DNA of 64,000 nucleotides from Bacteroidota bacterium (GCA_027484125.1 JAIXUI010000124.1:10254-74253), one strand, 5' to 3'. Shown: positions 1 to 64,000, numbered from the stretch's first letter. Numbers and translations: made by a program. Notes: generated from the letters alone by a model not told the origin.

Positions 1-740
1 CGTTTATCTAGACTGTTGCTATCGTTGATAAACGGAAGTTTTAATAGATGCTCGGGGGACAGTACTTTGTACAAAGCGATGAGCGAATTATCTTCTGCTG
101 CATCTGCATTACGGATAACTTTTTCATACTCCTTAAGGTTGAAATAGGTAAAAGTGATTTCACTGGCAATCTGCTCAATAAAGGGTTCCGCAACTTCCTT
201 ATAGAAAACATCTGTACTTTTTTTACTCGACTCAAATTGCTCAAACTGCCTTACCAAGCCTTTATTCTGTGCAAATAATCTTTCGAATACATGCTCATCA
301 AATATGAACCATTCATATAAATTGGTTACAATCAGATGTTTGACTGCTATATTTTTGTGGAATATGCGCTCACGCAAATAGTAAAGCACCAATTCTTGGA
401 GCGCTTTGGTATTGATTTTTTGTGTCGTCATCATTTCCCCTCTGTTTGTGGGTTTTTTAGCCTCTATGATGACGCCAACTGCTGATTGAGCGTGGTTGCC
501 AAAGTGTATAACCAAGTCGTTTCGGCCTTTGGTGTTGATGAAGTGCTGGGGGTCGTAAAAAGTTTTTTTAAGAAAGTCAGAAAGAAGGTTTTTATGAAAC
601 TCTTCACTTTCTTGCTCGTTGGCTCTGCCAAGCAGCGTAATCAGATTGGCTTTGAATGCTTCAATCTCCTCCCTACTGGGTTTCACTTTCAGAAATGCCT
701 TATTGAGGGCCAACCGAGGCTTCAACGCTTTCAAAATCAT
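1..740 (-). CDS. Type IIG/IIL restriction-modification enzyme (MmeI-like), N-terminal PD-(D/E)xK nuclease region; partial, continues left of window
   Basis: Minus-strand ORF from ATG at 740-738 (in-frame stop TAA just upstream at 746-744) is open down to position 1. It is absent from the ORF track because it has no stop inside the window. Translation: MILKALKPRLALNKAFLKVKPSREEIEAFKANLITLLGRANEQESEEFHKNLLSDFLKKTFYDPQHFINTKGRNDLVIHFGNHAQSAVGVIIEAKKPTNRGEMMTTQKINTKALQELVLYYLRERIFHKNIAVKHLIVTNLYEWFIFDEHV... The D-LVI...IIEAKK segment is a D-x(n)-E-x-K nuclease motif. Order and spacing resemble the MmeI N-terminus (AKPFLIDFF / VDLF..ILLIEMK / QALDYFSGIAERDLPRYVLV). The track ORF 486..770(+) is antisense to it. 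Confidence 0.55.
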   Translation of the reverse strand, partial: MILKALKPRLALNKAFLKVKPSREEIEAFKANLITLLGRANEQESEEFHKNLLSDFLKKTFYDPQHFINTKGRNDLVIHFGNHAQSAVGVIIEAKKPTNRGEMMTTQKINTKALQELVLYYLRERIFHKNIAVKHLIVTNLYEWFIFDEHVFERLFAQNKGLVRQFEQFESSKKSTDVFYKEVAEPFIEQIASEITFTYFNLKEYEKVIRNADAAEDNSLIALYKVLSPEHLLKLPFINDSNSLDK

Positions 741-889
741 GACTTAAAGGTATTAATTAGGGGATTGTAAATCCAACACGCGTTAGTCCGCTGTCGTAGC
801 TCAAAGATAAACACAATCAAATGGAGGACTAGGAAGCCTCCATGTGAAGCAGCAGATAAGTGTCACTGACAAAATGATAAAAATTAAAT

Positions 890-1151
890 TGACACTTAAA
901 ATCCCTAAATAATCATTGTGTCATTCTTTTTATTGAAAATTAGTAATGACACTTAAAATTTCCGGATGGTCAATGTGTCTTTCTTTTTTTTCAAAAATTT
1001 GAATTGACACTTGAAATTTTTGAATGGCCGATGTGTCATTCTTTTTTCTGAGAATCCGAAATGACACTTAAGATTTCCAGATGATCAATGTGTCATTCTT
1101 TTTTTAAGAAATTCAAATTGACACTTAAAATTTAAAATAGCCCATGTGTCC
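890..1151. repeat. Five tandem direct repeats of ~57-58 bp, each carrying inverted half-sites TGACAC-N22-GTGTCA (operator/iteron-like array)
   Basis: TGACAC at 890, 947, 1005, 1062, 1119. Partner GTGTCA (or GTGTCT/GTGTCC) at 918, 975, 1033, 1090, 1145. Each unit also shares TTAAAAT after the first half-site and a T-run after the second. Extra half-sites lie at 862-872 (TGTCAcTGACA palindrome), 1177-1182, 1204-1209 and 1235-1240. The array sits in the divergent region between the RM gene start (740, minus) and the HTH gene start (1331, plus). Confidence 0.8.
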
Positions 1152-1330
1152 AATTAGTATTATAAAATTTCAATATGTCACATCAATTTTTCTTGGAACG
1201 CATGTGTCGATTTATCGAAATATTCGCGCATAATGTCACATAACAATACGCTCGCATTGATTTTCATAGTTGATTTGCATGCCTCACAAAAGCACAGAAA
1301 CAAAAGGAATAATATTAGCAAAAAATCAAT

Positions 1331-1849
1331 ATGAAAGGCTCTGTTGATTTCCGTCAGAAATTAGGACTCTCACAAGCTGAATTAGCTAGAATACTTGATG
1401 CTCAGCGCTCCACTTTAGCCATGTTTGAGCAAGGCAGAAGATCACTACCCTTAGCTGCTGAAGCTTATCTCAGCCATGCCGAACGCATGTATTACCTTCA
1501 TGTTTACCAAGAATCACCGCCTCTAAATATCCCTAACCAATTAAATATCAATAAGATAAATCAAAACATCAAAATACTAAAAGCCAAACGACATGTGTTG
1601 GAAAAGTCATATAACACACTTTCTAATCGTTATTTTGTTCTCTTAGAACGAAAAGCTTGGCTTCTGATTATGGCAGCCCAATCAGAGGTAGAGATGCGAG
1701 GTTTAAGCTCTTTTGTCCGGGAAATGCTTATTAAAACAGAAAAGCAGCTAGAGTCTTTTTCAATTGAAAATGTCAAGCATTTGGAGTTACAAATAAACTG
1801 CTTGGATATGCAAATCAATTACTGGGAAAACTTAAAAGTACAAGATTAA
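1331..1849 (+). CDS. XRE-family helix-turn-helix DNA-binding protein with helical (coiled-coil-like) C-terminal half
   Basis: ATG at 1331. The N-terminus FRQKLGLSQAELARILDAQRSTLAMFEQGRRSLP is a classic HTH_XRE (HTH_3) signature. The C-terminal ~100 aa is K/E/L-rich with heptad-like spacing. The gene is AT-rich (~30% GC) versus ~45-50% for neighbours. Confidence 0.7.
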   Translation: MKGSVDFRQKLGLSQAELARILDAQRSTLAMFEQGRRSLPLAAEAYLSHAERMYYLHVYQESPPLNIPNQLNINKINQNIKILKAKRHVLEKSYNTLSNRYFVLLERKAWLLIMAAQSEVEMRGLSSFVREMLIKTEKQLESFSIENVKHLELQINCLDMQINYWENLKVQD

Positions 1850-2006
1850 ATATTTCATTAAAGCGCTCTTTGTGAATAAAACAATCATATAGACAATCTT
1901 TACAACTCAATAGAATTGTTTCTTACTACATTTTAAAAAAAATCACCTAAATTCTTTTATTAATTCAAATCCTTAATTAGTTTGCGGCACATTTTAATTG
2001 TTTCAT

Positions 2007-2429
2007 ATGAGTTTTTCATTTTCACTCCTCTCAAGCGTAGTAGAATGCGATAACCTGCTTACTATTGCACAATTCGAATTAAAAGAGTTAGAAGCTCAAA
2101 AGACTAACGCGGATATCCGTCAAGACCGAACGGATATAAGTACGCAGCGTAATCAAATTGCAATATCAGTTGCAAGAGCAGAATTAAACGGTGTTGAAGC
2201 AGCTTTACTTACGGTAACCAATCCGGAAGTTGTAAAAACACTTACCAACAAGAAAACTAAGTTGGAAAACCGAATCGAGAATCTAGAAGTTGATTTAACA
2301 GAAAGAGGCGCCTTGCAGCTTTTAAAAATGGAGATGAGCCTTGCGCAGCTAAATGCTACTATTGAGGCTACTCAAGATTTTATCACTCAGTTGAACGCTC
2401 GAAAAGCAGAACTGGCTGTAAACGCTTAA
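2007..2429 (+). CDS. hypothetical coiled-coil protein
   Basis: Track ORF 1998..2429 starts at a TTG; the first ATG is at 2007 (MSFSFSLL...). The sequence is E/K/L/Q-rich (ELKELEAQKTNADIRQDRTD...KLENRIENLEVDLTERGALQLLKMEMSLAQLNATIEATQDFITQLNARKAELAVNA), typical of a coiled coil. I recognise no known domain. GC is low. Confidence 0.5.
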   Translation: MSFSFSLLSSVVECDNLLTIAQFELKELEAQKTNADIRQDRTDISTQRNQIAISVARAELNGVEAALLTVTNPEVVKTLTNKKTKLENRIENLEVDLTERGALQLLKMEMSLAQLNATIEATQDFITQLNARKAELAVNA

Positions 2430-2453
2430 ATCTAAACAAGTCTGTTTAACAGA

Positions 2454-2496
2454 AAGCCCCCTTCAACTCCATTAACGTAGAGTTGAAGGGGGCTTC
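2454..2496. terminator. Rho-independent terminator hairpin, bidirectional (between convergent genes)
   Basis: agcccccttcaactc (2455-2469) and gagttgaagggggct (2481-2495) form a perfect 15-bp GC-rich stem around an 11-nt loop. A T-rich tract follows on the plus strand. It sits between 2007..2429(+) and 2503..3045(-). Confidence 0.8.
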
Positions 2497-2502
2497 TCAT
2501 TT

Positions 2503-3045
2503 TCACCGGCTGTAATGCAGTTGCATCAAGCCGCTTTTATATTGCTTGATAGATTGCGGTTTTAGCCAAATGGGGTTGAACTCGCCTTGAGCTTGCTCGA
2601 ATAAGCGGATGCCATTACCTAATATCACGGGCACTACCGACACAATCCACTCATCTACAAGGTCGGCTTCCCAAAATGCCCTTAATAAGGAAGCGCCGCC
2701 ATCGCAGTAGATGGATTTACCTTCACGGGCTTTTTCTTGCTTCATCCATTCCACCGGGGCGGCTACTACATACTGCACCGAGGTATCTTCAGATTGCAAA
2801 CTGCAATCTCGGGTAAAAATAAAGTGTTTACATCCTTCATGTGGCACGGTTACTTCCATAGACAAGAGCTTGCTGTAAGTTCTCCGGCCCATCACCACGG
2901 TGTCTATGTCGTGCATGAATTCCTGGTATCCGTGGTCTTCGCCTGTTGGTGGAAGTTGCTCCAGAAAACTCAAGTCGTCGCCGGGGGCGGCCAAATAACC
3001 GTCCAAACTCATGGCGATGAATACCTTTAGCTTTCTCATACTCAT
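2503..3045 (-). CDS. dihydrofolate reductase family protein (RibD C-terminal domain-like)
   Basis: KVFIAMSLDGYLAAPGDDLSFL...VVMGRRTYS...ILGNGIRLF matches the RibD_C/DHFR-like family pattern. The ATG at 3045 overlaps the ispE stop (ATGA). Confidence 0.65.
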   Translation of the reverse strand: MSMRKLKVFIAMSLDGYLAAPGDDLSFLEQLPPTGEDHGYQEFMHDIDTVVMGRRTYSKLLSMEVTVPHEGCKHFIFTRDCSLQSEDTSVQYVVAAPVEWMKQEKAREGKSIYCDGGASLLRAFWEADLVDEWIVSVVPVILGNGIRLFEQAQGEFNPIWLKPQSIKQYKSGLMQLHYSR

Positions 3046-3857
3046 GCCAACTCACCAACTTTACAGTACATGCCCGGGAATAGATGATCCAAAACTGTGG
3101 CTTCCTTGAATATTCCAAAAACGGCAGAACCGCTTCCCGACATGGATGCGTAAACAGCACCTGCTTCATACAAGGTGGCCTTTATAGCTGCAAGTTGCGG
3201 ATGCAGCTTAAAAACAGACTGCTCGAAATCGTTTGCCAGCTGGCCTTTCCAATGTTCCGGCCCTTGAAGCACCACCGACTTTAAGTCGTACTGAGGAGCC
3301 GCCGGAATACAACCGGCATAAGCGTCTTGGGTAGAAACGCCAAATCCCGGATGAACTACGGCGATGTGCCAACCTTTCAAACTAAACTCAAAAGGGGTGA
3401 TTTCAGGTCCGGTTCCAAGTAAATAGGCGGCTTGATTAAGCAAGAAAAAAGCACAATCAGAACCTAATTGTGCTGCAATAAGCCGAAGTTGTTCCGGGCT
3501 CAACGGATTCCCAAAACAGGCATTTAAGCCCATTAAAGTAAATGCGGCATCTGAAGAGCCGCCACCTAAACCGGCTCCGTGAGGGAGTGTTTTATGAAGA
3601 TGTAGAAGTGCGCCACTTAACTGTGTCGCTTCTTCAAATGCCATAGCGGCTTTCACCACCAGGTTGTCGGAAGGAGCTCCACTTATTTCTAGTCCACTTT
3701 GCTCGAAGCCGAATCCTTCGTCTTCTAGAGGCGTAATTTCGAGCACATCATAAAATGGGAGCGGATAAAATACGCTTTCGATGGTATGGTAGCCATCAGG
3801 CCGGCGCGAATGAATGGCCAAACCAAGATTGATTTTGCCGCAGGGAAAGAGTATCAC
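3042..3857 (-). CDS. ispE: 4-diphosphocytidyl-2-C-methyl-D-erythritol kinase
   Basis: KINLGLAIHSRRPDGYH...LHKTLPHGAGLGGGSSDAA...ASMSGSGSAVFG is the GHMP-kinase/IspE signature. The start in the track is GTG at 3857. Confidence 0.8.
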   Translation of the reverse strand: MILFPCGKINLGLAIHSRRPDGYHTIESVFYPLPFYDVLEITPLEDEGFGFEQSGLEISGAPSDNLVVKAAMAFEEATQLSGALLHLHKTLPHGAGLGGGSSDAAFTLMGLNACFGNPLSPEQLRLIAAQLGSDCAFFLLNQAAYLLGTGPEITPFEFSLKGWHIAVVHPGFGVSTQDAYAGCIPAAPQYDLKSVVLQGPEHWKGQLANDFEQSVFKLHPQLAAIKATLYEAGAVYASMSGSGSAVFGIFKEATVLDHLFPGMYCKVGELA

Positions 3858-3860
3858 GGA

Positions 3861-5801
3861 TTATTTACGGGTGTACTCTGCAATTTTAGAATAAAGTTCG
3901 TCTTGGTTAAATGGCTTAGTCACAAAATCTGTCATGCCCATGGTCAAAACTTTTCTGCGCGTTTCCTGAAAAGCGTCGGCTGAAAGTGCTATGATGGGAA
4001 TATTGCGATTCAAGGCAGTGGGTTCTAAAGCACGAATTTTCTCAGTAACCTCAAATCCACTCATCTCTGGCATCTGAAGGTCCATCAATACTACATCAAA
4101 GCGCTCTAACATCAAGGCCTCGTAAGCTTCTTTTCCATTTGCAGCAACCGTAACCTTGGCGTTCCACTTTTTCAAAATTTGAGTAGCTACAATCTGATTG
4201 ATTTGATTGTCTTCTGCTAGAAGTACATGTATCTGTCCTAGATCTTTCACTTTATTTTCAACCGCCAACTCTTTCGAGACAGACAAATCGCCTACTTCAA
4301 AAGGAATAGTAGCAGTAAATGTAGAGCCTACTCCAACTTTACTGCTAATTCCGATGGTTCCTCCCTGCATCTCAATGAGCTTTTTAGTGATTGCTAAGCC
4401 TAATCCGGTACCACCAAATTTTCTGGTAGTGTCGGTGTAGGCTTGTGAAAAGCTTTCAAAAATAGTCGCAAACTTGGATTCAGGTATCCCAATGCCCGTA
4501 TCTACAACATCGAATTGAATCGCCATTTTGTTATTTAAACTGGCTTTCGAGATGTTGATGGTTACCCCACCTTGAGAGGTGAACTTGATAGCATTACCGG
4601 CTAGGTTGAGTATAATCTGATTGAGCCTGAAGGGGTCTCCCTTTAATACATGAGGTACTTCATCGTCCACATTACACCTTAGTGTGATTGACTTTTCGTC
4701 AGCTTTATGCTTCAGAAGTTTTTTAATCTCCTGAATTCGGCCTTCCAGTTCAAAATCAATAGTTTCAAAGACTACCTTTCCGGCTTCAATTTTAGAAAAG
4801 TCTAAGATGTCGTTGATGATAACTAAAAGATTATCAGCTGAATATTTGATTGACTGGAGGTTTTCCAGGTTTTTTCCTTCAAATCCTTCTTCCAATAGCA
4901 GACTCGTAAGGCCAATGATAGCATTCATGGGCGTACGAATTTCATGGCTCATGTTGGAAAGAAATTCAGCTTTGGCAGTTGCAGCAAGTTCTGCTTGGCG
5001 CTTGGCTTCTAAAAGCTCTATTTCAAATCGCTTACGCTCTGTGTTGTCGTTGAGGGTGAGAATTTTGTACCGATTTCCCTGCTGGTCAATAAAGCCAGCT
5101 CCGGTTTGAAGCACATCTACAATTTGTCCATGCTGATGCACAAACTGCCATTCTTCAGGCACTTCATTGTTTTTATCGAACTCCCGCAAAAAGTCTTCAA
5201 AGTAAGCATCACGCTGACTTTCAGGAAGCAAAAACGAGATAGGTTGACCAATTGCCTGCTTCTTGGAATAGCCGAAAATGGTGGTGAAAGCGCTGTTCAC
5301 CCGAGCAATGTATCCATCACAATTGATGAGACACATGGCCACACTTGTTGAATTGTAGATTAAATCGAGTAATCGTTCATTTTCTTGAAGCGCAAATTCG
5401 GCTGCAATCCGATCATTTTCCGATTGGATGAGTCGTTGTGCAGACCTTACGATTTTGATGAGTTGCTCCGGAGTTACTTCATTTTTAGGAAAATAGTCAA
5501 AGGCGCCAGCCTTCATCATTTCAACAGCAACTTTCTCATCACCTTGAGAAGTGAGTACGGCAATAGGAGAAGAAACTCCTTTTTCTCTTAGCTCCTTTAA
5601 CAATTTAAGACCGTCGGTACCTGGAAGCTGGTAATCTAAAAAGATACAGTCAAAGCGTTTTTCTGCAATTTTTATCAGCGCTTCTCTCGCCTCACGCGCA
5701 AGCTCAATTTCTGTATCTAATCCTGTTTTACGGAGCGCACGCTCGAAGGCCATGATGTCGATTTCATCATCCTCCACTAAGAAAATACGTAAGGGCGCCA
5801 T
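3861..5801 (-). CDS. hybrid sensor histidine kinase/response regulator (REC-PAS-HisKA-HATPase-REC)
   Basis: N-terminal receiver (RIFLVEDDEIDIMAFERAL...DCIFLDYQLPGTDGL), a PAS-like region, the H-box EFLSNMSHEIRTPMNAIIG, the ATPase G-boxes DTGIGI and GGTGLGLAI, and a C-terminal receiver (VLLAEDNQINQIVATQIL...VVLMDLQMPEMSGFE). Confidence 0.85.
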   Translation of the reverse strand: MAPLRIFLVEDDEIDIMAFERALRKTGLDTEIELAREAREALIKIAEKRFDCIFLDYQLPGTDGLKLLKELREKGVSSPIAVLTSQGDEKVAVEMMKAGAFDYFPKNEVTPEQLIKIVRSAQRLIQSENDRIAAEFALQENERLLDLIYNSTSVAMCLINCDGYIARVNSAFTTIFGYSKKQAIGQPISFLLPESQRDAYFEDFLREFDKNNEVPEEWQFVHQHGQIVDVLQTGAGFIDQQGNRYKILTLNDNTERKRFEIELLEAKRQAELAATAKAEFLSNMSHEIRTPMNAIIGLTSLLLEEGFEGKNLENLQSIKYSADNLLVIINDILDFSKIEAGKVVFETIDFELEGRIQEIKKLLKHKADEKSITLRCNVDDEVPHVLKGDPFRLNQIILNLAGNAIKFTSQGGVTINISKASLNNKMAIQFDVVDTGIGIPESKFATIFESFSQAYTDTTRKFGGTGLGLAITKKLIEMQGGTIGISSKVGVGSTFTATIPFEVGDLSVSKELAVENKVKDLGQIHVLLAEDNQINQIVATQILKKWNAKVTVAANGKEAYEALMLERFDVVLMDLQMPEMSGFEVTEKIRALEPTALNRNIPIIALSADAFQETRRKVLTMGMTDFVTKPFNQDELYSKIAEYTRK

Positions 5802-5815
5802 GAAAGTTGATCAGC

Positions 5816-6277
5816 TTAGTCTGGGTATTCGCAAAGCTGCCAATAGTTATTCAGAGTAGAAACCGCATGGATAAAGCTTTCCATGGATAGCGGTTTCAGG
5901 ATATAACCTGCCACATTTAAATTATAGGCATTCACTTTATCGCTATCCTCGTTCGAGGTGGTCATTACAAACACTGAAATATTCTTGAGCCGGTCATCCT
6001 TACGTAACTCACGAAGGAATTCTATGCCACCCATCTTGGGCATGTTGAGATCGAGCAAAATTATTCTTGGAAGAGGAATAATCGCACTTTCAGGGTTTTT
6101 CCCTCTCAACATCTCTAAGGCTTCTAATCCATTATTGGCAACAAAAAGAGGATTAAGGACATTGTTCTTTTTAAATGCCCTCTTGACGTTCATTACATCA
6201 ACTTCGTCGTCCTCTACAAGCAGAATATTTATCATCCTCGTTTGTGACATCGTCACGTTTTGGTTATTGACGTGCAT
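5816..6277 (-). CDS. single-domain response regulator (CheY-like receiver)
   Basis: INILLVEDDEVDVMNVKRAF...IILLDLNMPKMGGIEFL...NISVFVMTTS is a receiver domain only. Alternative ATG starts at 6250 and 6235 would give a more typical N-terminus (MINILLVEDD). Confidence 0.75.
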   Translation of the reverse strand: MHVNNQNVTMSQTRMINILLVEDDEVDVMNVKRAFKKNNVLNPLFVANNGLEALEMLRGKNPESAIIPLPRIILLDLNMPKMGGIEFLRELRKDDRLKNISVFVMTTSNEDSDKVNAYNLNVAGYILKPLSMESFIHAVSTLNNYWQLCEYPD

Positions 6278-6374
6278 CTACACGCCCTTTCGACAAATCT
6301 AATCAACGGACTTGATAAATAGGAAAAATCCACCATTAATTGTCGTTGATAATTATAATATCCTGTAAAAAAGC

Positions 6375-7607
6375 TTATTCGTATCGGAGGGCTTCTATTG
6401 GGTCCAAGCGTGCGGCTTTGGCAGCCGGATAATACCCGGATATCAACCCTACTAAAAAACAAATAACCACTCCTCCAAGAATCCAACCCCATGGAATGAT
6501 GAACCCAGTGCCTACGAAAAAGGAGACTAGGTTGCCAATTAAAATCCCTAACACAATTCCCAGTAATCCACCCATTTGACCAATGGTGATGGCTTCTAGC
6601 AAAAACTGCTGTTTGATGGTTTTTTGAGTTGCACCAAGTGCTTTCCGAGTTCCTATTTCTTTGGTTCTTTCGGTAACAGAAACCAACATGATGTTCATTA
6701 AACCTATGGCAGCTCCCAGCAAGGTAATGAAGGCAATCCCGGTAGCTGCATATGAAACAAAGCTTAAATTTTCTATAAGATTTTGCGCAAAGCTGTCGCT
6801 TTTGATTACTGAAAAATTCTCTTCTTGCTCCAGCCTTAGACGCCTGATGATCCTGAATAGTCCGGTTGCCTCGTTCACGGCTAAATCAATCTCTGAAGGA
6901 TGTGTAACCGTTACAGCAATGGCATGATTGCGTTTGCCATCAGGAAAAAAAGTTCGCGCATTGGTAACCGGTATCACTACTGAGCGGTCTGCATTCATTC
7001 CAAATGAGGATCCTTTAGATGCCACAACTCCAATAATGCGATACTTAGAGGAGCCAACCGTCAGCATCTTCCCTATTGGGTCGATTTGTTTGAAGAGCGA
7101 AGTCTTTACTTCATTACCAATCAAGGCAACTGGCGTTGCATACAGCATGTCGTTGGGCGTAAAATTTCGCCCCGATGAAAGGGTGTAGCCTCCTGCTGAC
7201 AAATAATGCTCATCAGAGCCAAAAATTAGCACATTAGGATTCGACTTCTTTCGCTCGTATTTCAGTACTCCCACCCTGGAAATGATACAACTCACAGATA
7301 CGGTAGCCGGATATCTGTACCTTTTCTTAAAGTTTTGAGCATCCTCATAACTGATTTCTCGAGCAGCAGCCAAGCGTCGGCGCGGGCCACCAAAGTTGAG
7401 ATTCAATCCTCGATTTCTGATGTTAAAGGTGTTGGAACCTACACTAGAGAAAGTCTCTGTCATCGACTTTTCTAACGCATCGATGGAGGTTAAAATCCCA
7501 ACTAAGGCCATAATTCCTATCGAGATGATCAGTGCAGTTAACACTGACCTTAGTTTATTGCCTTTGATTGCCTCTAGGGCAATTTTGAAATTTTCAATCC
7601 AAATCAT
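6375..7607 (-). CDS. ABC transporter permease, FtsX/MacB-like family
   Basis: N-terminal TM helix, a large periplasmic domain, then C-terminal TM helices with [15 protein letters not shown] and the ending [17 protein letters not shown] typical of MacB/FtsX permeases. No adjacent ATPase gene. Confidence 0.75.
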
Positions 7608-8437
7608 GTTAGCTTTTTAGCCCAAAACTCTTGCGCTTTTCTTACCGAACCGTGTTTCACTAATAGTTCTTGAGCTTCAGCATGAGAGATACCCAAGCTT
7701 GTCATCAACATACTCACCCCACGATTGATCAGTTTGTGATTGCTGAGTTGCATATCCACCATCCTGTTTCCTTTCACTCGTCCTAGCCTAATCATTGTGG
7801 CGGTAGAAATCATATTCAGGACCAGTTTCTGAGCGGTTCCAGCCTTCATTCTGGTAGAGCCGGTCACAAACTCAGGGCCTGTTACCACTTCAATAGGATA
7901 ATCTACTTCAGCAGAAAGCCGAGCATGAGGATTGCAAGAAATGCCGGCGGTTATCACCCCATGGGTTTTACAATCCTGCACTCCACCTATTACGTAAGGG
8001 GTAGTACCAGAGGCGGTAATGCCCACCACTACATCGCCTTGAGCGACTCCGGCTTCACACAAATCTTTCCAAGCCTGATGTTTATTGTCTTCAGCAAACT
8101 CTACGGCCTTCCGAATGGCCCCATCACCACCTGCGATGATGCCATTGACCAATTCGTGTGGCACTCCGTAAGTCGGTGGACATTCGGAAGCATCTACAAT
8201 GCCTAATCGACCGCTGGTTCCGGCCCCTATGTAAAACAACCGACCACCTTGCTGCAAGCGCTCTACAATAGCATCTACCAGCTTGGTGATAGAAGGAATT
8301 GCAGCTGCAACTGCGTTTGCCACAGTCTGGTCTTCCTGGTTAATGCCCGTTAAAATCTGAGCAGTAGTCATTTGATCCAAATCCTGATGTCTGGATTCTT
8401 TTTCAGTTAACCTGTATTCCTCCACAACACAAAACAA
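7604..8437 (-). CDS. murQ: N-acetylmuramic acid 6-phosphate etherase
   Basis: SIS-domain sequence [28 protein letters not shown] is near-identical to E. coli MurQ. The track start at 8437 is TTG (no in-frame ATG near the N-terminus). It overlaps the FtsX gene start by 4 nt. Confidence 0.8.
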
Positions 8438-8451
8438 CAGTATTCACATGA

Positions 8452-8459
8452 TATATTTG
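8452..8459 (+). promoter_or_regulatory. Candidate Bacteroidota sigma-A -7 element (TAnnTTTG)
   Basis: TATATTTG lies 18 nt upstream of the ctp start (8477), in the divergent murQ/ctp intergenic region. Confidence 0.35.
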
Positions 8460-8476
8460 CGACACAATTCAAGGCT

Positions 8477-10099
8477 TTGCAAGAAGTAGAAAAGGCTCCT
8501 TATGCAGTTTTTCTTCCACTCATCGTTTCTGCTTCACTCGCAGTAGGCATGATGATTGGGCACCAATTCAATCCGTCCGGCAGGTCAGGAACCAATAATG
8601 CCGGCCAGCTTTCAGAGGTAAGCAGGCTTATAAGACACAGCTATGTGGATGAATTAAGCGATGACAGCCTCAGTCAAGCCGGCATTGAAGCACTTCTTTC
8701 ACGCCTCGACCCCTTTTCTAGTTTTATTCCCGCCTCTGAATTAAGGTCGTACAATGAACCTTTAGAAGGCAATTTTCAGGGAATCGGCATTGAATATCTC
8801 ATCTTGCAAGACTCCCTGGTAGTAAGCGCCGTAGTTCCAGGAGGCCCAGCCGATGTTGCTGGCCTTAAGCCTGGGGACCGTATTTTCAAAGTCAATGCTC
8901 GAAATTTCACTGGAAAATGGCTTAACAACGATACCATCCAGCAAACCATACGCGGCCAGGAAGGCACTTCCGTTCAGCTGAGCGTGCTCAAATCAAATGG
9001 GGTCGCAGTTAATAAAAAGCTGGTTCGAACTAAAATTCCTATTCACAGCATCGAAACCGCTTTGATGCTTGACACAAAAACCGGATTTATAAAGCTCAAT
9101 AAATTCAGCGCCAGCACTTTAGATGAATTCAGAAAGTCTTTCACTATCCTAAGAGCGAAAGGCATGGAGCAGCTCATTCTCGATTTAAGAGACAATCCGG
9201 GAGGTTATCTGGAAGCTGCCATTGGGTTAGCCGATGAATTCCTCGAAGAAGACAACCTGATTACTTACACCCAAGGCGCACATGCACCGTTGCGAGAAAT
9301 GTACGCCACAGGTATGGGGCGATTTGAACGAGGAAAATTGGCCGTTTTAATCAATGAAAATTCTGCCTCTGCTTCAGAAGTGGTGGCAGGTGCTCTTCAA
9401 GACCATGATCGTGCACTACTCATTGGCCGCAGATCGTATGGCAAAGGGTTGGTGCAAGAACAATTCGACTTGAGCGACGGAAGCGCAGTGAGGCTTACCA
9501 TCGCCAGGTATTTTTCCCCTAGTGGCAGGTGTATTCAGCGCGACTACAGTCAGGGGCAAATCGCCTTTCAGGAAGACTGGCAAAACCGCTGGAATACTGG
9601 TGAGTTTTTCGACGAGGCCGCCTTCAAACCGGATAGTAGTCTTATGTATAAAACTTCACAAGGCAAAACTGTTTTCGGCGGTGGCGGAGTTACTCCTGAT
9701 TATTTCATCCCATTAGACACCACTGCTGATGGGCTTTTCAGATTCCTTGAAGCTGAATCGCTTGATTTAAGCGACTTTCTCGCTAAACTTTCTGACCTCA
9801 ACCGCAGTAGCTGGATGAATAAATATCAAGGAACAAAGTTCAATGCCATATTCGACAATGAACGCCTAACTGATAAGTTGGCTGCTTGGATGCGATTAAG
9901 TAGCGCCCAGCTTCAACAAGCTAAATGGTTCAAATCGTTGAAAAGAATCACCATACTAAGAATATCACGTAGCTTATGGGGTAACGATTTCTATTATAGC
10001 CTACAAACCCAAGACGATGCGTTTGTAAAAAAAGCTTTATCCCTTTTAAATACAGCTGATAAATTGAGAAACCCTCAGTCAGCCAAACTTAATCCCTAA
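8477..10099 (+). CDS. ctpA: S41-family C-terminal processing peptidase (tail-specific protease)
   Basis: N-terminal TM helix, a PDZ region (GLKPGDRIFKVNARNF), and the S41 catalytic region LILDLRDNPGGYL...GRRSYGKG. The start codon is TTG at 8477. Confidence 0.8.
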   Translation: MQEVEKAPYAVFLPLIVSASLAVGMMIGHQFNPSGRSGTNNAGQLSEVSRLIRHSYVDELSDDSLSQAGIEALLSRLDPFSSFIPASELRSYNEPLEGNFQGIGIEYLILQDSLVVSAVVPGGPADVAGLKPGDRIFKVNARNFTGKWLNNDTIQQTIRGQEGTSVQLSVLKSNGVAVNKKLVRTKIPIHSIETALMLDTKTGFIKLNKFSASTLDEFRKSFTILRAKGMEQLILDLRDNPGGYLEAAIGLADEFLEEDNLITYTQGAHAPLREMYATGMGRFERGKLAVLINENSASASEVVAGALQDHDRALLIGRRSYGKGLVQEQFDLSDGSAVRLTIARYFSPSGRCIQRDYSQGQIAFQEDWQNRWNTGEFFDEAAFKPDSSLMYKTSQGKTVFGGGGVTPDYFIPLDTTADGLFRFLEAESLDLSDFLAKLSDLNRSSWMNKYQGTKFNAIFDNERLTDKLAAWMRLSSAQLQQAKWFKSLKRITILRISRSLWGNDFYYSLQTQDDAFVKKALSLLNTADKLRNPQSAKLNP

Positions 10100-10883
10100 C
10101 CTTGTAACAACGCCCCTCTTCCGCTACTGAAGTAGCTGAAAATACGGCAACAGCTTCTTCCAGATGCTCAAAGGTATCTTTGTATCTGGCAGAAAAATGT
10201 CCTATCAATAATTGTGAAGCATTGCTTGCCTGGGCAATAAGTGCAGCTTGCCTGGCAGTACTATGACCGGTAGCGATGGCTTTATGCTCAAGCTCTTCCG
10301 TAAAAGTGGCTTCGTGGTAAAGCAAATCAACACCATAGAGATTTCTGGCAAGTTCCGGCAAATAAACAGTATCAGAGATATAGGCATAAGAGGCCTTTTT
10401 TTCCTCTAACAGCGTAGAAAACAGAAAACCGGTTGTAGGGATTCGGTGAGCGATGGGCAGTGATTTCAAAAGCAGTTGACCTTCAATCTCCCATTCATGC
10501 ACTTGATGAGGTGAGGTTTGGTGAAAGACCAGCGGATAGCCCATAGGGCCGCCGCTATGAGAAAAAATAAGTTGTAAAAGCTCTTCCAGACCCGCGGGTG
10601 CGTATAAATGCAATGGCTTGGTTCGTCCGGTTAAATGCCAAGCCGTTAGCAAACCAGGCAATCCGAAGTAGTGGTCACCATGCAAATGGGTGATGCAGAT
10701 GTGGTCAATTCTACCCAACTTAAGCCCATATCGGAGAAGCTGCATTTGAGTACCTTCTCCGCAATCGATAAGAATTCTTAGTTGGTTATAGACAAGCAGG
10801 TGGGAAGAAGGATTTCTCCATGGAACTGGAGTAGCAGAGCCCGAGCCCAATACATGCACTTCAAAGGGTGGGACACCACTCAT
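10089..10883 (-). CDS. rnz: ribonuclease Z (MBL-fold metallo-hydrolase)
   Basis: ITHLHGDHYFGLPGLL histidine motif and a short-form RNase Z-like layout. Track start 10886 is GTG; ATG at 10883. Confidence 0.65.
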   Translation of the reverse strand: MSGVPPFEVHVLGSGSATPVPWRNPSSHLLVYNQLRILIDCGEGTQMQLLRYGLKLGRIDHICITHLHGDHYFGLPGLLTAWHLTGRTKPLHLYAPAGLEELLQLIFSHSGGPMGYPLVFHQTSPHQVHEWEIEGQLLLKSLPIAHRIPTTGFLFSTLLEEKKASYAYISDTVYLPELARNLYGVDLLYHEATFTEELEHKAIATGHSTARQAALIAQASNASQLLIGHFSARYKDTFEHLEEAVAVFSATSVAEEGRCYKVRD

Positions 10884-10889
10884 CACTTT

Positions 10890-11270
10890 CTATTCTGCTT
10901 CTTCGCCGCCAAGCTCGCGTTCAATTTCTTCAATAAAAACCAAATCTACTGCTTCCTCTAAGGATGGAATGATGGTAAGCACAGTCTCCAACTGAGAAAT
11001 CTGAATCAACTTGCGGACGTTAGCACTTGGTCTCGCCAAGATAAAGGAACCTTGAGACGATTTGCAAAGCCTGTTTCCAACCAATAAAGCACTAAGTCCG
11101 GAGCTATCCACATACTCTATTTGCGCCATGTCAACGATGATGTTTCGTACCCCTTCAGAGTTTAGAAATACAAACTCTGATTTAAACTCAGCGGAGATAG
11201 ATGAATCGAGCTTTTCCTCCTGCAACTGTACCGCAGTGTATTTTTCGTGCTTGTCTAGTAAAATTTTCAT
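10890..11270 (-). CDS. STAS-domain protein (anti-sigma factor antagonist-like)
   Basis: IIVDMAQIEYVDSSGLSALLVGNRL is SpoIIAA-like. Track start 11282 is TTG; the ATG at 11270 gives MKILLDKHE... Confidence 0.65.
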   Translation of the reverse strand: MKILLDKHEKYTAVQLQEEKLDSSISAEFKSEFVFLNSEGVRNIIVDMAQIEYVDSSGLSALLVGNRLCKSSQGSFILARPSANVRKLIQISQLETVLTIIPSLEEAVDLVFIEEIERELGGEEAE

Positions 11271-11311
11271 GGGTTGAAGCAAATGTAGTAAACGAATTAA
11301 TATATCAAGAC

Positions 11312-12259
11312 TTATTGATTCAGCTCCTTAATCAGGTTATTCTCTAACGCTTCTAGGTCAATATCGGAAGAGGATGTAAAGGGATTCCCTGTAATTCTGG
11401 TATATAATTCGGCATATCGCGACTGAATCTCTTGCACTTTTTCATCTGTCATTGCTGGCATCAGCTCCCCATGGCGGCCTTGAAACCCTTCCGAAATCAG
11501 CCATTCCCGAACAAATTCTTTTGAAAGCTGGCGAGGTCTTTCCCCTTTTTCCATTCGGGTGTGATAGTCAGAGGCCTCGAAATAACGAGAGGAGTCAGGG
11601 GTATGGATTTCGTCGATCAACATCAATCCCCCATCTTTCGTCCTGCCAAATTCATATTTAGTATCTACCAGAATCAGCCCTCTTGCTGCAGCTAACTCAG
11701 TTCCTCTTTGAAAGAGTTCCAAAGCAATTTTCGTCAAAGCCATCGCTTCCAACTCATTCAGAATTCCAGCCGAAACCGCATCTTCTATGCTGATATCTTC
11801 GTCATGACCTTGAGAAGCTTTGGTAGTTGGTGTGATAATTGGCGTTTCAAAAGGTTGGTTTTCCAACAGTCCGTTGGGAAGCTGAACTCCACAAAGAAGT
11901 CGATGGCCTTGTGCGTACATGCGTGCTGCGTGCCCTACCAAATAACCTCTTACTACTATTTCAAGCTTGACCGGTTCACAAGCTTGACCGATACTTACAC
12001 CAGGAGCGGGAGACTTTTCAAGCCAAACCGGGACAATATCCTTCACGGACTCCAGCATTAATGCGGCAATTTCATTAAGAATAGCGCCTTTACCAGGGAT
12101 ACATCGAGGCAGAATGACATCAAAAGCTGAGATTCTATCTGTAGCTACCACCACTAAACGATCATTTTCCATGTAATAAACATCACGCACTTTACCCTCA
12201 TATCGGTTCAACTGTCCGGGAAGTCTAAACTGGGTTCGCTTTATTCCACTGCTAATCAT
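11312..12259 (-). CDS. purC: phosphoribosylaminoimidazole-succinocarboxamide synthase (SAICAR synthetase)
   Basis: YEGKVRDVYYMENDRLVVVATDRISAFDV is the SAICAR synthetase signature. Confidence 0.85.
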   Translation of the reverse strand: MISSGIKRTQFRLPGQLNRYEGKVRDVYYMENDRLVVVATDRISAFDVILPRCIPGKGAILNEIAALMLESVKDIVPVWLEKSPAPGVSIGQACEPVKLEIVVRGYLVGHAARMYAQGHRLLCGVQLPNGLLENQPFETPIITPTTKASQGHDEDISIEDAVSAGILNELEAMALTKIALELFQRGTELAAARGLILVDTKYEFGRTKDGGLMLIDEIHTPDSSRYFEASDYHTRMEKGERPRQLSKEFVREWLISEGFQGRHGELMPAMTDEKVQEIQSRYAELYTRITGNPFTSSSDIDLEALENNLIKELNQ

Positions 12260-13224
12260 TATTGCGGGTTTGATTCTTCATCCTTTTCATAAGCCCGGAG
12301 TATTCTTTTGACCAACTTATGCCTTAAAACATCATCTGTAGTAAGTTGAACCATTTCAATACCTTCTACTCCTTCTAAGATTCGTATGGCTTGTACCAGG
12401 CCGGAGTGTTGCTTTCTCGGTAAATCAATTTGAGTTAAATCACCAGTAATGATAAACTTAGCCGTAGGCCCCATTCTCGTAAGGAACATTTTCAACTGAA
12501 GGCGAGTCGCATTTTGTGCTTCGTCCAAAATCACAAAGGCTTTATCTAGTGTCCTTCCTCGCATAAATGCCAAAGGAGCGATCTCTATAACACCGGTATC
12601 GAGATAATTCTTCAACTTATCTGCTTGAATCATATCACCAAGTGCATCGTATAATGGACGGAGATATGGATCGATTTTTTCTTTCATATCACCGGGTAGA
12701 AAGCCAAGATTCTCTCCTGCTTCTACAGCAGGGCGTGTGAGAATAATCTTCTTCACTTCTCTATTCTTAAGTGAACGAACAGCTAGTGCTACTGCGGTAT
12801 AAGTCTTACCACTTCCGGCTGGTCCTATCGCAAAAAGTACATCATGTTCTGAGATGGCCTTCACCATCTTTTTTTGGTTCTCCGTTTTAGCCCTAACTAC
12901 GAATCCATTGGGGCCATAAACCAAAGCCTCTGCCTCATTCGGGTTGGTGTAAGGTGCTAAAGGAATTGAACCAAGAGATGCAAATACTGATTTAAAATCC
13001 TCATCATTCAACTCACCAACTTGCTGAAAACGATCATGCAATTGGGATAAACCTCCTTTAAGGCGTTCTACGTCTTCTGCTGTTCCACTAAACTTTAGTG
13101 AACCGCCTCTGAGATTAAAAACAACCTGTGGAAAAGCGGCACGAAGCCATTTGATATTGGAATCTGATGGCCCTAAAAAAGCTACTAAGGCTAAACCATC
13201 TAAAGGGAAGATGTACTCAATCAA
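12259..13224 (-). CDS. phoH: PhoH-family ATPase
   Basis: Walker A FAIGPAGSGKTYTAVALAV and the PhoH C-terminal region. The track start is TTG. It overlaps the purC start by 1 nt. Confidence 0.8.
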   Translation of the reverse strand: MIEYIFPLDGLALVAFLGPSDSNIKWLRAAFPQVVFNLRGGSLKFSGTAEDVERLKGGLSQLHDRFQQVGELNDEDFKSVFASLGSIPLAPYTNPNEAEALVYGPNGFVVRAKTENQKKMVKAISEHDVLFAIGPAGSGKTYTAVALAVRSLKNREVKKIILTRPAVEAGENLGFLPGDMKEKIDPYLRPLYDALGDMIQADKLKNYLDTGVIEIAPLAFMRGRTLDKAFVILDEAQNATRLQLKMFLTRMGPTAKFIITGDLTQIDLPRKQHSGLVQAIRILEGVEGIEMVQLTTDDVLRHKLVKRILRAYEKDEESNPQ

Positions 13225-14005
13225 GATGTTAACTTTGTTTTGGATGACTGAACTTATAACACTTACAACTTCCTGGGGTTTCCATGATTTTTATGGAAAC
13301 TTGCTCCAGCACAAACTGGAGGATGAATTTCAGGTTAAAACTGTAGTACTCAGTCATTCAATACCCAAATATAACAACTATGAAGCTGCTTGGCAGGTAA
13401 AAAACGCTGTCAATTTTTTACTTAAACCAGCATTACATGTTATTGACACCGGCTCGGTGTATGATGAAAACCAAACAAGACTTTTGGTCAAAAACAACGA
13501 CCAGTTATACCTCTGTAAAAACAATGGAACCATTAGTCTCTTAGGACTAAACAATAAGGAGGTTTTTGAAATTGAAGGCCGTTCAGGGAACGCCATTACC
13601 AGCTTAATTCAACAAGTAAATAGGGTCTTATCCAATGAAGCTGGTTTAAATCTGGCCAACAGAATCAAAGAAACCTTACTCCCCGCTGCCAAGGATGAAA
13701 CTCACGCAATAACAGGTATAATTCTTTATAAGGATGCTCAAGGGCATTTACATACCAACATCACCAAAGAAGAGATAATCAAAAAAGGCTGGGATTTAGA
13801 TAAAATAAATATCCAAACACAGAAAATAGGGCAAATTCCTTTTCTACTTAATAAACCTAAAGACCAACAGCTCAAAAGCAATGATGCTATCCTTGGCTAT
13901 AATTTTGAAGAAAAGCTATACATCTTCTTTGAACAGGGCGACGGAGCTTCTATTCTAGGCATTAATCAAGGAGATTACGTGAAAATCACCCACAACCTAA
14001 TATGA
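13211..14005 (+). CDS. hypothetical protein (N-terminal hydrophobic segment)
   Basis: Track ORF 13151..14005. The first ATG that does not overlap phoH is at 13211, with another at 13226. I see no recognisable domain. It is translationally coupled (ATGA) to the downstream ABM gene. Confidence 0.45.
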   Translation: MYSIKMLTLFWMTELITLTTSWGFHDFYGNLLQHKLEDEFQVKTVVLSHSIPKYNNYEAAWQVKNAVNFLLKPALHVIDTGSVYDENQTRLLVKNNDQLYLCKNNGTISLLGLNNKEVFEIEGRSGNAITSLIQQVNRVLSNEAGLNLANRIKETLLPAAKDETHAITGIILYKDAQGHLHTNITKEEIIKKGWDLDKINIQTQKIGQIPFLLNKPKDQQLKSNDAILGYNFEEKLYIFFEQGDGASILGINQGDYVKITHNLI

Positions 14006-14292
14006 TAGTTAGAATAGTTAAAATGACCTTTCAGACAGAGGCAGTGCCAGAATTCCTTCATATCATGAAGAAATCACATCATCGAATACGCTCTTCCACA
14101 GGATGTATCAGTTTAGAGGTAATTCAAGACCTCTATCAACAGAACGTATTCTTCACCTACAGCAAATGGGAAGACGAAAGCAATCTAAACGATTACAGGA
14201 ATTCTGAAATTTTCCATGAAGTATGGCCTGCTACCAAAGCACTATTTGCTGCTAAACCAGAAACTTGGACACTACAACCATTAACATTTTAA
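14002..14292 (+). CDS. antibiotic biosynthesis monooxygenase (ABM) family protein
   Basis: 96 aa, MIVRIVKMTFQTEAVPEFLHIMKK...FFTYSKWEDESNLNDYRNSEIFHEVW resembles the ABM/YgiN-like fold family. Confidence 0.55.
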   Translation: MIVRIVKMTFQTEAVPEFLHIMKKSHHRIRSSTGCISLEVIQDLYQQNVFFTYSKWEDESNLNDYRNSEIFHEVWPATKALFAAKPETWTLQPLTF

Positions 14293-14294
14293 TC

Positions 14295-14327
14295 AAAAAA
14301 AAAGGGGAGCAATGCTCCCCTTTTTTT
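14295..14327. terminator. Bidirectional rho-independent terminator
   Basis: The sequence aaaaaaaaaGGGGAGCaatGCTCCCCttttttt is a perfect GC stem flanked by an A-run and a T-run. It sits between the convergent ABM gene (+) and gldN (-). Confidence 0.85.
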
Positions 14328-14335
14328 GATTTGTT

Positions 14336-15283
14336 TTAGTATTCCCAAAGTGCCATTTCCACATCAAGAATTTTATTCTTAACGCGATCTGCTTCTTTAA
14401 GGATATCTTTACCTGTTTTATAATCTTCAATACGACGATCTTTTACATCAGACTCTTTGTAGATATAACTGCTAAAGAGTCTTTTAATAAAGAAGTCATC
14501 GAAAGAAATTTTGTTACCATCATTTTGCCAATTAAACACTTCTGTTGCGGCTAAATCCTCTCGGATTGATGGATAATAAACCCAGAACATAGCCTGCTCT
14601 CCGATAACCTGACCTTCAGATTTCAGATACTTAACAGGAGCGATAGCAATGATGCGTACCTGCATAGAAGAATAATTCTTGTCGAAGAACCATTCTTCTT
14701 TGATACGATATTTGATAACATCTTCAGGATTGAATTCTGTTTTCTGAGGAACAAAGGTTACTTCTCCAGTTTCCAAATCGGTCTTCTGAACTGTATCAAC
14801 TTTTGTTAAAGTATTAAGAACATCAGAAGAAGAGATGGCATTGTCTTGAATTAACTCTGGTTCAGAAAAGATTACACCTTCTAACTTACCTGATTTCAGA
14901 GAGTTGAGCATTACATCAATCAATCTGCTTTTGGGATAAGTTAAAGGAAGATTCGACTTCTGAGATAAGTCAACCACACGCAACACATTCCAAGAATAAA
15001 CCGCGTCTGCTTGACGAGTGAAAGCAAGAGGCACAGGTGGTTTCTTTTCGAAATGCTCACGTTTGTAAGCACCATCAACTAAACCTTCCTTGATTTTAGG
15101 ACGCTCTTTCTTTGGAGGCTCAGCAGGAGCTTCAGTTACGGATGAAGCCGGAGTAGGAGTTGGTGCGCTGGTAGCGGTATTGGTAGAAGTTTTAGACTTC
15201 TTTTTACCTTTTCTCTTCTGTGCATCAGCATTGTATGCTAATACCGTAGAGAAAACAATAACCAATGTGAGAAATTTCCTCAT
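14336..15283 (-). CDS. gldN: gliding motility / type IX secretion system protein GldN (PorN)
   Basis: Signal peptide MRKFLTLVIVFSTVLAYNADAQ, ~315 aa, and last gene of the gldKLMN block. Confidence 0.8.
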   Translation of the reverse strand: MRKFLTLVIVFSTVLAYNADAQKRKGKKKSKTSTNTATSAPTPTPASSVTEAPAEPPKKERPKIKEGLVDGAYKREHFEKKPPVPLAFTRQADAVYSWNVLRVVDLSQKSNLPLTYPKSRLIDVMLNSLKSGKLEGVIFSEPELIQDNAISSSDVLNTLTKVDTVQKTDLETGEVTFVPQKTEFNPEDVIKYRIKEEWFFDKNYSSMQVRIIAIAPVKYLKSEGQVIGEQAMFWVYYPSIREDLAATEVFNWQNDGNKISFDDFFIKRLFSSYIYKESDVKDRRIEDYKTGKDILKEADRVKNKILDVEMALWEY

Positions 15284-15294
15284 GTGCTGAAAGA

Positions 15295-16842
15295 TCAGTT
15301 AATGTTGTAAATAATTGGAGCAAGCTTACGTGGGGTGTTATCAGGACCACGGGCTTCAATCTCATCGAAGATAAATTTGTCACCAGGTTTTGCTCCGGTT
15401 ACAAATCCTGAGGCATCACCACTAAAAGCAGGTCCGGTAATTTGTCTTACAATCGGGTCACGGCGTGGTGGCAAATAAATCATTCTGAATTTGGTCACTT
15501 TAAACTTCAAGTCGAAGTCAAAATCCTTTAAGACCGCAATCAATCCAGCTTGTGCTTTGAAGTTAGCAGATGATACTGAACCTGGGTCAACACCACCAAC
15601 TGTTGCGGTAGGATTTGGGACATACTTCACACGGAATTCTGATGCACCCATGTTCATTTGCTTGCCACTAACCTCAGCATTTACAGTTACAGTAACCTTA
15701 CCAGGTTTCTCCTGACGAACAACGTACTTACCATTTGAACCAGTAATAGTACCACCACTGATGCTAGGTCTTACTTTATCAAGAGGCACACCGGGAACTG
15801 AAATAGAAACCGGGTTGTCAACACCTACATAAAATACATTCATTTTATCAGGTGAAACAACTGCTGCTGGCTTGGCAACTTGATACTCAGCTTCAAATGG
15901 ATACTCTTTAGTAGAACCATCCGGAGCTTTTACTTCGATAACACCACCCCATTTTTTTACACCTTCAGCAGAAGCACGGGTAGAGTATTTACCCATACCA
16001 GCTTCAACTTTAAGCGGTGAGCCACCTACTTTGATGTTAGGATTTTGACGGCTGTCATAAGCCACTAAAAGCACATCTGCGGTATATTCTTGACCAACAA
16101 GGATGTAGCTGGAAGGAGCAATTACCTTAGCTACTAATTGGTCAAATTTGAAGTCATTTTTATCAATGTCACCCAAAAGGAGTTTTACAATTTCTGCTTC
16201 TGTATTCTTCAAGTCATTTTCATACTTGGTTAGGAGTGTGTATGCTCCAATTACAGGCAATCCATTGAAAGTAGATACAAGCCATTTTTTCTTACCATCC
16301 TTGGCTGCATCAATAGGCATTTTAAAACTAGGCTTATCCTTTTCATCCAGCAGTGTCAACATCTTATCTCTGTAAGTGTTGATTGCATTTTGAAGGTCTA
16401 AACCAAGTTTAGAGTTGCCTTCTTGAACCAAAACTCTAGAAGGAATGTCGATGTTACCATCGTTGATCATTACTTTATGATCTCCTTCGATTTTATAGTC
16501 CTTTTCGTCAACTTTTCCATCTGGAAGACCAGCTTCATCGGTCAGTTTATCTTTGATAGACTTGACCATCGCCATGAGCTTCTCAGTTTCAGCCTTAGCA
16601 ATCATTGCCTTATCGTAAAAAGGCTTTGTTTTACCAGGCTCATCGTCCATTTTCTTTTGGAACTGCTTATACAAGCTTGCGTTCTTATCGGACAACGTTG
16701 TATAAGTAGTTTCAAGACTTGCATTAATCATTGAAAAGGCTTTCAGAATCTCAGCAGACACATTTAATGCTAACAAAGCTGTTAGCACTAAATACATCAT
16801 GTTAATCATCTTCTGCCTGGGTGACAATTTACCACCAGCCAT
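15295..16842 (-). CDS. gldM: gliding motility / T9SS protein GldM (PorM)
   Basis: N-terminal MAGGKLSPRQKMINMMYLVLTALLALNVSAEILKAF is the conserved single TM helix of GldM; ~515 aa periplasmic protein. Confidence 0.85.
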   Translation of the reverse strand: MAGGKLSPRQKMINMMYLVLTALLALNVSAEILKAFSMINASLETTYTTLSDKNASLYKQFQKKMDDEPGKTKPFYDKAMIAKAETEKLMAMVKSIKDKLTDEAGLPDGKVDEKDYKIEGDHKVMINDGNIDIPSRVLVQEGNSKLGLDLQNAINTYRDKMLTLLDEKDKPSFKMPIDAAKDGKKKWLVSTFNGLPVIGAYTLLTKYENDLKNTEAEIVKLLLGDIDKNDFKFDQLVAKVIAPSSYILVGQEYTADVLLVAYDSRQNPNIKVGGSPLKVEAGMGKYSTRASAEGVKKWGGVIEVKAPDGSTKEYPFEAEYQVAKPAAVVSPDKMNVFYVGVDNPVSISVPGVPLDKVRPSISGGTITGSNGKYVVRQEKPGKVTVTVNAEVSGKQMNMGASEFRVKYVPNPTATVGGVDPGSVSSANFKAQAGLIAVLKDFDFDLKFKVTKFRMIYLPPRRDPIVRQITGPAFSGDASGFVTGAKPGDKFIFDEIEARGPDNTPRKLAPIIYNIN

Positions 16843-16894
16843 CTGCTCGTTATTGAGTAAGTTAAATTATAGAAACAAAAATGAACAAAGACGC

Positions 16895-17689
16895 TTAGGC
16901 GCGTGGTGCTGACATGGCAGCAAGCATGTTACCGTAAATAGCATTGAGAGAAGCAAGATTCTTAGAAAGTTTGCTTACTTCTTCTTTATACTTTTCAGTG
17001 TCTTTAACAGCATCTTCCAATTGTTTGATAGAGGTGCTGACATTGGCATAGAAAGTATTCATTTGCTTCAAATGGTTACCAGACTCCTTGAGTTCAAGTT
17101 CATACATGGAATTAACCGCTGAAAGGTTTTTCACAAGAATTTGAACTTGATCATGATACTGACGCGAATCTTTTGAAGCAGCAGACATTTCAGAGATAGC
17201 CTCAGAAGCATCATGAGCAGCTTTACCAAAAATACCTACAGAAGAAGCAGCTTGCTTAACATTAACTGCATATTGCTCAGTAACTACGGCAGCATCTGAA
17301 AGATCAGCCATTTTACCAACATTCTCACTGAGGGATTTGAAACTATCACCTAAACTTTTCACCAATTCAGGACCTACTTTAGCTTTTTCAAGCTCAGAGT
17401 CTAGCTGCTGAGTTGGAGTAAGGCCGCCTCTTTTTTTCTTAGAGTCAGCTAATGACTTATCATTCAATTCTGGATAAACAATAGACCAATCAATGTCTTC
17501 GTGAACTGGTTCGAAAGCAGAAACGAAGAAGATTGCTGCTTCAGTTAAAAGACCTACTGTGAGTGCGATATCTGCCCATGAAAGGTGAAGAATTTTACCC
17601 CAAGCTCCGATAATTACGATGGAAGCACCCCATCCGTAGAGGTATCCGAGAAATACTTTACCCTTCTTGGTTGTCAGGAAATTTGCCAT
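16895..17689 (-). CDS. gldL: gliding motility / T9SS protein GldL (PorL)
   Basis: MANFLTTKKGKVFLGYLYGWGASIVIIGAWGKILHLSWADIALTVGLLTEAAIFF is the conserved two-helix N-terminus of GldL. Confidence 0.85.
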   Translation of the reverse strand: MANFLTTKKGKVFLGYLYGWGASIVIIGAWGKILHLSWADIALTVGLLTEAAIFFVSAFEPVHEDIDWSIVYPELNDKSLADSKKKRGGLTPTQQLDSELEKAKVGPELVKSLGDSFKSLSENVGKMADLSDAAVVTEQYAVNVKQAASSVGIFGKAAHDASEAISEMSAASKDSRQYHDQVQILVKNLSAVNSMYELELKESGNHLKQMNTFYANVSTSIKQLEDAVKDTEKYKEEVSKLSKNLASLNAIYGNMLAAMSAPRA

Positions 17690-17740
17690 TGATCCTTTAG
17701 TTTGTTGTTTGAGTCGTTATTTGTTGAAATTGAAAATCGA

Positions 17741-19000
17741 TTAACGGAAGTCGTCAATTGAACGACCGAGGAAGTCCATAACGCAACGGAATCCGATGTA
17801 AGATTTCGCTGAATCTTGGTACTCGTAAGCACGGGTACTATTCTGTAGATAGAACCCGATGTCTTTCCAAGAACCTCCACGGATTACTTTACGCTTAAGA
17901 ACTTTGTCATCACCTTCTTTCGCATTGTAGTAATAGGAAGGGTTCAAGTCATGAACTGTGGAGTTAGAAGCTTCGTCATAAGCAGTAATTGTCCATTCTG
18001 AAACATTACCTGCCATGTTGTACAAGCCATAATCGTTAGGATTATAGGAATATACTTTCACGGTGTAGAAACCACCATCATCGGTGTAGTTACCGCGACC
18101 GGGCTTAAAGTTAGCCAGGAAACATCCTTTGTCATTGCGGATATAAGGACCACCCCAAGGATAAGGAGCTGTGTTACGTCCACCGCGAGCGGCATACTCC
18201 CACTCATATTCAGTAGGAAGGCGGAAATCCCCTTGAGTAGCGAGGTCTTTACCTTGGCGGGCAGTATTCAAGTACATGGTTCTCCAAGCACAGAATGCTT
18301 TTGCTTGATCCCAGGTTACTCCCACAACCGGATAATCGTCGTAAGCAGGGTGGCTGAAGTAGTTGGTAGTTTGAGGCTCGTTGTAAGAGAAAGCGAAGTC
18401 TCTAACCCAAACGAGCGTATCCGGATAAATTTGAATACCCTCTACTTTCTTGATAAACTCAGAGCGCTGCTTTCCTGCGTTCTCACGCTTAGCTGCCTCG
18501 TTGTAATCAAGGTAAGAATAACTGAATTTCAGTTTACGGATGTCTATTTCCATTTTACCAAAAACGCGATCGTTTTCGGTGTAGTACATCTCATTCAACG
18601 ATTCGGTTGTTTCGGGTTTTTCCCAATCCAACTTGGCGTTCCAATCAATATACTCTTTACCATCCGTACCAGATTTTACATGGCCGAGAATTTTGTGAGC
18701 AACAGAGTCTCTCACCCATTCCACAAACTGCCGATACTCATTATTCGAGATTTCGGTGTCATCCATGTAAAATGCCTTAACTGAAACAGTTTTGGTTTGG
18801 GCGTTCAGGGTGTAAAACACATCCTGATCACTTTGGCCTGACTGAAACACACCCTGAGGAATAAAAACAGTACCATAAGGTTCTGACTGGAACCAAGGCT
18901 TGCGGCCTTGAACTCCGGTAAGTTCACCATTATTGGACTTTCCACATCCACTCAGTATTGCGGCTCCGAGCACCGAAATGCCGATCAAAAATCTTCTCAT
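17741..19000 (-). CDS. gldK: gliding motility / T9SS lipoprotein GldK (PorK), FGE/SUMF1-fold
   Basis: Lipobox ILSGCGK, and a formylglycine-generating-enzyme-like domain (RGGSW...GFRCV). Confidence 0.85.
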   Translation of the reverse strand: MRRFLIGISVLGAAILSGCGKSNNGELTGVQGRKPWFQSEPYGTVFIPQGVFQSGQSDQDVFYTLNAQTKTVSVKAFYMDDTEISNNEYRQFVEWVRDSVAHKILGHVKSGTDGKEYIDWNAKLDWEKPETTESLNEMYYTENDRVFGKMEIDIRKLKFSYSYLDYNEAAKRENAGKQRSEFIKKVEGIQIYPDTLVWVRDFAFSYNEPQTTNYFSHPAYDDYPVVGVTWDQAKAFCAWRTMYLNTARQGKDLATQGDFRLPTEYEWEYAARGGRNTAPYPWGGPYIRNDKGCFLANFKPGRGNYTDDGGFYTVKVYSYNPNDYGLYNMAGNVSEWTITAYDEASNSTVHDLNPSYYYNAKEGDDKVLKRKVIRGGSWKDIGFYLQNSTRAYEYQDSAKSYIGFRCVMDFLGRSIDDFR

Positions 19001-19146
19001 ATATGTCTGCTTGCGGAAAAAACGCTGTAAAGATAGAAACTCCCGTTAAGGTCGGTTCTGATTTTTAAAAAATTAAGGATTAAGCGAAAAGAGTTAATGC
19101 TTGCTTTAACGTCAGTGAGTTAAAATTTATTTTAACCTACTGATAA

Positions 19147-20076
19147 TCAGAGGAAGCGGGGGGATTTAATGATCACCTTAGGTTTAGCAGGAATTTTAAT
19201 GGTGAAGTCGTAAGCGAGGAAAATCTCGTGAGTTCCATCCTGTTGAGTCCTTAATGATGATGTTGTAATGTCGTAAGAATATCCAAATCGCAATGCATCT
19301 GTGATGTTGGCGCCTATTAAGGCCACGAGTGCATCCTGGCTTGTCCAGGAAGCTCCTAGCCAGATTCTATCGTTGTACATCACATTGGCATTTAAGTCTA
19401 TTTGAGTTGCCCCTGGATTGATTTTAACCAACGCATTAGGAAGCACTTTAAACTTATCTGCAACTTGGAAGGTATAACCACCTTGAAGGTAAACGTTACG
19501 CTCGAAAGGTATCGTTGCATTAGAATTCTCTAATTTGAAAGAAGCTGCATTTACATGCGCCATAGAAACACCGAGGTAATATTTAGAGGTAGAATACCAG
19601 GCTCCTAATCCTAAGTCAAATAAAGTGCTTGAAGTAATGCCTGTTGGGATAAAGCTATCCCCTGCATCAAGTGCTTTGAATTTACTTGGATCTAAAGATC
19701 GACGCATAAATCCAAGGCTAGCGCCGATACCGAGTGTTCCTTCTTTGATTTTTTTGTGGTATGAATAATTCAAGCTAGCACCTTGGGTACGAAAACTAAA
19801 TCCAAACTCATCACTCATTACCGACAAACCAACACCGCCTCTTAAGATTTTAACAGGCGAATGAATGGTAAAAGTAGTAGTGAGGGGAGAACCAGGGCCA
19901 AGACCTGCCCACTGAGTTCTGTGCATGAGCATAGCGCTGATACCGTTTCTCATACCGGCTGACCCAGGGTTGAGCACCAAGGTATTAAACATGAAGTGGT
20001 TGAACTTTGGGTCCTGCTGAGCAAAAGCAGAAATCATAGTCAACGCCAAGACTCCGGTTAGTAGGTATCGTTTCAT
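19147..20076 (-). CDS. porP: type IX secretion system membrane protein PorP/SprF family
   Basis: Signal peptide plus AQQDPKFNHFMFNTLVLNPGSAG, the hallmark PorP/SprF N-terminus. It lies directly upstream of gldK, as in porP-porK-porL-porM-porN. Confidence 0.8.
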   Translation of the reverse strand: MKRYLLTGVLALTMISAFAQQDPKFNHFMFNTLVLNPGSAGMRNGISAMLMHRTQWAGLGPGSPLTTTFTIHSPVKILRGGVGLSVMSDEFGFSFRTQGASLNYSYHKKIKEGTLGIGASLGFMRRSLDPSKFKALDAGDSFIPTGITSSTLFDLGLGAWYSTSKYYLGVSMAHVNAASFKLENSNATIPFERNVYLQGGYTFQVADKFKVLPNALVKINPGATQIDLNANVMYNDRIWLGASWTSQDALVALIGANITDALRFGYSYDITTSSLRTQQDGTHEIFLAYDFTIKIPAKPKVIIKSPRFL

Positions 20077-20288
20077 TCAGTGGTTACAATGGAATGTATT
20101 ACGCTAAATAATGGAATTGCTAAGGCAAATCCAAAATTTAGGCTTCAAAATAAATTGCCTTAACAATCTAAGAAGGCAAATAACAGCATCCAATTCCATC
20201 TATGAGTCCAATTTCTGTCCTCTGGATTCTCTGGTAGATGCACGAAATGTGTCTCTTAAATCCTTTGTAAAGATTATGTTCTTGAAAC

Positions 20289-21140
20289 TCATTTCTTGGG
20301 TTTCAAGGCTTGAAAGAAGCTTTTTAGGGTTTCTCGTGGATACAACTGATCGATAAAATTGAACTGTCCACCTGACAGTTTCTCTCCCCCATCAATGGTT
20401 AAAACGGCACCATTTACGTAAGATGAAGCCTCGCTCATTAAGTACAGTGCGGCGTGCTGAATTTCTTCGGGCTTACCGTACCGTTTACTCGGATTTTTTG
20501 AGAGAAACACTTTTTCAAAGCGAGGATCTGGAACTAATCGGGTCCAGGCTCCCTCGGTAGGGAAAGGGCCAGGGGCAAGCGCATTTACTCTAATGTGGTA
20601 GTTAGCCCATTCAAATGCGAGCGACTTAGTCATGGCTTCTACCCCAGCCTTGGCACAGGCAGAGGGTAACACAAACGCACAACCGGTATCGGTATAGGTA
20701 GTAACCACATTGATTATAGTACCCGGCAAGCCTTGTTCAATCAAAGCTTTTCCAAAATACAAACTGCTGTAAAAGCTTCCATTAAGTACAGTATCTACCA
20801 CAGCTTTGAAGGCATTTGGACTAAGATCTTCTGATGCTGACAAAAAATTGCCGGCAGCATTGTTTACCAAGCCATTGAGGGGGCCGGAAACAGAAGCGAA
20901 GTATTGGATCATGGCTTCTACTTGCTCGGGTTGTTTTACATCTGCAACGTAAACATTAGCTTGTTTTCCAGAAACTTTGAGAATGGAGGCTTTAGCTAAT
21001 TCCAGGCGTTCCGCATTTCTACCACAAATGCTGACTTGTGCTCCGTGTGAAGCGAACGCTTGAGCCATTAACAATCCAAGTCCGCTACCGCCTCCGGTAA
21101 CGAGAATATGTTTGTCTTTCAATAAATCCGGTGAGTACAT
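20289..21140 (-). CDS. SDR-family oxidoreductase
   Basis: ILVTGGGSGLGL Rossmann motif with classical SDR spacing. Track start 21143 is GTG; ATG at 21140. Confidence 0.7.
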   Translation of the reverse strand: MYSPDLLKDKHILVTGGGSGLGLLMAQAFASHGAQVSICGRNAERLELAKASILKVSGKQANVYVADVKQPEQVEAMIQYFASVSGPLNGLVNNAAGNFLSASEDLSPNAFKAVVDTVLNGSFYSSLYFGKALIEQGLPGTIINVVTTYTDTGCAFVLPSACAKAGVEAMTKSLAFEWANYHIRVNALAPGPFPTEGAWTRLVPDPRFEKVFLSKNPSKRYGKPEEIQHAALYLMSEASSYVNGAVLTIDGGEKLSGGQFNFIDQLYPRETLKSFFQALKPKK

Positions 21141-21154
21141 CACCGAAAATAAAG

Positions 21155-21922
21155 CTATCGATTGACTTTTTTGATGTAATCTTCTATCGCTCCCGGCATA
21201 GAGGGTGCCGTTGCGGTTGGGGCTTCTACATCTAGCCTCAAATTGGCATCACGCACAGCGGCTTGCGTACTTTGACCGAATGCAGCAATGCGGGTGTTTT
21301 TTTGTTCAAAAGCAGGAAAATTCTCGAAAAGGCTTTTCACTCCGTATGGACTAAAAAACGCAATCATGTCGTAATTCACATCCTTCAAATCTGACAAATC
21401 GTTGGAAACTGTTTTAAACATGATAGCTTCCTGAATGTGAATATTTAACCTATTGAGCTCATTGATGAAATCACCCTGCATTTTATCGGTACAAGGAAGT
21501 AAAAACTTCTCATCCTTGAATTTGGTAATGTTAGGAATCAAGTCTGTCAATCGGCCATTGCCGTAAAAGACTTTTCGTTTTCGAAGTTGAATGAACTTCT
21601 GAACGTAAACTCCGATGTTTTCAGATATGCAGAAGTACTTAGTGGTGGCAGGAACTTCAATTCTCAGGTCAGTACAAAGCCTAAAGAAATTATCTATGGC
21701 ATACCTGCTGTTGAATATCACGCATGTATAGTCAGCCAAATTGATTTTTTGCTGCCTAAAATCTTTAGCGTTTACACCTTCTACCTTGATAAAGGGCCTG
21801 AAGTCAATCTTTATATTGTACTTCTTAGCAATATCGTGGTATGGATTCCGAACATTGTCAGGTTGAGGTTGAGAAACCAGTATGCTTTTGACCTTCGGGA
21901 TCCGTGCGTTTTGCTCACTCAT
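21155..21922 (-). CDS. hemD: uroporphyrinogen-III synthase
   Basis: ~255 aa, KSILVSQPQPDNVRNPYHDIAKKYNIKIDFRPFIKVEGVNAKDFRQQK resembles Bacteroidota HemD. It overlaps the upstream DUF4271 gene. Confidence 0.6.
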   Translation of the reverse strand: MSEQNARIPKVKSILVSQPQPDNVRNPYHDIAKKYNIKIDFRPFIKVEGVNAKDFRQQKINLADYTCVIFNSRYAIDNFFRLCTDLRIEVPATTKYFCISENIGVYVQKFIQLRKRKVFYGNGRLTDLIPNITKFKDEKFLLPCTDKMQGDFINELNRLNIHIQEAIMFKTVSNDLSDLKDVNYDMIAFFSPYGVKSLFENFPAFEQKNTRIAAFGQSTQAAVRDANLRLDVEAPTATAPSMPGAIEDYIKKVNR

Positions 21923-22823
21923 TGAGGAGAAACTTTATCAAGACCAATGTGGGGAGTAATTCAGAGGCGCAAAGGTAAAAAAGAAAATGAATCCTGCTTG
22001 TCATTAATTGCCCCCCCAATTGCATTCCACGTACGAATCTCAGGCCTGTAAACAGAAAAAACAGGCCTATTGATATGAATAACGACCATTTTGCCCAAAA
22101 TGGAGTTGAAAAAAACATCCAAAAAACTAATGGCAATAACATTAATCCGAGGCACCTATTGATCTTAAATACGATATTCAGATAAGAAAGCAAGGCTTCT
22201 TTGAATCCGAAGAGCAGTCCGGTGGTTCTGTAAAAAATGGATTTGGCTCCATAAATAGCAGCTACCACTAAGACAAAAACCGGGAGGGCACTTTCTTTAA
22301 ACGGATAGTCGAGTAAACGGTGGCATGAAAACCATGCTAGTAGAGCGATGACACAAAAAAAAATGAAGTTGAAAAGAACATGAACGGGCTGAATGTCATC
22401 TCGCCATCGCTCTGTGTAGGTACTCGGCTTTTTTATCAACCAAGTCAAGGGTTGTAGCACATCAGGATGCACTCTAAGGCCTGCTGATGCTAGCAAAGCC
22501 AAAAGAATCAGGAATATCATCAACCAGTCTTTCCAGAGATTTCTTTTCAGCGGAATCCCATCTTTTCTGATTTGTGTAAAACATGGCCATCTTAGGGCTA
22601 AGTCTGGATCAAGTAAAGAAGGAATTGGGAAATATCGGCAATGCGATTCGGGAAGAAGAAGATAGGATGGTCTAGCTCGTACTGCATCAGAAAAAAACGA
22701 GACAGAATCTCTCTTAAAGGCATTTTCCGTGGATATTGAATCCTGTAAAATGGATTCAATAGGCTGGCTTAGCCCCTGAAATACGAGCAACATCAATAAA
22801 ACAAACGTAAGCCAGAAGCGCAT
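21915..22823 (-). CDS. DUF4271-like polytopic membrane protein
   Basis: Multiple hydrophobic helices. DUF4271-hemD is a conserved pair in Bacteroidota. The track start 22877 is TTG. The first ATG at 22823 gives MRFWLTFVLLMLLVF... Confidence 0.5.
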   Translation of the reverse strand: MRFWLTFVLLMLLVFQGLSQPIESILQDSISTENAFKRDSVSFFSDAVRARPSYLLLPESHCRYFPIPSLLDPDLALRWPCFTQIRKDGIPLKRNLWKDWLMIFLILLALLASAGLRVHPDVLQPLTWLIKKPSTYTERWRDDIQPVHVLFNFIFFCVIALLAWFSCHRLLDYPFKESALPVFVLVVAAIYGAKSIFYRTTGLLFGFKEALLSYLNIVFKINRCLGLMLLPLVFWMFFSTPFWAKWSLFISIGLFFLFTGLRFVRGMQLGGQLMTSRIHFLFYLCASELLPTLVLIKFLLNE

Positions 22824-22877
22824 GAAGGGCAAAAGTAAGCAAGAGTTGGCTTTGGAGAAGAGGAATGGCCTATACAA

Positions 22878-24377
22878 CTAGAAGATAAGCCGATAACCCA
22901 AATGAACTTTCGCGAGGTTAAGCTGAAGGGGTTGTCCAGAAAATGCTCCGGATGCATAAATAAGCTGAAACTGTCCGGCTTTCACTTTTAACCCTAATCC
23001 AAGGCCTAAAGACCTGGCTTGAAATACCTGATTTTGCCTGAGTCCTTGTGCCCATTGAATGGAAAACATTAAATAACTGGCAGCATCAAGAAAAAAGCGC
23101 GGCTCGGAAGTAATCAAAAGCCAACGAGCACTTAACAAAGAGGCTTCATCAAAGCCTCTTAAGCTGTTGACACCACCAAGCCGAAACAAATCCGCAGCAA
23201 CAAGCTGTTGAGATTCAAGTCCTTGAAGTAGAAAACCGGCACTATGTGCTAATCTTGACCAAATCGGAGTATGCCATTGAGCATTCAATGCATAACTCCA
23301 GGCCGGTTTGCTCACCTCGTTTTGAACTCGATTTCCGGCAGCCAACTCTGCTTTTACTTTCCATCCCCTTATTGGTAACTGTGGCTGATCGAGCTTTTGG
23401 TATGTTCCTGTGATGCCCCAGGATTGAAATGAAAGTGTGCTAAAATTGGCTAATACTGTTTGAATTGGAAAGGTTTGTCGACTTCGAAAAAAGAAGCGCA
23501 ACTGAGTATTTTGACCTGCTTTAAACATGAGGCTTAATTCCGGCTCAAGTTCTAAGAAGGTAGAATCTCTTCGAAAGAGGTTGACATTCAATTGTGTCCC
23601 CCATGCGGAAGCACCGATATATGGAAGTGTTGCAAGTAATTCGAATTGCTGACTTCCTCCTGGAAATGAGCGATAATGCAAGCGCATTTGGTCGGCATGT
23701 CGGAATGCATTTTTGAAATCAAGCAGCAAATCTCCTGTTACTCGAACGTCATTTTCTCCTGCTTGAAAGCCCAAAATTCCTTCTGCCTGGGTGGACTTTT
23801 CTGCTTGAATAGGAATCTGCCAAATTGCTTTTCCATTTTCAAAAAATACCATTGGCGTATCCGTTAAACTGATAAATTCAAGTTGTGCTACACGACTTCT
23901 GAATTGAGCATAACTTAACCAACTGAATTGGCGGTTAGCTTCGAGTCCTAAAGCTTTGGCTAACACCCTCCTTCTAACCGGGCTTGTATCCGGAATTTTA
24001 ATTTCCCCAATGTGGTATGCTTGATTTAAGCTAAACCGCCAGATTACCTGCCACTTTTGCGGCTGTCCTGCTAAGGTATCTAATTGAAAAGTGGCAAATG
24101 GATAGCCGTTTTTTGCCGCTTGTTGAAGCAATTTGGCAGCTTGTAGCCAAAAATATGCAGAGTCAGGAGCTTCTTTTTGACTTAGTATTCTCCAAAATTT
24201 TGGATTCCATTGCTTTAGTTTGGAAGATGAGCTGGTGTTGCTGGAATCAATGAACTGAACCTGCCGGATGTCAAGGGGAATGACTAGGGTTGAAGATTGA
24301 GCACAACAAAAATTCAGGCAGAACAGAAATGCTCCAATTGAATAAAAGAATCGCACCAATGTGACCAATTTCACCAA
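22878..24377 (-). CDS. Omp85-superfamily outer-membrane transporter (BamA/TamA/TpsB-like, single POTRA)
   Basis: Signal-peptide-like N-terminus. The C-proximal LFRLGGVNSLRGFDEASL matches the Omp85 loop-6 motif (GG..S.RG[FY]), and the terminal residue is F (YRLIF). It starts at TTG or GTG with no in-frame ATG for ~170 codons, and overlaps the upstream gene by 7 nt. Confidence 0.7.
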   Translation of the reverse strand: MVKLVTLVRFFYSIGAFLFCLNFCCAQSSTLVIPLDIRQVQFIDSSNTSSSSKLKQWNPKFWRILSQKEAPDSAYFWLQAAKLLQQAAKNGYPFATFQLDTLAGQPQKWQVIWRFSLNQAYHIGEIKIPDTSPVRRRVLAKALGLEANRQFSWLSYAQFRSRVAQLEFISLTDTPMVFFENGKAIWQIPIQAEKSTQAEGILGFQAGENDVRVTGDLLLDFKNAFRHADQMRLHYRSFPGGSQQFELLATLPYIGASAWGTQLNVNLFRRDSTFLELEPELSLMFKAGQNTQLRFFFRSRQTFPIQTVLANFSTLSFQSWGITGTYQKLDQPQLPIRGWKVKAELAAGNRVQNEVSKPAWSYALNAQWHTPIWSRLAHSAGFLLQGLESQQLVAADLFRLGGVNSLRGFDEASLLSARWLLITSEPRFFLDAASYLMFSIQWAQGLRQNQVFQARSLGLGLGLKVKAGQFQLIYASGAFSGQPLQLNLAKVHLGYRLIF

Positions 24378-26473
24378 GATGCTAAATTCCTGCCGCCCAA
24401 GTTATAAGTTAGGCGCGTAAAAAAGTACTTTTCACTATACTGACTATCAGCTACTTTACGATTGGTAAAAGGAGAAAGTCCACCTTCTATATCAAGTTGA
24501 AATCCTTTTATTCCTTTATAGGCTAATCGTATAAAGTATTGCTCTCGCTTGGTATCCTGAACACCATCGCCCATGACCATGTTGTTTCGTCCTGCACCTA
24601 AACTAGTGGTCAATTTCGCTTTTCTATTCTCGTAACCTAACATTCCGAGCCAAGAATCTGACTGGTTGTTATTGCTTGCCAACCTAACAAAATCGATTCT
24701 GGAAGCGTTGTAGTTGATTTCTAGTTGGAGAGGGAAGGAATATCGTTGACTAAAGATTACTCCCCAAGCATTCAATGAATTGTCATTTCCGGTTCTTACC
24801 CAATCGTTACGTTGTGTCATGTTGTATTGAACACTAAGAAAGTTATCAATGCCTTGCAAGTTTACATTCCAAGAGGCTCCAACGGAAAGGTTGAGGGTTC
24901 GATCGTCGGTATTTCCTGTGATGCTAAGGTTATTCCCGGTGCTCAAACGGCTTTGAAACAACAAATTGGTAAAGATTTGTGGTTTCCCGACTCCCGGACT
25001 GTAGGTTATATTCGTTGATGCCGAGTGATTGTTAATGGTAGATAACTGAGTGCCGGCTAAATTATTTCTCAGGTTGAAATATCGAAGGTTTACAAAAATC
25101 CGTCTTTTAAAAAGATCGAACCTGTCAGTGAATAAAAATTGCTGTTGGTCATTTCTCATAAATGGATTAGCTAAAGATTCATAGGATGAACCGATGCGCA
25201 TAAACTCAAAAAACAAATCTTGGCGCAAGACCTTTAAACTGAGGTTAGCATAACCAGCAAAAACAGCCTCGCTGAGGTAAGTAGTAGAAGCGTTGATTAC
25301 CAGTAATCTTGCTACATCACGTGGCTCAATGGGAAAATTAGTTTCTAATACTGAATCTATCCTTGATTTCCTTTCCACACCAAGAAATGTGTTGGAAGTT
25401 ATCAAAGTTCCAGACAACCCGACTCCTAAACGTATTCTTTTCTTCCAGAAAAATCGGGTATGATCGAGATTGGCGCCCAGGTTATCCTTAGGATTTTGAC
25501 CAAAACGAATGGAGGAAGTATCGTCTTTAGCCTTCATAATGGTGATACCGGTTTTCGCATTTTTAGAAACTGTATTTCCCATTTCAACTCGCAATGCCAT
25601 AACCATTCTTTTGTAAATACCAGGCATGATGTAAGTAGAATCACTATTTAGGTTGGGTGGCACAAAACCCTGAGATGGGTTATAGGTAAATTTTTGCCCT
25701 TCTAGCGCACGGTTGAGTTCACCATATAGGAAGGTGGCCTTAAATCGTGGGTAACTAATCCCGCCTTGAATTCCCCGAACGCGAGTTCCGGAGAACAAAA
25801 GTCGATCGAAGGATGGATTTAAGTCGCCCACTAAAACCTCCAGGTGTTTGGTCTGAATTCCTGTTTGGAAAAAATTCCTGCTTTGTACATTAGGCTGAAA
25901 GGTGTTCTCATCTGTTGACAAAGTCATTTTCAAAGGGATTCGAATATGCTTATGGACCAAAGCAGTATTCAGAAACAAGAAATTAGTTTGTGAAGGTTCT
26001 TGTCTTAAATCCTTGCCTTTACCTTCTAAAACAGTTTGCCTAGTTTCGGCGATAACATTGCCGGTTAATGCCCATACATCCCCCAAAAACTTCTTTTTAT
26101 CTGATTTTACAAGGCCCTTACTTGGATCATCAGCACCTTTTAAGCGTATAACTTTGAACTTAGATTCTGTTAAAATTATCAAGCCTGAATCTGTTTTTAA
26201 ATTCACCCTTAGAAAGTGAGTTCCGGGAATAAGAGGTTGCCTGAGTAGCGCAGTAACCGCCTTAGGAACTTCTCTAAATTGTGCTGAGATATCTTGAGCG
26301 TCTAGTAGAAACTGCAACTTAGATATGGGATACTTACTGCTAATGCTGATATGAACAAACACATCTCCGGGAAAAAACTCTTCTCCATCCTGAGGTGCAT
26401 TGATGCTAACATCATGCTGTCCAAAAGCCAGTTGGCAGGATACAAGAAATAAAAACAGTAAAAGTATCCTCAT
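24371..26473 (-). CDS. hypothetical outer-membrane beta-barrel-like protein (700 aa)
   Basis: Signal peptide MRILLLFLFLVSCQLAFGQ from the ATG at 26473 (track start 26479 is TTG). It has alternating-hydrophobic, N/S/T/G/Y-rich beta-strand character and a C-terminal aromatic residue (LASW). I recognise no family. Confidence 0.5.
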   Translation of the reverse strand: MRILLLFLFLVSCQLAFGQHDVSINAPQDGEEFFPGDVFVHISISSKYPISKLQFLLDAQDISAQFREVPKAVTALLRQPLIPGTHFLRVNLKTDSGLIILTESKFKVIRLKGADDPSKGLVKSDKKKFLGDVWALTGNVIAETRQTVLEGKGKDLRQEPSQTNFLFLNTALVHKHIRIPLKMTLSTDENTFQPNVQSRNFFQTGIQTKHLEVLVGDLNPSFDRLLFSGTRVRGIQGGISYPRFKATFLYGELNRALEGQKFTYNPSQGFVPPNLNSDSTYIMPGIYKRMVMALRVEMGNTVSKNAKTGITIMKAKDDTSSIRFGQNPKDNLGANLDHTRFFWKKRIRLGVGLSGTLITSNTFLGVERKSRIDSVLETNFPIEPRDVARLLVINASTTYLSEAVFAGYANLSLKVLRQDLFFEFMRIGSSYESLANPFMRNDQQQFLFTDRFDLFKRRIFVNLRYFNLRNNLAGTQLSTINNHSASTNITYSPGVGKPQIFTNLLFQSRLSTGNNLSITGNTDDRTLNLSVGASWNVNLQGIDNFLSVQYNMTQRNDWVRTGNDNSLNAWGVIFSQRYSFPLQLEINYNASRIDFVRLASNNNQSDSWLGMLGYENRKAKLTTSLGAGRNNMVMGDGVQDTKREQYFIRLAYKGIKGFQLDIEGGLSPFTNRKVADSQYSEKYFFTRLTYNLGGRNLASW

Positions 26474-26475
26474 CC

Positions 26476-28275
26476 TCAACGATTACGTTTGTCCACAGCA
26501 ACTACTCTTTTAAAAGAACGCTCACTTTTCTGGCCAAACCTATTTACTGCAATCATTTCAATGATGTAGGCATTGCCGTAACTAAGTTTGGTGGTGTAAG
26601 AGGATAACTTGGCGTTTAAAACATCCTCTGTTGCAACCGCTTGACCATTTATAAAAATCTGAAATCCTTTCAAATCCCTGCGATAATCATGTTTCCACGA
26701 AATCGTTACTTGATTGCTATCCACCCGTACTGGAAGCAAGGAAGGGCTCAACACATAATTACCTGGTACATATATCTTTAGTGTGTCACTGAGCTTGCTT
26801 TCCATTTTCGTTTTTCCTCTCGCAGAGATTCTAAACATGTACTCATCGCCCATGGTATTGAATATCTCATAACGAAATTTATTTCCTTTAGTAGGAGATA
26901 TATTCCCCATGAGTATAATCTCTTTAGAAGGAGGAGAGTTGGCATAAATCATATATTCCTCTGTGTCTTCGTCATTTGGCGATGGCGAATCCCAGGTAAG
27001 ATTGACTACGTAACGTGACCCTTCTCTGTTGACTTGACCTGCAAGTCCTTTGGGTACAGGCGGAATGATAACAGCTTCATGAAAGATGGCCACAGTTGGG
27101 CTCATTCCGAGGGTATCCTTATCCGCCATAACGAGCATTCTATAATAATAAGTTTCGCTCTCTCGGTTGCTGATTTTCTTATCCTCAAACTGCCTTAAAT
27201 CGGGAGGTAACAACGCTGAAATGGTTCTCCAACTGTCCTTATCGGATGCTCGTTGGATATAAAAACCGGTAATTTGGGATTCATCGGCTTTCAAAAACTG
27301 CCAGCTTAATGGTATGCTTCGAGAAACCGCTTTTCCTTGAATATTGACTTTGGGCATTTTGACCGGTTCAGGAAAGCGCGGAGGCAGATATTCATACATA
27401 ATCCGTTTTCCTTCTGTTCCAAAAAGAGAAACCGGAGCTACCGCATAAACCATTTTTTCTGACGCGAGAGTCGAGGGGTCAATCACACTGCCTTCGGCAG
27501 TTTCAGTATTAGAATAAACCCAAATGGGGGTCCTGTTCAGCCGTAATTGTTTCTTGCCATCCAGCTTATAAACATTGAAGCCATTAACTCCAAATGCCAG
27601 GTATTGAGTATAGTTAAGCGACCACTTAATTCGGGTATTTGAAAACTTAGAAGGGCCTGATGCTGAGACTTTTAAATCCATAGCAATTGGACCATTGGCC
27701 ATGTTCTTAGTATTGATGGTTCTAATCGGCTCTGTTGGATCTGAGACAGAGTTTGTCAATACAAACAGTCCATATTCCCATTCGTTGAAGCCTTCCGTTT
27801 TATCAATAATTCCGAATCCTTGAATGAAGGCCATATCAACATCCAATCCGAAGGAAACATTTAATCCTTTCACAGCATCCTGAGACTCAGCAAGCCTGGT
27901 AAGAAACTCAGCCGAAGTGGTTGGTTTTACCTTTCCAGTACTGAGCCAATTGTTCAACTTGGCTTTAATCCGTGCTGCTTCAGTTTCAGATTTTATTTGA
28001 TTGGCTAAGCTTTTAGCGGGATCAACAGAAGGATAAATCCATTCTAGCGTAACCTGCTCCCAGCGGGCATTTAGATTGAGTGGCTTTCTCTTGGCTATTT
28101 TAAATGCCTTCCAGTTGGGATTCCATTGCTCCACAATCCAAACCAGTTTAACTTGATTGCGAATGTTTTCTCCAACAAATCGAACATTTTTACCTTGACC
28201 ATAAGTAGAATAATTGATAAGAAATAAGGAAAAGACAAGGATTCCTGAAATACGGAGAGAAAAGTGCTTTTTCAT
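26476..28275 (-). CDS. secreted fibronectin type III domain-containing protein
   Basis: Signal peptide MKKHFSLRISGILVFSLFLINYSTYGQ. The C-terminal half carries about three FN3-like modules (PKVNIQGKAVSRSIPLSWQF..., PPVPKGLAGQVNREGSRYVVNLTWDSP..., LPVRVDSNQVTISWKHD...GFQIFINGQ). Confidence 0.55.
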   Translation of the reverse strand: MKKHFSLRISGILVFSLFLINYSTYGQGKNVRFVGENIRNQVKLVWIVEQWNPNWKAFKIAKRKPLNLNARWEQVTLEWIYPSVDPAKSLANQIKSETEAARIKAKLNNWLSTGKVKPTTSAEFLTRLAESQDAVKGLNVSFGLDVDMAFIQGFGIIDKTEGFNEWEYGLFVLTNSVSDPTEPIRTINTKNMANGPIAMDLKVSASGPSKFSNTRIKWSLNYTQYLAFGVNGFNVYKLDGKKQLRLNRTPIWVYSNTETAEGSVIDPSTLASEKMVYAVAPVSLFGTEGKRIMYEYLPPRFPEPVKMPKVNIQGKAVSRSIPLSWQFLKADESQITGFYIQRASDKDSWRTISALLPPDLRQFEDKKISNRESETYYYRMLVMADKDTLGMSPTVAIFHEAVIIPPVPKGLAGQVNREGSRYVVNLTWDSPSPNDEDTEEYMIYANSPPSKEIILMGNISPTKGNKFRYEIFNTMGDEYMFRISARGKTKMESKLSDTLKIYVPGNYVLSPSLLPVRVDSNQVTISWKHDYRRDLKGFQIFINGQAVATEDVLNAKLSSYTTKLSYGNAYIIEMIAVNRFGQKSERSFKRVVAVDKRNR

Positions 28276-28292
28276 GGCTCATTCCTCCTAGA

Positions 28293-31172
28293 TTAAAGCG
28301 AAAGGCTTACGCCTACCGTTTGAGTATAACCAAAAGGAAGCGGGATATTCACGGTTCCTGAGACACTTCCAACTTGTCCGCAGCCCACCGAAACTTTGAG
28401 ATTGCCGTTTGTGGCAACAGTCCAGCCGCCACAAAAGCCCCATACATAAGCATCGATAGAACCTGTCATGGCCACGTCGCTCTCCATAGATCCACAAAAG
28501 CCTGCTTGGCCTATCGTGGCCATAAGCCTGGACTCCATTTTTGCTTCCAGGTTTCCGGCAAACCCAACAGCAACAGCGGAACTTGTTTGATACATGGAGT
28601 TACAGTCCGTTGCATCGAATCCGCTGGGATATCTCACAGGGATGTTGAGATTCAATGCCCCTTTTCCACTTAAACTTCCAGCAAAGCTACCGGGGTTGTT
28701 CAAGCTTCCGGACATGCTGATATTTCCCTCCGAAAGCTTTATGGTGTTGATGATGGAACCACCCATGTTGTTGCCATTCATTGACCAACTTCCATTTTCA
28801 ATGGCAAAATTGGCTTGAAGATTCTCCGATTTGAGGATAGAACCATCCGATGGTACCTGGATAGAAGTTCCGAAAGAGCCATTGATCTTTTCACCAGGTA
28901 GGGTGTAGTTAACATTTAACTTACCAGTGAACATGGGTGCATTTTTCAACACCGTAACATCACCGGCCAGATTGAGTTGAACATTGTTCCCAAACTGAAG
29001 AATTGCTTCTCCATTTACTTCAGTAAGGTTGGCCACGTCTCCAACACCGAGTTTCAGACCGATTAGGTGGTTACCCTTCTCGGGGCCTAAAGGGCCATCG
29101 AGGCTGACCTTGTAATTCATTCCAACTTTGCCACCAATTCGGGTAAGTTGCAAGCCTGATTGACCTAATGGCACCCGCATTCCTCCCATTTCAAGACCTA
29201 GGTAGGCAAAAGTGAAATCGTCTTTCGCTCCTATGTCACAGGCGCCATTTACGTCAACTGTTGTAAACTTTCCACGGAAGTTTCCTTGAAAACTACTTTG
29301 GGATTCATTATCGGTAAACTTAGCTGAGAAGGAAAGCGCCATGGGTGCTTTATTGAATTCTCCTGCTATTCCTCCTACGGTAACTTTACCAACTTCGCTG
29401 ATTTTGAATTCACTCACTTTTAACATGGCGGCAGAGCCGGAGGCATCAATTTTTACCTGAGCGTCGAGCGAAAGGTTGCCGTTGGAATAAGAGGAATTAC
29501 TGAGGTTAAAGCTGAATTGCTTGTACTTAATCTGAGCATTATTGACAATGAACTTTTCCAACTTACCATTGACAACCAGCATTTCAGGAACATCTAATTG
29601 TGCATCGAAGTCTTGGTGTTTGGCTTTCAGACCACCTCTAATTCTCTCGATTTCGAAAGTAGCAAGCGAGAATTCGGCTTCTGCATTCAAATCAGAAATC
29701 TCCATTCCGAATAATTGGAGGTCTTTGGCACTGGCAGTGATGGTTGCCTGATCGCTGGTGCAAGAAAGAGAAAGACCAAAAGAACCTTTTACTCCCTGAA
29801 TATCGGTGGCCTCTAATTGTCCGGAACCTTCATTAAACTTAAAAGATGTGGTGAGGCCGGCTGTAAAACCTAAGCTCAGCTGGCTCACCTTGATGGTCAT
29901 TTGAGCGCTTTTGTACGTTACCTCCGGAAGATTGGTCAATGTTCCTGTGAAATCGCCTTCGCTGTTAAGAGTCCCGTCTTCCACATTCGCAATAACTTGT
30001 CCTTCCTTTTTCAGCTCAAGGTTGATGGCTCTAATTCCTTCAAAATTGAAACTACCTTCAAAGGAATTACCTCCTGAAAAATTAAAAGTAAACTCACCAT
30101 TTACTCCTGACTTGATAAATACTAGGTCTTTTAAGTTTTTATCTTGATTGAGGCTGCCATTGAGCGTAGCCGTTCCTGATAAATTTCCTGAAGCATCAAC
30201 AGTTAAGGAAACCGCTTTGAGATTCACGTCAAGCCAGCCGATTTTCCCAATGGATTGATCCCCTGACCATGTAATTGACACTTTATTATACACGTCTTTC
30301 TCGCAATGCTTAGAGAAAGTTATAGCAGCTCCTTGTAAAGCCGTTGAAAGTTGAAATCTACTGTCAGTTAAGTTTAAGTTGAAAGAAGCCTCAGCAGTGG
30401 AATAACTGCAATACTGGTTTTCATCGGAAAACTCTGACTTGGGTTTCGACTTAAAAGTGGCAGCAATAGGGCCGAAATTGGCTCCTGAAGTAATTTCTGG
30501 ACAAGAGCAACCCTCACAAGCTTTCACATAGGCTTTGGTAGAATAACTTACTCCCTCAATGCTAAAAGTTGCCTCAACCATTCCTTCCGCCTTTTCATCA
30601 GACAGCTTTAGAGTAACTTTTGACCCCTCACCGGAAACCGAAATACTTCCTGTTAATGCCCTCCACGTGTAACTACCGCCGGTTGATGGGAAAGAGGTTA
30701 CTGAAGCTTCACCACTTAGCGTTTTTTTATCTATACAAATGGTATCTGGCAATGAAGCTTTGATAGAATAGATTATAAATGAACGAGTTTCTGAGCCGCT
30801 GTATGTTTCAATTTGAGGATCGGTAGTGCTTCCAATCCATTTATCAAAACTGTAAGTATAATCTGCTGTAATGGAAGCTTCAGCAGTCGTTCCAATTTCA
30901 GGCGCTTGGGTAATAGAAACCGTTCCTGACCATGTTTTCTCTTGTTTTTCCCCAATTGACATGTCTTGGGGTAGTACTGAGATTTTGATTGGACCTTCAG
31001 TTGTGAACTTGGCAGATCCACTTTCATATTTATTAGTCTTTTTGGTATAGGTACCGCTGTAGGAGGTTCCTTTACCTTGTTGTTGACTGTAATAGAGCGG
31101 AATCTGCGCGAAAGAGATGCTGGCCGCCCCACACAAAAGAACGATCACCAGGCCTTGCATCCACTTTTTCAT
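28293..31172 (-). CDS. large secreted hypothetical protein (959 aa, S/T/G-rich beta-type)
   Basis: Signal peptide MKKWMQGLVIVLLCGAASISFAQ. The protein is very rich in S/T/G/N. I recognise no family. It lies 17 nt upstream of the FN3 gene. Confidence 0.5.
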   Translation of the reverse strand: MKKWMQGLVIVLLCGAASISFAQIPLYYSQQQGKGTSYSGTYTKKTNKYESGSAKFTTEGPIKISVLPQDMSIGEKQEKTWSGTVSITQAPEIGTTAEASITADYTYSFDKWIGSTTDPQIETYSGSETRSFIIYSIKASLPDTICIDKKTLSGEASVTSFPSTGGSYTWRALTGSISVSGEGSKVTLKLSDEKAEGMVEATFSIEGVSYSTKAYVKACEGCSCPEITSGANFGPIAATFKSKPKSEFSDENQYCSYSTAEASFNLNLTDSRFQLSTALQGAAITFSKHCEKDVYNKVSITWSGDQSIGKIGWLDVNLKAVSLTVDASGNLSGTATLNGSLNQDKNLKDLVFIKSGVNGEFTFNFSGGNSFEGSFNFEGIRAINLELKKEGQVIANVEDGTLNSEGDFTGTLTNLPEVTYKSAQMTIKVSQLSLGFTAGLTTSFKFNEGSGQLEATDIQGVKGSFGLSLSCTSDQATITASAKDLQLFGMEISDLNAEAEFSLATFEIERIRGGLKAKHQDFDAQLDVPEMLVVNGKLEKFIVNNAQIKYKQFSFNLSNSSYSNGNLSLDAQVKIDASGSAAMLKVSEFKISEVGKVTVGGIAGEFNKAPMALSFSAKFTDNESQSSFQGNFRGKFTTVDVNGACDIGAKDDFTFAYLGLEMGGMRVPLGQSGLQLTRIGGKVGMNYKVSLDGPLGPEKGNHLIGLKLGVGDVANLTEVNGEAILQFGNNVQLNLAGDVTVLKNAPMFTGKLNVNYTLPGEKINGSFGTSIQVPSDGSILKSENLQANFAIENGSWSMNGNNMGGSIINTIKLSEGNISMSGSLNNPGSFAGSLSGKGALNLNIPVRYPSGFDATDCNSMYQTSSAVAVGFAGNLEAKMESRLMATIGQAGFCGSMESDVAMTGSIDAYVWGFCGGWTVATNGNLKVSVGCGQVGSVSGTVNIPLPFGYTQTVGVSLSL

Positions 31173-31345
31173 CTTTGGTTTGTCTTTAATTTGAAAATAG
31201 ATAAAAACTAATTCTTTTGCCTCAAGGATTTAACAAAAGCTCGATTAGCACTGTATCATAAGTAAAAACCCTTGTACCGTGCTAAACTTGCGGTCCGCTT
31301 TAAGAGAGCATTTACAGCTTGCTTGAGGATTTTCGAGCCTATTCA

Positions 31346-32150
31346 TCAACGTAAGCCGGGTTTGCTGCGTGTTCTTGGAATCTCGCTGCGAGTGCCTGCG
31401 CCGTTTGCACCTTGTACGGTAGTATCCGCTCCTACCCCGCCTGTTTGCTGACCATTACCCGTAGAACCATTGATGCCGGGTCCGGGTTGAGTTTCATGGC
31501 GGAGGCCTGGTTTGCTGCGTGTTCTTGGAATCTCGCTGCGAGTGCCTGCGCCTCCTCCTTTTTGAACGGTAGTATCTTTGGCACCAGGTATTCCTTGATT
31601 TGCGATGGTATTTGCAGCACTTCCATTTTCTACAGGCTTCGCCAGAATATTTGTCCCTGGCTCATTGGTTCCTTGAAAAAGCGGGTTGTCATATGCTGTT
31701 GAAGTACCATCTTTACCCACTGAAGAAACTTGGCGTCCTTGAACGTCATTGGCCTGAATGTCATTAGAAGGCTGATAAACCGGATTATCATTGGTAGTTG
31801 ATAGAACATCGGACCCAATTAGGTTAGACGCTCCACCTGCATTTTGACTGGAGCTAATTGTATTTTCTTTGCTAGGCCCAGCCGGTGTCTCAATTCGTAA
31901 ACCTGGCTTGTTTCGAGTACTCGGGATGGCACTGCGTGTGCCTGCGCCTCCTCCTTTTTGAACGGTTGTGTCTTTGGCACCAGGTATTCCTTGATTAGCG
32001 ATGGTATTTGCAGCACTTCCATTTTCTACAGGCTTCGCCAGAATGTTTGTCCCTGGCTCATTGGTTCCTTGAAAAAGCGGGTTGTCACTTGCTATTGAAG
32101 TACCATCGTTACCTACTGAAGAAGTTTTAGATTCATTGGTGGCAGTTCCT
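31346..32150. repeat. Intragenic tandem repeats (about 185-225 bp units, ~95% identical) at the 3' end of the 31346..33784 gene
   Basis: 31546-31730 vs 31936-32120 are near-identical (gcgcctcctcctttttgaacggt...ctgaagaa). A third partial copy (31346-31410 vs 31490-31560, attcatcaacgtaagccgggtttgctgcgtgttcttggaatctcgctgcgagtgcctgcgcc) encodes the terminal GAGTRSEIPRTRSKPGLR. Confidence 0.85.
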
Positions 32151-33784
32151 GTTTGAGCAGGATTTTGGGGACTTCCCGAGCCGGTTCCGGCATTTGGATT
32201 TTTGGATAACAATTCAGGTTGAGACCTTACCGTGGTGGTTGATCTTCTTGTACCGTAGCCATTTTGCTCCTGAACTTCTGGTGTTGTTTGACTCCCTGTT
32301 GTTTTACCATCGGTTCCATTAGAGGTAATTGCAGGCAAACCCAAAAGTTTATCGAGCATTCCGGCTCCGATAGTGTCTGTTTTCTGATTCGTATTACCCT
32401 TTATAAGAATAGTTGCGTACTCTGTTTGGCCGGCAAATTCTACAACCAGTGCAAGTGGCCCAGGAGCACTACCAGCTGTAAAAACCCCAAGAGCATCAAC
32501 ACTTCCCTTGTTTTCTGGTATCAATCTTAATTGAACCTGGTTCCTGTCTTTGCCTAGTAAATCAAGTTTTCTGGAGCCAGTACTCGCCACAGCCTCTAAT
32601 ACAAACTGAACTTTCGAACCAATCAATACTTCCGTATAAGAAGGAGTTATTCTTAAAGCTTCAGTCACTAAATCCTGATTCAAATTTTTGGTGTACTTAA
32701 ACCAGAATACATCTGAAACCAAAACCTCTTCTCCCCTACTAGAAGCATATCTAGCCTTTACCTGCCAAGCATAAGTTTGTCCATCCGTAAGCACTTCTGC
32801 TGAAGAAGGATAGACCATAGAAGTAGTAACTAATCCTTCCTTGGCATAAATAGGTCTATTCAATAGTACTTCTTCTTGTGAAAACTGGTTTGGGAGTACC
32901 GGATACAAAGCAAAATCAAATTTTGAAGCTTGTGAAAACCATTGAAACTGAGGATTAGGTGTAGAGATAATGGTTTGTTGTTGTCCGAATAAAGTACCCG
33001 GCATGATTAGTTCAGGCCGAGTCGCCAAATTGACAATTACCTGAGAAGCCTCAGCGCCACCTACTTTAATTCCTCTTTCATCAAAAAGCTCTAATACATA
33101 ATCGTAAGCATCTGCAGGAAGAATATTGGTTTTAGCGATAAGCTGCATCAAAGAATTGTTTCTGGAGTTCAATTCATAATTATCAAACTCCCTGTTGGTA
33201 AATCTCAATACGGCACCAGGTTGAACACCTTTGAGGTTTCTATGAGAATATCCAACTAAGCCATAACGATCACCTTTCAAGGTCAGTCTAACCTTAAGGT
33301 CTCTAATCTTGTTGTCGTTGTAGATGATGACATTGAAAATGATCGGAGCAGCTGTTATTCTGTTCACCTCAAAATCAGACATTTTCACAGTCTGCATTGG
33401 AAATACTTCCAAAACAGCTGAAAGCTGACCTGAGCTAATCAGTACAGTAAAGCCACCGGGCAAAACTAATTCTGCATTTCCAGCCCTCACTCGAACATCA
33501 ACAGGGCCATTTACAGCGTTGGGAGAAACGCGAAGCCTCGCTACTAAAGACTCGAAGTCTTTTATCTCCAAACGTTCAACCTGAATATCAGGCCCAAAAT
33601 CTACAGAAACCGTTTGCTGTTGAAAATTAGTAAAGCGACCTTTAATCACCACATCCACTTGCTGACCTTGCATTCCGGTAGCCGGAACACAACTTACCAG
33701 GCCTGCCTCTTGCGCTGCTGTTACGGCTGACGTTGTCATCCAAACTAGCAGCAACAAAATCCCACTTTTGATTGCTGATCTCAT
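31346..33784 (-). CDS. secreted protein with IPT/TIG-like N-terminal domain, Big-like domain and repetitive S/T/G/N-rich C-terminal tail
   Basis: Track ORF 31346..33808 starts at TTG. The ATG at 33784 gives the signal peptide MRSAIKSGILLLLVWMTTSAVTAAQ. VSCVPATGMQGQQVDVVIKGRFTNF...VDVRVRAGNAELVLPGGFTV is IPT/Ig-like. ...VQFVLEAVASTGSRKLDLLGKD... is Big_2-like. The last ~350 aa are low-complexity with tandem ~75-aa repeats ending in GAGTRSEIPRTRSKPGLR. Confidence 0.55.
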   Translation of the reverse strand: MRSAIKSGILLLLVWMTTSAVTAAQEAGLVSCVPATGMQGQQVDVVIKGRFTNFQQQTVSVDFGPDIQVERLEIKDFESLVARLRVSPNAVNGPVDVRVRAGNAELVLPGGFTVLISSGQLSAVLEVFPMQTVKMSDFEVNRITAAPIIFNVIIYNDNKIRDLKVRLTLKGDRYGLVGYSHRNLKGVQPGAVLRFTNREFDNYELNSRNNSLMQLIAKTNILPADAYDYVLELFDERGIKVGGAEASQVIVNLATRPELIMPGTLFGQQQTIISTPNPQFQWFSQASKFDFALYPVLPNQFSQEEVLLNRPIYAKEGLVTTSMVYPSSAEVLTDGQTYAWQVKARYASSRGEEVLVSDVFWFKYTKNLNQDLVTEALRITPSYTEVLIGSKVQFVLEAVASTGSRKLDLLGKDRNQVQLRLIPENKGSVDALGVFTAGSAPGPLALVVEFAGQTEYATILIKGNTNQKTDTIGAGMLDKLLGLPAITSNGTDGKTTGSQTTPEVQEQNGYGTRRSTTTVRSQPELLSKNPNAGTGSGSPQNPAQTGTATNESKTSSVGNDGTSIASDNPLFQGTNEPGTNILAKPVENGSAANTIANQGIPGAKDTTVQKGGGAGTRSAIPSTRNKPGLRIETPAGPSKENTISSSQNAGGASNLIGSDVLSTTNDNPVYQPSNDIQANDVQGRQVSSVGKDGTSTAYDNPLFQGTNEPGTNILAKPVENGSAANTIANQGIPGAKDTTVQKGGGAGTRSEIPRTRSKPGLRHETQPGPGINGSTGNGQQTGGVGADTTVQGANGAGTRSEIPRTRSKPGLR

Positions 33785-33805
33785 ATTTATCATTACAATT
33801 ATTAA

Positions 33806-33813
33806 CAAATATA
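33806..33813 (-). promoter_or_regulatory. Candidate Bacteroidota -7 promoter element (TATATTTG on minus strand) for the five-gene cluster
   Basis: The reverse complement of caaatata (33806-33813) is TATATTTG, an exact TAnnTTTG, 21 nt upstream of the ATG at 33784 and downstream of the dusB stop. Confidence 0.4.
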
Positions 33814-33852
33814 GACAAATCAGCTAGATTCTACATAATTTGTTAATTTATT

Positions 33853-34896
33853 TTAAGAATCTCCGTAGCAATCTGGAGCAGATTCTACTGGAGCCCCTAA
33901 TTCTAATAAAGGTCGCTGAGGGTATAAGTTGGGCAATTCTTCTAGCAGACTAAAAATTTCATCCGATTTCACAGCGGATACCATCAGTGTGCGGTGCGTT
34001 TTAAAGTGCGGATAGCCTCTAAAATAGGAAGCGTAATGGCGACGCATCTCCAGCAATCCAAGCTTCTCACCTTTCCATTCTAAAGATTTGGTCAAATGAG
34101 TCAAACAAGCCTGCACCCTTTCTTCAGTAGTGGGTGGCTCGAGCAGTTCACCGGTATTCATAAAATGCTTAACCTCTCTGAAAATCCAGGGATAACCGAT
34201 TGAAGCACGTCCTATCATCATTCCATCTACCCCATACTTGTTTCGATATTCCAATGCTTTCATAGGAGAATCGATGTCCCCATTTCCGAAAACCGGGATA
34301 TGAAGCCTAGGATTCGCCTTGGTTTCGCCAATTAAGGTCCAATCAGCCTCACCCTTATACATTTGCACCCTGGTACGACCATGAATAGCGATGGCTTGAA
34401 CGCCGATATCCTGTAGTCGTTCAGCCAACTCCACCACGTGCTTGCTACTTTCATCCCAACCCAATCGGGTTTTCACGGTTACAGGTACGGGAGACCTTTT
34501 AACTAATTCTGCGGTGATTCGAATTAACTTAGGAAGGTTGCGTAACATACCAGATCCGGCTTCCTTACACACTACATTTTTAACCGGACAGCCGAAGTTT
34601 AAGTCTATCAAATCAGGATTGGCTTGCATCACCACATCCACGGCTCCCAACATTGGGTCTAACTCTCCGCCAAAAATCTGGATGCCCATGGGGCGCTCTT
34701 CCGGGTATAAGTCGAGCTTTTTGATGCTTTTGTGGGCATTCCGAATTAATCCTTCTGAAGAGATGAACTCGGTGTACATCAAGTCTGCTCCCTCTTTTTT
34801 ACATACTGCCCTAAAGGGAGGATCGCTCACATCTTCCATAGGAGCAAGAAGAAGTGGAAATTCACCTAAATCCAGTGAGCCAATTTTAACAGACAT
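33853..34896 (-). CDS. dusB: tRNA-dihydrouridine synthase
   Basis: LAPMEDVSDPPFR...IDLNFGCPVKNV...IAIHGRTR..MIGRASIGYPWIF is collinear with E. coli DusB. Confidence 0.8.
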   Translation of the reverse strand: MSVKIGSLDLGEFPLLLAPMEDVSDPPFRAVCKKEGADLMYTEFISSEGLIRNAHKSIKKLDLYPEERPMGIQIFGGELDPMLGAVDVVMQANPDLIDLNFGCPVKNVVCKEAGSGMLRNLPKLIRITAELVKRSPVPVTVKTRLGWDESSKHVVELAERLQDIGVQAIAIHGRTRVQMYKGEADWTLIGETKANPRLHIPVFGNGDIDSPMKALEYRNKYGVDGMMIGRASIGYPWIFREVKHFMNTGELLEPPTTEERVQACLTHLTKSLEWKGEKLGLLEMRRHYASYFRGYPHFKTHRTLMVSAVKSDEIFSLLEELPNLYPQRPLLELGAPVESAPDCYGDS

Positions 34897-34919
34897 GAAG
34901 CAAAGTTAAGTGAAGTAAC

Positions 34920-35501
34920 CTAGCTTCTGTAAAACTGCTCCTTCACTACAAAGTCGTGAATCTGTTCTGGCAGCATATACCTCACCGATTTTCCCTGGCG
35001 GATATTCTGTCTAACCATGGTACTGGAGAGCTCAATTCGTGGAGCACTCACCAGTTTAACATGTGGATGGTAGCGCAACTCTTCGGGAATAGACTGTGCA
35101 TCGACACGAGGATAAACCCAGATGGCATATAGTTCTATGAGCGTTTCATAGTTTTTCCACTTAGAAAGAGTAGCCAGGTTATCCTCTCCCATGATGATAG
35201 AAAACTCATGTTCGGGATGCTTTTCTGACAAATAAGCCATGGTATCGATGGTGTAAGAAGGGATTGGCAATCTAAACTCGATATCACTTACCATCAGGTG
35301 GTCATTATCCCAAACTGCTCTTCTTACCAAATCGAGCCGGTGGTACTGGTCTAACAAACCCGACTTCTGCTTAAGCGGATTCTGAGGGCTCACCACCAAC
35401 CAAACTTGATCGAGTTCCGGCTGACAAGCAAAGTATTCAGCAAGAATAAGATGACCGATGTGGATAGGATTAAAAGACCCGAAAAACAACCCTATTCTCA
35501 T
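34920..35501 (-). CDS. nadD: nicotinate-nucleotide adenylyltransferase
   Basis: MRIGLFFGSFNPIHIGHL is the (H/T)xGH nucleotidyltransferase motif; ~193 aa. Confidence 0.8.
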   Translation of the reverse strand: MRIGLFFGSFNPIHIGHLILAEYFACQPELDQVWLVVSPQNPLKQKSGLLDQYHRLDLVRRAVWDNDHLMVSDIEFRLPIPSYTIDTMAYLSEKHPEHEFSIIMGEDNLATLSKWKNYETLIELYAIWVYPRVDAQSIPEELRYHPHVKLVSAPRIELSSTMVRQNIRQGKSVRYMLPEQIHDFVVKEQFYRS

Positions 35502-36076
35502 CCGTTGTCCTCTTTGATGAAGGCAGTAACCTGGTTGTAAGCTTCTTGCTTAGCTGTATCAAGATGTTCATTGAGAATCACCACATCAAACCTATCCTCA
35601 TAAGCGAGTTCTTTTGATGCTTTCTCAACTCGCTGCGCTATTTTTTCTAATGAATCAGTGGCACGATTCATCAATCGTTCAAACAAGGCTTGCTTAGAAG
35701 GAGGTTTTACAAACACAGCGAGTGCTTGGTCACCAAACAGCGACTTGAGATGTAACCCTCCCATCACGTCAACATCAAAAATGACTACTTTGTCTTTTTC
35801 AAAAAGGGATTCTATTTCAGACCGGAGCGTTCCATAAAAACATCCCGGATAAACTTCTTCCCATTCTAAGAACCGCCCATCAGAAATTGCGTCTCTAAAA
35901 GATTCAAGACTAAAAAAGTAATAGTCCTTACCTTCTACTTCATCCCCTCTTTTAGGTCGGCTAGTAGCAGATACTGAAAATGCCAACTGAGGCAGGTTTT
36001 GTAGCAAATGATGAACTAAAGTGGTTTTTCCGGCACCGGAAGGAGCCGAAAAAATCACAACTCTGCCTTTCTTCAT
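35498..36076 (-). CDS. gmk: guanylate kinase
   Basis: P-loop VIFSAPSGAGKTTLV and GMP-binding region ...SATSRPKRGDEVEGKDYYF. Confidence 0.85.
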   Translation of the reverse strand: MKKGRVVIFSAPSGAGKTTLVHHLLQNLPQLAFSVSATSRPKRGDEVEGKDYYFFSLESFRDAISDGRFLEWEEVYPGCFYGTLRSEIESLFEKDKVVIFDVDVMGGLHLKSLFGDQALAVFVKPPSKQALFERLMNRATDSLEKIAQRVEKASKELAYEDRFDVVILNEHLDTAKQEAYNQVTAFIKEDNG

Positions 36077-36960
36077 AGCACGTTTAAAATTTGTTCTTTG
36101 ATCTTTTCCAACTCATTCTTCATCAAAACCACGAGCTTTTGAATACGCGCATCCTGGCATTTTGACCCAAGTGTGTTGATTTCCCGACCTATTTCCTGAG
36201 CTATAAAACCCAGTTTCTTACCGGAAGTTTTATCCTCGCTCAATGCTTCTAAAAAGTAATGTAGATTTTGAGTCAAGCGATGGGTTTCCTCTGAGAAGTC
36301 TTGTTTTTCTAAATAGAAGATGAGCTCTTGCTCAAAACGATCTGCATCAAAAGAGGCAAGCAGTTCAGATCTTTCGAGGGCATTGGTAAGTCTATTACGT
36401 ACAATTGAGGCTCTTTCTTCCTCAAATGGCTTAATCTGTTCTAATAAAGAGAGTATTTCAAGAATTGCCGTGCGGAACATCTGATCTAAAGCCTCTCCTT
36501 CTGCATGTCGATATTGGTCAAAAGCGAGGAAACCGGACTCTACTGTGGAGTTGAAACACTCCATTTCTTCTTCCGTTGGCACATTTTCTTGTGCATCAGA
36601 CTGAATAAATGGAAGGAAAGAAGCGCTTTGTGGTAATAATAACTCTGGCGCCAAATCGAGCTCTTTGCTAAGTCCTAGAAGTCCTTGAATCAAGGTTCTT
36701 AGTTTTTCGACACCGGGATTTTCAGCAGGTTCTGATTGTTCCTGCTGGGTTGACCACCAAATGGTAATGGAAGCTTTACCCCTATCGATGCGTACTTGGG
36801 CTTTTTGACGAAGTGAGAACTCTAGGTTTGTAAAAATCCTAGGCAACTTAACGGAGAGGTCAAGGCCTTTCCCATTTAAAGATTTGACTTCAACACTTAG
36901 CGTCCGGCCATCGGAAAGCGTAGTAGTCGCTTTTCCGTAACCTGTCATAGAACTGAGCAT
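36073..36960 (-). CDS. yicC: YicC/YloC-family endoribonuclease
   Basis: N-terminal MLSSMTGYGKATTTL...LSVEVKSLNGKGLDL and C-terminal IAQEIGREINTLGSK (DUF1732) are the YicC family hallmarks. Confidence 0.75.
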   Translation of the reverse strand: MLSSMTGYGKATTTLSDGRTLSVEVKSLNGKGLDLSVKLPRIFTNLEFSLRQKAQVRIDRGKASITIWWSTQQEQSEPAENPGVEKLRTLIQGLLGLSKELDLAPELLLPQSASFLPFIQSDAQENVPTEEEMECFNSTVESGFLAFDQYRHAEGEALDQMFRTAILEILSLLEQIKPFEEERASIVRNRLTNALERSELLASFDADRFEQELIFYLEKQDFSEETHRLTQNLHYFLEALSEDKTSGKKLGFIAQEIGREINTLGSKCQDARIQKLVVLMKNELEKIKEQILNVL

Positions 36961-36999
36961 GCTGCAAAGATGCAGTTTGCTGGAATATTGACGTAAAAA

Positions 37000-37917
37000 T
37001 TAGCGAATTGCCAAGCAATGACTTATGCCATTGGTATAAGGAGTGTAGTCTTTTCCCATCTCTCTGAAGTACTTTTCGCTACTGAATAAGTAAGGATAGT
37101 CCATTTGATAGCGCATTTCTTTATTCTCACGCAAAGCTTTGACAAACAAATTCAGCAGTGGTTCCATCCATCCCGGCACCACTTGAATAGCATGAGTTTC
37201 GCCGCTTAAGCGGATTGCTTCTAGAATAAATTGTTCGATAGTAAGATGATGAGGATCTGTGGGAAGATGCCATACCTGCCCATAAGCAGAGGGCTTTAAA
37301 GAGAGAAGCGCCATTGCTTTACCTGCGTCAGGCGTATAGGTAAAAGAGTGTGCTAAGTCGGTTTTTCCTATCCACTGTGGCGCCTTTCCTTGCCTGAGCT
37401 TATCAAACACCATCACATGGCTAAAACTATTGAAGGCACCGGGGCCGTAAAAGTCGGCTGCTCTTACAATCATTCCCATCAATTTTCCACCTTCTATTTC
37501 ATCCATGAGGGTGGTAGCAATCTTGGCTCTTACCTCACCCTTTTTACTACATGGGTTGTAAGGAGTTTTTTCGGTCATCTGACCATTGACTAAGCCATAA
37601 GCATAAACATTGTCAAAGAATACGAGTTGAGCTGCCTGAGCTTCACAGGCTTCGATAACATTATCCATCACAATAGGCCAATCGCGCTGCCAGGTTGCAG
37701 TATCGTAAGGGAGACCAGCTACTAAGTGAACCACTTCGGCATCGCGAACTGCTTCCCGAACTTGCTTTTTGTCCAATAAATTGGCTGACAGGGTTTCATC
37801 GGTAGGGTTTACCACTTCCGGAGTGCGGGAAACCTGCCTTATTTGAGGCACGAAAGGGGAAAGAGACCGACTTAGTTCACGGGCAATCACGCCTCCAGAA
37901 CCTAAAATAACGTGCAT
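37000..37917 (-). CDS. NAD-dependent epimerase/dehydratase family protein (NAD(P)-binding Rossmann)
   Basis: N-terminal MHVILGSGGVIAREL glycine motif; ~305 aa. Confidence 0.55.
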   Translation of the reverse strand: MHVILGSGGVIARELSRSLSPFVPQIRQVSRTPEVVNPTDETLSANLLDKKQVREAVRDAEVVHLVAGLPYDTATWQRDWPIVMDNVIEACEAQAAQLVFFDNVYAYGLVNGQMTEKTPYNPCSKKGEVRAKIATTLMDEIEGGKLMGMIVRAADFYGPGAFNSFSHVMVFDKLRQGKAPQWIGKTDLAHSFTYTPDAGKAMALLSLKPSAYGQVWHLPTDPHHLTIEQFILEAIRLSGETHAIQVVPGWMEPLLNLFVKALRENKEMRYQMDYPYLFSSEKYFREMGKDYTPYTNGISHCLAIR

Positions 37918-37956
37918 AATACCTAGATTTAATTCTTCAATTTAAGCAAAAAAGCA

Positions 37957-39366
37957 CTACAAATTAAGAATCTGCTTTAGGATGTTGGGGACTGCGGTAA
38001 GTTGCAACTCTCGAGCTGCCCGTTGATAAGTGAGCATACCAGCTAACTCCGGGGTATTCTGACTTGCTCTCAAGTTGTTCCAGGTCCGGTCAAAGATTAG
38101 CTTTCCAGACTCCAAATCAGTCACAGTCATCCGAAGGTTCATTTGGGCAGCGGCAAGACCCTGTGCAGCTTGCTCTTCTCTGGTATCGGCAGAAATCTCG
38201 ATTAAGTAATCGGAGTTGGCCGGAGCTTCTGATAATTGGAAACTCTCGCGAAAAAGACGCTCACGAACAGCTCTCGCTAAAGGAGCGCCTGCTACATCCT
38301 GACCCAAATTTTTCTCTTTAGATCGAATGAAAAAAACGGGAGGTTTCACATTAAGCACCAAGCTGGCTTCCGGAACACTTTGTTTGTTCAATAGCTTACG
38401 CCAAACTTGTTTGCTTCTTCCTTGAAAAATAGCGTCTAAATCAGGAGTAATGGTAATTTCCTGGATATTCTCACGAGTGCTGACAGAACCAATTTTGAAG
38501 AGATACTGGCCACGATCGTTGGTTACTGGATTTCCGGTAATATCTCCATCGCCTTTGGTAAATTCCACTTTTAGGGGTAAATTCCTAACCGGCAGCGTTC
38601 TACCACTGCGGTAACGCACGCTTAAAAAAGTTTCTTGATCTACAGGGCGACCGGCCTTTAAATCGAGCTGATCGATGTTGTAAGTCATCACCAAACTCTT
38701 AAAAAGGCGGTTTAAAAGGCTTACGATCTCATTTCCCAGAAAGATATTTTTACCCTGAAAGTCAGTTTGAAGGCTTTCATTCAAGTACTCCTTAATGGAT
38801 TCTAAGGCAGAGCAAGCGTTATCAACAGCCACCGTAACCATTCCGGCATCTTCGGCTTTAAGTGCTTTATCATAGAAATCGAGCGCCTTAGATACCGCTT
38901 GAGCTTGGGCTTGTGCCCTCAGTTCGGCGTAGCGAGCTTTAGATATTCTAAGATAAATCCAGTAATCAGAGGGGCCTTCCCAGGTATCTACTGTTTCATA
39001 ATCTTCCAGCTTGATATTGGAACTAGTTTGGGTAATGCTGCGATAATCACTTGAAATATCGCCGCCTTGCTCCATGCGATCGAGCACGGAGTTGGTGGCC
39101 ACATTCACGGAGATTTGTCCCACCATATCACCTAAAGCCCGTTTCCGGGCTTCTTCCAAATGGCTATTCCCTACTACATCTTTGGAGGCAACACCAATTC
39201 CGATATAAAAAGCTGAACTAATTGGGCGCTTAGAAACCCAAGCTGGGGCAACGGTTTCAGCCTTCGACTTAGTATTGCTTCTATCCGTATTTGACCTATT
39301 GGAATTGTTTGTTTTTGACGAATAACACGCCGTTAGCAATAGCCAAGCATAAATCAGCTTTTTCAT
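37957..39366 (-). CDS. hypothetical lipoprotein (LPP20-like?)
   Basis: Signal plus lipobox LLLTACYSS. I see no confident family. Its start overlaps the upstream lipoprotein gene's stop by 4 nt (ATGA). Confidence 0.5.
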   Translation of the reverse strand: MKKLIYAWLLLTACYSSKTNNSNRSNTDRSNTKSKAETVAPAWVSKRPISSAFYIGIGVASKDVVGNSHLEEARKRALGDMVGQISVNVATNSVLDRMEQGGDISSDYRSITQTSSNIKLEDYETVDTWEGPSDYWIYLRISKARYAELRAQAQAQAVSKALDFYDKALKAEDAGMVTVAVDNACSALESIKEYLNESLQTDFQGKNIFLGNEIVSLLNRLFKSLVMTYNIDQLDLKAGRPVDQETFLSVRYRSGRTLPVRNLPLKVEFTKGDGDITGNPVTNDRGQYLFKIGSVSTRENIQEITITPDLDAIFQGRSKQVWRKLLNKQSVPEASLVLNVKPPVFFIRSKEKNLGQDVAGAPLARAVRERLFRESFQLSEAPANSDYLIEISADTREEQAAQGLAAAQMNLRMTVTDLESGKLIFDRTWNNLRASQNTPELAGMLTYQRAARELQLTAVPNILKQILNL

Positions 39367-40757
39367 GGACGAGTCCTTTCGTATTCTAAAATTTGATCTG
39401 CAACGTTATGGCTTACTGTTTCTTCTAGCTCCTGAAGCAGTAAGCTTTCGTCTTTTAAAGTTTGACGCCCATTTAACATGCTTTGCAATTGTCGATATTG
39501 ATTCGTTAATACCCTATCGCGTGGGTCATTCATGTTTTGATTTCTCCATACACCGGGATATAATGATCGGGTATTTCCACCGTAAGTAGCATAAGTAATT
39601 TCATCTACTGCATTTTCATTGACTAATCCAGATCGAAGGATTTTACCCGTTTCAGCATTGACCAATTGCCATTGCAGTTGAAAATTTAAAGCTATACTGG
39701 CAGAATACTCCGTGTACATCACCTTACGATAAGAAGTTCTAAGCACTTCTTGCTTGAGCTCCTTCGACCAAACTTTTTCTTGATATGCCTCAAAGCCTGT
39801 TCTATCTACTCCACGCGGTTGCTTTCTGCTGGCAGTGATTCCAATTACCTTACCTACTAAAATTGTTTTCGCGCCTGTGAGGTCGGCCATTTTGCTATAA
39901 TCCTTGGTATCAAACCCAATATTTTGTTCTTGAAACACTCGATCAGACTGAGACCGGTCTATCAAGGCGATAAATTCATTGCCTGACTGACTGAGAGAAG
40001 AAACTATTCTTGCTAAAACTGCATCAGCTTCCTGTCGGTCGATTCTGCTAGCCTGAAATGGGGCGAAAGCAATGGTGAGGGTGGCTTTTTCTTTGGAATC
40101 AGTCATTAATAACTGAACATCCTGATAATTCCTATCGATTTGCGCAGCCGCTTTAAACCCTTCATACGCGCGTCGAAAATTTTGATTGTCGTAATCCGCC
40201 CTGGCATCTTCATAGGTTTTAATGAGCAAAGCCCTGTTTTTCATCTTTGCCGCGTCCTTGAAATCAGGTTGGATTGTAACTATTTCCTGAAACTTTGATT
40301 CAGCTTCAGAGTAAGACTTTTTCCTGAGGAGTTGTTGAGCCTCATTGTATAACCTATTTAGAAACTCCTTTTTATCTTCTTCGAAATCATCTTGATAAAC
40401 CGAAGGAATTGAGAGTTCAACGCGAAAAGTGCTAATCTCCTTTACAATTTTTTGTGCTTCCAAGAAGGCATAAACAGCTTCACGGTAATTTTGGTCCATA
40501 TGTGCCCTGGAAAACTTATTAATTTGTTGATCCAGCATCTTCTGACCAGTAGATTTCAGTCCTTGACGTGCTTTAATATTGGTTAAGTCATTGGTCAAGG
40601 CCATTTTATAATTATATACTGCATCATCCCATAGGCCAGCTTTGGCGAATTTATCGCCACGGCTGACATACATTTTGGTTGCTGAACAGGCGCTGAGCAA
40701 TAAAATCAAGCCCAAAGTCAGCAGACGGGCAGTGGAAAATGAAAGGATAGGCTTCAT
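39363..40757 (-). CDS. TPR-repeat lipoprotein with C-terminal CsgG/LpoB-like domain
   Basis: Lipobox LLLSACSAT. The N-terminal half is TPR-like (YNYKMALTND..., YREAVYAFLEAQK...). The C-terminal ATLTIAFAPFQASRIDRQEADAVLARIVSSL...ILVGKVIGI resembles the LpoB/CsgG/FlgO-type fold motif. Confidence 0.45.
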   Translation of the reverse strand: MKPILSFSTARLLTLGLILLLSACSATKMYVSRGDKFAKAGLWDDAVYNYKMALTNDLTNIKARQGLKSTGQKMLDQQINKFSRAHMDQNYREAVYAFLEAQKIVKEISTFRVELSIPSVYQDDFEEDKKEFLNRLYNEAQQLLRKKSYSEAESKFQEIVTIQPDFKDAAKMKNRALLIKTYEDARADYDNQNFRRAYEGFKAAAQIDRNYQDVQLLMTDSKEKATLTIAFAPFQASRIDRQEADAVLARIVSSLSQSGNEFIALIDRSQSDRVFQEQNIGFDTKDYSKMADLTGAKTILVGKVIGITASRKQPRGVDRTGFEAYQEKVWSKELKQEVLRTSYRKVMYTEYSASIALNFQLQWQLVNAETGKILRSGLVNENAVDEITYATYGGNTRSLYPGVWRNQNMNDPRDRVLTNQYRQLQSMLNGRQTLKDESLLLQELEETVSHNVADQILEYERTRP

Positions 40758-40823
40758 GGATGATGTAAAATTACGCTCGTTCGCGCCAATGTCAAATAAC
40801 GTGCCGCTAAGCTATCAATCTTA

Positions 40824-40831
40824 TACCTTTG
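40824..40831 (+). promoter_or_regulatory. Candidate -7 promoter element (TACCTTTG) upstream of rbfA
   Basis: Exact TAnnTTTG only 4 nt before the rbfA ATG (40836). This would imply a leaderless or very short-leader transcript. Confidence 0.25.
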
Positions 40832-40835
40832 TGTC

Positions 40836-41174
40836 ATGAATGCTTCAACCCGTCAGCTTAAAGTTGCAAGACTACTACAGAAGGAACTTTCTGAAGTTTT
40901 AAAACCAGAAATGCAGCTTAGATTCCCGGGCGCCATGATTACCATCACCAAGGTGAACATCAGTCCTGATTTAGGGGTGGCTCATGTATATCTAAGCGTA
41001 TTTATGGCAAAAGCAGAACAAGTTATTGCTCAAATTACGCTCGACCATACCGAAATTCGCTACAAATTGGGGCAAAGAATCCGCCATCAACTGCGAATTG
41101 TTCCGGAGCTTCACTTCCATATCGACGATTCGCTGGATTACATTGACCGTATTGACCAACTGCTTAAGCAGTGA
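40836..41174 (+). CDS. rbfA: ribosome-binding factor A
   Basis: RQLKVARLLQKELSEVL...ITITKVNISPDLGVAHVYLSVF is the RbfA signature. Confidence 0.85.
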   Translation: MNASTRQLKVARLLQKELSEVLKPEMQLRFPGAMITITKVNISPDLGVAHVYLSVFMAKAEQVIAQITLDHTEIRYKLGQRIRHQLRIVPELHFHIDDSLDYIDRIDQLLKQ

Positions 41175-42367
41175 GTGCAGTAAAAACCCTGCTTTTCCTT
41201 TCCTTTCGCTATTTGTTCTTTCGGAGAAAAGGAAAATTCATCAACCTGCTCAGCTTCATTTCCTTCATCGGAGTGATGGCCGGGACCGCTGCATTGATTC
41301 TGGTTTTGTCTGTTTTTAATGGATTAGAACACCTTTTTACTGAATTATCAGGCAGGCAAGAACCTACCCTACTGATTACGCCGAAAACTGGTAAATACCT
41401 GGAAGCCAATGACTCATTACTTTTGGTTATCAAGCAAAAAACAGGCGCTTCTGCCGGGTATTGGATTGAAGAAAACATCCTAATCAGACATAATCAGCTT
41501 GAACTAATTGGCTCGATCAGGGGTATGAAGCCAGAAATGTTTCTAGCAGCTGGCTACGATACCTGCCTCATCAACGGAAGCTTGCCAAAAGACGACGGAA
41601 GTATAGCTGTTAGCAGTGAGATTGCCGGAAGCCTTGGAATTAGTCCGGGTCCATTTGACCAAATTACAGAGTTATTTGCTCCGCAACCTGGTAAAGTTTC
41701 GGTTCTGAATCCTGAAAAAGCCTTCAAAAGAGAGGCATTTTTAAGCCAAGGTGTTTTCAGTGCCGGGAGTGAGAAAAGCAGGTTGATGGTATTAACCCAT
41801 CTTAGTGCAGCTGAAAAATTGGTAGGAAAGCCCGGAATGGCCACCGGAATTGTCCTTTTTGGCCATGAAGACCTAATGAAGGAATGGTCTGAAACACTCA
41901 AAATACTGCTCGGAAATGATTTCCAAGTAAAGGACAAATACCAGCAGCAAGAAGCTATTTACGCGGTATTTCGTTCTGAAAAACTATGGTCATTGTTGCT
42001 TTTAAGCATTCTAACCGGACTAGCGGCGCTAAATCTTGTTGGCAGTCTTTCGATGCTCATTCTTCATAAAAAACACGATTTATTTATACTAGGCGCTATG
42101 GGCATGGCTGTAACACAAAAGCGCTACGTATTCGGACTAACAGGCATGCTTATCAGCTTGTGCGGATTAGTTGGCGGGCTTGGATTAGGCAGCGCACTGA
42201 TTTGGGCTCAACAAACATTTGAGATCATTCAATTCCAAGTCAATAGTTCAGCTTCTGAAGCCTATCCGGTACTTTTTCAGTGGAAGGACGTCGGTATAGT
42301 TAGCTTAATTGTGCTGATTTGCAGCATTTTCTGCCTTTGGATACCGGTGAGAAAAATCCGAGACTAA
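41171..42367 (+). CDS. FtsX-like ABC transporter permease (LolC/E-like)
   Basis: GTG start overlapping the rbfA stop. The N-terminus LSFRYLFFRRKGKFINLLSFISFIGVMAGTAALILVLSVFNG is LolE/FtsX-like, with a large periplasmic loop and three C-terminal TM helices. Confidence 0.7.
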   Translation: MSAVKTLLFLSFRYLFFRRKGKFINLLSFISFIGVMAGTAALILVLSVFNGLEHLFTELSGRQEPTLLITPKTGKYLEANDSLLLVIKQKTGASAGYWIEENILIRHNQLELIGSIRGMKPEMFLAAGYDTCLINGSLPKDDGSIAVSSEIAGSLGISPGPFDQITELFAPQPGKVSVLNPEKAFKREAFLSQGVFSAGSEKSRLMVLTHLSAAEKLVGKPGMATGIVLFGHEDLMKEWSETLKILLGNDFQVKDKYQQQEAIYAVFRSEKLWSLLLLSILTGLAALNLVGSLSMLILHKKHDLFILGAMGMAVTQKRYVFGLTGMLISLCGLVGGLGLGSALIWAQQTFEIIQFQVNSSASEAYPVLFQWKDVGIVSLIVLICSIFCLWIPVRKIRD

Positions 42368-43833
42368 CTACGGCTGTAATTAGGGGCTTCTCTGGTTATG
42401 GTTACACCATGAGGATGCGACTCTCTCACTCCATTGTTGGTAATTCGAACAAAAGAGGCTTGTTGAAGCTCAGAAATGGTTCGAGCGCCACAGTATCCCA
42501 TTCCGGCCTTCAAACCGCCGATGTATTGATACATCACTTCTGCCAGCTTTCCTTTGTAAGGCACCCTTCCCACGATGCCTTCTGGAACCAATTTTTTGAT
42601 TTCATCTTCTGCATCTTGAAAGTATCGATCTTTTGAACCTTCTTTCATGGCTTCAATAGACCCCATGCCTCGGTAAGTTTTGAACTTTCTTCCTTCAAAA
42701 ATGATGGTTTCACCAGGAGATTCTTCAACCCCGGCGAATAATGAGCCAGCCATGATGCTTGAAGCGCCAGCAGCCAAAGCTTTTACAATATCTCCCGTAT
42801 AACGAATGCCTCCATCAGCAATGATGGGAATTCGACCTTGAAGAGCTGCTGCCACCTCCAAAATGGCGGTAAGCTGAGGGACTCCAACACCAGCGATCAC
42901 GCGGGTAGTACAGATAGAACCTGGCCCTACACCCACCTTCACCGCATCGGCTCCAGCATCTGCTAAAGCCATTGCTGCTGCTCCTGTAGCGATGTTTCCA
43001 ACAATAACTTGTAACAATGGATAGGCAGCTTTCACCTGCTTTAGTGCGTTGATGACCCCAGCAGAATGCCCGTGAGCAGTATCGATAGTAATAACATCAA
43101 CACCTGCATGAACCAACGCGGATACACGCTCAAGCATATCCGCTGTTACACCTACCGCAGCCCCCACACGGAGCCTCCCCATGCTGTCTTTACAAGCCAT
43201 GGGATGGTCTTTGGTTTTAAGAATATCGCGGTAAGTAATGAGCCCGGTTAACATGCCGGATTCATTGATTACGGGAAGTTTCTCAATTTTATGAGATTGA
43301 AGGATGGTTTCAGCCTCCGCTAAAGTGATTCCTTCGCGGGCTGTGATGAGGTTTTGTTGAGTCATCACTTCTGAAACTTTTCGTTGATGGTCTTTTTCAA
43401 ACCGAAGGTCTCGGTTAGTTAGAATACCCACTAGCTTGCGTGCACCATCTACGACCGGAATTCCGCCAATGCGATTTTCACGCATAAGTTCAAGTGCAAA
43501 TCCTATTGTGTCGCCAGGATTTAATGTAATTGGATCCACAATTAACCCACTTTCGGAACGCTTGACTTTACGTACTTCCTTGGCTTGATCAACAATGCTC
43601 ATGTTTTTATGCAACATCCCAATCCCTCCTTCATGAGCGATTGCAATGGCTAATTCAGATCCTGTAACGGTATCCATGGCTGCGGATACGATAGGAACAT
43701 GAATACTGATTTTACTGGTTAGTTGAGAACTGATGTTGACTTCGCGAGGAAGGACTTCAGAATAGGCTGGAAGCAGGAGTACGTCATCGTAGGTAAGGCC
43801 TTCGCCGACGATTTTTTGTGAGAAGTCAAACAT
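42364..43833 (-). CDS. guaB: IMP dehydrogenase
   Basis: [14 protein letters not shown], a CBS pair, catalytic GPGSICTTR, and GGIRYTGD. Track start 43842 is TTG; ATG at 43833. Confidence 0.9.
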
Positions 43834-43881
43834 GGCAAACAAGGAGCTTATTTGCCGGACGAAGATACTGCTTTTACCCTT

Positions 43882-44805
43882 TTACTTGATTCCTTTAAAA
43901 ACATCTGGATAGTCAGTAATAATACCATCAACTCCCCAAGTTTTTAACTTAACCATATCGGCCTCAGCGTTTACTGTCCATGGAATAACCCGGATATTCT
44001 TTTGGTGAAGCAAAAGGACATCTTCTTGCGTCAACAATTGATAATCAGGGCTGTAGATATCTGGATTGAAGCCAAGCTTTTCTAAATTCTGAACTACTCC
44101 ATTTTTATTTTCAACCAATAAAGCAGTTTTTATGGGAAGTGATTTGGAAGCGATGTATTTCAAGACCCTGATATCAAAACTTTGGATGATTGTTCGGTTA
44201 ACCAAACCATTGTCCATCACCACTTTGAGTACTAAATCAGCATATTGTTGAGGTTCTGGGTGGTATTTTTTATCCCCATCCGGCGTTGATTTGATTTCAA
44301 TATTGTACCACACTTGAGGCAGTTTATGCTCTCGGATGTATCGCTCGGTTACCTGAAGGGCTTCGCGCAGTAGAGGCTTACAAACCGGCATTCTTACTTG
44401 AGTAGGGAAGTTAAAATTTCCTTTCGACCCACAATCAAAGAGCATAATCTCTTGATAAGTCATTTTAAAGAGATTATACTCCCTTTCCTTTTTTATTGAA
44501 ATTGGATAATCAGTACTATCAAAGCAAATCAGCGCACTCATCCAAGGCTCATGAGAAAGCACTACTTGAAGATCCTTAGATATGACCACGTCCATCTCGA
44601 GCGTAGTCACGCCTTTCTCTAGTGCTTTCATTAACGCTGGCAGGGTATTCTCGGGCATCAAACCTCTGCAACCTCTATGACCTTGTAAATCGAAAGTTGG
44701 CCAAGGAGTTTGGGCAAAACATGGAAAAGCGAGGCTGATAAAAAAGCCAATGAGTAGATGAAATCTCATGGTGCGTCTAAAAATACCACAGGTTTTTAAA
44801 ACCAT
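43882..44805 (-). CDS. glycerophosphodiester phosphodiesterase family protein
   Basis: HRGCRGLMPENTLPAL...LEMDVVISKD is the GDPD motif. A signal peptide is likely from the second ATG (44769, MRFHLLIGFFISLAFPCFAQ). Confidence 0.7.
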   Translation of the reverse strand: MVLKTCGIFRRTMRFHLLIGFFISLAFPCFAQTPWPTFDLQGHRGCRGLMPENTLPALMKALEKGVTTLEMDVVISKDLQVVLSHEPWMSALICFDSTDYPISIKKEREYNLFKMTYQEIMLFDCGSKGNFNFPTQVRMPVCKPLLREALQVTERYIREHKLPQVWYNIEIKSTPDGDKKYHPEPQQYADLVLKVVMDNGLVNRTIIQSFDIRVLKYIASKSLPIKTALLVENKNGVVQNLEKLGFNPDIYSPDYQLLTQEDVLLLHQKNIRVIPWTVNAEADMVKLKTWGVDGIITDYPDVFKGIK

Positions 44806-44912
44806 ACTAAAAACGATGGATAACGCTTCAATTTGTTAAACATTAACTATTTATTATCCTGTTTCCAACTGGTGAAAATCCAGAAGTCAGATTGATTGAG
44901 CTATAAATGAAG

Positions 44913-44940
44913 AAAGGGCTGGCTAAAAAGCCAACCCTTT
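44913..44940 (-). terminator. Terminator hairpin downstream of the giant gene
   Basis: aaagggctggc-taaaaa-gccaacccttt is an 11-bp stem with one G-U pair, 24 nt after the stop at 44964 on the minus strand. Confidence 0.55.
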
Positions 44941-44963
44941 CCAATATTGCCCGAAAGCAATTT

Positions 44964-47900
44964 TTATTTCACTACAGGCAGTTTAATGGTAAACTGACCA
45001 GCAGTTGTAGAGAGTTTCAACAGATAAACTCCTTCACTCAGGTTGATAGATTCAGTCAAGTCACCATTAGCGTTCAAGCTCTTGACTTGGTTTACCAAAC
45101 GACCATTGAGGTCGAGGATATCAATATGCTGAAGCGTTGCGTTTCCGAGACCAAAAACTCTAAGCTGACCATTGCTAAAGCTTACTTGAGGCTGAGAAGC
45201 TACTACTTGAGGATCAACGCTGGTAGTCATTGGAGCAAATACCAGATTGAAGCGGTTACGAATAACAGCAGGAGCACTTACATTGAACGTGTAAGCTGAC
45301 TGGCGGAGGTTATGAGTAGCTCCTGTTTGAAGATCTTGCAAGAAGATACCAGTAGAAGCATCCATATTATCCAATTGATCCAAAGCGATGGTGTAAGAAC
45401 CAGCGCGACCAGCATCCAGACCCATTGGAACTACTTTGTTAGAAGTAAGTTCTTCAAGACCTTGAATATCGAGGTCACGGTTACCAAGAATTGAGTAGAA
45501 GGCGATGTTGGCATTTCCTTTATTCTTACGTGCATCGAATAGACGATCGTAACCATCTGTTGCATCTTGAGTAAATCCGACCAAAGTCACGTTACGATCA
45601 CCATGGTTATTCGTAGCGCGTACATAGGCGCGTTTTACAGTATTGGCAGTACGAGTGAAGGCGTTAGCACCTGATGAACGCATACCATTAGTAAAACTAG
45701 CATTAGCACCTGCAACGTTAGCCTCTACAAAGAAACCTTGAGCAGTTCCTAAGTTGAATGCAGGACTTAACATGTTGAAAGTGATATAGTCAGATCCACT
45801 GAAGTTATTACCTGTAGGATTGGTTGAGAAAGGAGTATTCCAAAGGTAAACAGCACCATTAACAGAAGTATTGGCTGTTAAGAATGCTTGTCCATCAAGA
45901 GCACTTGGGTAAGGGTTACCAACAAGATTCCAACTTGAACCACCAAGGTTGTGTACCAATGCCACATTCACGTTACCAACATTAGGAGTACCTGAGAACT
46001 GACTGGTACCAGGAGCTCCGGCTGCGGAAGAGTTACTACCTGTAACCGCATAACCAACACCTGGAATCATTTGGGTTGTAGCAGGAACTGTTCCCCAAGA
46101 TTGAGTAACCGCGTTGAAGCTATACATATCAGGACCATCAACAACTGAAAGGTTATTGGAAGTCATTGGGCTTGACCAAAGTTGATACATCAGTGGGTTG
46201 GTAGTACCAGTACGACGAAGAAGAACAGTACCGGTAACGTTTCCAGCACCAATTGGAGTACCAGCCCCATGCATCAGGTTAGCACCGTCATTCAAGATTA
46301 AGGTACCAATATTTAAAGTAGTACCAGCAGCAACTGCTACAGTTCCGGAATAAAGGGTAGTAGCACCAGCAACAGCAGCATTTCCGGTAAATGCATCAAA
46401 GATGATAGTTCCAGTACCTTGGATGCTTCCGCCTTGGTTAGTGAGGTTACCACGAAGTGTAGAAGTTGTAGCCGCTGGAATAGTTGCACTAGCGCCAGAA
46501 CGAATAACTAAGTCAAAAATCACACTTCCATCAGGTAATGTAGCCGAAGTACCTGGTTGAACAACTACCGAAGAAAGGCTGGTAGCAGGACCAGGAGTAC
46601 CATTAATCCAAGCTGAACCACTCCAAATGATAGCAGGGTTTACATTGAGATTTAGACTAGTAGAAGTACCAGCTCCACATCCATTAAGCGCAGCTACACG
46701 AATTTCTCCGGAAGTTGCAGAGTTACTTACAGAGGCGGTAACACTAGCAGCAGTACCTCCTGTGAAGGTTAATCCTGTACCAGTGTAAGACCAAGAATAA
46801 CCTGTTACTCCTGCACCACCACCAGTAGCAGTGTATGACAAACCGGTAATACCTTGATAAGTATTGGTAGGTCCACTTACTACAGGAGCCGAGGCAACAC
46901 CTAGGGTTGGAGTGTACTCATAAGCACCCATATCAGGAGCTGAAGTTGAACGGGTAACACCATTGATTGAACCAGTTTCTGCAACCGGAGTACCTCCGTT
47001 ATTGGCAATACAATGGTCAAAGTTCAACTGACCTGTGGCAGCATTAGGGAACAATGGCGAAGGCAAGCTCGCAATGGTAGCCGTGCGAGAGTTGGCATCA
47101 CCACTTGAAGAAGTTCTCCATTGACTCAAAGTACGATTGGTGGTTCCCCACTCACCAATGGAAGTGGTATCACCGGCAAGCAAGAGGTTAAAGTCAGAAC
47201 TTGTCCAACCAGTTGCAGGGGTTGAAAGGTTATTACCAATAGCGAAGTGACGACCAGATCCTCCTGTACGCGTGTTAACGAAAACGTTGTTACGGAGATT
47301 AACAGGAAGTGCAGTTACTGTTGAAGAACGATGGAAAGCATAAGAACTAAGTGTTCCTGAACCGGTACCTGAAACGAAGATGGTGTTGTACTGAACAGTA
47401 GAAACTGTGGTTCCAGCAGTACCATCGTAGAAAATACCTGAAAGACGAGTATTGTTGGTTACCCCTTGACCAATACTGATTTCATTGTTAGCAATGGTCA
47501 AAGGAGCTGCGCCTGAAGTAAGACGTACATAAATACCAGCGGTTAATGAAGTAGCACCGGTAGTTCCATTAGAAATACCCAAAATAGTATTTCCAGAAAC
47601 CACCATTGATGCACCTCTTATCCCGATTCCTATTCCTGATGCGCCACCATTAATATTGGTTGCTGTTGTTAAGGAAATATCAGAAATTCTGTTACCGCGA
47701 ACTATCAATTGACCAGCAGATGCAGATGTCCCTGCTACTATACCCTGAACAGCCAAAGTTCCATCTGAAAAAGTCACTCTAGTAGAGGTCGTGGTTAGAT
47801 TGAATACTTCATTATTTAAAATTTCAGTTATGCCTGTACCCAGAGACGCAATACCCTGAAGTTGGGTAGTAGTCCCAGTTCCATTAGCTAAAACAAATCC

Positions 47901-50900
47901 GATTCTGTTTCCTTGAATTCTTACATAACCGGCACCGGTATTATGAAGAATCGTTCGACTAATTGCATTACCTGAGGTAACAATGGTAGCAGGACCAGAA
48001 CTAGTTCCAATAATATTGGGCTGCGCAATAGAACCAATCACTACCGAAGAAGCACCAAGGTGAGAAATCGCACGGAAAGCAGCAGTAGTACCGGTATTGG
48101 TAATACTTACATTACGAATTTCATTGCCTAGTACACGAATCGTGTCGGTTGTTGCTGGACTATTTAGGATTATTCCTGTCCAGATAACGTTTCCAGCATT
48201 CACCCAAGGAGTACCACCTGCATTGACCGAAGAACCGCCAATGATGTTCCCAATAACTTGGTGGGCCGAAGCACCCGCGATGTTAATTCCTGATTGGGCA
48301 GTAGTTGGAGAAATAGCTTGGTTATCATAAATGCTATTCCCTGAAATTACCCAGTTATCTCCAGTTCCAGCAGCACTCAATAAAACACCATTGGATGAAA
48401 AGTTTGCCAATTGATTGTTTACAATTTGGTTGCTCGAATTAGGTGCTGATAAACTTCCAAGAGAGTTAATCAAATTTGCAGGTGTAGCAACAGGGCTTGA
48501 AAGGTTGGTTATCAAGCAATTGCTGACAATGTTATTGTTATTACCAACAGAGCCAACAGAAGTAGTTCCAAATAGAATTACCCCACTTGCGGTTGAAGTT
48601 ACCGCTCCTTCAATGGTACAATGAGTAATTGTATCGAGGTTGGCATTGTTAATCAATGATATGGTTGAACCAGAAGTATTGGTATTTCTGAATACCAAGT
48701 TGTTACTAGTATGACCAAATCTGCCATCAAACTTCACTCTACTTACTCCATCCAGACGAATCAGGGCAGAGGATGTAGCGCCACTAAGCACTTTTGGAGT
48801 ACTGTTGTTTGAACGGAACACAACGCTGAAATTAGAGCCAGAAGGACTGAACGATAGCGCATTTAGAGCAACTGTTCCAGGCTCTGTAGTATTCTGACGA
48901 ATTTCTACTGTTACATTCCCAACAATCACATTGGTATTAAGATAATTAAACACTCCTGTTGGACCTGTTAAATCTTGGAAATGACCAGGACCTACAATTA
49001 CGGTTCCTGAAATAACTGTTGCAATTGTGAAAAAAGATGGTGTTGAAGGTGCAGAAGTTATTGACGACACGCTACTTGCAGCAAATCCGGCAGGTGGGAA
49101 AGCTGATACGTTAGTCGGAACATTTAAATCCTGAGCAGCGTAGAAGTACTGTACTGTTTTTCCTGCAATCACCCCACCGAACAACCTAGTTAAATCAAGG
49201 GTAAAACTAAATGGATTAGAAGTGTTTGATGCTTCCACAAATTTCCAACCACTAAACGCAGAAGTGTTCGCACCAAACACATTGGCATCGTCACTGTATT
49301 TGAAATAAATTCTGGGACGATTAACCACTGAATCTAAACCCAATCCATCATCTGTGATAGTAACTGCCGAAGGCAGCACATAAGAGTTTATCGGAAGGGT
49401 ATTGGGGATCTCATAGTTTACAATAACCGGCTTAATCGCATCTTGGATGTTGTGATAAGCTCCAATACTAGTTGGGTTAACACGAACATTACCCGCAAAA
49501 TCTTCGGTAATACTTGGGATAAACATAGCGGCTCCAGCAGCTGGAGAGCCTGTGCTAGGCGCTAAAACAGTTGACGAGTTAAACAATGGGTCTGCTATCA
49601 AGGAAGAAGACTCTTGAGTAGTGGTATAGGCTGCCTGCAAATCAGATAGAATATTCGAATGAGCAATGGAAGTAGAGAATGTAGTTACCACACCAAAATT
49701 TCTCATTTGAGAGGAAGCACCAATGTGGTAAATGTTATTGTTTGCTACACCAGTTCCGATGTTAAATCCGGCTGGAATTTGAATGGCATTGTGGTTCAAA
49801 GTACCGGTGTTGCTGGTAAAGTCAACCGAGATGGCGTTGTTCACCATTACCAGATTAACTACCGAGGTTGAGGAGATTCTCAAACCAGTACTTGGGATTG
49901 CAGTCGCAGTTGAGGAACCTGGATCCAAGTCACCGGAAAGGTTGATGGCGTTGAAAGCAACGGTATCACCACTAGAAGCGGCTAATCCGATTCCTACTGT
50001 TTGATCACTTCCAGTACCATTAGAACGTAAACCATAAATGACGTTGTTAACGATTCTGTTGTTAGAAGGATTTGCGTTGGTACCCACTGCAATCCCTACT
50101 GCAGAGAATAGTCTTTCGTCCACTACATTATAAATCTCGTTGCGAGAAATGTCTGCGTTAGCAACAAAGGTTGACGTCGGAGTCCATACTGCATCTGTTC
50201 CTAAAGCAATGGCCACACGGTCAGTACCGGAAGTAGTGGTTGCGAAGGTTCCACCAATATGACGGAAGACATTCTGACGAACAACCGGACGATTCTGGTT
50301 GAGCAACACAATTCCACCTTTAACTAATTGGTCTGTGCCAAAAGCATCAGGACCAAATGTACAATTGGTTACTACTAGTCTTTCGTTTGGATTACCTGCG
50401 CTGTTACCATTGGCAAATAAGCCGTAACGCGCTTTTGTAAATAAACAGTTATCGACAGTGATAGAGTCATTATCTGAGCCGGTAGAGCCAATAGTTACAG
50501 CAGAACCACCGATTAACAAACCAAATGTGGTTACCGTTGAAACAGAGGCATCTATACCAGTAGCAAAACTCACATTCTTGATGGTGATGTTATTGCTACC
50601 ATTCGTATTGGAGATGATCTGCATGGCTGCTGATGCAGCAACAGTAGAGTTATTGACCACATTTAAATAACGTCCACTATTTCCAGGCACTTCACCAGTC
50701 AAGGTTACGTAATCAGCACCGTCAAACTTAATCAAGGAACCTGTTAGTGAACCGGTGATATTCTTAACGGTTGGCGTGCTAGTAGAAATGGTGATGGTGT
50801 AAGTACTTGCAGGATTGTCTTTGGTAATTTGGTTCAAAGACACTGCACCGGTTTCTGTAAGGTCACTCAAGATATTAAGCGTGACATGACTTGAAACAAT

Positions 50901-53900
50901 ACTTCCATTAATGATATCAAATGCTCCTGCCATACCGGTTAATGAGGTAACCATTCCACCTGTTCCTACTGTTATTACAGATGGAAGTGTTTTTACGATT
51001 ACATAGCCGTCAGGAGTTGTTGGAGCTGATACTTGCGTATTAACATTTGTATGAGCAGCACCTACGGATGGAGAGATTCCCAAATTTGGAATGACTGCTT
51101 GATCCTGTGCAACCACATAGTATTGAATGATGTCAGAAAGTGCGGGGTTAAGTCCAGTAGCAGCAAGATCGATGGTAAAGTTCCATGTTCCGCTGTTACC
51201 GTTCCCACTAACTAAGCTACCCTGAGTACTGTACCAAGTATTACCTACGGAAAGATTGCGGAACCAAATCCTTGGTCTGAGGGGTCCTGTAGTAGGAATT
51301 CCGCTGATTGGATCCGAAATAGATGCGGTTAAAACGAGGTTATTGGTGGTTGATGTATCATTTAATGGGGTGTAGCTAATAAGAGGCGCATTTAAATCAA
51401 GAGGCACAAAGTTTCCTGCATAAGCGCCTAAATCAACTGGGGAGAGCGTAGAACGATCATTACCATTAATGTCTATTGCTACTTGACCCGTTATGCTTGA
51501 AACTGAGTTACCAGATAATTCTATTGGTGTTGGATTATTCAATGATAGACTCAGACTACTCACCGCTGATGATGGAGAAACGAAGTTTGGAGAGGCAGAA
51601 ATGCTATTCGTGTTATTCCCAGGCATCGCTGCTATTAAAGAAGCTAAGCTATTGAGCGTATCCGTACCCGTGTTGATTGACGCTAACGCACCACCATTGC
51701 CCGGAGCAAAGTACAGGTTATTGTCGGTTAAGTTAGTGGCTGTTGTGTTCAACACAAAACTAAAGTGACGTCCACCAGAAGTAGCGTTTGAACGAGCATT
51801 TACGAAAATGTTGTTCAGAATTGAGTCGGCAGGGCCGGCTGAAGTTCTGCGGAACGCGAAGGTATTGGTTGCCGTTGTTTCAGTAACGTTACCACCGAGG
51901 TAAACACTGTTATGGAAATAAGCGTGTGTGGTAGTATTGGCTTTCAAAATACCATTAACCGCTTTAGATGAAGCTACTGAAGCACCAGTGGAGTCGAATC
52001 CAAGGACTACTTCATTGTTAGTCACCAATTGAGGACCAGCAACCAAGTGAATACCAATCATCGCTGCTGTAGCCGAGGTAGAAGCATTGTTCAAGCTGTG
52101 AACTTTGTTACCTGAGATGGTACCTCTGATTCCAGTCGCGCTATTGGATGCTAAGATACCGCTTACAAAGGTGGTAGCTGAAGCAGAATTAACCGTAAGC
52201 GAGCGAACTACGTTGTTGGAAATATTAAACGTACTAGCAGCATTGGTAGAGCTATTGAAAATACCACTCAATGCCATGGTGGTAGTAGTTCCTGTTGTAG
52301 CAGCTGAGCTAGTCAAGTGCTGTACCAAGTTTCCAGTCACATTCACATTGGGTGTAGTTGTACCTGAAATGTTGATACCACGAGTAGAACTGCTAGTGCT
52401 AGTAGATGTTGTATTATTCAAAATACCGGAAATGGTATTGTTGGTAATATGAACCGTTACTCCTGTGGTAACAGTAGTCATAGAAACATTAATACCATTT
52501 AAGGCCATGATATTGGTAGAACCACTGTTGTTGGCAATTGAGCTAACATTGGATACACTACCGATGGTATTGCCAGAGATGGTGAGGTCGGAAACTAAAG
52601 CAGGAGCTCCCCCAATCATATTCATAGTAAGAATAAGCGAAGTGGAGAACGGAGTTACTTCAATGTTGCGAATGGTATTTCCACTAACGGTACCACCATT
52701 TACAGATCCAGCAATAATGTGCGTTATCGTAGAACCTGGAGTAGTACTTGGTGGAGTTAACGTAATGTTTCGAACCGTGTTATTCAGCACACTAATGATA
52801 CCTGTGTTAACATTGATCGCTCCCCAGAAAGTAGTTCCGGAGTTTGGAGCCTGATAATTAATGTTAGCAATGGTATTTCCAGTAATGGTATTGGCAGAAG
52901 AAGTACCACCCTGGTTATAGATCATATAAGCAGTAACATTATTGGTGGTTCCACCATCAATTACCATGGGAGTTCCAGCGCAATTCGGAGCAGTACCTCC
53001 AATGAAGTTGTTGCTGATGATGTTACCAACTGCAGCAGTTGACTGGATGAAAATACCAGAAACGGTAGAAGTTGTAGCTCCACCTGTAGGAGTAAATCCT
53101 GCTTCGTTGAAGATGGAGTTTCCGGAAATGGTATTACCGGCATCACCACCTAAAATAGCAACTCCTGCACTGATTTGTGCGTTACGGAAATAGTTCTTAA
53201 TGATGTTATTGGAAATTACGTTGCCATTGTTTTCTAAACCCGCTGTAAGGTTTCCTGAGAAATACACAGGATAGAAAGGCATACGTGCATCAACACCAGT
53301 AGCATCAGTAATCATACAGTTAGAAACGGTGTTGCTATCGTTTCCGGATACTAATGCATTGGATGCAAAGGTTACCGTACCACTGGAAGCGGTTTGGTTG
53401 TTTCCTTCAATGTTTAGGTAAGTAATCGTGTTTTTCGTAGCATCATTACGGAACAAGAAGGTTGGAACATTGTTGGAATTGGTTTCCATATCGAAAGTCC
53501 ATTCACGGATTCCGGTAGGAGTACCCGCAATATCACGTCCCTGTCCATCAATGGTTAAACGATCAACACCACCCAACAATACCAAAGCAGTAGTTGGAGC
53601 ATTTAAACCGTTAGCGGTAGTTACACCGGTTACGCCATTTGCGAGGCGAATGGTCACGTTGTAGTTAGCACCTGATGGGCTTGTTGAAACAGCAGAGAAA
53701 GTAATGGGGAAAACCTCAGTGGTTCCATCATAGTCTGCCTGGATTTCATAAACTACATCACCTTGAACAAGTTTACTACCTAGCTCAGCGGTGATATCAG
53801 TCAAGTTTTTACGCGTTTGAGAAGCGCCTACAGGATAAGTTCCGGCAGCGAGAAATTCAGGAGCGACACCTGCAACAAAGAATCCATTAATGTTAGAAAC

Positions 53901-56900
53901 TGGGTCTCCAATTACACCGAATCCATCTAAACCGCCGTCAATCGGAGAATAACTTCCGGTAAGCGTGGTAGAGAAACCAAGACGATTAGATGCAGTGAAA
54001 GTGGTAGGAACAAAATCGGATATTTTAACGCGAGCATTGATAAAGTTAGCGCCTCCACTGATGATGGCTGATCTCCAGTAGTTATCGTTATTGATGGAAA
54101 CAAATGTTCCACCTGAGGTACCGCCAGTAGCACCATCCAATGCTTCTGCTTCTACTACAACCGGTCCACCGGCATTGGTAGTCACTTCTTTGTATTCAAT
54201 AGGAAGATACTGCGTTGAGGTACCAATTGGGAGTGGGAAGTTTCTTGTACCTGATAAAGAGGCTTGGAGCTCCACTCGCATGGGCCCACGAACATAACCA
54301 GAGTCTGAAGATCCTGCCAAATAAACCGCGTTGGTTGTATTGATTACCAATGGGTTTAATGCAGAAGTAATAATCTGTCCTCTGGTAAACTGCAAGGAGT
54401 CGGTAACAGTGAGCGCACCACCGGTTAAGGTCAGGTTGTTGGCACCAGTATTTACCGAAAGATAATGAACTGATCTGCTTGCAGGGATTTCATTACGGCC
54501 ACCAAGGTTTTGACTGCTGGCTTCGCGGATATAACTCAATGTATATTTTCCGGTACCTAAGTTGAAAGTTGGAGTTGCATCGAAACCTCCTACGTCAACG
54601 GTTCCTGACGCTTGACCGAATTGAACAGTTGCGTTAGCAGAGCCATTACCGAGGGTGATTTTTCCTGCATTGGAAAATCCACCAGTACCAAAAAGATTAA
54701 CTCTGGTTGTGATAATGTTGTTGACTTGTCCTAAGTTGATTCCACCACCTGAGTTGCTAGATTCTAAACGAGCAAAAGGTGCCAAATTAGTTCCGAAAAT
54801 ACCGGCCCCTTCAACAGATTGAAGTACAACACCATTGAACAAGAAGCGGCAGTTTGCATTGCTGCTTACAATTTCACCATCGTTCACTAAAGACGCCCCG
54901 GAGAAATTCAGAAATACGCCAGAAGTGTTTGATGGATTATTTATGAGCGTTTTTCCTGCACCAACGTAAAGGTCTCCCGCGAATGTCGCAGTTGCATTTA
55001 CCGAAACAGTGTAATTATTAGCACCATTGATGCTAACATTAGGAAGCGTACCTTGAACAAGGAAATTCGTTCCGGCAACTGTGGTGTTATCACCAAGGTT
55101 CAGGGTCCACAAAGGGGTGCTTGTACCATTGGCAATGTATTCATGGAATTGAGTAGTTCCTGTGTTACGATTAACTATGGTAATTGTTCCGCCAGTTACG
55201 GTATAGTTGTTAGAAGTAGAGGTTAAACCAAAAGTTGCGGTTGCAGTACTGTTGTTTCCAACGGTAGCAAGGTTGATATTACCACCTGACATGGTTATGT
55301 TAGTGGCGTTTGCAGAAGCCATACGCCCTGAAATATTCAGAGTTCCACCACTCATGATAAAGTTGGAACCTGCACCAAAGCCAAGGGAGTTATTGATAGC
55401 TGTTCCAATGTTATAAGTTCCTTGAGAAATCCTTAAGGTACCATTACAAGAAGGTGAGCCATTTTGACCTGCCACTGTAAAATTGGGGTTATCCAACCAT
55501 AAACCTGCGTTTCCAGCTCCAGCTGTTCCTACTGAATAAGAAGCTGTTGTAAAAACCCTGGCTGTCATGGTGAATGTTCCAGCAATTCTTAAGGTACCAT
55601 TAGACAATGTTAAAAATGCCATTGGCGTTCCATCAACCGTGGTTTCTTGAACGGTTAAAACGGATGGATTGAGTGTAAGGGTAAAGGCAGAAGTGGTTCC
55701 TTTGTTCAAGGTTATTGTACGAATATCCGTGGTAGCACCTGAACCACCGAATGTATTGTTGGCTGCGCCGGTGAAGGTTAATCCAACTCCTGATGTAAAG
55801 GTAGAAGCTGTACGATGTAAGTCAAGAATACCATTATTGGTTAAATTTCCACCAATAGACAAACCATGACCTGTTCCGGTAACTGAAGGCGTTTGAGCTG
55901 CACGAAGGATACCACCAGCATTAATTAATACATGACGAGCAACCGTGAGCGCTCTTGCGGTTCCTGTGTTTTCATATTGAAGTGTTCCTTCAACAGTAAC
56001 AGCATTTACAGAAGAAGAAGTATTTAAAGTAACCGTGTGACCAGAAGCAATCACCACAGAATCTGTAGCGCCAGGAACTACACCACCAACCCAGGTAGCA
56101 GTTGCACTCCAGTTACCGGTTGCAGCTGAAACAATGGCTGAAGGACCATTAGTTGCGAATGAGTTAACAGGAGAAGGCGTACCTGTACCACCACCTTCAG
56201 TTCCACCGGAAACTCTTACGAATACAGTTGAACCTGGTACAAGGCCGGAAAGATTAAAGCTAGTAGCGTCTTGTGAAGCAGTTCCAGCGGTGGTCCAAGT
56301 TGACCCATCAGCGGAGGTTTCTATTAAATAAAAGGTCTCAGAAGCAATATCTGTCCAGCTTACTGTAGCAGTTGTTCCGGTAATGCTAGAAAAAGAAACT
56401 GCACCAACAGCAGAAGGTACAGTGATGCTTGGAGTAAAGAGTATAGACAATCTTGAACCTTCAGTTGGAGAATTCAAGGCAGTAATGGCTCCAGCAGTTG
56501 AAGAATTTACAAGTGTATTATTAACGGATGAAGCAGTAGTGGTTGTGTCGAATGCGGTCAAGTTGGTAAATGAAAGCATGCTTCCATCAGTGCTACCTGC
56601 CGTAAAACCTATTGAAGCAGAAACCGTGGCGGAAGCTGGCCCAATGGTCATCTTTCCATAGACGTACTCAAATTGGTTTGTTGTTTCGTAAAGCCTAATC
56701 TGAAATCGCCCATCACCTTCTGAAGCGCTGGTCGTAGAATTAGTTTGAATGTTCATATTGAACTCAATCACCTTACAACGGTTGGGCGCTGTACCCACGG
56801 TTACTTCCCTCATGGTAGGGCTACCGGAAAAACGATTAGCCCTTAAGTCATCCCAGAAAGCCGCTAAGATAGGGGCTTGATCTGTACCTGCTGGGGGATA

Positions 56901-57254
56901 AGCGAAAGTGGTTCTGGAAAGGTTATTGGCTGTTGAAGTTCCAACAGAAGAAGTTGGAGAGGTTGCTGTCAACAGACCAATTTGGCCATCCGTTCCAACG
57001 ATAAAATGGGTATAAACCCGTCCCATCATAGTGAAATTAAATCCAATGGATATAATTCCAGAGTTGGTGGTTGTATTCCCATTGGCTGTAAGGTTAGTAG
57101 CACCACTTACATCAATCGGATTACCATTCCTATCCTGAGTTAAACTCGACGAGCTCGTTCGAACTATGGCATAGTTCGATGCTCGCTGTGCCTGCGCCAC
57201 TGAGCTACAGAGTAGCATCAAGAGGCCTATCCAGACTAGTAGCCTTCTTTTCAT
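44964..57254 (-). CDS. giant (4096 aa) T9SS-secreted surface protein with FN3 and extensive parallel beta-helix repeats and type A C-terminal sorting domain
   Basis: Signal peptide MKRRLLVWIGLLMLLCSSVAQAQ. An FN3-like module (SFSSITGTTATVSWTD...). Hundreds of N/T/S/G-rich pectate-lyase-like beta-helix rungs (e.g. NNTISGILNN, NNIIGG). The C-terminus ...DILDLNGRLVNQVKSLNANGDLTESINLSEGVYLLKLSTTAGQFTIKLPVVK fits the Por_Secre_tail type A pattern. One uninterrupted 12,291-nt ORF. Confidence 0.8.
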   Translation of the reverse strand: MKRRLLVWIGLLMLLCSSVAQAQRASNYAIVRTSSSSLTQDRNGNPIDVSGATNLTANGNTTTNSGIISIGFNFTMMGRVYTHFIVGTDGQIGLLTATSPTSSVGTSTANNLSRTTFAYPPAGTDQAPILAAFWDDLRANRFSGSPTMREVTVGTAPNRCKVIEFNMNIQTNSTTSASEGDGRFQIRLYETTNQFEYVYGKMTIGPASATVSASIGFTAGSTDGSMLSFTNLTAFDTTTTASSVNNTLVNSSTAGAITALNSPTEGSRLSILFTPSITVPSAVGAVSFSSITGTTATVSWTDIASETFYLIETSADGSTWTTAGTASQDATSFNLSGLVPGSTVFVRVSGGTEGGGTGTPSPVNSFATNGPSAIVSAATGNWSATATWVGGVVPGATDSVVIASGHTVTLNTSSSVNAVTVEGTLQYENTGTARALTVARHVLINAGGILRAAQTPSVTGTGHGLSIGGNLTNNGILDLHRTASTFTSGVGLTFTGAANNTFGGSGATTDIRTITLNKGTTSAFTLTLNPSVLTVQETTVDGTPMAFLTLSNGTLRIAGTFTMTARVFTTASYSVGTAGAGNAGLWLDNPNFTVAGQNGSPSCNGTLRISQGTYNIGTAINNSLGFGAGSNFIMSGGTLNISGRMASANATNITMSGGNINLATVGNNSTATATFGLTSTSNNYTVTGGTITIVNRNTGTTQFHEYIANGTSTPLWTLNLGDNTTVAGTNFLVQGTLPNVSINGANNYTVSVNATATFAGDLYVGAGKTLINNPSNTSGVFLNFSGASLVNDGEIVSSNANCRFLFNGVVLQSVEGAGIFGTNLAPFARLESSNSGGGINLGQVNNIITTRVNLFGTGGFSNAGKITLGNGSANATVQFGQASGTVDVGGFDATPTFNLGTGKYTLSYIREASSQNLGGRNEIPASRSVHYLSVNTGANNLTLTGGALTVTDSLQFTRGQIITSALNPLVINTTNAVYLAGSSDSGYVRGPMRVELQASLSGTRNFPLPIGTSTQYLPIEYKEVTTNAGGPVVVEAEALDGATGGTSGGTFVSINNDNYWRSAIISGGANFINARVKISDFVPTTFTASNRLGFSTTLTGSYSPIDGGLDGFGVIGDPVSNINGFFVAGVAPEFLAAGTYPVGASQTRKNLTDITAELGSKLVQGDVVYEIQADYDGTTEVFPITFSAVSTSPSGANYNVTIRLANGVTGVTTANGLNAPTTALVLLGGVDRLTIDGQGRDIAGTPTGIREWTFDMETNSNNVPTFLFRNDATKNTITYLNIEGNNQTASSGTVTFASNALVSGNDSNTVSNCMITDATGVDARMPFYPVYFSGNLTAGLENNGNVISNNIIKNYFRNAQISAGVAILGGDAGNTISGNSIFNEAGFTPTGGATTSTVSGIFIQSTAAVGNIISNNFIGGTAPNCAGTPMVIDGGTTNNVTAYMIYNQGGTSSANTITGNTIANINYQAPNSGTTFWGAINVNTGIISVLNNTVRNITLTPPSTTPGSTITHIIAGSVNGGTVSGNTIRNIEVTPFSTSLILTMNMIGGAPALVSDLTISGNTIGSVSNVSSIANNSGSTNIMALNGINVSMTTVTTGVTVHITNNTISGILNNTTSTSTSSSTRGINISGTTTPNVNVTGNLVQHLTSSAATTGTTTTMALSGIFNSSTNAASTFNISNNVVRSLTVNSASATTFVSGILASNSATGIRGTISGNKVHSLNNASTSATAAMIGIHLVAGPQLVTNNEVVLGFDSTGASVASSKAVNGILKANTTTHAYFHNSVYLGGNVTETTATNTFAFRRTSAGPADSILNNIFVNARSNATSGGRHFSFVLNTTATNLTDNNLYFAPGNGGALASINTGTDTLNSLASLIAAMPGNNTNSISASPNFVSPSSAVSSLSLSLNNPTPIELSGNSVSSITGQVAIDINGNDRSTLSPVDLGAYAGNFVPLDLNAPLISYTPLNDTSTTNNLVLTASISDPISGIPTTGPLRPRIWFRNLSVGNTWYSTQGSLVSGNGNSGTWNFTIDLAATGLNPALSDIIQYYVVAQDQAVIPNLGISPSVGAAHTNVNTQVSAPTTPDGYVIVKTLPSVITVGTGGMVTSLTGMAGAFDIINGSIVSSHVTLNILSDLTETGAVSLNQITKDNPASTYTITISTSTPTVKNITGSLTGSLIKFDGADYVTLTGEVPGNSGRYLNVVNNSTVAASAAMQIISNTNGSNNITIKNVSFATGIDASVSTVTTFGLLIGGSAVTIGSTGSDNDSITVDNCLFTKARYGLFANGNSAGNPNERLVVTNCTFGPDAFGTDQLVKGGIVLLNQNRPVVRQNVFRHIGGTFATTTSGTDRVAIALGTDAVWTPTSTFVANADISRNEIYNVVDERLFSAVGIAVGTNANPSNNRIVNNVIYGLRSNGTGSDQTVGIGLAASSGDTVAFNAINLSGDLDPGSSTATAIPSTGLRISSTSVVNLVMVNNAISVDFTSNTGTLNHNAIQIPAGFNIGTGVANNNIYHIGASSQMRNFGVVTTFSTSIAHSNILSDLQAAYTTTQESSSLIADPLFNSSTVLAPSTGSPAAGAAMFIPSITEDFAGNVRVNPTSIGAYHNIQDAIKPVIVNYEIPNTLPINSYVLPSAVTITDDGLGLDSVVNRPRIYFKYSDDANVFGANTSAFSGWKFVEASNTSNPFSFTLDLTRLFGGVIAGKTVQYFYAAQDLNVPTNVSAFPPAGFAASSVSSITSAPSTPSFFTIATVISGTVIVGPGHFQDLTGPTGVFNYLNTNVIVGNVTVEIRQNTTEPGTVALNALSFSPSGSNFSVVFRSNNSTPKVLSGATSSALIRLDGVSRVKFDGRFGHTSNNLVFRNTNTSGSTISLINNANLDTITHCTIEGAVTSTASGVILFGTTSVGSVGNNNNIVSNCLITNLSSPVATPANLINSLGSLSAPNSSNQIVNNQLANFSSNGVLLSAAGTGDNWVISGNSIYDNQAISPTTAQSGINIAGASAHQVIGNIIGGSSVNAGGTPWVNAGNVIWTGIILNSPATTDTIRVLGNEIRNVSITNTGTTAAFRAISHLGASSVVIGSIAQPNIIGTSSGPATIVTSGNAISRTILHNTGAGYVRIQGNRIGFVLANGTGTTTQLQGIASLGTGITEILNNEVFNLTTTSTRVTFSDGTLAVQGIVAGTSASAGQLIVRGNRISDISLTTATNINGGASGIGIGIRGASMVVSGNTILGISNGTTGATSLTAGIYVRLTSGAAPLTIANNEISIGQGVTNNTRLSGIFYDGTAGTTVSTVQYNTIFVSGTGSGTLSSYAFHRSSTVTALPVNLRNNVFVNTRTGGSGRHFAIGNNLSTPATGWTSSDFNLLLAGDTTSIGEWGTTNRTLSQWRTSSSGDANSRTATIASLPSPLFPNAATGQLNFDHCIANNGGTPVAETGSINGVTRSTSAPDMGAYEYTPTLGVASAPVVSGPTNTYQGITGLSYTATGGGAGVTGYSWSYTGTGLTFTGGTAASVTASVSNSATSGEIRVAALNGCGAGTSTSLNLNVNPAIIWSGSAWINGTPGPATSLSSVVVQPGTSATLPDGSVIFDLVIRSGASATIPAATTSTLRGNLTNQGGSIQGTGTIIFDAFTGNAAVAGATTLYSGTVAVAAGTTLNIGTLILNDGANLMHGAGTPIGAGNVTGTVLLRRTGTTNPLMYQLWSSPMTSNNLSVVDGPDMYSFNAVTQSWGTVPATTQMIPGVGYAVTGSNSSAAGAPGTSQFSGTPNVGNVNVALVHNLGGSSWNLVGNPYPSALDGQAFLTANTSVNGAVYLWNTPFSTNPTGNNFSGSDYITFNMLSPAFNLGTAQGFFVEANVAGANASFTNGMRSSGANAFTRTANTVKRAYVRATNNHGDRNVTLVGFTQDATDGYDRLFDARKNKGNANIAFYSILGNRDLDIQGLEELTSNKVVPMGLDAGRAGSYTIALDQLDNMDASTGIFLQDLQTGATHNLRQSAYTFNVSAPAVIRNRFNLVFAPMTTSVDPQVVASQPQVSFSNGQLRVFGLGNATLQHIDILDLNGRLVNQVKSLNANGDLTESINLSEGVYLLKLSTTAGQFTIKLPVVK

Positions 57255-57373
57255 CGGTTAATTATTTGGGCATAAAAATAAAGCCCTGATTAATCCGATG
57301 TTAGCTTGTAGGAACCCGAAGTTCTAAATTTTGAGTTAATTAAGGTCTTACCTTATTTAGACATTTTGATAGA

Positions 57374-59071
57374 CTACTTTTTAACATTTGAAAAAGCTAG
57401 TTTACTTCTTTTAAATCCATAAAACGCATAAATAACTAACCCTGCAAGCAGCCACAGTCCAAACCTGAGCCAGTTGGTCCATTCAAGTTCACAAATGAGA
57501 AAAAGGTCAAAAAACAGTCCTAACACTGGAATTAACGACCATTTCCATCTGATACAACCTACCAACAGCATGACGCAAAAAGCGCCAAAAAACCAGTGTG
57601 GGATTCTGCTTCCAATAGGATGCTCCACCGATCCTTGCAAAAAATAATCATTTAACAATTGGTTGTTCTCATTGATCCCAACGGTTAAAAAGGTTATCAA
57701 AATAACTGGGAACCAGTATCTGCCAGATACATAAGGAACCTGAAACCTGGCTTTAGGGAGTGATTTATCACGCTTTAAAAGCAATACGCCTCCACAAACC
57801 AATGCGAAAGCGAACAAGGTCCCAATGCTGGAGAGTTCCGTAACTTCCGTAAGATTCATGAATAAAGCAGGTACTGCCACCAAAATCCCTGTTACTACTG
57901 TAGCAAACGCAGGTGTTTTGAATTTGGGATGAATTTGAGAGAATTTAGCGGGCAATAAACCATCCCTACTCATACTCATCCAGATTCGTGGTTGCCCCAT
58001 CTGAAACACCAAAAGCACAGAAGCCATCGCAACTACTGCACTTACGGACACTAATCCATTCATCCAGTTGAGTCCGACTCGTTCAAATACGTATGCCAAG
58101 GGGTCGCCTACACCCAGCTCCTGATAAGGAACCATGCCGGTAAGCGTCAAGGCTATTAGCACATACAAAACGGTGCAAACCAGCAAACTAATGATCATGG
58201 CTTTGGGCAGATCCCGTTGAGGTTCTTTACACTCTTCGGCTGTGGTGGAGATAGCATCGAAACCGATGAAGGCGAAAAAAACTCCAGCAACACCTTTCAA
58301 CACACCTGAGATTCCGTTGGGAGCAAAAGGATTCCAGTTTTCAGGACTTACGTAAAATGCTCCTACAGCTATCACCAACACGATAATCACCAGCTTTAGT
58401 ATCACCAATAAGTTGTTCGCACGCTTAGACTCTCTAATCCCTACATAAACCAAAATGGTAATTAATACTACAATTGAAAAAGCCGGCACATCGGCAATAA
58501 ACCTCAAGCTTCCCCATTGAGGAGCCGTTTGCCAGGCATCACGTGCTTCAATCAATGAAGGTGTTAAAGCCTTACCTTCTCTTAAAAGGGTTTCAATAGC
58601 AGCTTGGGCTCTGGAAGCAGACAAATAATCCATGCTGCACCAAGCAGGAATTTTCCAGCCCAAGCCAGCCATCAGGTTAGTAAAATAGTCGGACCACGGA
58701 ATGGCTACGGCTATGTTACCAATACAATATTCAATGATTAAATCCCAGCCGATTATCCAAGCGATAAGTTCACCAAAGCTGGCATAAGCATAGGTGTAAG
58801 CGCTGCCTGCTATCGGTATTCTAGAGGCAAACTCTGCATAACACAATGCAGAGAATCCACAAGCAACCGCGGTAAAAACGAATAACAAAGATACAGCGGG
58901 ACCTCCATGAACAGCCGCAGTGCCGATGGTGCCAAATATTCCGGCTCCAATTACTGCTGCTATGCCAAACGCAGTAAGATCCCAAACCCCTAAGTTCTTA
59001 TGTAAACTATGTTCCTCCTCAGGTCGCTCCAGGATGGCCTGTAAGGTCTTTCGTCTGAACAGCTTTTTCAA
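57374..59071 (-). CDS. APC-family amino acid permease
   Basis: ~12 TM helices and the typical APC N-terminal core (GAGIFGTIGTAAVHGGPAVSLLFVFTAVACGFSALCYAEFASRIPIAGSAYTYAYASFGE). The track start is TTG. Confidence 0.75.
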   Translation of the reverse strand: MKKLFRRKTLQAILERPEEEHSLHKNLGVWDLTAFGIAAVIGAGIFGTIGTAAVHGGPAVSLLFVFTAVACGFSALCYAEFASRIPIAGSAYTYAYASFGELIAWIIGWDLIIEYCIGNIAVAIPWSDYFTNLMAGLGWKIPAWCSMDYLSASRAQAAIETLLREGKALTPSLIEARDAWQTAPQWGSLRFIADVPAFSIVVLITILVYVGIRESKRANNLLVILKLVIIVLVIAVGAFYVSPENWNPFAPNGISGVLKGVAGVFFAFIGFDAISTTAEECKEPQRDLPKAMIISLLVCTVLYVLIALTLTGMVPYQELGVGDPLAYVFERVGLNWMNGLVSVSAVVAMASVLLVFQMGQPRIWMSMSRDGLLPAKFSQIHPKFKTPAFATVVTGILVAVPALFMNLTEVTELSSIGTLFAFALVCGGVLLLKRDKSLPKARFQVPYVSGRYWFPVILITFLTVGINENNQLLNDYFLQGSVEHPIGSRIPHWFFGAFCVMLLVGCIRWKWSLIPVLGLFFDLFLICELEWTNWLRFGLWLLAGLVIYAFYGFKRSKLAFSNVKK

Positions 59072-59088
59072 GACAGGGGTTGCCCGGT

Positions 59089-60609
59089 TTAATTATTTCT
59101 CTCTGCTTTACCAAGAACGCTGTTTCTTCGGCCATAACCGTAATAAATCAGCATCCCGAGTGCCATCCAAATGAACAAACGCAACCAAGTATCCAGAGGT
59201 AAGAAGGCCATTTGAACCAAGCAAACCAAAGCGCCTGCAATCGGAATGAATGGAACCATCGGAACTTTGAATGGACGATTGAGCTCAGGACGAGTGCGGC
59301 GCAAAATCCAAATACCAATGCACACAATGGCAAAAGCGAACAAAGTTCCAATAGACACAAGCTCTCCTAATATGTTAATGGGCAACACCCCGGCTAAAAT
59401 CATTGAAACTATGCCTGTGATGATGGTTCCAACATAAGGCGTTTGAAACTTAGGATGTACTTTACCAAATAATCCCGGAAGTAAACCATCGCGGCTCATG
59501 GAAAGGAAAATTCGGGGTTGACCCATCAGCATCACAAGAATTACAGAGCTTAATCCGGCTATTGCAGCCATCTTAATGATTGGTCTTAGCCAATTCATTC
59601 CCTCTCCCATTCTGTTTACCCCTACTGCAATGGGGTCAGCAACGTTTAAGTCGGTGTAATGAACAATACCAGTTAGTGCCAGTGCAACCAAAATGTAGAG
59701 CACCGTTGAAATTCCGAGTGAACCCAAAATTCCGACCGGCATGTCCTTTTGAGGATTTTTCGCTTCCTGAGCGGCTGTACTCACCGCATCGAACCCAATG
59801 TAGGCAAAGAAGATAACGCCGGCAGCTCGGAAGATTCCTGACCATCCAAAATGGCCGGACTCACCGGTATTCTCTGGTATAAATGGTGTCCAGTTATCTA
59901 CGTTGATATAGGCAAAGCCAAGCCCGATGAAAATCAGGATTACCGCGACCTTCAATATCACCATGATGTTGTTGAAAGAAGCGGATTCTCTAACACCAAC
60001 AATCAATAAGGAGGAAATAATGAAGATGATGGCCATAGCCGGAACATTGGCAAAAGCGGTAATATGCTCCAAATTGGCTGCATCAATTCCTTGTGCGGTA
60101 AGCGTTTTAGTCAAGTTAGCATCGAGGATTTTCCATGTGCCATCAGCGAGCTTTACAAACTCAGTTCCGGCAGCAGCGGTATATTGAAGCGGAATTTCGA
60201 GCCCCACATCCTTCAAAAAAGAAACGATGTACCCACTCCAACCGACAGCAACGGTAGAGGCCGCAAATAAATATTCCAATATCAAATCCCAACCGATAAT
60301 CCAGGCGAACGTTTCACCCATGGTAGCATAAGCATAGGTGTAAGCAGAGCCTGCAATCGGAATCATGGAAGCGAACTCCGCGTAACAAAGCCCGGCAAAT
60401 GCACAAGCAATTCCGCTAATGATGAAACTGATGACGATAGCAGGACCCGCATACTGAGCTGCCGCCTGACCTGTTAACACGAAAATTCCGGCTCCTATGA
60501 TGGCGCCTACCCCAAGGCTTACTAGGTTAAGTTTGCCTAACGATCGCTTGAGAGTGTGCTCCTGACTGGAGGCCTCCTGTAGAATTTTCTCTATGGGTTT
60601 GTATGGCAT
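59089..60609 (-). CDS. APC-family amino acid permease (tandem paralog)
   Basis: Collinear with the downstream permease (GAGIFVLTGQAAAQYAGPAIVISFIISGIACAFAGLCYAEFASMIPIAGSAYTYAYATMGE); the gap between them is 17 nt. Confidence 0.75.
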   Translation of the reverse strand: MPYKPIEKILQEASSQEHTLKRSLGKLNLVSLGVGAIIGAGIFVLTGQAAAQYAGPAIVISFIISGIACAFAGLCYAEFASMIPIAGSAYTYAYATMGETFAWIIGWDLILEYLFAASTVAVGWSGYIVSFLKDVGLEIPLQYTAAAGTEFVKLADGTWKILDANLTKTLTAQGIDAANLEHITAFANVPAMAIIFIISSLLIVGVRESASFNNIMVILKVAVILIFIGLGFAYINVDNWTPFIPENTGESGHFGWSGIFRAAGVIFFAYIGFDAVSTAAQEAKNPQKDMPVGILGSLGISTVLYILVALALTGIVHYTDLNVADPIAVGVNRMGEGMNWLRPIIKMAAIAGLSSVILVMLMGQPRIFLSMSRDGLLPGLFGKVHPKFQTPYVGTIITGIVSMILAGVLPINILGELVSIGTLFAFAIVCIGIWILRRTRPELNRPFKVPMVPFIPIAGALVCLVQMAFLPLDTWLRLFIWMALGMLIYYGYGRRNSVLGKAERNN

Positions 60610-60654
60610 GGTTTAAAATCTGGTTGGAATAGAAAGCCAAAATAAACAAAAGCA

Positions 60655-61521
60655 TCACGCTTCTACTATGTCTTCCCATTTATCCAAAACATCCTGAATA
60701 AATTGGGAGACGAGCGCACTGGGGTTGTCTGCAAACTGCTTGAGCGGCCTGTTGGCTAATAACACACTGATACTCAAGGCTTGATGCCCAAACAACTCGC
60801 ATAATCCATAGATAGCGGACGTTTCCATTTCAAAATTGGTCAATTGAAATCCTTGGTATTTAAAGGCCTCCACAGCTTCCCAAAATGTATTTTGAAGCTT
60901 ACTTGGTGCACCTACTGATCGGCCTTGAGGCCCATAAAAACCGGGAGCAGTGAGGGTAATCCCCATCGGCCATTGAGCAAAAACACCTGCCAATGCTGGT
61001 GAAGCTCTCACTCCATAAGGCACAATAAATTCTGGTAATGGCACTTTTTGGATGAAGGCTTGTGCCAAACCATGTTCACCTGTTGGGGGATAAAAGTGCA
61101 TGAGGTTATCTAAGCCAATTGCTAAAGCCGAAACCATGTAATCGCCGGGAAGAAAATCGGGCTGTAAGCTCCCGGATGTTCCTAATCGGATAATCTTTAG
61201 CTTACGCCTATCTTCCGGCTGCTTCCAGCTTTTCTTCTCTATGTCGTAACATACCAGTGCATGGAGCTCATTGATCACTATATCGATGTTGTCCGGCCCA
61301 ATTCCGGTAGAAATCACGGTAACGCGCTTTCCTCTCAACGTGCCTGTATGAGTCACAAACTCCCTGTGCTTGGCTTTGAACTCTATTGAGTCGAAATGGG
61401 CTGATACAGCCTCTACCCTTTCAGGGTCACCAACGGTGAAAATCACGTCTGCTACCTCTTCGCTTCTTAGTCCAAGGTGGTAAATACGGCCGTCAGCTTG
61501 TAAGATTAACTCAGAATTCAT
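60655..61521 (-). CDS. nucleoside phosphorylase (uridine phosphorylase/PNP family 1)
   Basis: YHLGLRSEEVADVIFTVGDPERVEAVSAHF...HREFVTHTGTLRGKRVTVISTGIGPDNIDIVINEL aligns with E. coli Udp (FHLGLTKNDL...VPGDPDRV...HREFTTW...GKPVIVCSTGIGGPS). ATG at 61521 (track start 61530 is TTG). Confidence 0.65.
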   Translation of the reverse strand: MNSELILQADGRIYHLGLRSEEVADVIFTVGDPERVEAVSAHFDSIEFKAKHREFVTHTGTLRGKRVTVISTGIGPDNIDIVINELHALVCYDIEKKSWKQPEDRRKLKIIRLGTSGSLQPDFLPGDYMVSALAIGLDNLMHFYPPTGEHGLAQAFIQKVPLPEFIVPYGVRASPALAGVFAQWPMGITLTAPGFYGPQGRSVGAPSKLQNTFWEAVEAFKYQGFQLTNFEMETSAIYGLCELFGHQALSISVLLANRPLKQFADNPSALVSQFIQDVLDKWEDIVEA

Positions 61522-61596
61522 GGTTGGCAAAATTGCACTTATCCTTGAAATTATGGCATTTCAAAACCAATGAACCTATAAATCGGTTCTAACTAC

Positions 61597-62064
61597 ATGT
61601 CTTTACACCGATTAGAGCGCATCCAAAAGCTTCCTATCTCCCTGGAAGAAGCATGGAACTTTTTCTCAAGCCCCGCCAATTTACAAGCCATAACACCCGA
61701 ATACATGGGATTTAAAGTACTTACCAGTCTTCCTCCCAAGATGTATGCAGGACAAATCATTGAATATAAAGTAAGCCCGGTACTGAACATCCCTTTGCAT
61801 TGGGTCACTGAAATCACCCATGTAGAAGCACCGGTTTTTTTCATTGATGAACAACGATTCGGCCCTTATGCTTTTTGGCATCACCAGCACCACTTTCTCC
61901 CAATCAATGGGGGGGTGCAAATGAAAGATATCGTGCATTATAAACTCCCTCTCGGGCCGCTTGGGGATATTGCCCACGAACTTTTTGTAAAAAAACAACT
62001 GGAAGAAATATTCGAATTTCGTTTCAAAATACTTGAAGAGAAATTCGGAAAGATGCCTGACTAA
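61597..62064 (+). CDS. SRPBCC-superfamily protein (polyketide cyclase/START-like)
   Basis: 155 aa; HRLERIQKLPISLEEAWNFFSSPANLQAITPEYMGFKV is typical of the SRPBCC ligand-binding domain. Confidence 0.55.
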   Translation: MSLHRLERIQKLPISLEEAWNFFSSPANLQAITPEYMGFKVLTSLPPKMYAGQIIEYKVSPVLNIPLHWVTEITHVEAPVFFIDEQRFGPYAFWHHQHHFLPINGGVQMKDIVHYKLPLGPLGDIAHELFVKKQLEEIFEFRFKILEEKFGKMPD

Positions 62065-62132
62065 GCAATCAAATCGAGCCAGGTTGTTCGCAGGCTATGA
62101 TGCGTATTTGATATTATTGCGACCTTTGCGCC

Positions 62133-64000
62133 ATGTTCAGATATGTCCTGTTGCTTTTAGTCCTCTTAATTTCTAATTTACATCCTGCACTTTCACAAAC
62201 AGAGAAACTTCAGGCTTCCGGAAGATTACTAGACCCCACGGGACAAGGCGTATCGTTTTCTACTGTAATCGCCTTTTTACTCCCAGATACCCTTAAGCCG
62301 GCAGGTGGTGCAAGTACAGATGATGGGGGTAATTTCAAAATAGATGGACTAAAGCCTGGCCAATACAAGTTAAAAGTCAGTGCCTTAGGCTTCAAAACCA
62401 GATGGGTTGGCCCTTTTGACTTACAAAAAAACAGTGTTTGGCCGGTCATTAAACTAGAGTCGAAGGCCAATACGCTTAAGGATGTAACCGTTGCCGAGGA
62501 TAAAGTCTATATGCAGCAGCAAATAGACAAGAAAGTATTTGCGGTTGACCGCGACCTCAATAGCCAAGGGGGAACGGCCACCGATGTACTCGGCAATGTA
62601 CCGGGAGTAACGGTAGATCCTGACCGTGCAGTGTCGCTAAGAGGCAATACCGGTGTTACCATATTGATTGACGGAAAGCCGTCGGCTCTGCTAGGTAGTA
62701 GCCGCCAAGCCATGTTGGATCAACTTCCAGCCAACGAGATTGAGAGCATTGAAGTAATCACCAACCCTTCTGCGAAATACGACCCGGATGGCATGGCTGG
62801 CATTATCAACATAGTGATGAAGAAAAACCGCCAGGCAGGCATGAATGGCAATCTTCAACTCAATGTTGGCTCCAACGACAAATACACCGGAAGCCTCAGT
62901 TTGGGAATAAGAAAAGGCAAAAGCAGCACACTTTTCAGTTATTCAGCTCAAGAACAAATACACTACTTGCGTTACCGACTTAACAGAACCAACTCGCTTG
63001 ACACGCTTTTCTATTTGCGTCAGCAAAGCAATGGTTTCAACCGAAATAAGACCCATTCTTTCCGACTAAGTACAGAATACAACCTGAGCCCTTCGCAAAC
63101 TTTAAGCGCTACAGGTGGTTTCAACACCCGGGACGATATGACCTACTGGGACATTGATTACCGCTTTTTAGACTCCACTACCAGTCCATTTAGTAGATCG
63201 GAACGCGTAACTGGAGCTACAAGGCTTGGTTACAACTGGGATGCCGCCGTTTCCTGGAAGTGGACCGGAAAAAAACCTAAACAAAGCTTTAGTGCCGACC
63301 TCAATTACTCACAGAACAACAGCGTTGATTGGCTTGATGCTCGTCAAGACTTGGTGCGGGTTTCCGACAACTTCAGCCTTTCTCCACTGCAAGCACAGCG
63401 TACCAACACTCCCCGAAGTTCCTCCATCTTTACTGCTTTGATAGAAGGCAGCCAGCCAATTGGCAAAAACAATAGAATTGAAGCCGGATTAAAGCTTATC
63501 AGAAGGTCGATGGACAACGATTTTAGATCTGAAAGCTTTAGACATTCTTCTGTTAATTGGGAAAACGACCCCGGACTAACCAATCGATTGCAGTATGTGG
63601 AAGATGTTTGGTCAGCTTATGGTTTAGTTACCGGAAGTTTGGGCAAATTTGGCTACTCCTTGGGGCTCAGAGCGGAGCAAACAAATGCAGAAACCCGACA
63701 GATTACCCTTGGAATGAATGTTCCATTGCGGTATTTCAGCCTATTTCCGTCGTTGGCTATACAACGAAAGTTGGGTGAACGTGAAGAGATTGCATTCAAC
63801 CTAAGTCGTAGAATTACCCGCCCATCGGTTGAGAACCTCAATCCATTTCCTGAATATACCGACCCTCTCAACTTGATGGTTGGCAACCCGTACTTGCGCC
63901 CTGAGTTCATTCAGGCAGCGGAATTGAGTTATCTGAAAGGACTAAAAAAGGGCAGCTTCAACATCAACGTCTATTATCGTTATCAGTACGACATCATCTC
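62133..64000 (+). CDS. outer membrane beta-barrel protein, TonB-dependent-receptor-like (CarboxypepD_reg + plug), partial at right edge
   Basis: ATG at 62133, open through position 64000 with no stop, so it is absent from the ORF track. Signal peptide MFRYVLLLLVLLISNLHPALSQ. A carboxypeptidase-regulatory-like domain (GRLLDPTGQGVSFSTVIAF...DGLKPGQYKLKVSALGFKT). A plug-like segment (DVLGNVPGVTVD...VSLRGNTGVTILIDGKP). Then beta-strand-rich sequence. Confidence 0.7.
   Translation, partial: MFRYVLLLLVLLISNLHPALSQTEKLQASGRLLDPTGQGVSFSTVIAFLLPDTLKPAGGASTDDGGNFKIDGLKPGQYKLKVSALGFKTRWVGPFDLQKNSVWPVIKLESKANTLKDVTVAEDKVYMQQQIDKKVFAVDRDLNSQGGTATDVLGNVPGVTVDPDRAVSLRGNTGVTILIDGKPSALLGSSRQAMLDQLPANEIESIEVITNPSAKYDPDGMAGIINIVMKKNRQAGMNGNLQLNVGSNDKYTGSLSLGIRKGKSSTLFSYSAQEQIHYLRYRLNRTNSLDTLFYLRQQSNGFNRNKTHSFRLSTEYNLSPSQTLSATGGFNTRDDMTYWDIDYRFLDSTTSPFSRSERVTGATRLGYNWDAAVSWKWTGKKPKQSFSADLNYSQNNSVDWLDARQDLVRVSDNFSLSPLQAQRTNTPRSSSIFTALIEGSQPIGKNNRIEAGLKLIRRSMDNDFRSESFRHSSVNWENDPGLTNRLQYVEDVWSAYGLVTGSLGKFGYSLGLRAEQTNAETRQITLGMNVPLRYFSLFPSLAIQRKLGEREEIAFNLSRRITRPSVENLNPFPEYTDPLNLMVGNPYLRPEFIQAAELSYLKGLKKGSFNINVYYRYQYDII

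Follow-up and report, generated by a model that had tools for sequence, protein, structure and literature searches.

An amplified lattice of TGTCA half-sites upstream of an XRE-family regulator gene in a Bacteroidota restriction-modification island, a probable cognate operator array

The window considered here, a 64-kb stretch of DNA from a Bacteroidota bacterium, opens with part of a restriction-modification gene and a small regulatory locus. The 5' part (246 codons; 2..740, minus strand) of the gene for a 1207-aa single-chain type IIG restriction enzyme-methyltransferase (Pfam DUF7149, E 1e-100; PADLOC REase_MTase_IIG, E 3e-246) reads away from the intergenic region and runs off the window; the full gene, present in L001 (5788-9411), shows DUF7149, DUF7814, MmeI_Mtase, Eco57I and TaqI_C. 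Between its ATG at 740 and the start of a plus-strand gene at 1331 lies an AT-rich intergenic spacer of 590 bp (741-1330). The plus-strand gene encodes a 172-aa XRE-family regulator (1331..1849; Pfam HTH_3, E 7.5e-6) and is followed on the same strand by a gene for a 140-aa partner protein, predicted to form a two-helix antiparallel hairpin (2007..2429; helices 3-69 and 73-139). A GC-rich hairpin (aagcccccttcaactc...gagttgaagggggctt; 2454..2495, no strand assigned), recognized from the sequence and GC profile, separates the partner gene from a convergent RibD_C gene, and is probably both a bidirectional terminator and the right edge of a low-GC island.

This island comprises the restriction-modification gene, the intergenic array, the regulator gene and the 140-aa gene. 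It spans ~5.5 kb, has a GC content of 30-39% compared with 43-50% in the flanks, and is bordered by hairpin terminators; several metagenome contigs stop just past the 3' end of the restriction-modification gene. The block looks like a strain-variable, horizontally acquired island. No replication, partition (ParA/ParM/TubZ), integrase/recombinase, relaxase or other transfer genes are found within it, and the regulator is the only island protein with a DNA-binding domain. Two promoter-like motifs are found in the spacer, both proposed from motif matches. A candidate Bacteroidota-type -7 box for the restriction-modification gene, TATCTTTG (802..809, minus strand; 62 nt before the ATG), is the sole perfect match to TAnnTTTG within the 590-bp intergenic region, and a weak candidate -7 box for the regulator gene, TTGATTTG (1270..1277, plus strand), agrees at 5/6 specified positions. 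A sigma-70 promoter scan of the region gave no excess over shuffles. The array described below sits between these motifs rather than over them, and simple promoter occlusion is therefore not evident.

The spacer carries 15 half-sites of the G-TGTCA type within 861-1239 (~380 bp), with the oriented consensus (A/T)(A/T)G-TGTCA-(A/T)T. Their oriented TGTC cores begin at 861>, 867<, 890<, 919>, 947<, 976>, 1005<, 1034>, 1062<, 1091>, 1119<, 1147>, 1176>, 1205> and 1234>, and from 890 onward the core starts are 28-29 bp apart (27-30 bp across the series when measured between site centres). Ten of the 15 build five units of 57-58 bp, TGACAC-N22-GTGTCA, which make up the core array (879..1165, no strand assigned; each unit AAATTGACACTTAAAAT-N~14-ATGTGTCATTCTTTTTT), as delimited by Tandem Repeats Finder, pattern statistics and unit alignment. 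The core half-sites occupy 890-895, 918-923, 947-952, 975-980 (GTGTCT), 1005-1010, 1033-1038, 1062-1067, 1090-1095, 1119-1124 and 1146-1151 (GTGTCC). Distal to the regulator gene, a compact palindrome, TGTCAcTGACA (TGTCACTGACA; 861-871, no strand assigned), is formed by two half-sites 6 bp apart and stands 23 bp before the first lattice site. On the proximal side, degenerate sites in a single orientation (1175..1239, plus strand) continue the same 29-bp lattice, namely ATGTCACAT at 1175-1183, GTGTCG at 1204-1209 and ATGTCACAT at 1233-1241, the last of which extends 2 nt beyond the end coordinate of this part.

These features agree largely with a first-pass annotation made from the sequence alone, which had described five near-identical units of inverted half-sites 22 bp apart, flanked by at least four further isolated half-sites, with an 11-bp palindrome among them. 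The palindrome exists, though at 861-871 instead of 862-872, and the flanking half-sites number five (861, 867, 1176, 1205 and 1234). The unit description holds for most of the array, with the exceptions that the spacer of unit 5 is 21 nt and that the right halves of units 2 (GTGTCT) and 5 (GTGTCC) are degenerate. The last four sites (1147-1234) all point the same way.

The array is confirmed as a real, non-random feature. Tandem Repeats Finder recovers it at 878-1133 with a period of 57, 4.5 copies and 74% matches, and reports a higher-order period of 115 bp (80% matches) for the same array; it detects no comparable tandem array elsewhere in the 64-kb window. When one mismatch is allowed, the pattern TGACAC-N22-GTGTC occurs nine times (both strands), every time inside 890-1208, against a window-wide expectation of 0.67, and none of 100 shuffles reached nine. 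Nine of the window's 20 perfect TGACAC/GTGTCA hexamers fall in 860-1124. The array is also found in all ten independent contigs that carry the regulator gene (one MAG and nine Logan assemblies), with an identical number of units. The contigs are distinguished by only five SNPs, of which the array contains four, and by a T tract (984-991) that is either 7 or 8 nt long.

The combination of 57-bp and 115-bp higher-order repeats is typical of duplication, and the array could in principle be a neutral minisatellite, descended from a two-site operator that slippage or unequal crossing-over multiplied, with the majority of its 15 sites now functionless. This reading would also accommodate the 7/8-T length polymorphism in one unit and the reach of the array far from the regulator start codon, unlike the arrays of relatives. 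However, units 1-4 share only 72-82% pairwise identity overall, yet across the five core units 58/60 core half-site positions are intact. Near-invariance in these units extends from the half-sites to the sequences directly beside them (CTTAAAAT, TTCTTTTT), while the central ~14 nt of the spacers vary; this pattern suggests that selection has acted on the sites, as opposed to a neutral duplication of recent date. The unit number is moreover constant in the ten contigs, and the lattice spacing is held to within 1 bp even through the degenerate proximal sites. A neutral origin is hence disfavoured for the array as a whole and is considered unlikely, though part of the array may be neutral.

A dispersed repeat of the REP or MITE kind was rejected on scans of the 64-kb window and of three sequence collections. 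The window contains no other copy of the unit. The exact pattern TGACACTT-N19-TGTGTC-N-TTCTTT has 0 matches in 185,579 GTDB species genomes and 0 in IMG/VR. A four-half-site pattern matched nine contigs among the JGI metagenomes, all of them unrelated GC-rich simple repeats or 29-bp minisatellites; the words GTGACAC and GTGTCAC, which these minisatellites bring together, differ by one base. Repeats scattered at unrelated loci, the finding that the first-pass annotation had set out as contrary to a regulatory role, were thus not observed in the window or in any of these collections.

An integrated mobile element had also been suggested, with the array serving as its iteron-type replication origin or as a centromere-like site for partition. 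The regular repeats, which are short and lie in AT-rich intergenic DNA of a low-GC island, are of the kind that this proposal calls for, and ParR/parC- and omega-type centromeres likewise consist of regular arrays of about ten short repeats, with possible cooperative coating by a small DNA-binding protein. ParR and omega are nevertheless ribbon-helix-helix proteins that occur on plasmids with a cognate NTPase gene, whereas the locus in the window combines an XRE HTH protein with neither an NTPase gene nor a plasmid context. The restriction-modification enzyme, the HTH protein and the hairpin protein are the only products encoded in the ~5.5-kb island, which lacks genes for Rep, ParA/ParM/TubZ, integrase or other recombinase, and relaxase; the site orientations alternate, unlike those of direct iterons. 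The regulator has no match by tblastn or blastn among 72,556 plasmids and 50,697 phage records, the partner and the array DNA have none in the plasmid collection, and viral scans (IMG/VR) with the regulator and partner alignments gave no matches, while relatives of the regulator sit at ordinary chromosomal loci. An origin or partition function is accordingly very improbable.

The regulator itself combines a familiar DNA-binding fold with a C-terminal domain that matches no described family in Pfam, NCBIfam or PHROGs. In its predicted structure (AlphaFold, pLDDT 92.5), an N-terminal HTH domain (residues 2-58) is joined by a Pro-rich linker of low confidence (59-72) to a C-terminal domain made up entirely of helices (73-171), the first of them 44 residues long. 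Matches to solved structures, whether by structure or by sequence, are limited to the N-terminal ~50 aa, with the best HTH matches being C.BclI, C.AhdI, C.Kpn2I, C.Esp1396I, HipB, ClgR, CylR2 and SinR. Foldseek ranks C.BclI first (E 0.06), with an rmsd of 2.0 over 51 residues and a match confined to the N-terminal domain, and a profile search retrieved C.AhdI at E 4.6e-6.

Relatives of the regulator form a rare and unannotated family in Bacteroidota-type genomes and metagenomes. A word-indexed protein search returned only the query. An exhaustive HMMER scan of 1.84 billion representatives gave 36 matches, ~15 of them full-length (~165-180 aa) and 26-35% identical to the query; a profile search added only a few family members from short contigs. 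The resulting family alignment (A1) contains 16 sequences. Given that the closest relative (P0002, in locus L020) is only 34% identical, there is no orthologous array from which a direct footprint of the window array could be read.

Half-site arrays lie directly 5' of the regulator gene in all 11 relatives with readable DNA, each with 3-9 sites. The closest relative, P0002, is preceded by eight copies of TGTCAC (TTGTCACAA) arranged >> << >> << at 12-17 bp, and P0003 (L022) by seven copies of the same word. TTGTCAA occurs six times before P0009 (L028; core TGTCAA) and eight times before P0027 (L030; core TGTCA), in the latter case as << >> << >> at 14 bp, and four copies of TTGTCGG precede both P0014 (L023) and P0017 (L031) as << >> at exactly 14 bp. 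The remaining loci have about nine copies of TGATCA (core GATCA) at 13-14 bp (L029, P0012), five of TGCCACAA (L032, P0039), four of GCTTACA (L033, P0034), four of TGCTACA (L034, P0013), or three sites each with other words (L026 and L027, from Hymenobacter). In nine of the ten relatives' loci scanned, copies of the word in the far longer remainder of the locus are at most about equal to those in the short intergenic region, the exception being the short GATC word of L029, which is commoner in the remainder (9 intergenic versus 13). P0014 and P0017 are 46% identical proteins, and the four-site block before their genes is nearly invariant amid diverged flanks; at the level of sequence comparison, this block is a phylogenetic footprint.

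The half-site word co-varies with the regulator protein. Core words across the family are TGTCAC, TGTCAA, TGTCGG, GATCA, TGCCACA, TGCTACA and GCTTACA, of which the TGTCA core is common to four relatives. The outer and proximal sites of the window (861, 1176 and 1234) have the TGTCAC form, as in P0002 and P0003, the two closest relatives. Spacing is likewise related. Sites in the relatives fall on a ~14-15 bp lattice, usually in quartets (>> <<), with sites i and i+2 inverted and 25-32 bp apart. Adjacent sites in the window are inverted and 28-29 bp apart, such that only every second lattice position is occupied; this spacing is ~2x the family lattice and lies inside the 25-32 bp range of the relatives' i-to-i+2 pairs. 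The window array is set apart by its length of ~375 bp, compared with 45-110 bp in the relatives (3-8x the usual).

Comparison of these loci bears on two further explanations of the array. In the first, the neighbouring type IIG enzyme would itself recognize the hexamers, which would serve its self-regulation or a clustering of sites. MmeI-like enzymes recognize asymmetric words of 6-7 bp and prefer two sites, and the array adjoins the enzyme's own gene. Equivalent arrays occur, however, without a restriction-modification gene nearby in L020, L023, L030 and L031, and it is with the HTH protein that the word co-varies. Outside the array, TGACAC/GTGTCA is neither depleted nor enriched under a trinucleotide Markov model (11 observed versus 13.7 expected); an avoidance of TGACAC that had been hinted at by dinucleotide shuffles was gone under this model. 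This explanation is the least probable of those considered.

The second explanation places the element at the level of RNA, with the units transcribed as small RNAs, or with a long leader in which they form a series of terminators or attenuators, each a hairpin plus a T-run. Every unit does have an inverted repeat of 6 bp with a T-run after it, a single terminator-like site is present at 1022-1041 and the minus-strand fold has a z-score of -3.0. The potential stems are nevertheless only 6 bp with loops of 22 nt, the plus-strand z-score is -1.7, terminator-like sites are no more numerous than in shuffles, and no Rfam covariance model matches at gathering thresholds. In the relatives, moreover, sites occur in direct and inverted orientation at 14-bp spacing and are unable to form hairpins. 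A function in RNA is very unlikely.

The array is best explained, at roughly two chances in three, as the cognate multi-site operator set of the adjacent 172-aa XRE-family regulator. Three observations lead to this assignment of binding: arrays are universal in the family, the word co-varies with the protein, and the module has no DNA-binding protein other than the regulator. The first-pass annotation had likewise favoured a multi-site operator bound by the adjacent XRE-HTH protein, a proposal now strengthened by 11 distant relatives that each have a half-site array of their own upstream. Some properties of the locus count against an operator. The centre-to-centre spacing of 28.5 bp corresponds to ~2.7 helical turns, which places the two sites of a pair on different faces of the helix. 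In addition, 95 bp separate the end of the window array from the ATG, as opposed to 14-71 bp between the last site and the start codon in relatives, and the array lies between the promoter-like motifs.

If the array is the regulator's operator, each HTH domain would read one G-TGTCA-W-T half-site. The presence of direct as well as inverted sites, together with a flexible linker before a long helical domain, suggests HTH domains that read single half-sites while tethered to an oligomeric scaffold. The linker of ~14 residues would tie the HTH to a C-terminal helical domain presumed to mediate oligomerization, allowing dimers or higher oligomers to bridge inverted half-sites ~28-29 bp (~97 Å) apart. 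Two linkers of ~14 residues and the scaffold could plausibly span the 28.5 bp, or ~97 Å, between site centres. Oligomers of the regulator would then load cooperatively along the lattice. In relatives, the lattice is fully occupied, with one site per 14-15 bp, and abuts the regulator start codon, an arrangement that fits autorepression of the regulator-partner operon. In the window, tandem amplification of the unit, at 57 bp and then at 115 bp, would have produced the ~15 sites that fill the space between the putative divergent promoters. The resulting nucleoprotein complex probably sets the expression of its own operon and probably also that of the divergent type IIG gene.

Control of the type IIG gene by the regulator is plausible from its position, and the role in timing the restriction enzyme that the first-pass annotation had raised for the array is possible. 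Among the 12 family loci, the divergent neighbour is a restriction gene in three: the window (type IIG), L022 (HsdM) and L033 (HsdR). Neighbours elsewhere in the family include RadC, HipA_2, a DUF4062 protein and unrelated housekeeping genes, and this variation indicates that regulation of restriction-modification is not a conserved family trait.

The hairpin partner is a second recurrent component of the locus. A helical-hairpin protein of ~137 aa comes after the regulator gene in most loci, and homologues of the partner were aligned 3' of the regulator gene in seven relatives (L022, L023, L026, L027, L032, L033 and L034; alignments A2 and A4). Judged from this shared gene order, the regulator and the hairpin protein constitute a conserved two-gene module. 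The partner belongs to no Pfam, NCBIfam or PHROG family and has no significant sequence match in the PDB (sole match E 0.35); its only library match is a marginal one to PADLOC JetC (E 0.005). Fold searches with its model, which was predicted from a single sequence, retrieve nothing more specific than coiled-coil hairpins of the kind found in SMC arms and PI3K iSH2. A word-indexed search with the partner returned only itself, and a search for related loci with the partner alignment found only two Hymenobacter loci. The partner is a candidate modulator of the regulator and could act as a co- or anti-repressor.

The functionally closest systems are the controller proteins of restriction-modification systems, with their C-boxes, and the SinR/SinI pair. 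C proteins (e.g. C.PvuII, C.AhdI, C.BclI and C.Esp1396I) are single-domain dimers of ~70-100 aa, the genes for which precede and are co-transcribed with the endonuclease gene (PMC2175313). The C-box, GACT-N3-AGTC-N4-GACT-N3-AGTC, comprises two operators ~15 bp apart from centre to centre and lies immediately upstream of the C gene (PMC2175313). Similar to these systems, the window regulator contains an XRE/HTH_3 domain with fold similarity to solved C proteins, and repeated inverted half-sites lie upstream of its own gene, with a restriction-modification gene adjoining. The regulator is, however, a protein of 172 aa with an extra helical domain of ~100 aa, and its sites are ~15 copies of GTGTCA (G-TGTCA-W-T) at 28.5-bp intervals over 380 bp, the last of them 95 bp from the ATG. 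Its gene diverges from the one for a single-chain type IIG enzyme and precedes a conserved hairpin-protein gene, and most members of the regulator family are not beside restriction-modification genes. The array had originally been likened to an expanded C-box. This likeness fails in protein size, in C-box sequence and geometry, and in co-transcription with an endonuclease; with three defining features absent and the HTH fold alone in agreement, the window protein is not a canonical C protein and its sites are not a C-box.

SinR of Bacillus subtilis is a tetramer with radiating HTH domains that recognizes a 7-bp motif present in several copies and orientations (PMC3163267). It is antagonized by a small helical protein encoded adjacent to it, SinI (PMC3163267). 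The predicted architecture of the window regulator is comparable, with an XRE HTH, a flexible linker and a C-terminal helical domain for which oligomerization is only presumed, and the locus similarly has multiple short sites in mixed orientations and an adjacent small all-helical protein; SinR is itself among the structural matches of the HTH. Unlike SinI, which resembles the SinR C-terminus, the partner shows no sequence homology to the C-terminal domain of the regulator (hhalign of A1 versus A2, probability 1.5%). The window protein also differs from SinR in having a C-terminal domain of 100 aa rather than ~40 aa, in the strict 14/28-bp lattice of its sites and in its phylum.

A type IIG enzyme, being a single polypeptide, has no access to the classical solution of 'methylase first, nuclease later'. 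In a speculative and rather doubtful extension of the operator model, the regulator and hairpin partner would be an uncharacterised two-gene module that travels with Bacteroidota defence genes; among the genes beside it are those for type IIG and type I restriction-modification enzymes, for HipA-like kinases and for TIR proteins. The regulator would polymerize on a fixed ~14.3-bp lattice, the 380-bp array would be a high-capacity nucleation or titration platform that provides a threshold or time-delay switch for the type IIG enzyme, and the partner would be a signal-responsive antagonist.

Operator arrays are themselves a known kind of element; the novelty here is an XRE-type array for an uncharacterised rare family, on an unusual fixed lattice and exceptionally amplified in the window. 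If confirmed, it would provide a readily testable regulator-operator pair for a phylum with few known transcription-factor specificities, for which the protein, the half-site and the changes of half-site across ~12 relatives are already available. The locus may also illustrate how control of a fused type IIG enzyme is kept after horizontal transfer, outside the classical C-protein model. The family's mixed-orientation lattice of 14-15 bp, which the window keeps with the spacing exactly doubled, suggests that the binding geometry is uncommon, and a long helical scaffold with HTH domains tethered to it would merit structural study. Should the extra units prove functionless, the locus would still be a clean example of operator amplification.

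A further parallel is with HipB, another XRE HTH protein among the best HTH matches of the regulator, for which multiple spaced operators likewise lie in the promoter. In hipBA, four palindromic operators are located upstream. The window differs in having no kinase or toxin gene, a far larger array, and a different protein architecture and partner. The likeness is closer in locus L020, where the regulator gene is beside a HipA_2 kinase operon and a second array of the same word, at the contig start, lies upstream of that operon. No second array of this kind follows the restriction-modification gene, the 3' end of which was searched for one. The array before the HipA_2 operon of L020 suggests that a regulator of this family can target neighbouring cargo.

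The restriction-modification gene, the array, the HTH gene and the gene of its helical-hairpin partner together form a block of low GC content (30-39%, against 43-50% in the flanks). This block extends from the start of the window to approximately position 2500, corresponding to 5650-11170 of L001, one of the ten independent contigs that carry the same gene and array. Hairpin terminators lie at its edges, and five of the Logan contigs stop 105-121 bp past the restriction-modification gene, on its 3' side. The low GC content, the bounding terminators and the contig ends near this gene suggest that the block is an inserted island that varies between strains. Within the array, the sole length polymorphism across the window and L001-L010 is a poly-T tract in the second unit (window 984-991), which contains eight T in the window, L005, L006, L008 and L009 and seven in L001-L004, L007 and L010, thereby shifting one half-site spacing by 1 bp.

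Among the loci of distant regulator relatives, that of the closest relative (L020) contains the TGTCAC word in two arrays (1-100 and 1975-2095). One of these precedes the regulator gene, and the array at the contig start lies upstream of an operon encoding a HipA_2 kinase and a 281-aa protein. The fact that the assembly breaks within the array suggests that further copies may exist. In L033, the family member adjoins genes for two proteins, one of 673 aa (TIR_2/APH/TCAD9) and one of 682 aa without an assigned family (2672-6747), with a divergent HsdR-like gene on its opposite side; these neighbours fit a defence-island setting for the regulator-partner module. Pattern-scan matches in five JGI metagenome contigs (L012-L014, L018 and L019) were rejected as copies of the window array, being unrelated 28-29-bp minisatellites, probably eukaryotic or other tandem repeats, in which a single A/T difference produces a GTGACAC/GTGTCAC alternation that mimics alternating half-sites.

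Elsewhere in the window, a 264-aa metallo-beta-lactamase-fold protein is encoded on the reverse strand (approximately 10090-10880; L001 18759-19553). It carries precomputed Pfam assignments to Anti-Pycsar_Apyc1 (PF23023) and Lactamase_B, though it may be merely a housekeeping hydrolase of this fold. Hexamer counts over the whole window, with 841-1260 masked, were compared with a trinucleotide Markov model. The palindromes GTATAC (0 observed, 21.9 expected), CTATAG (0 observed, 13.4 expected) and CTGCAG (8 observed, 32 expected) are strongly depleted, and nearly all GATC-containing hexamers are depleted 2-3-fold, which suggests that the lineage has long been under restriction pressure at such sites.
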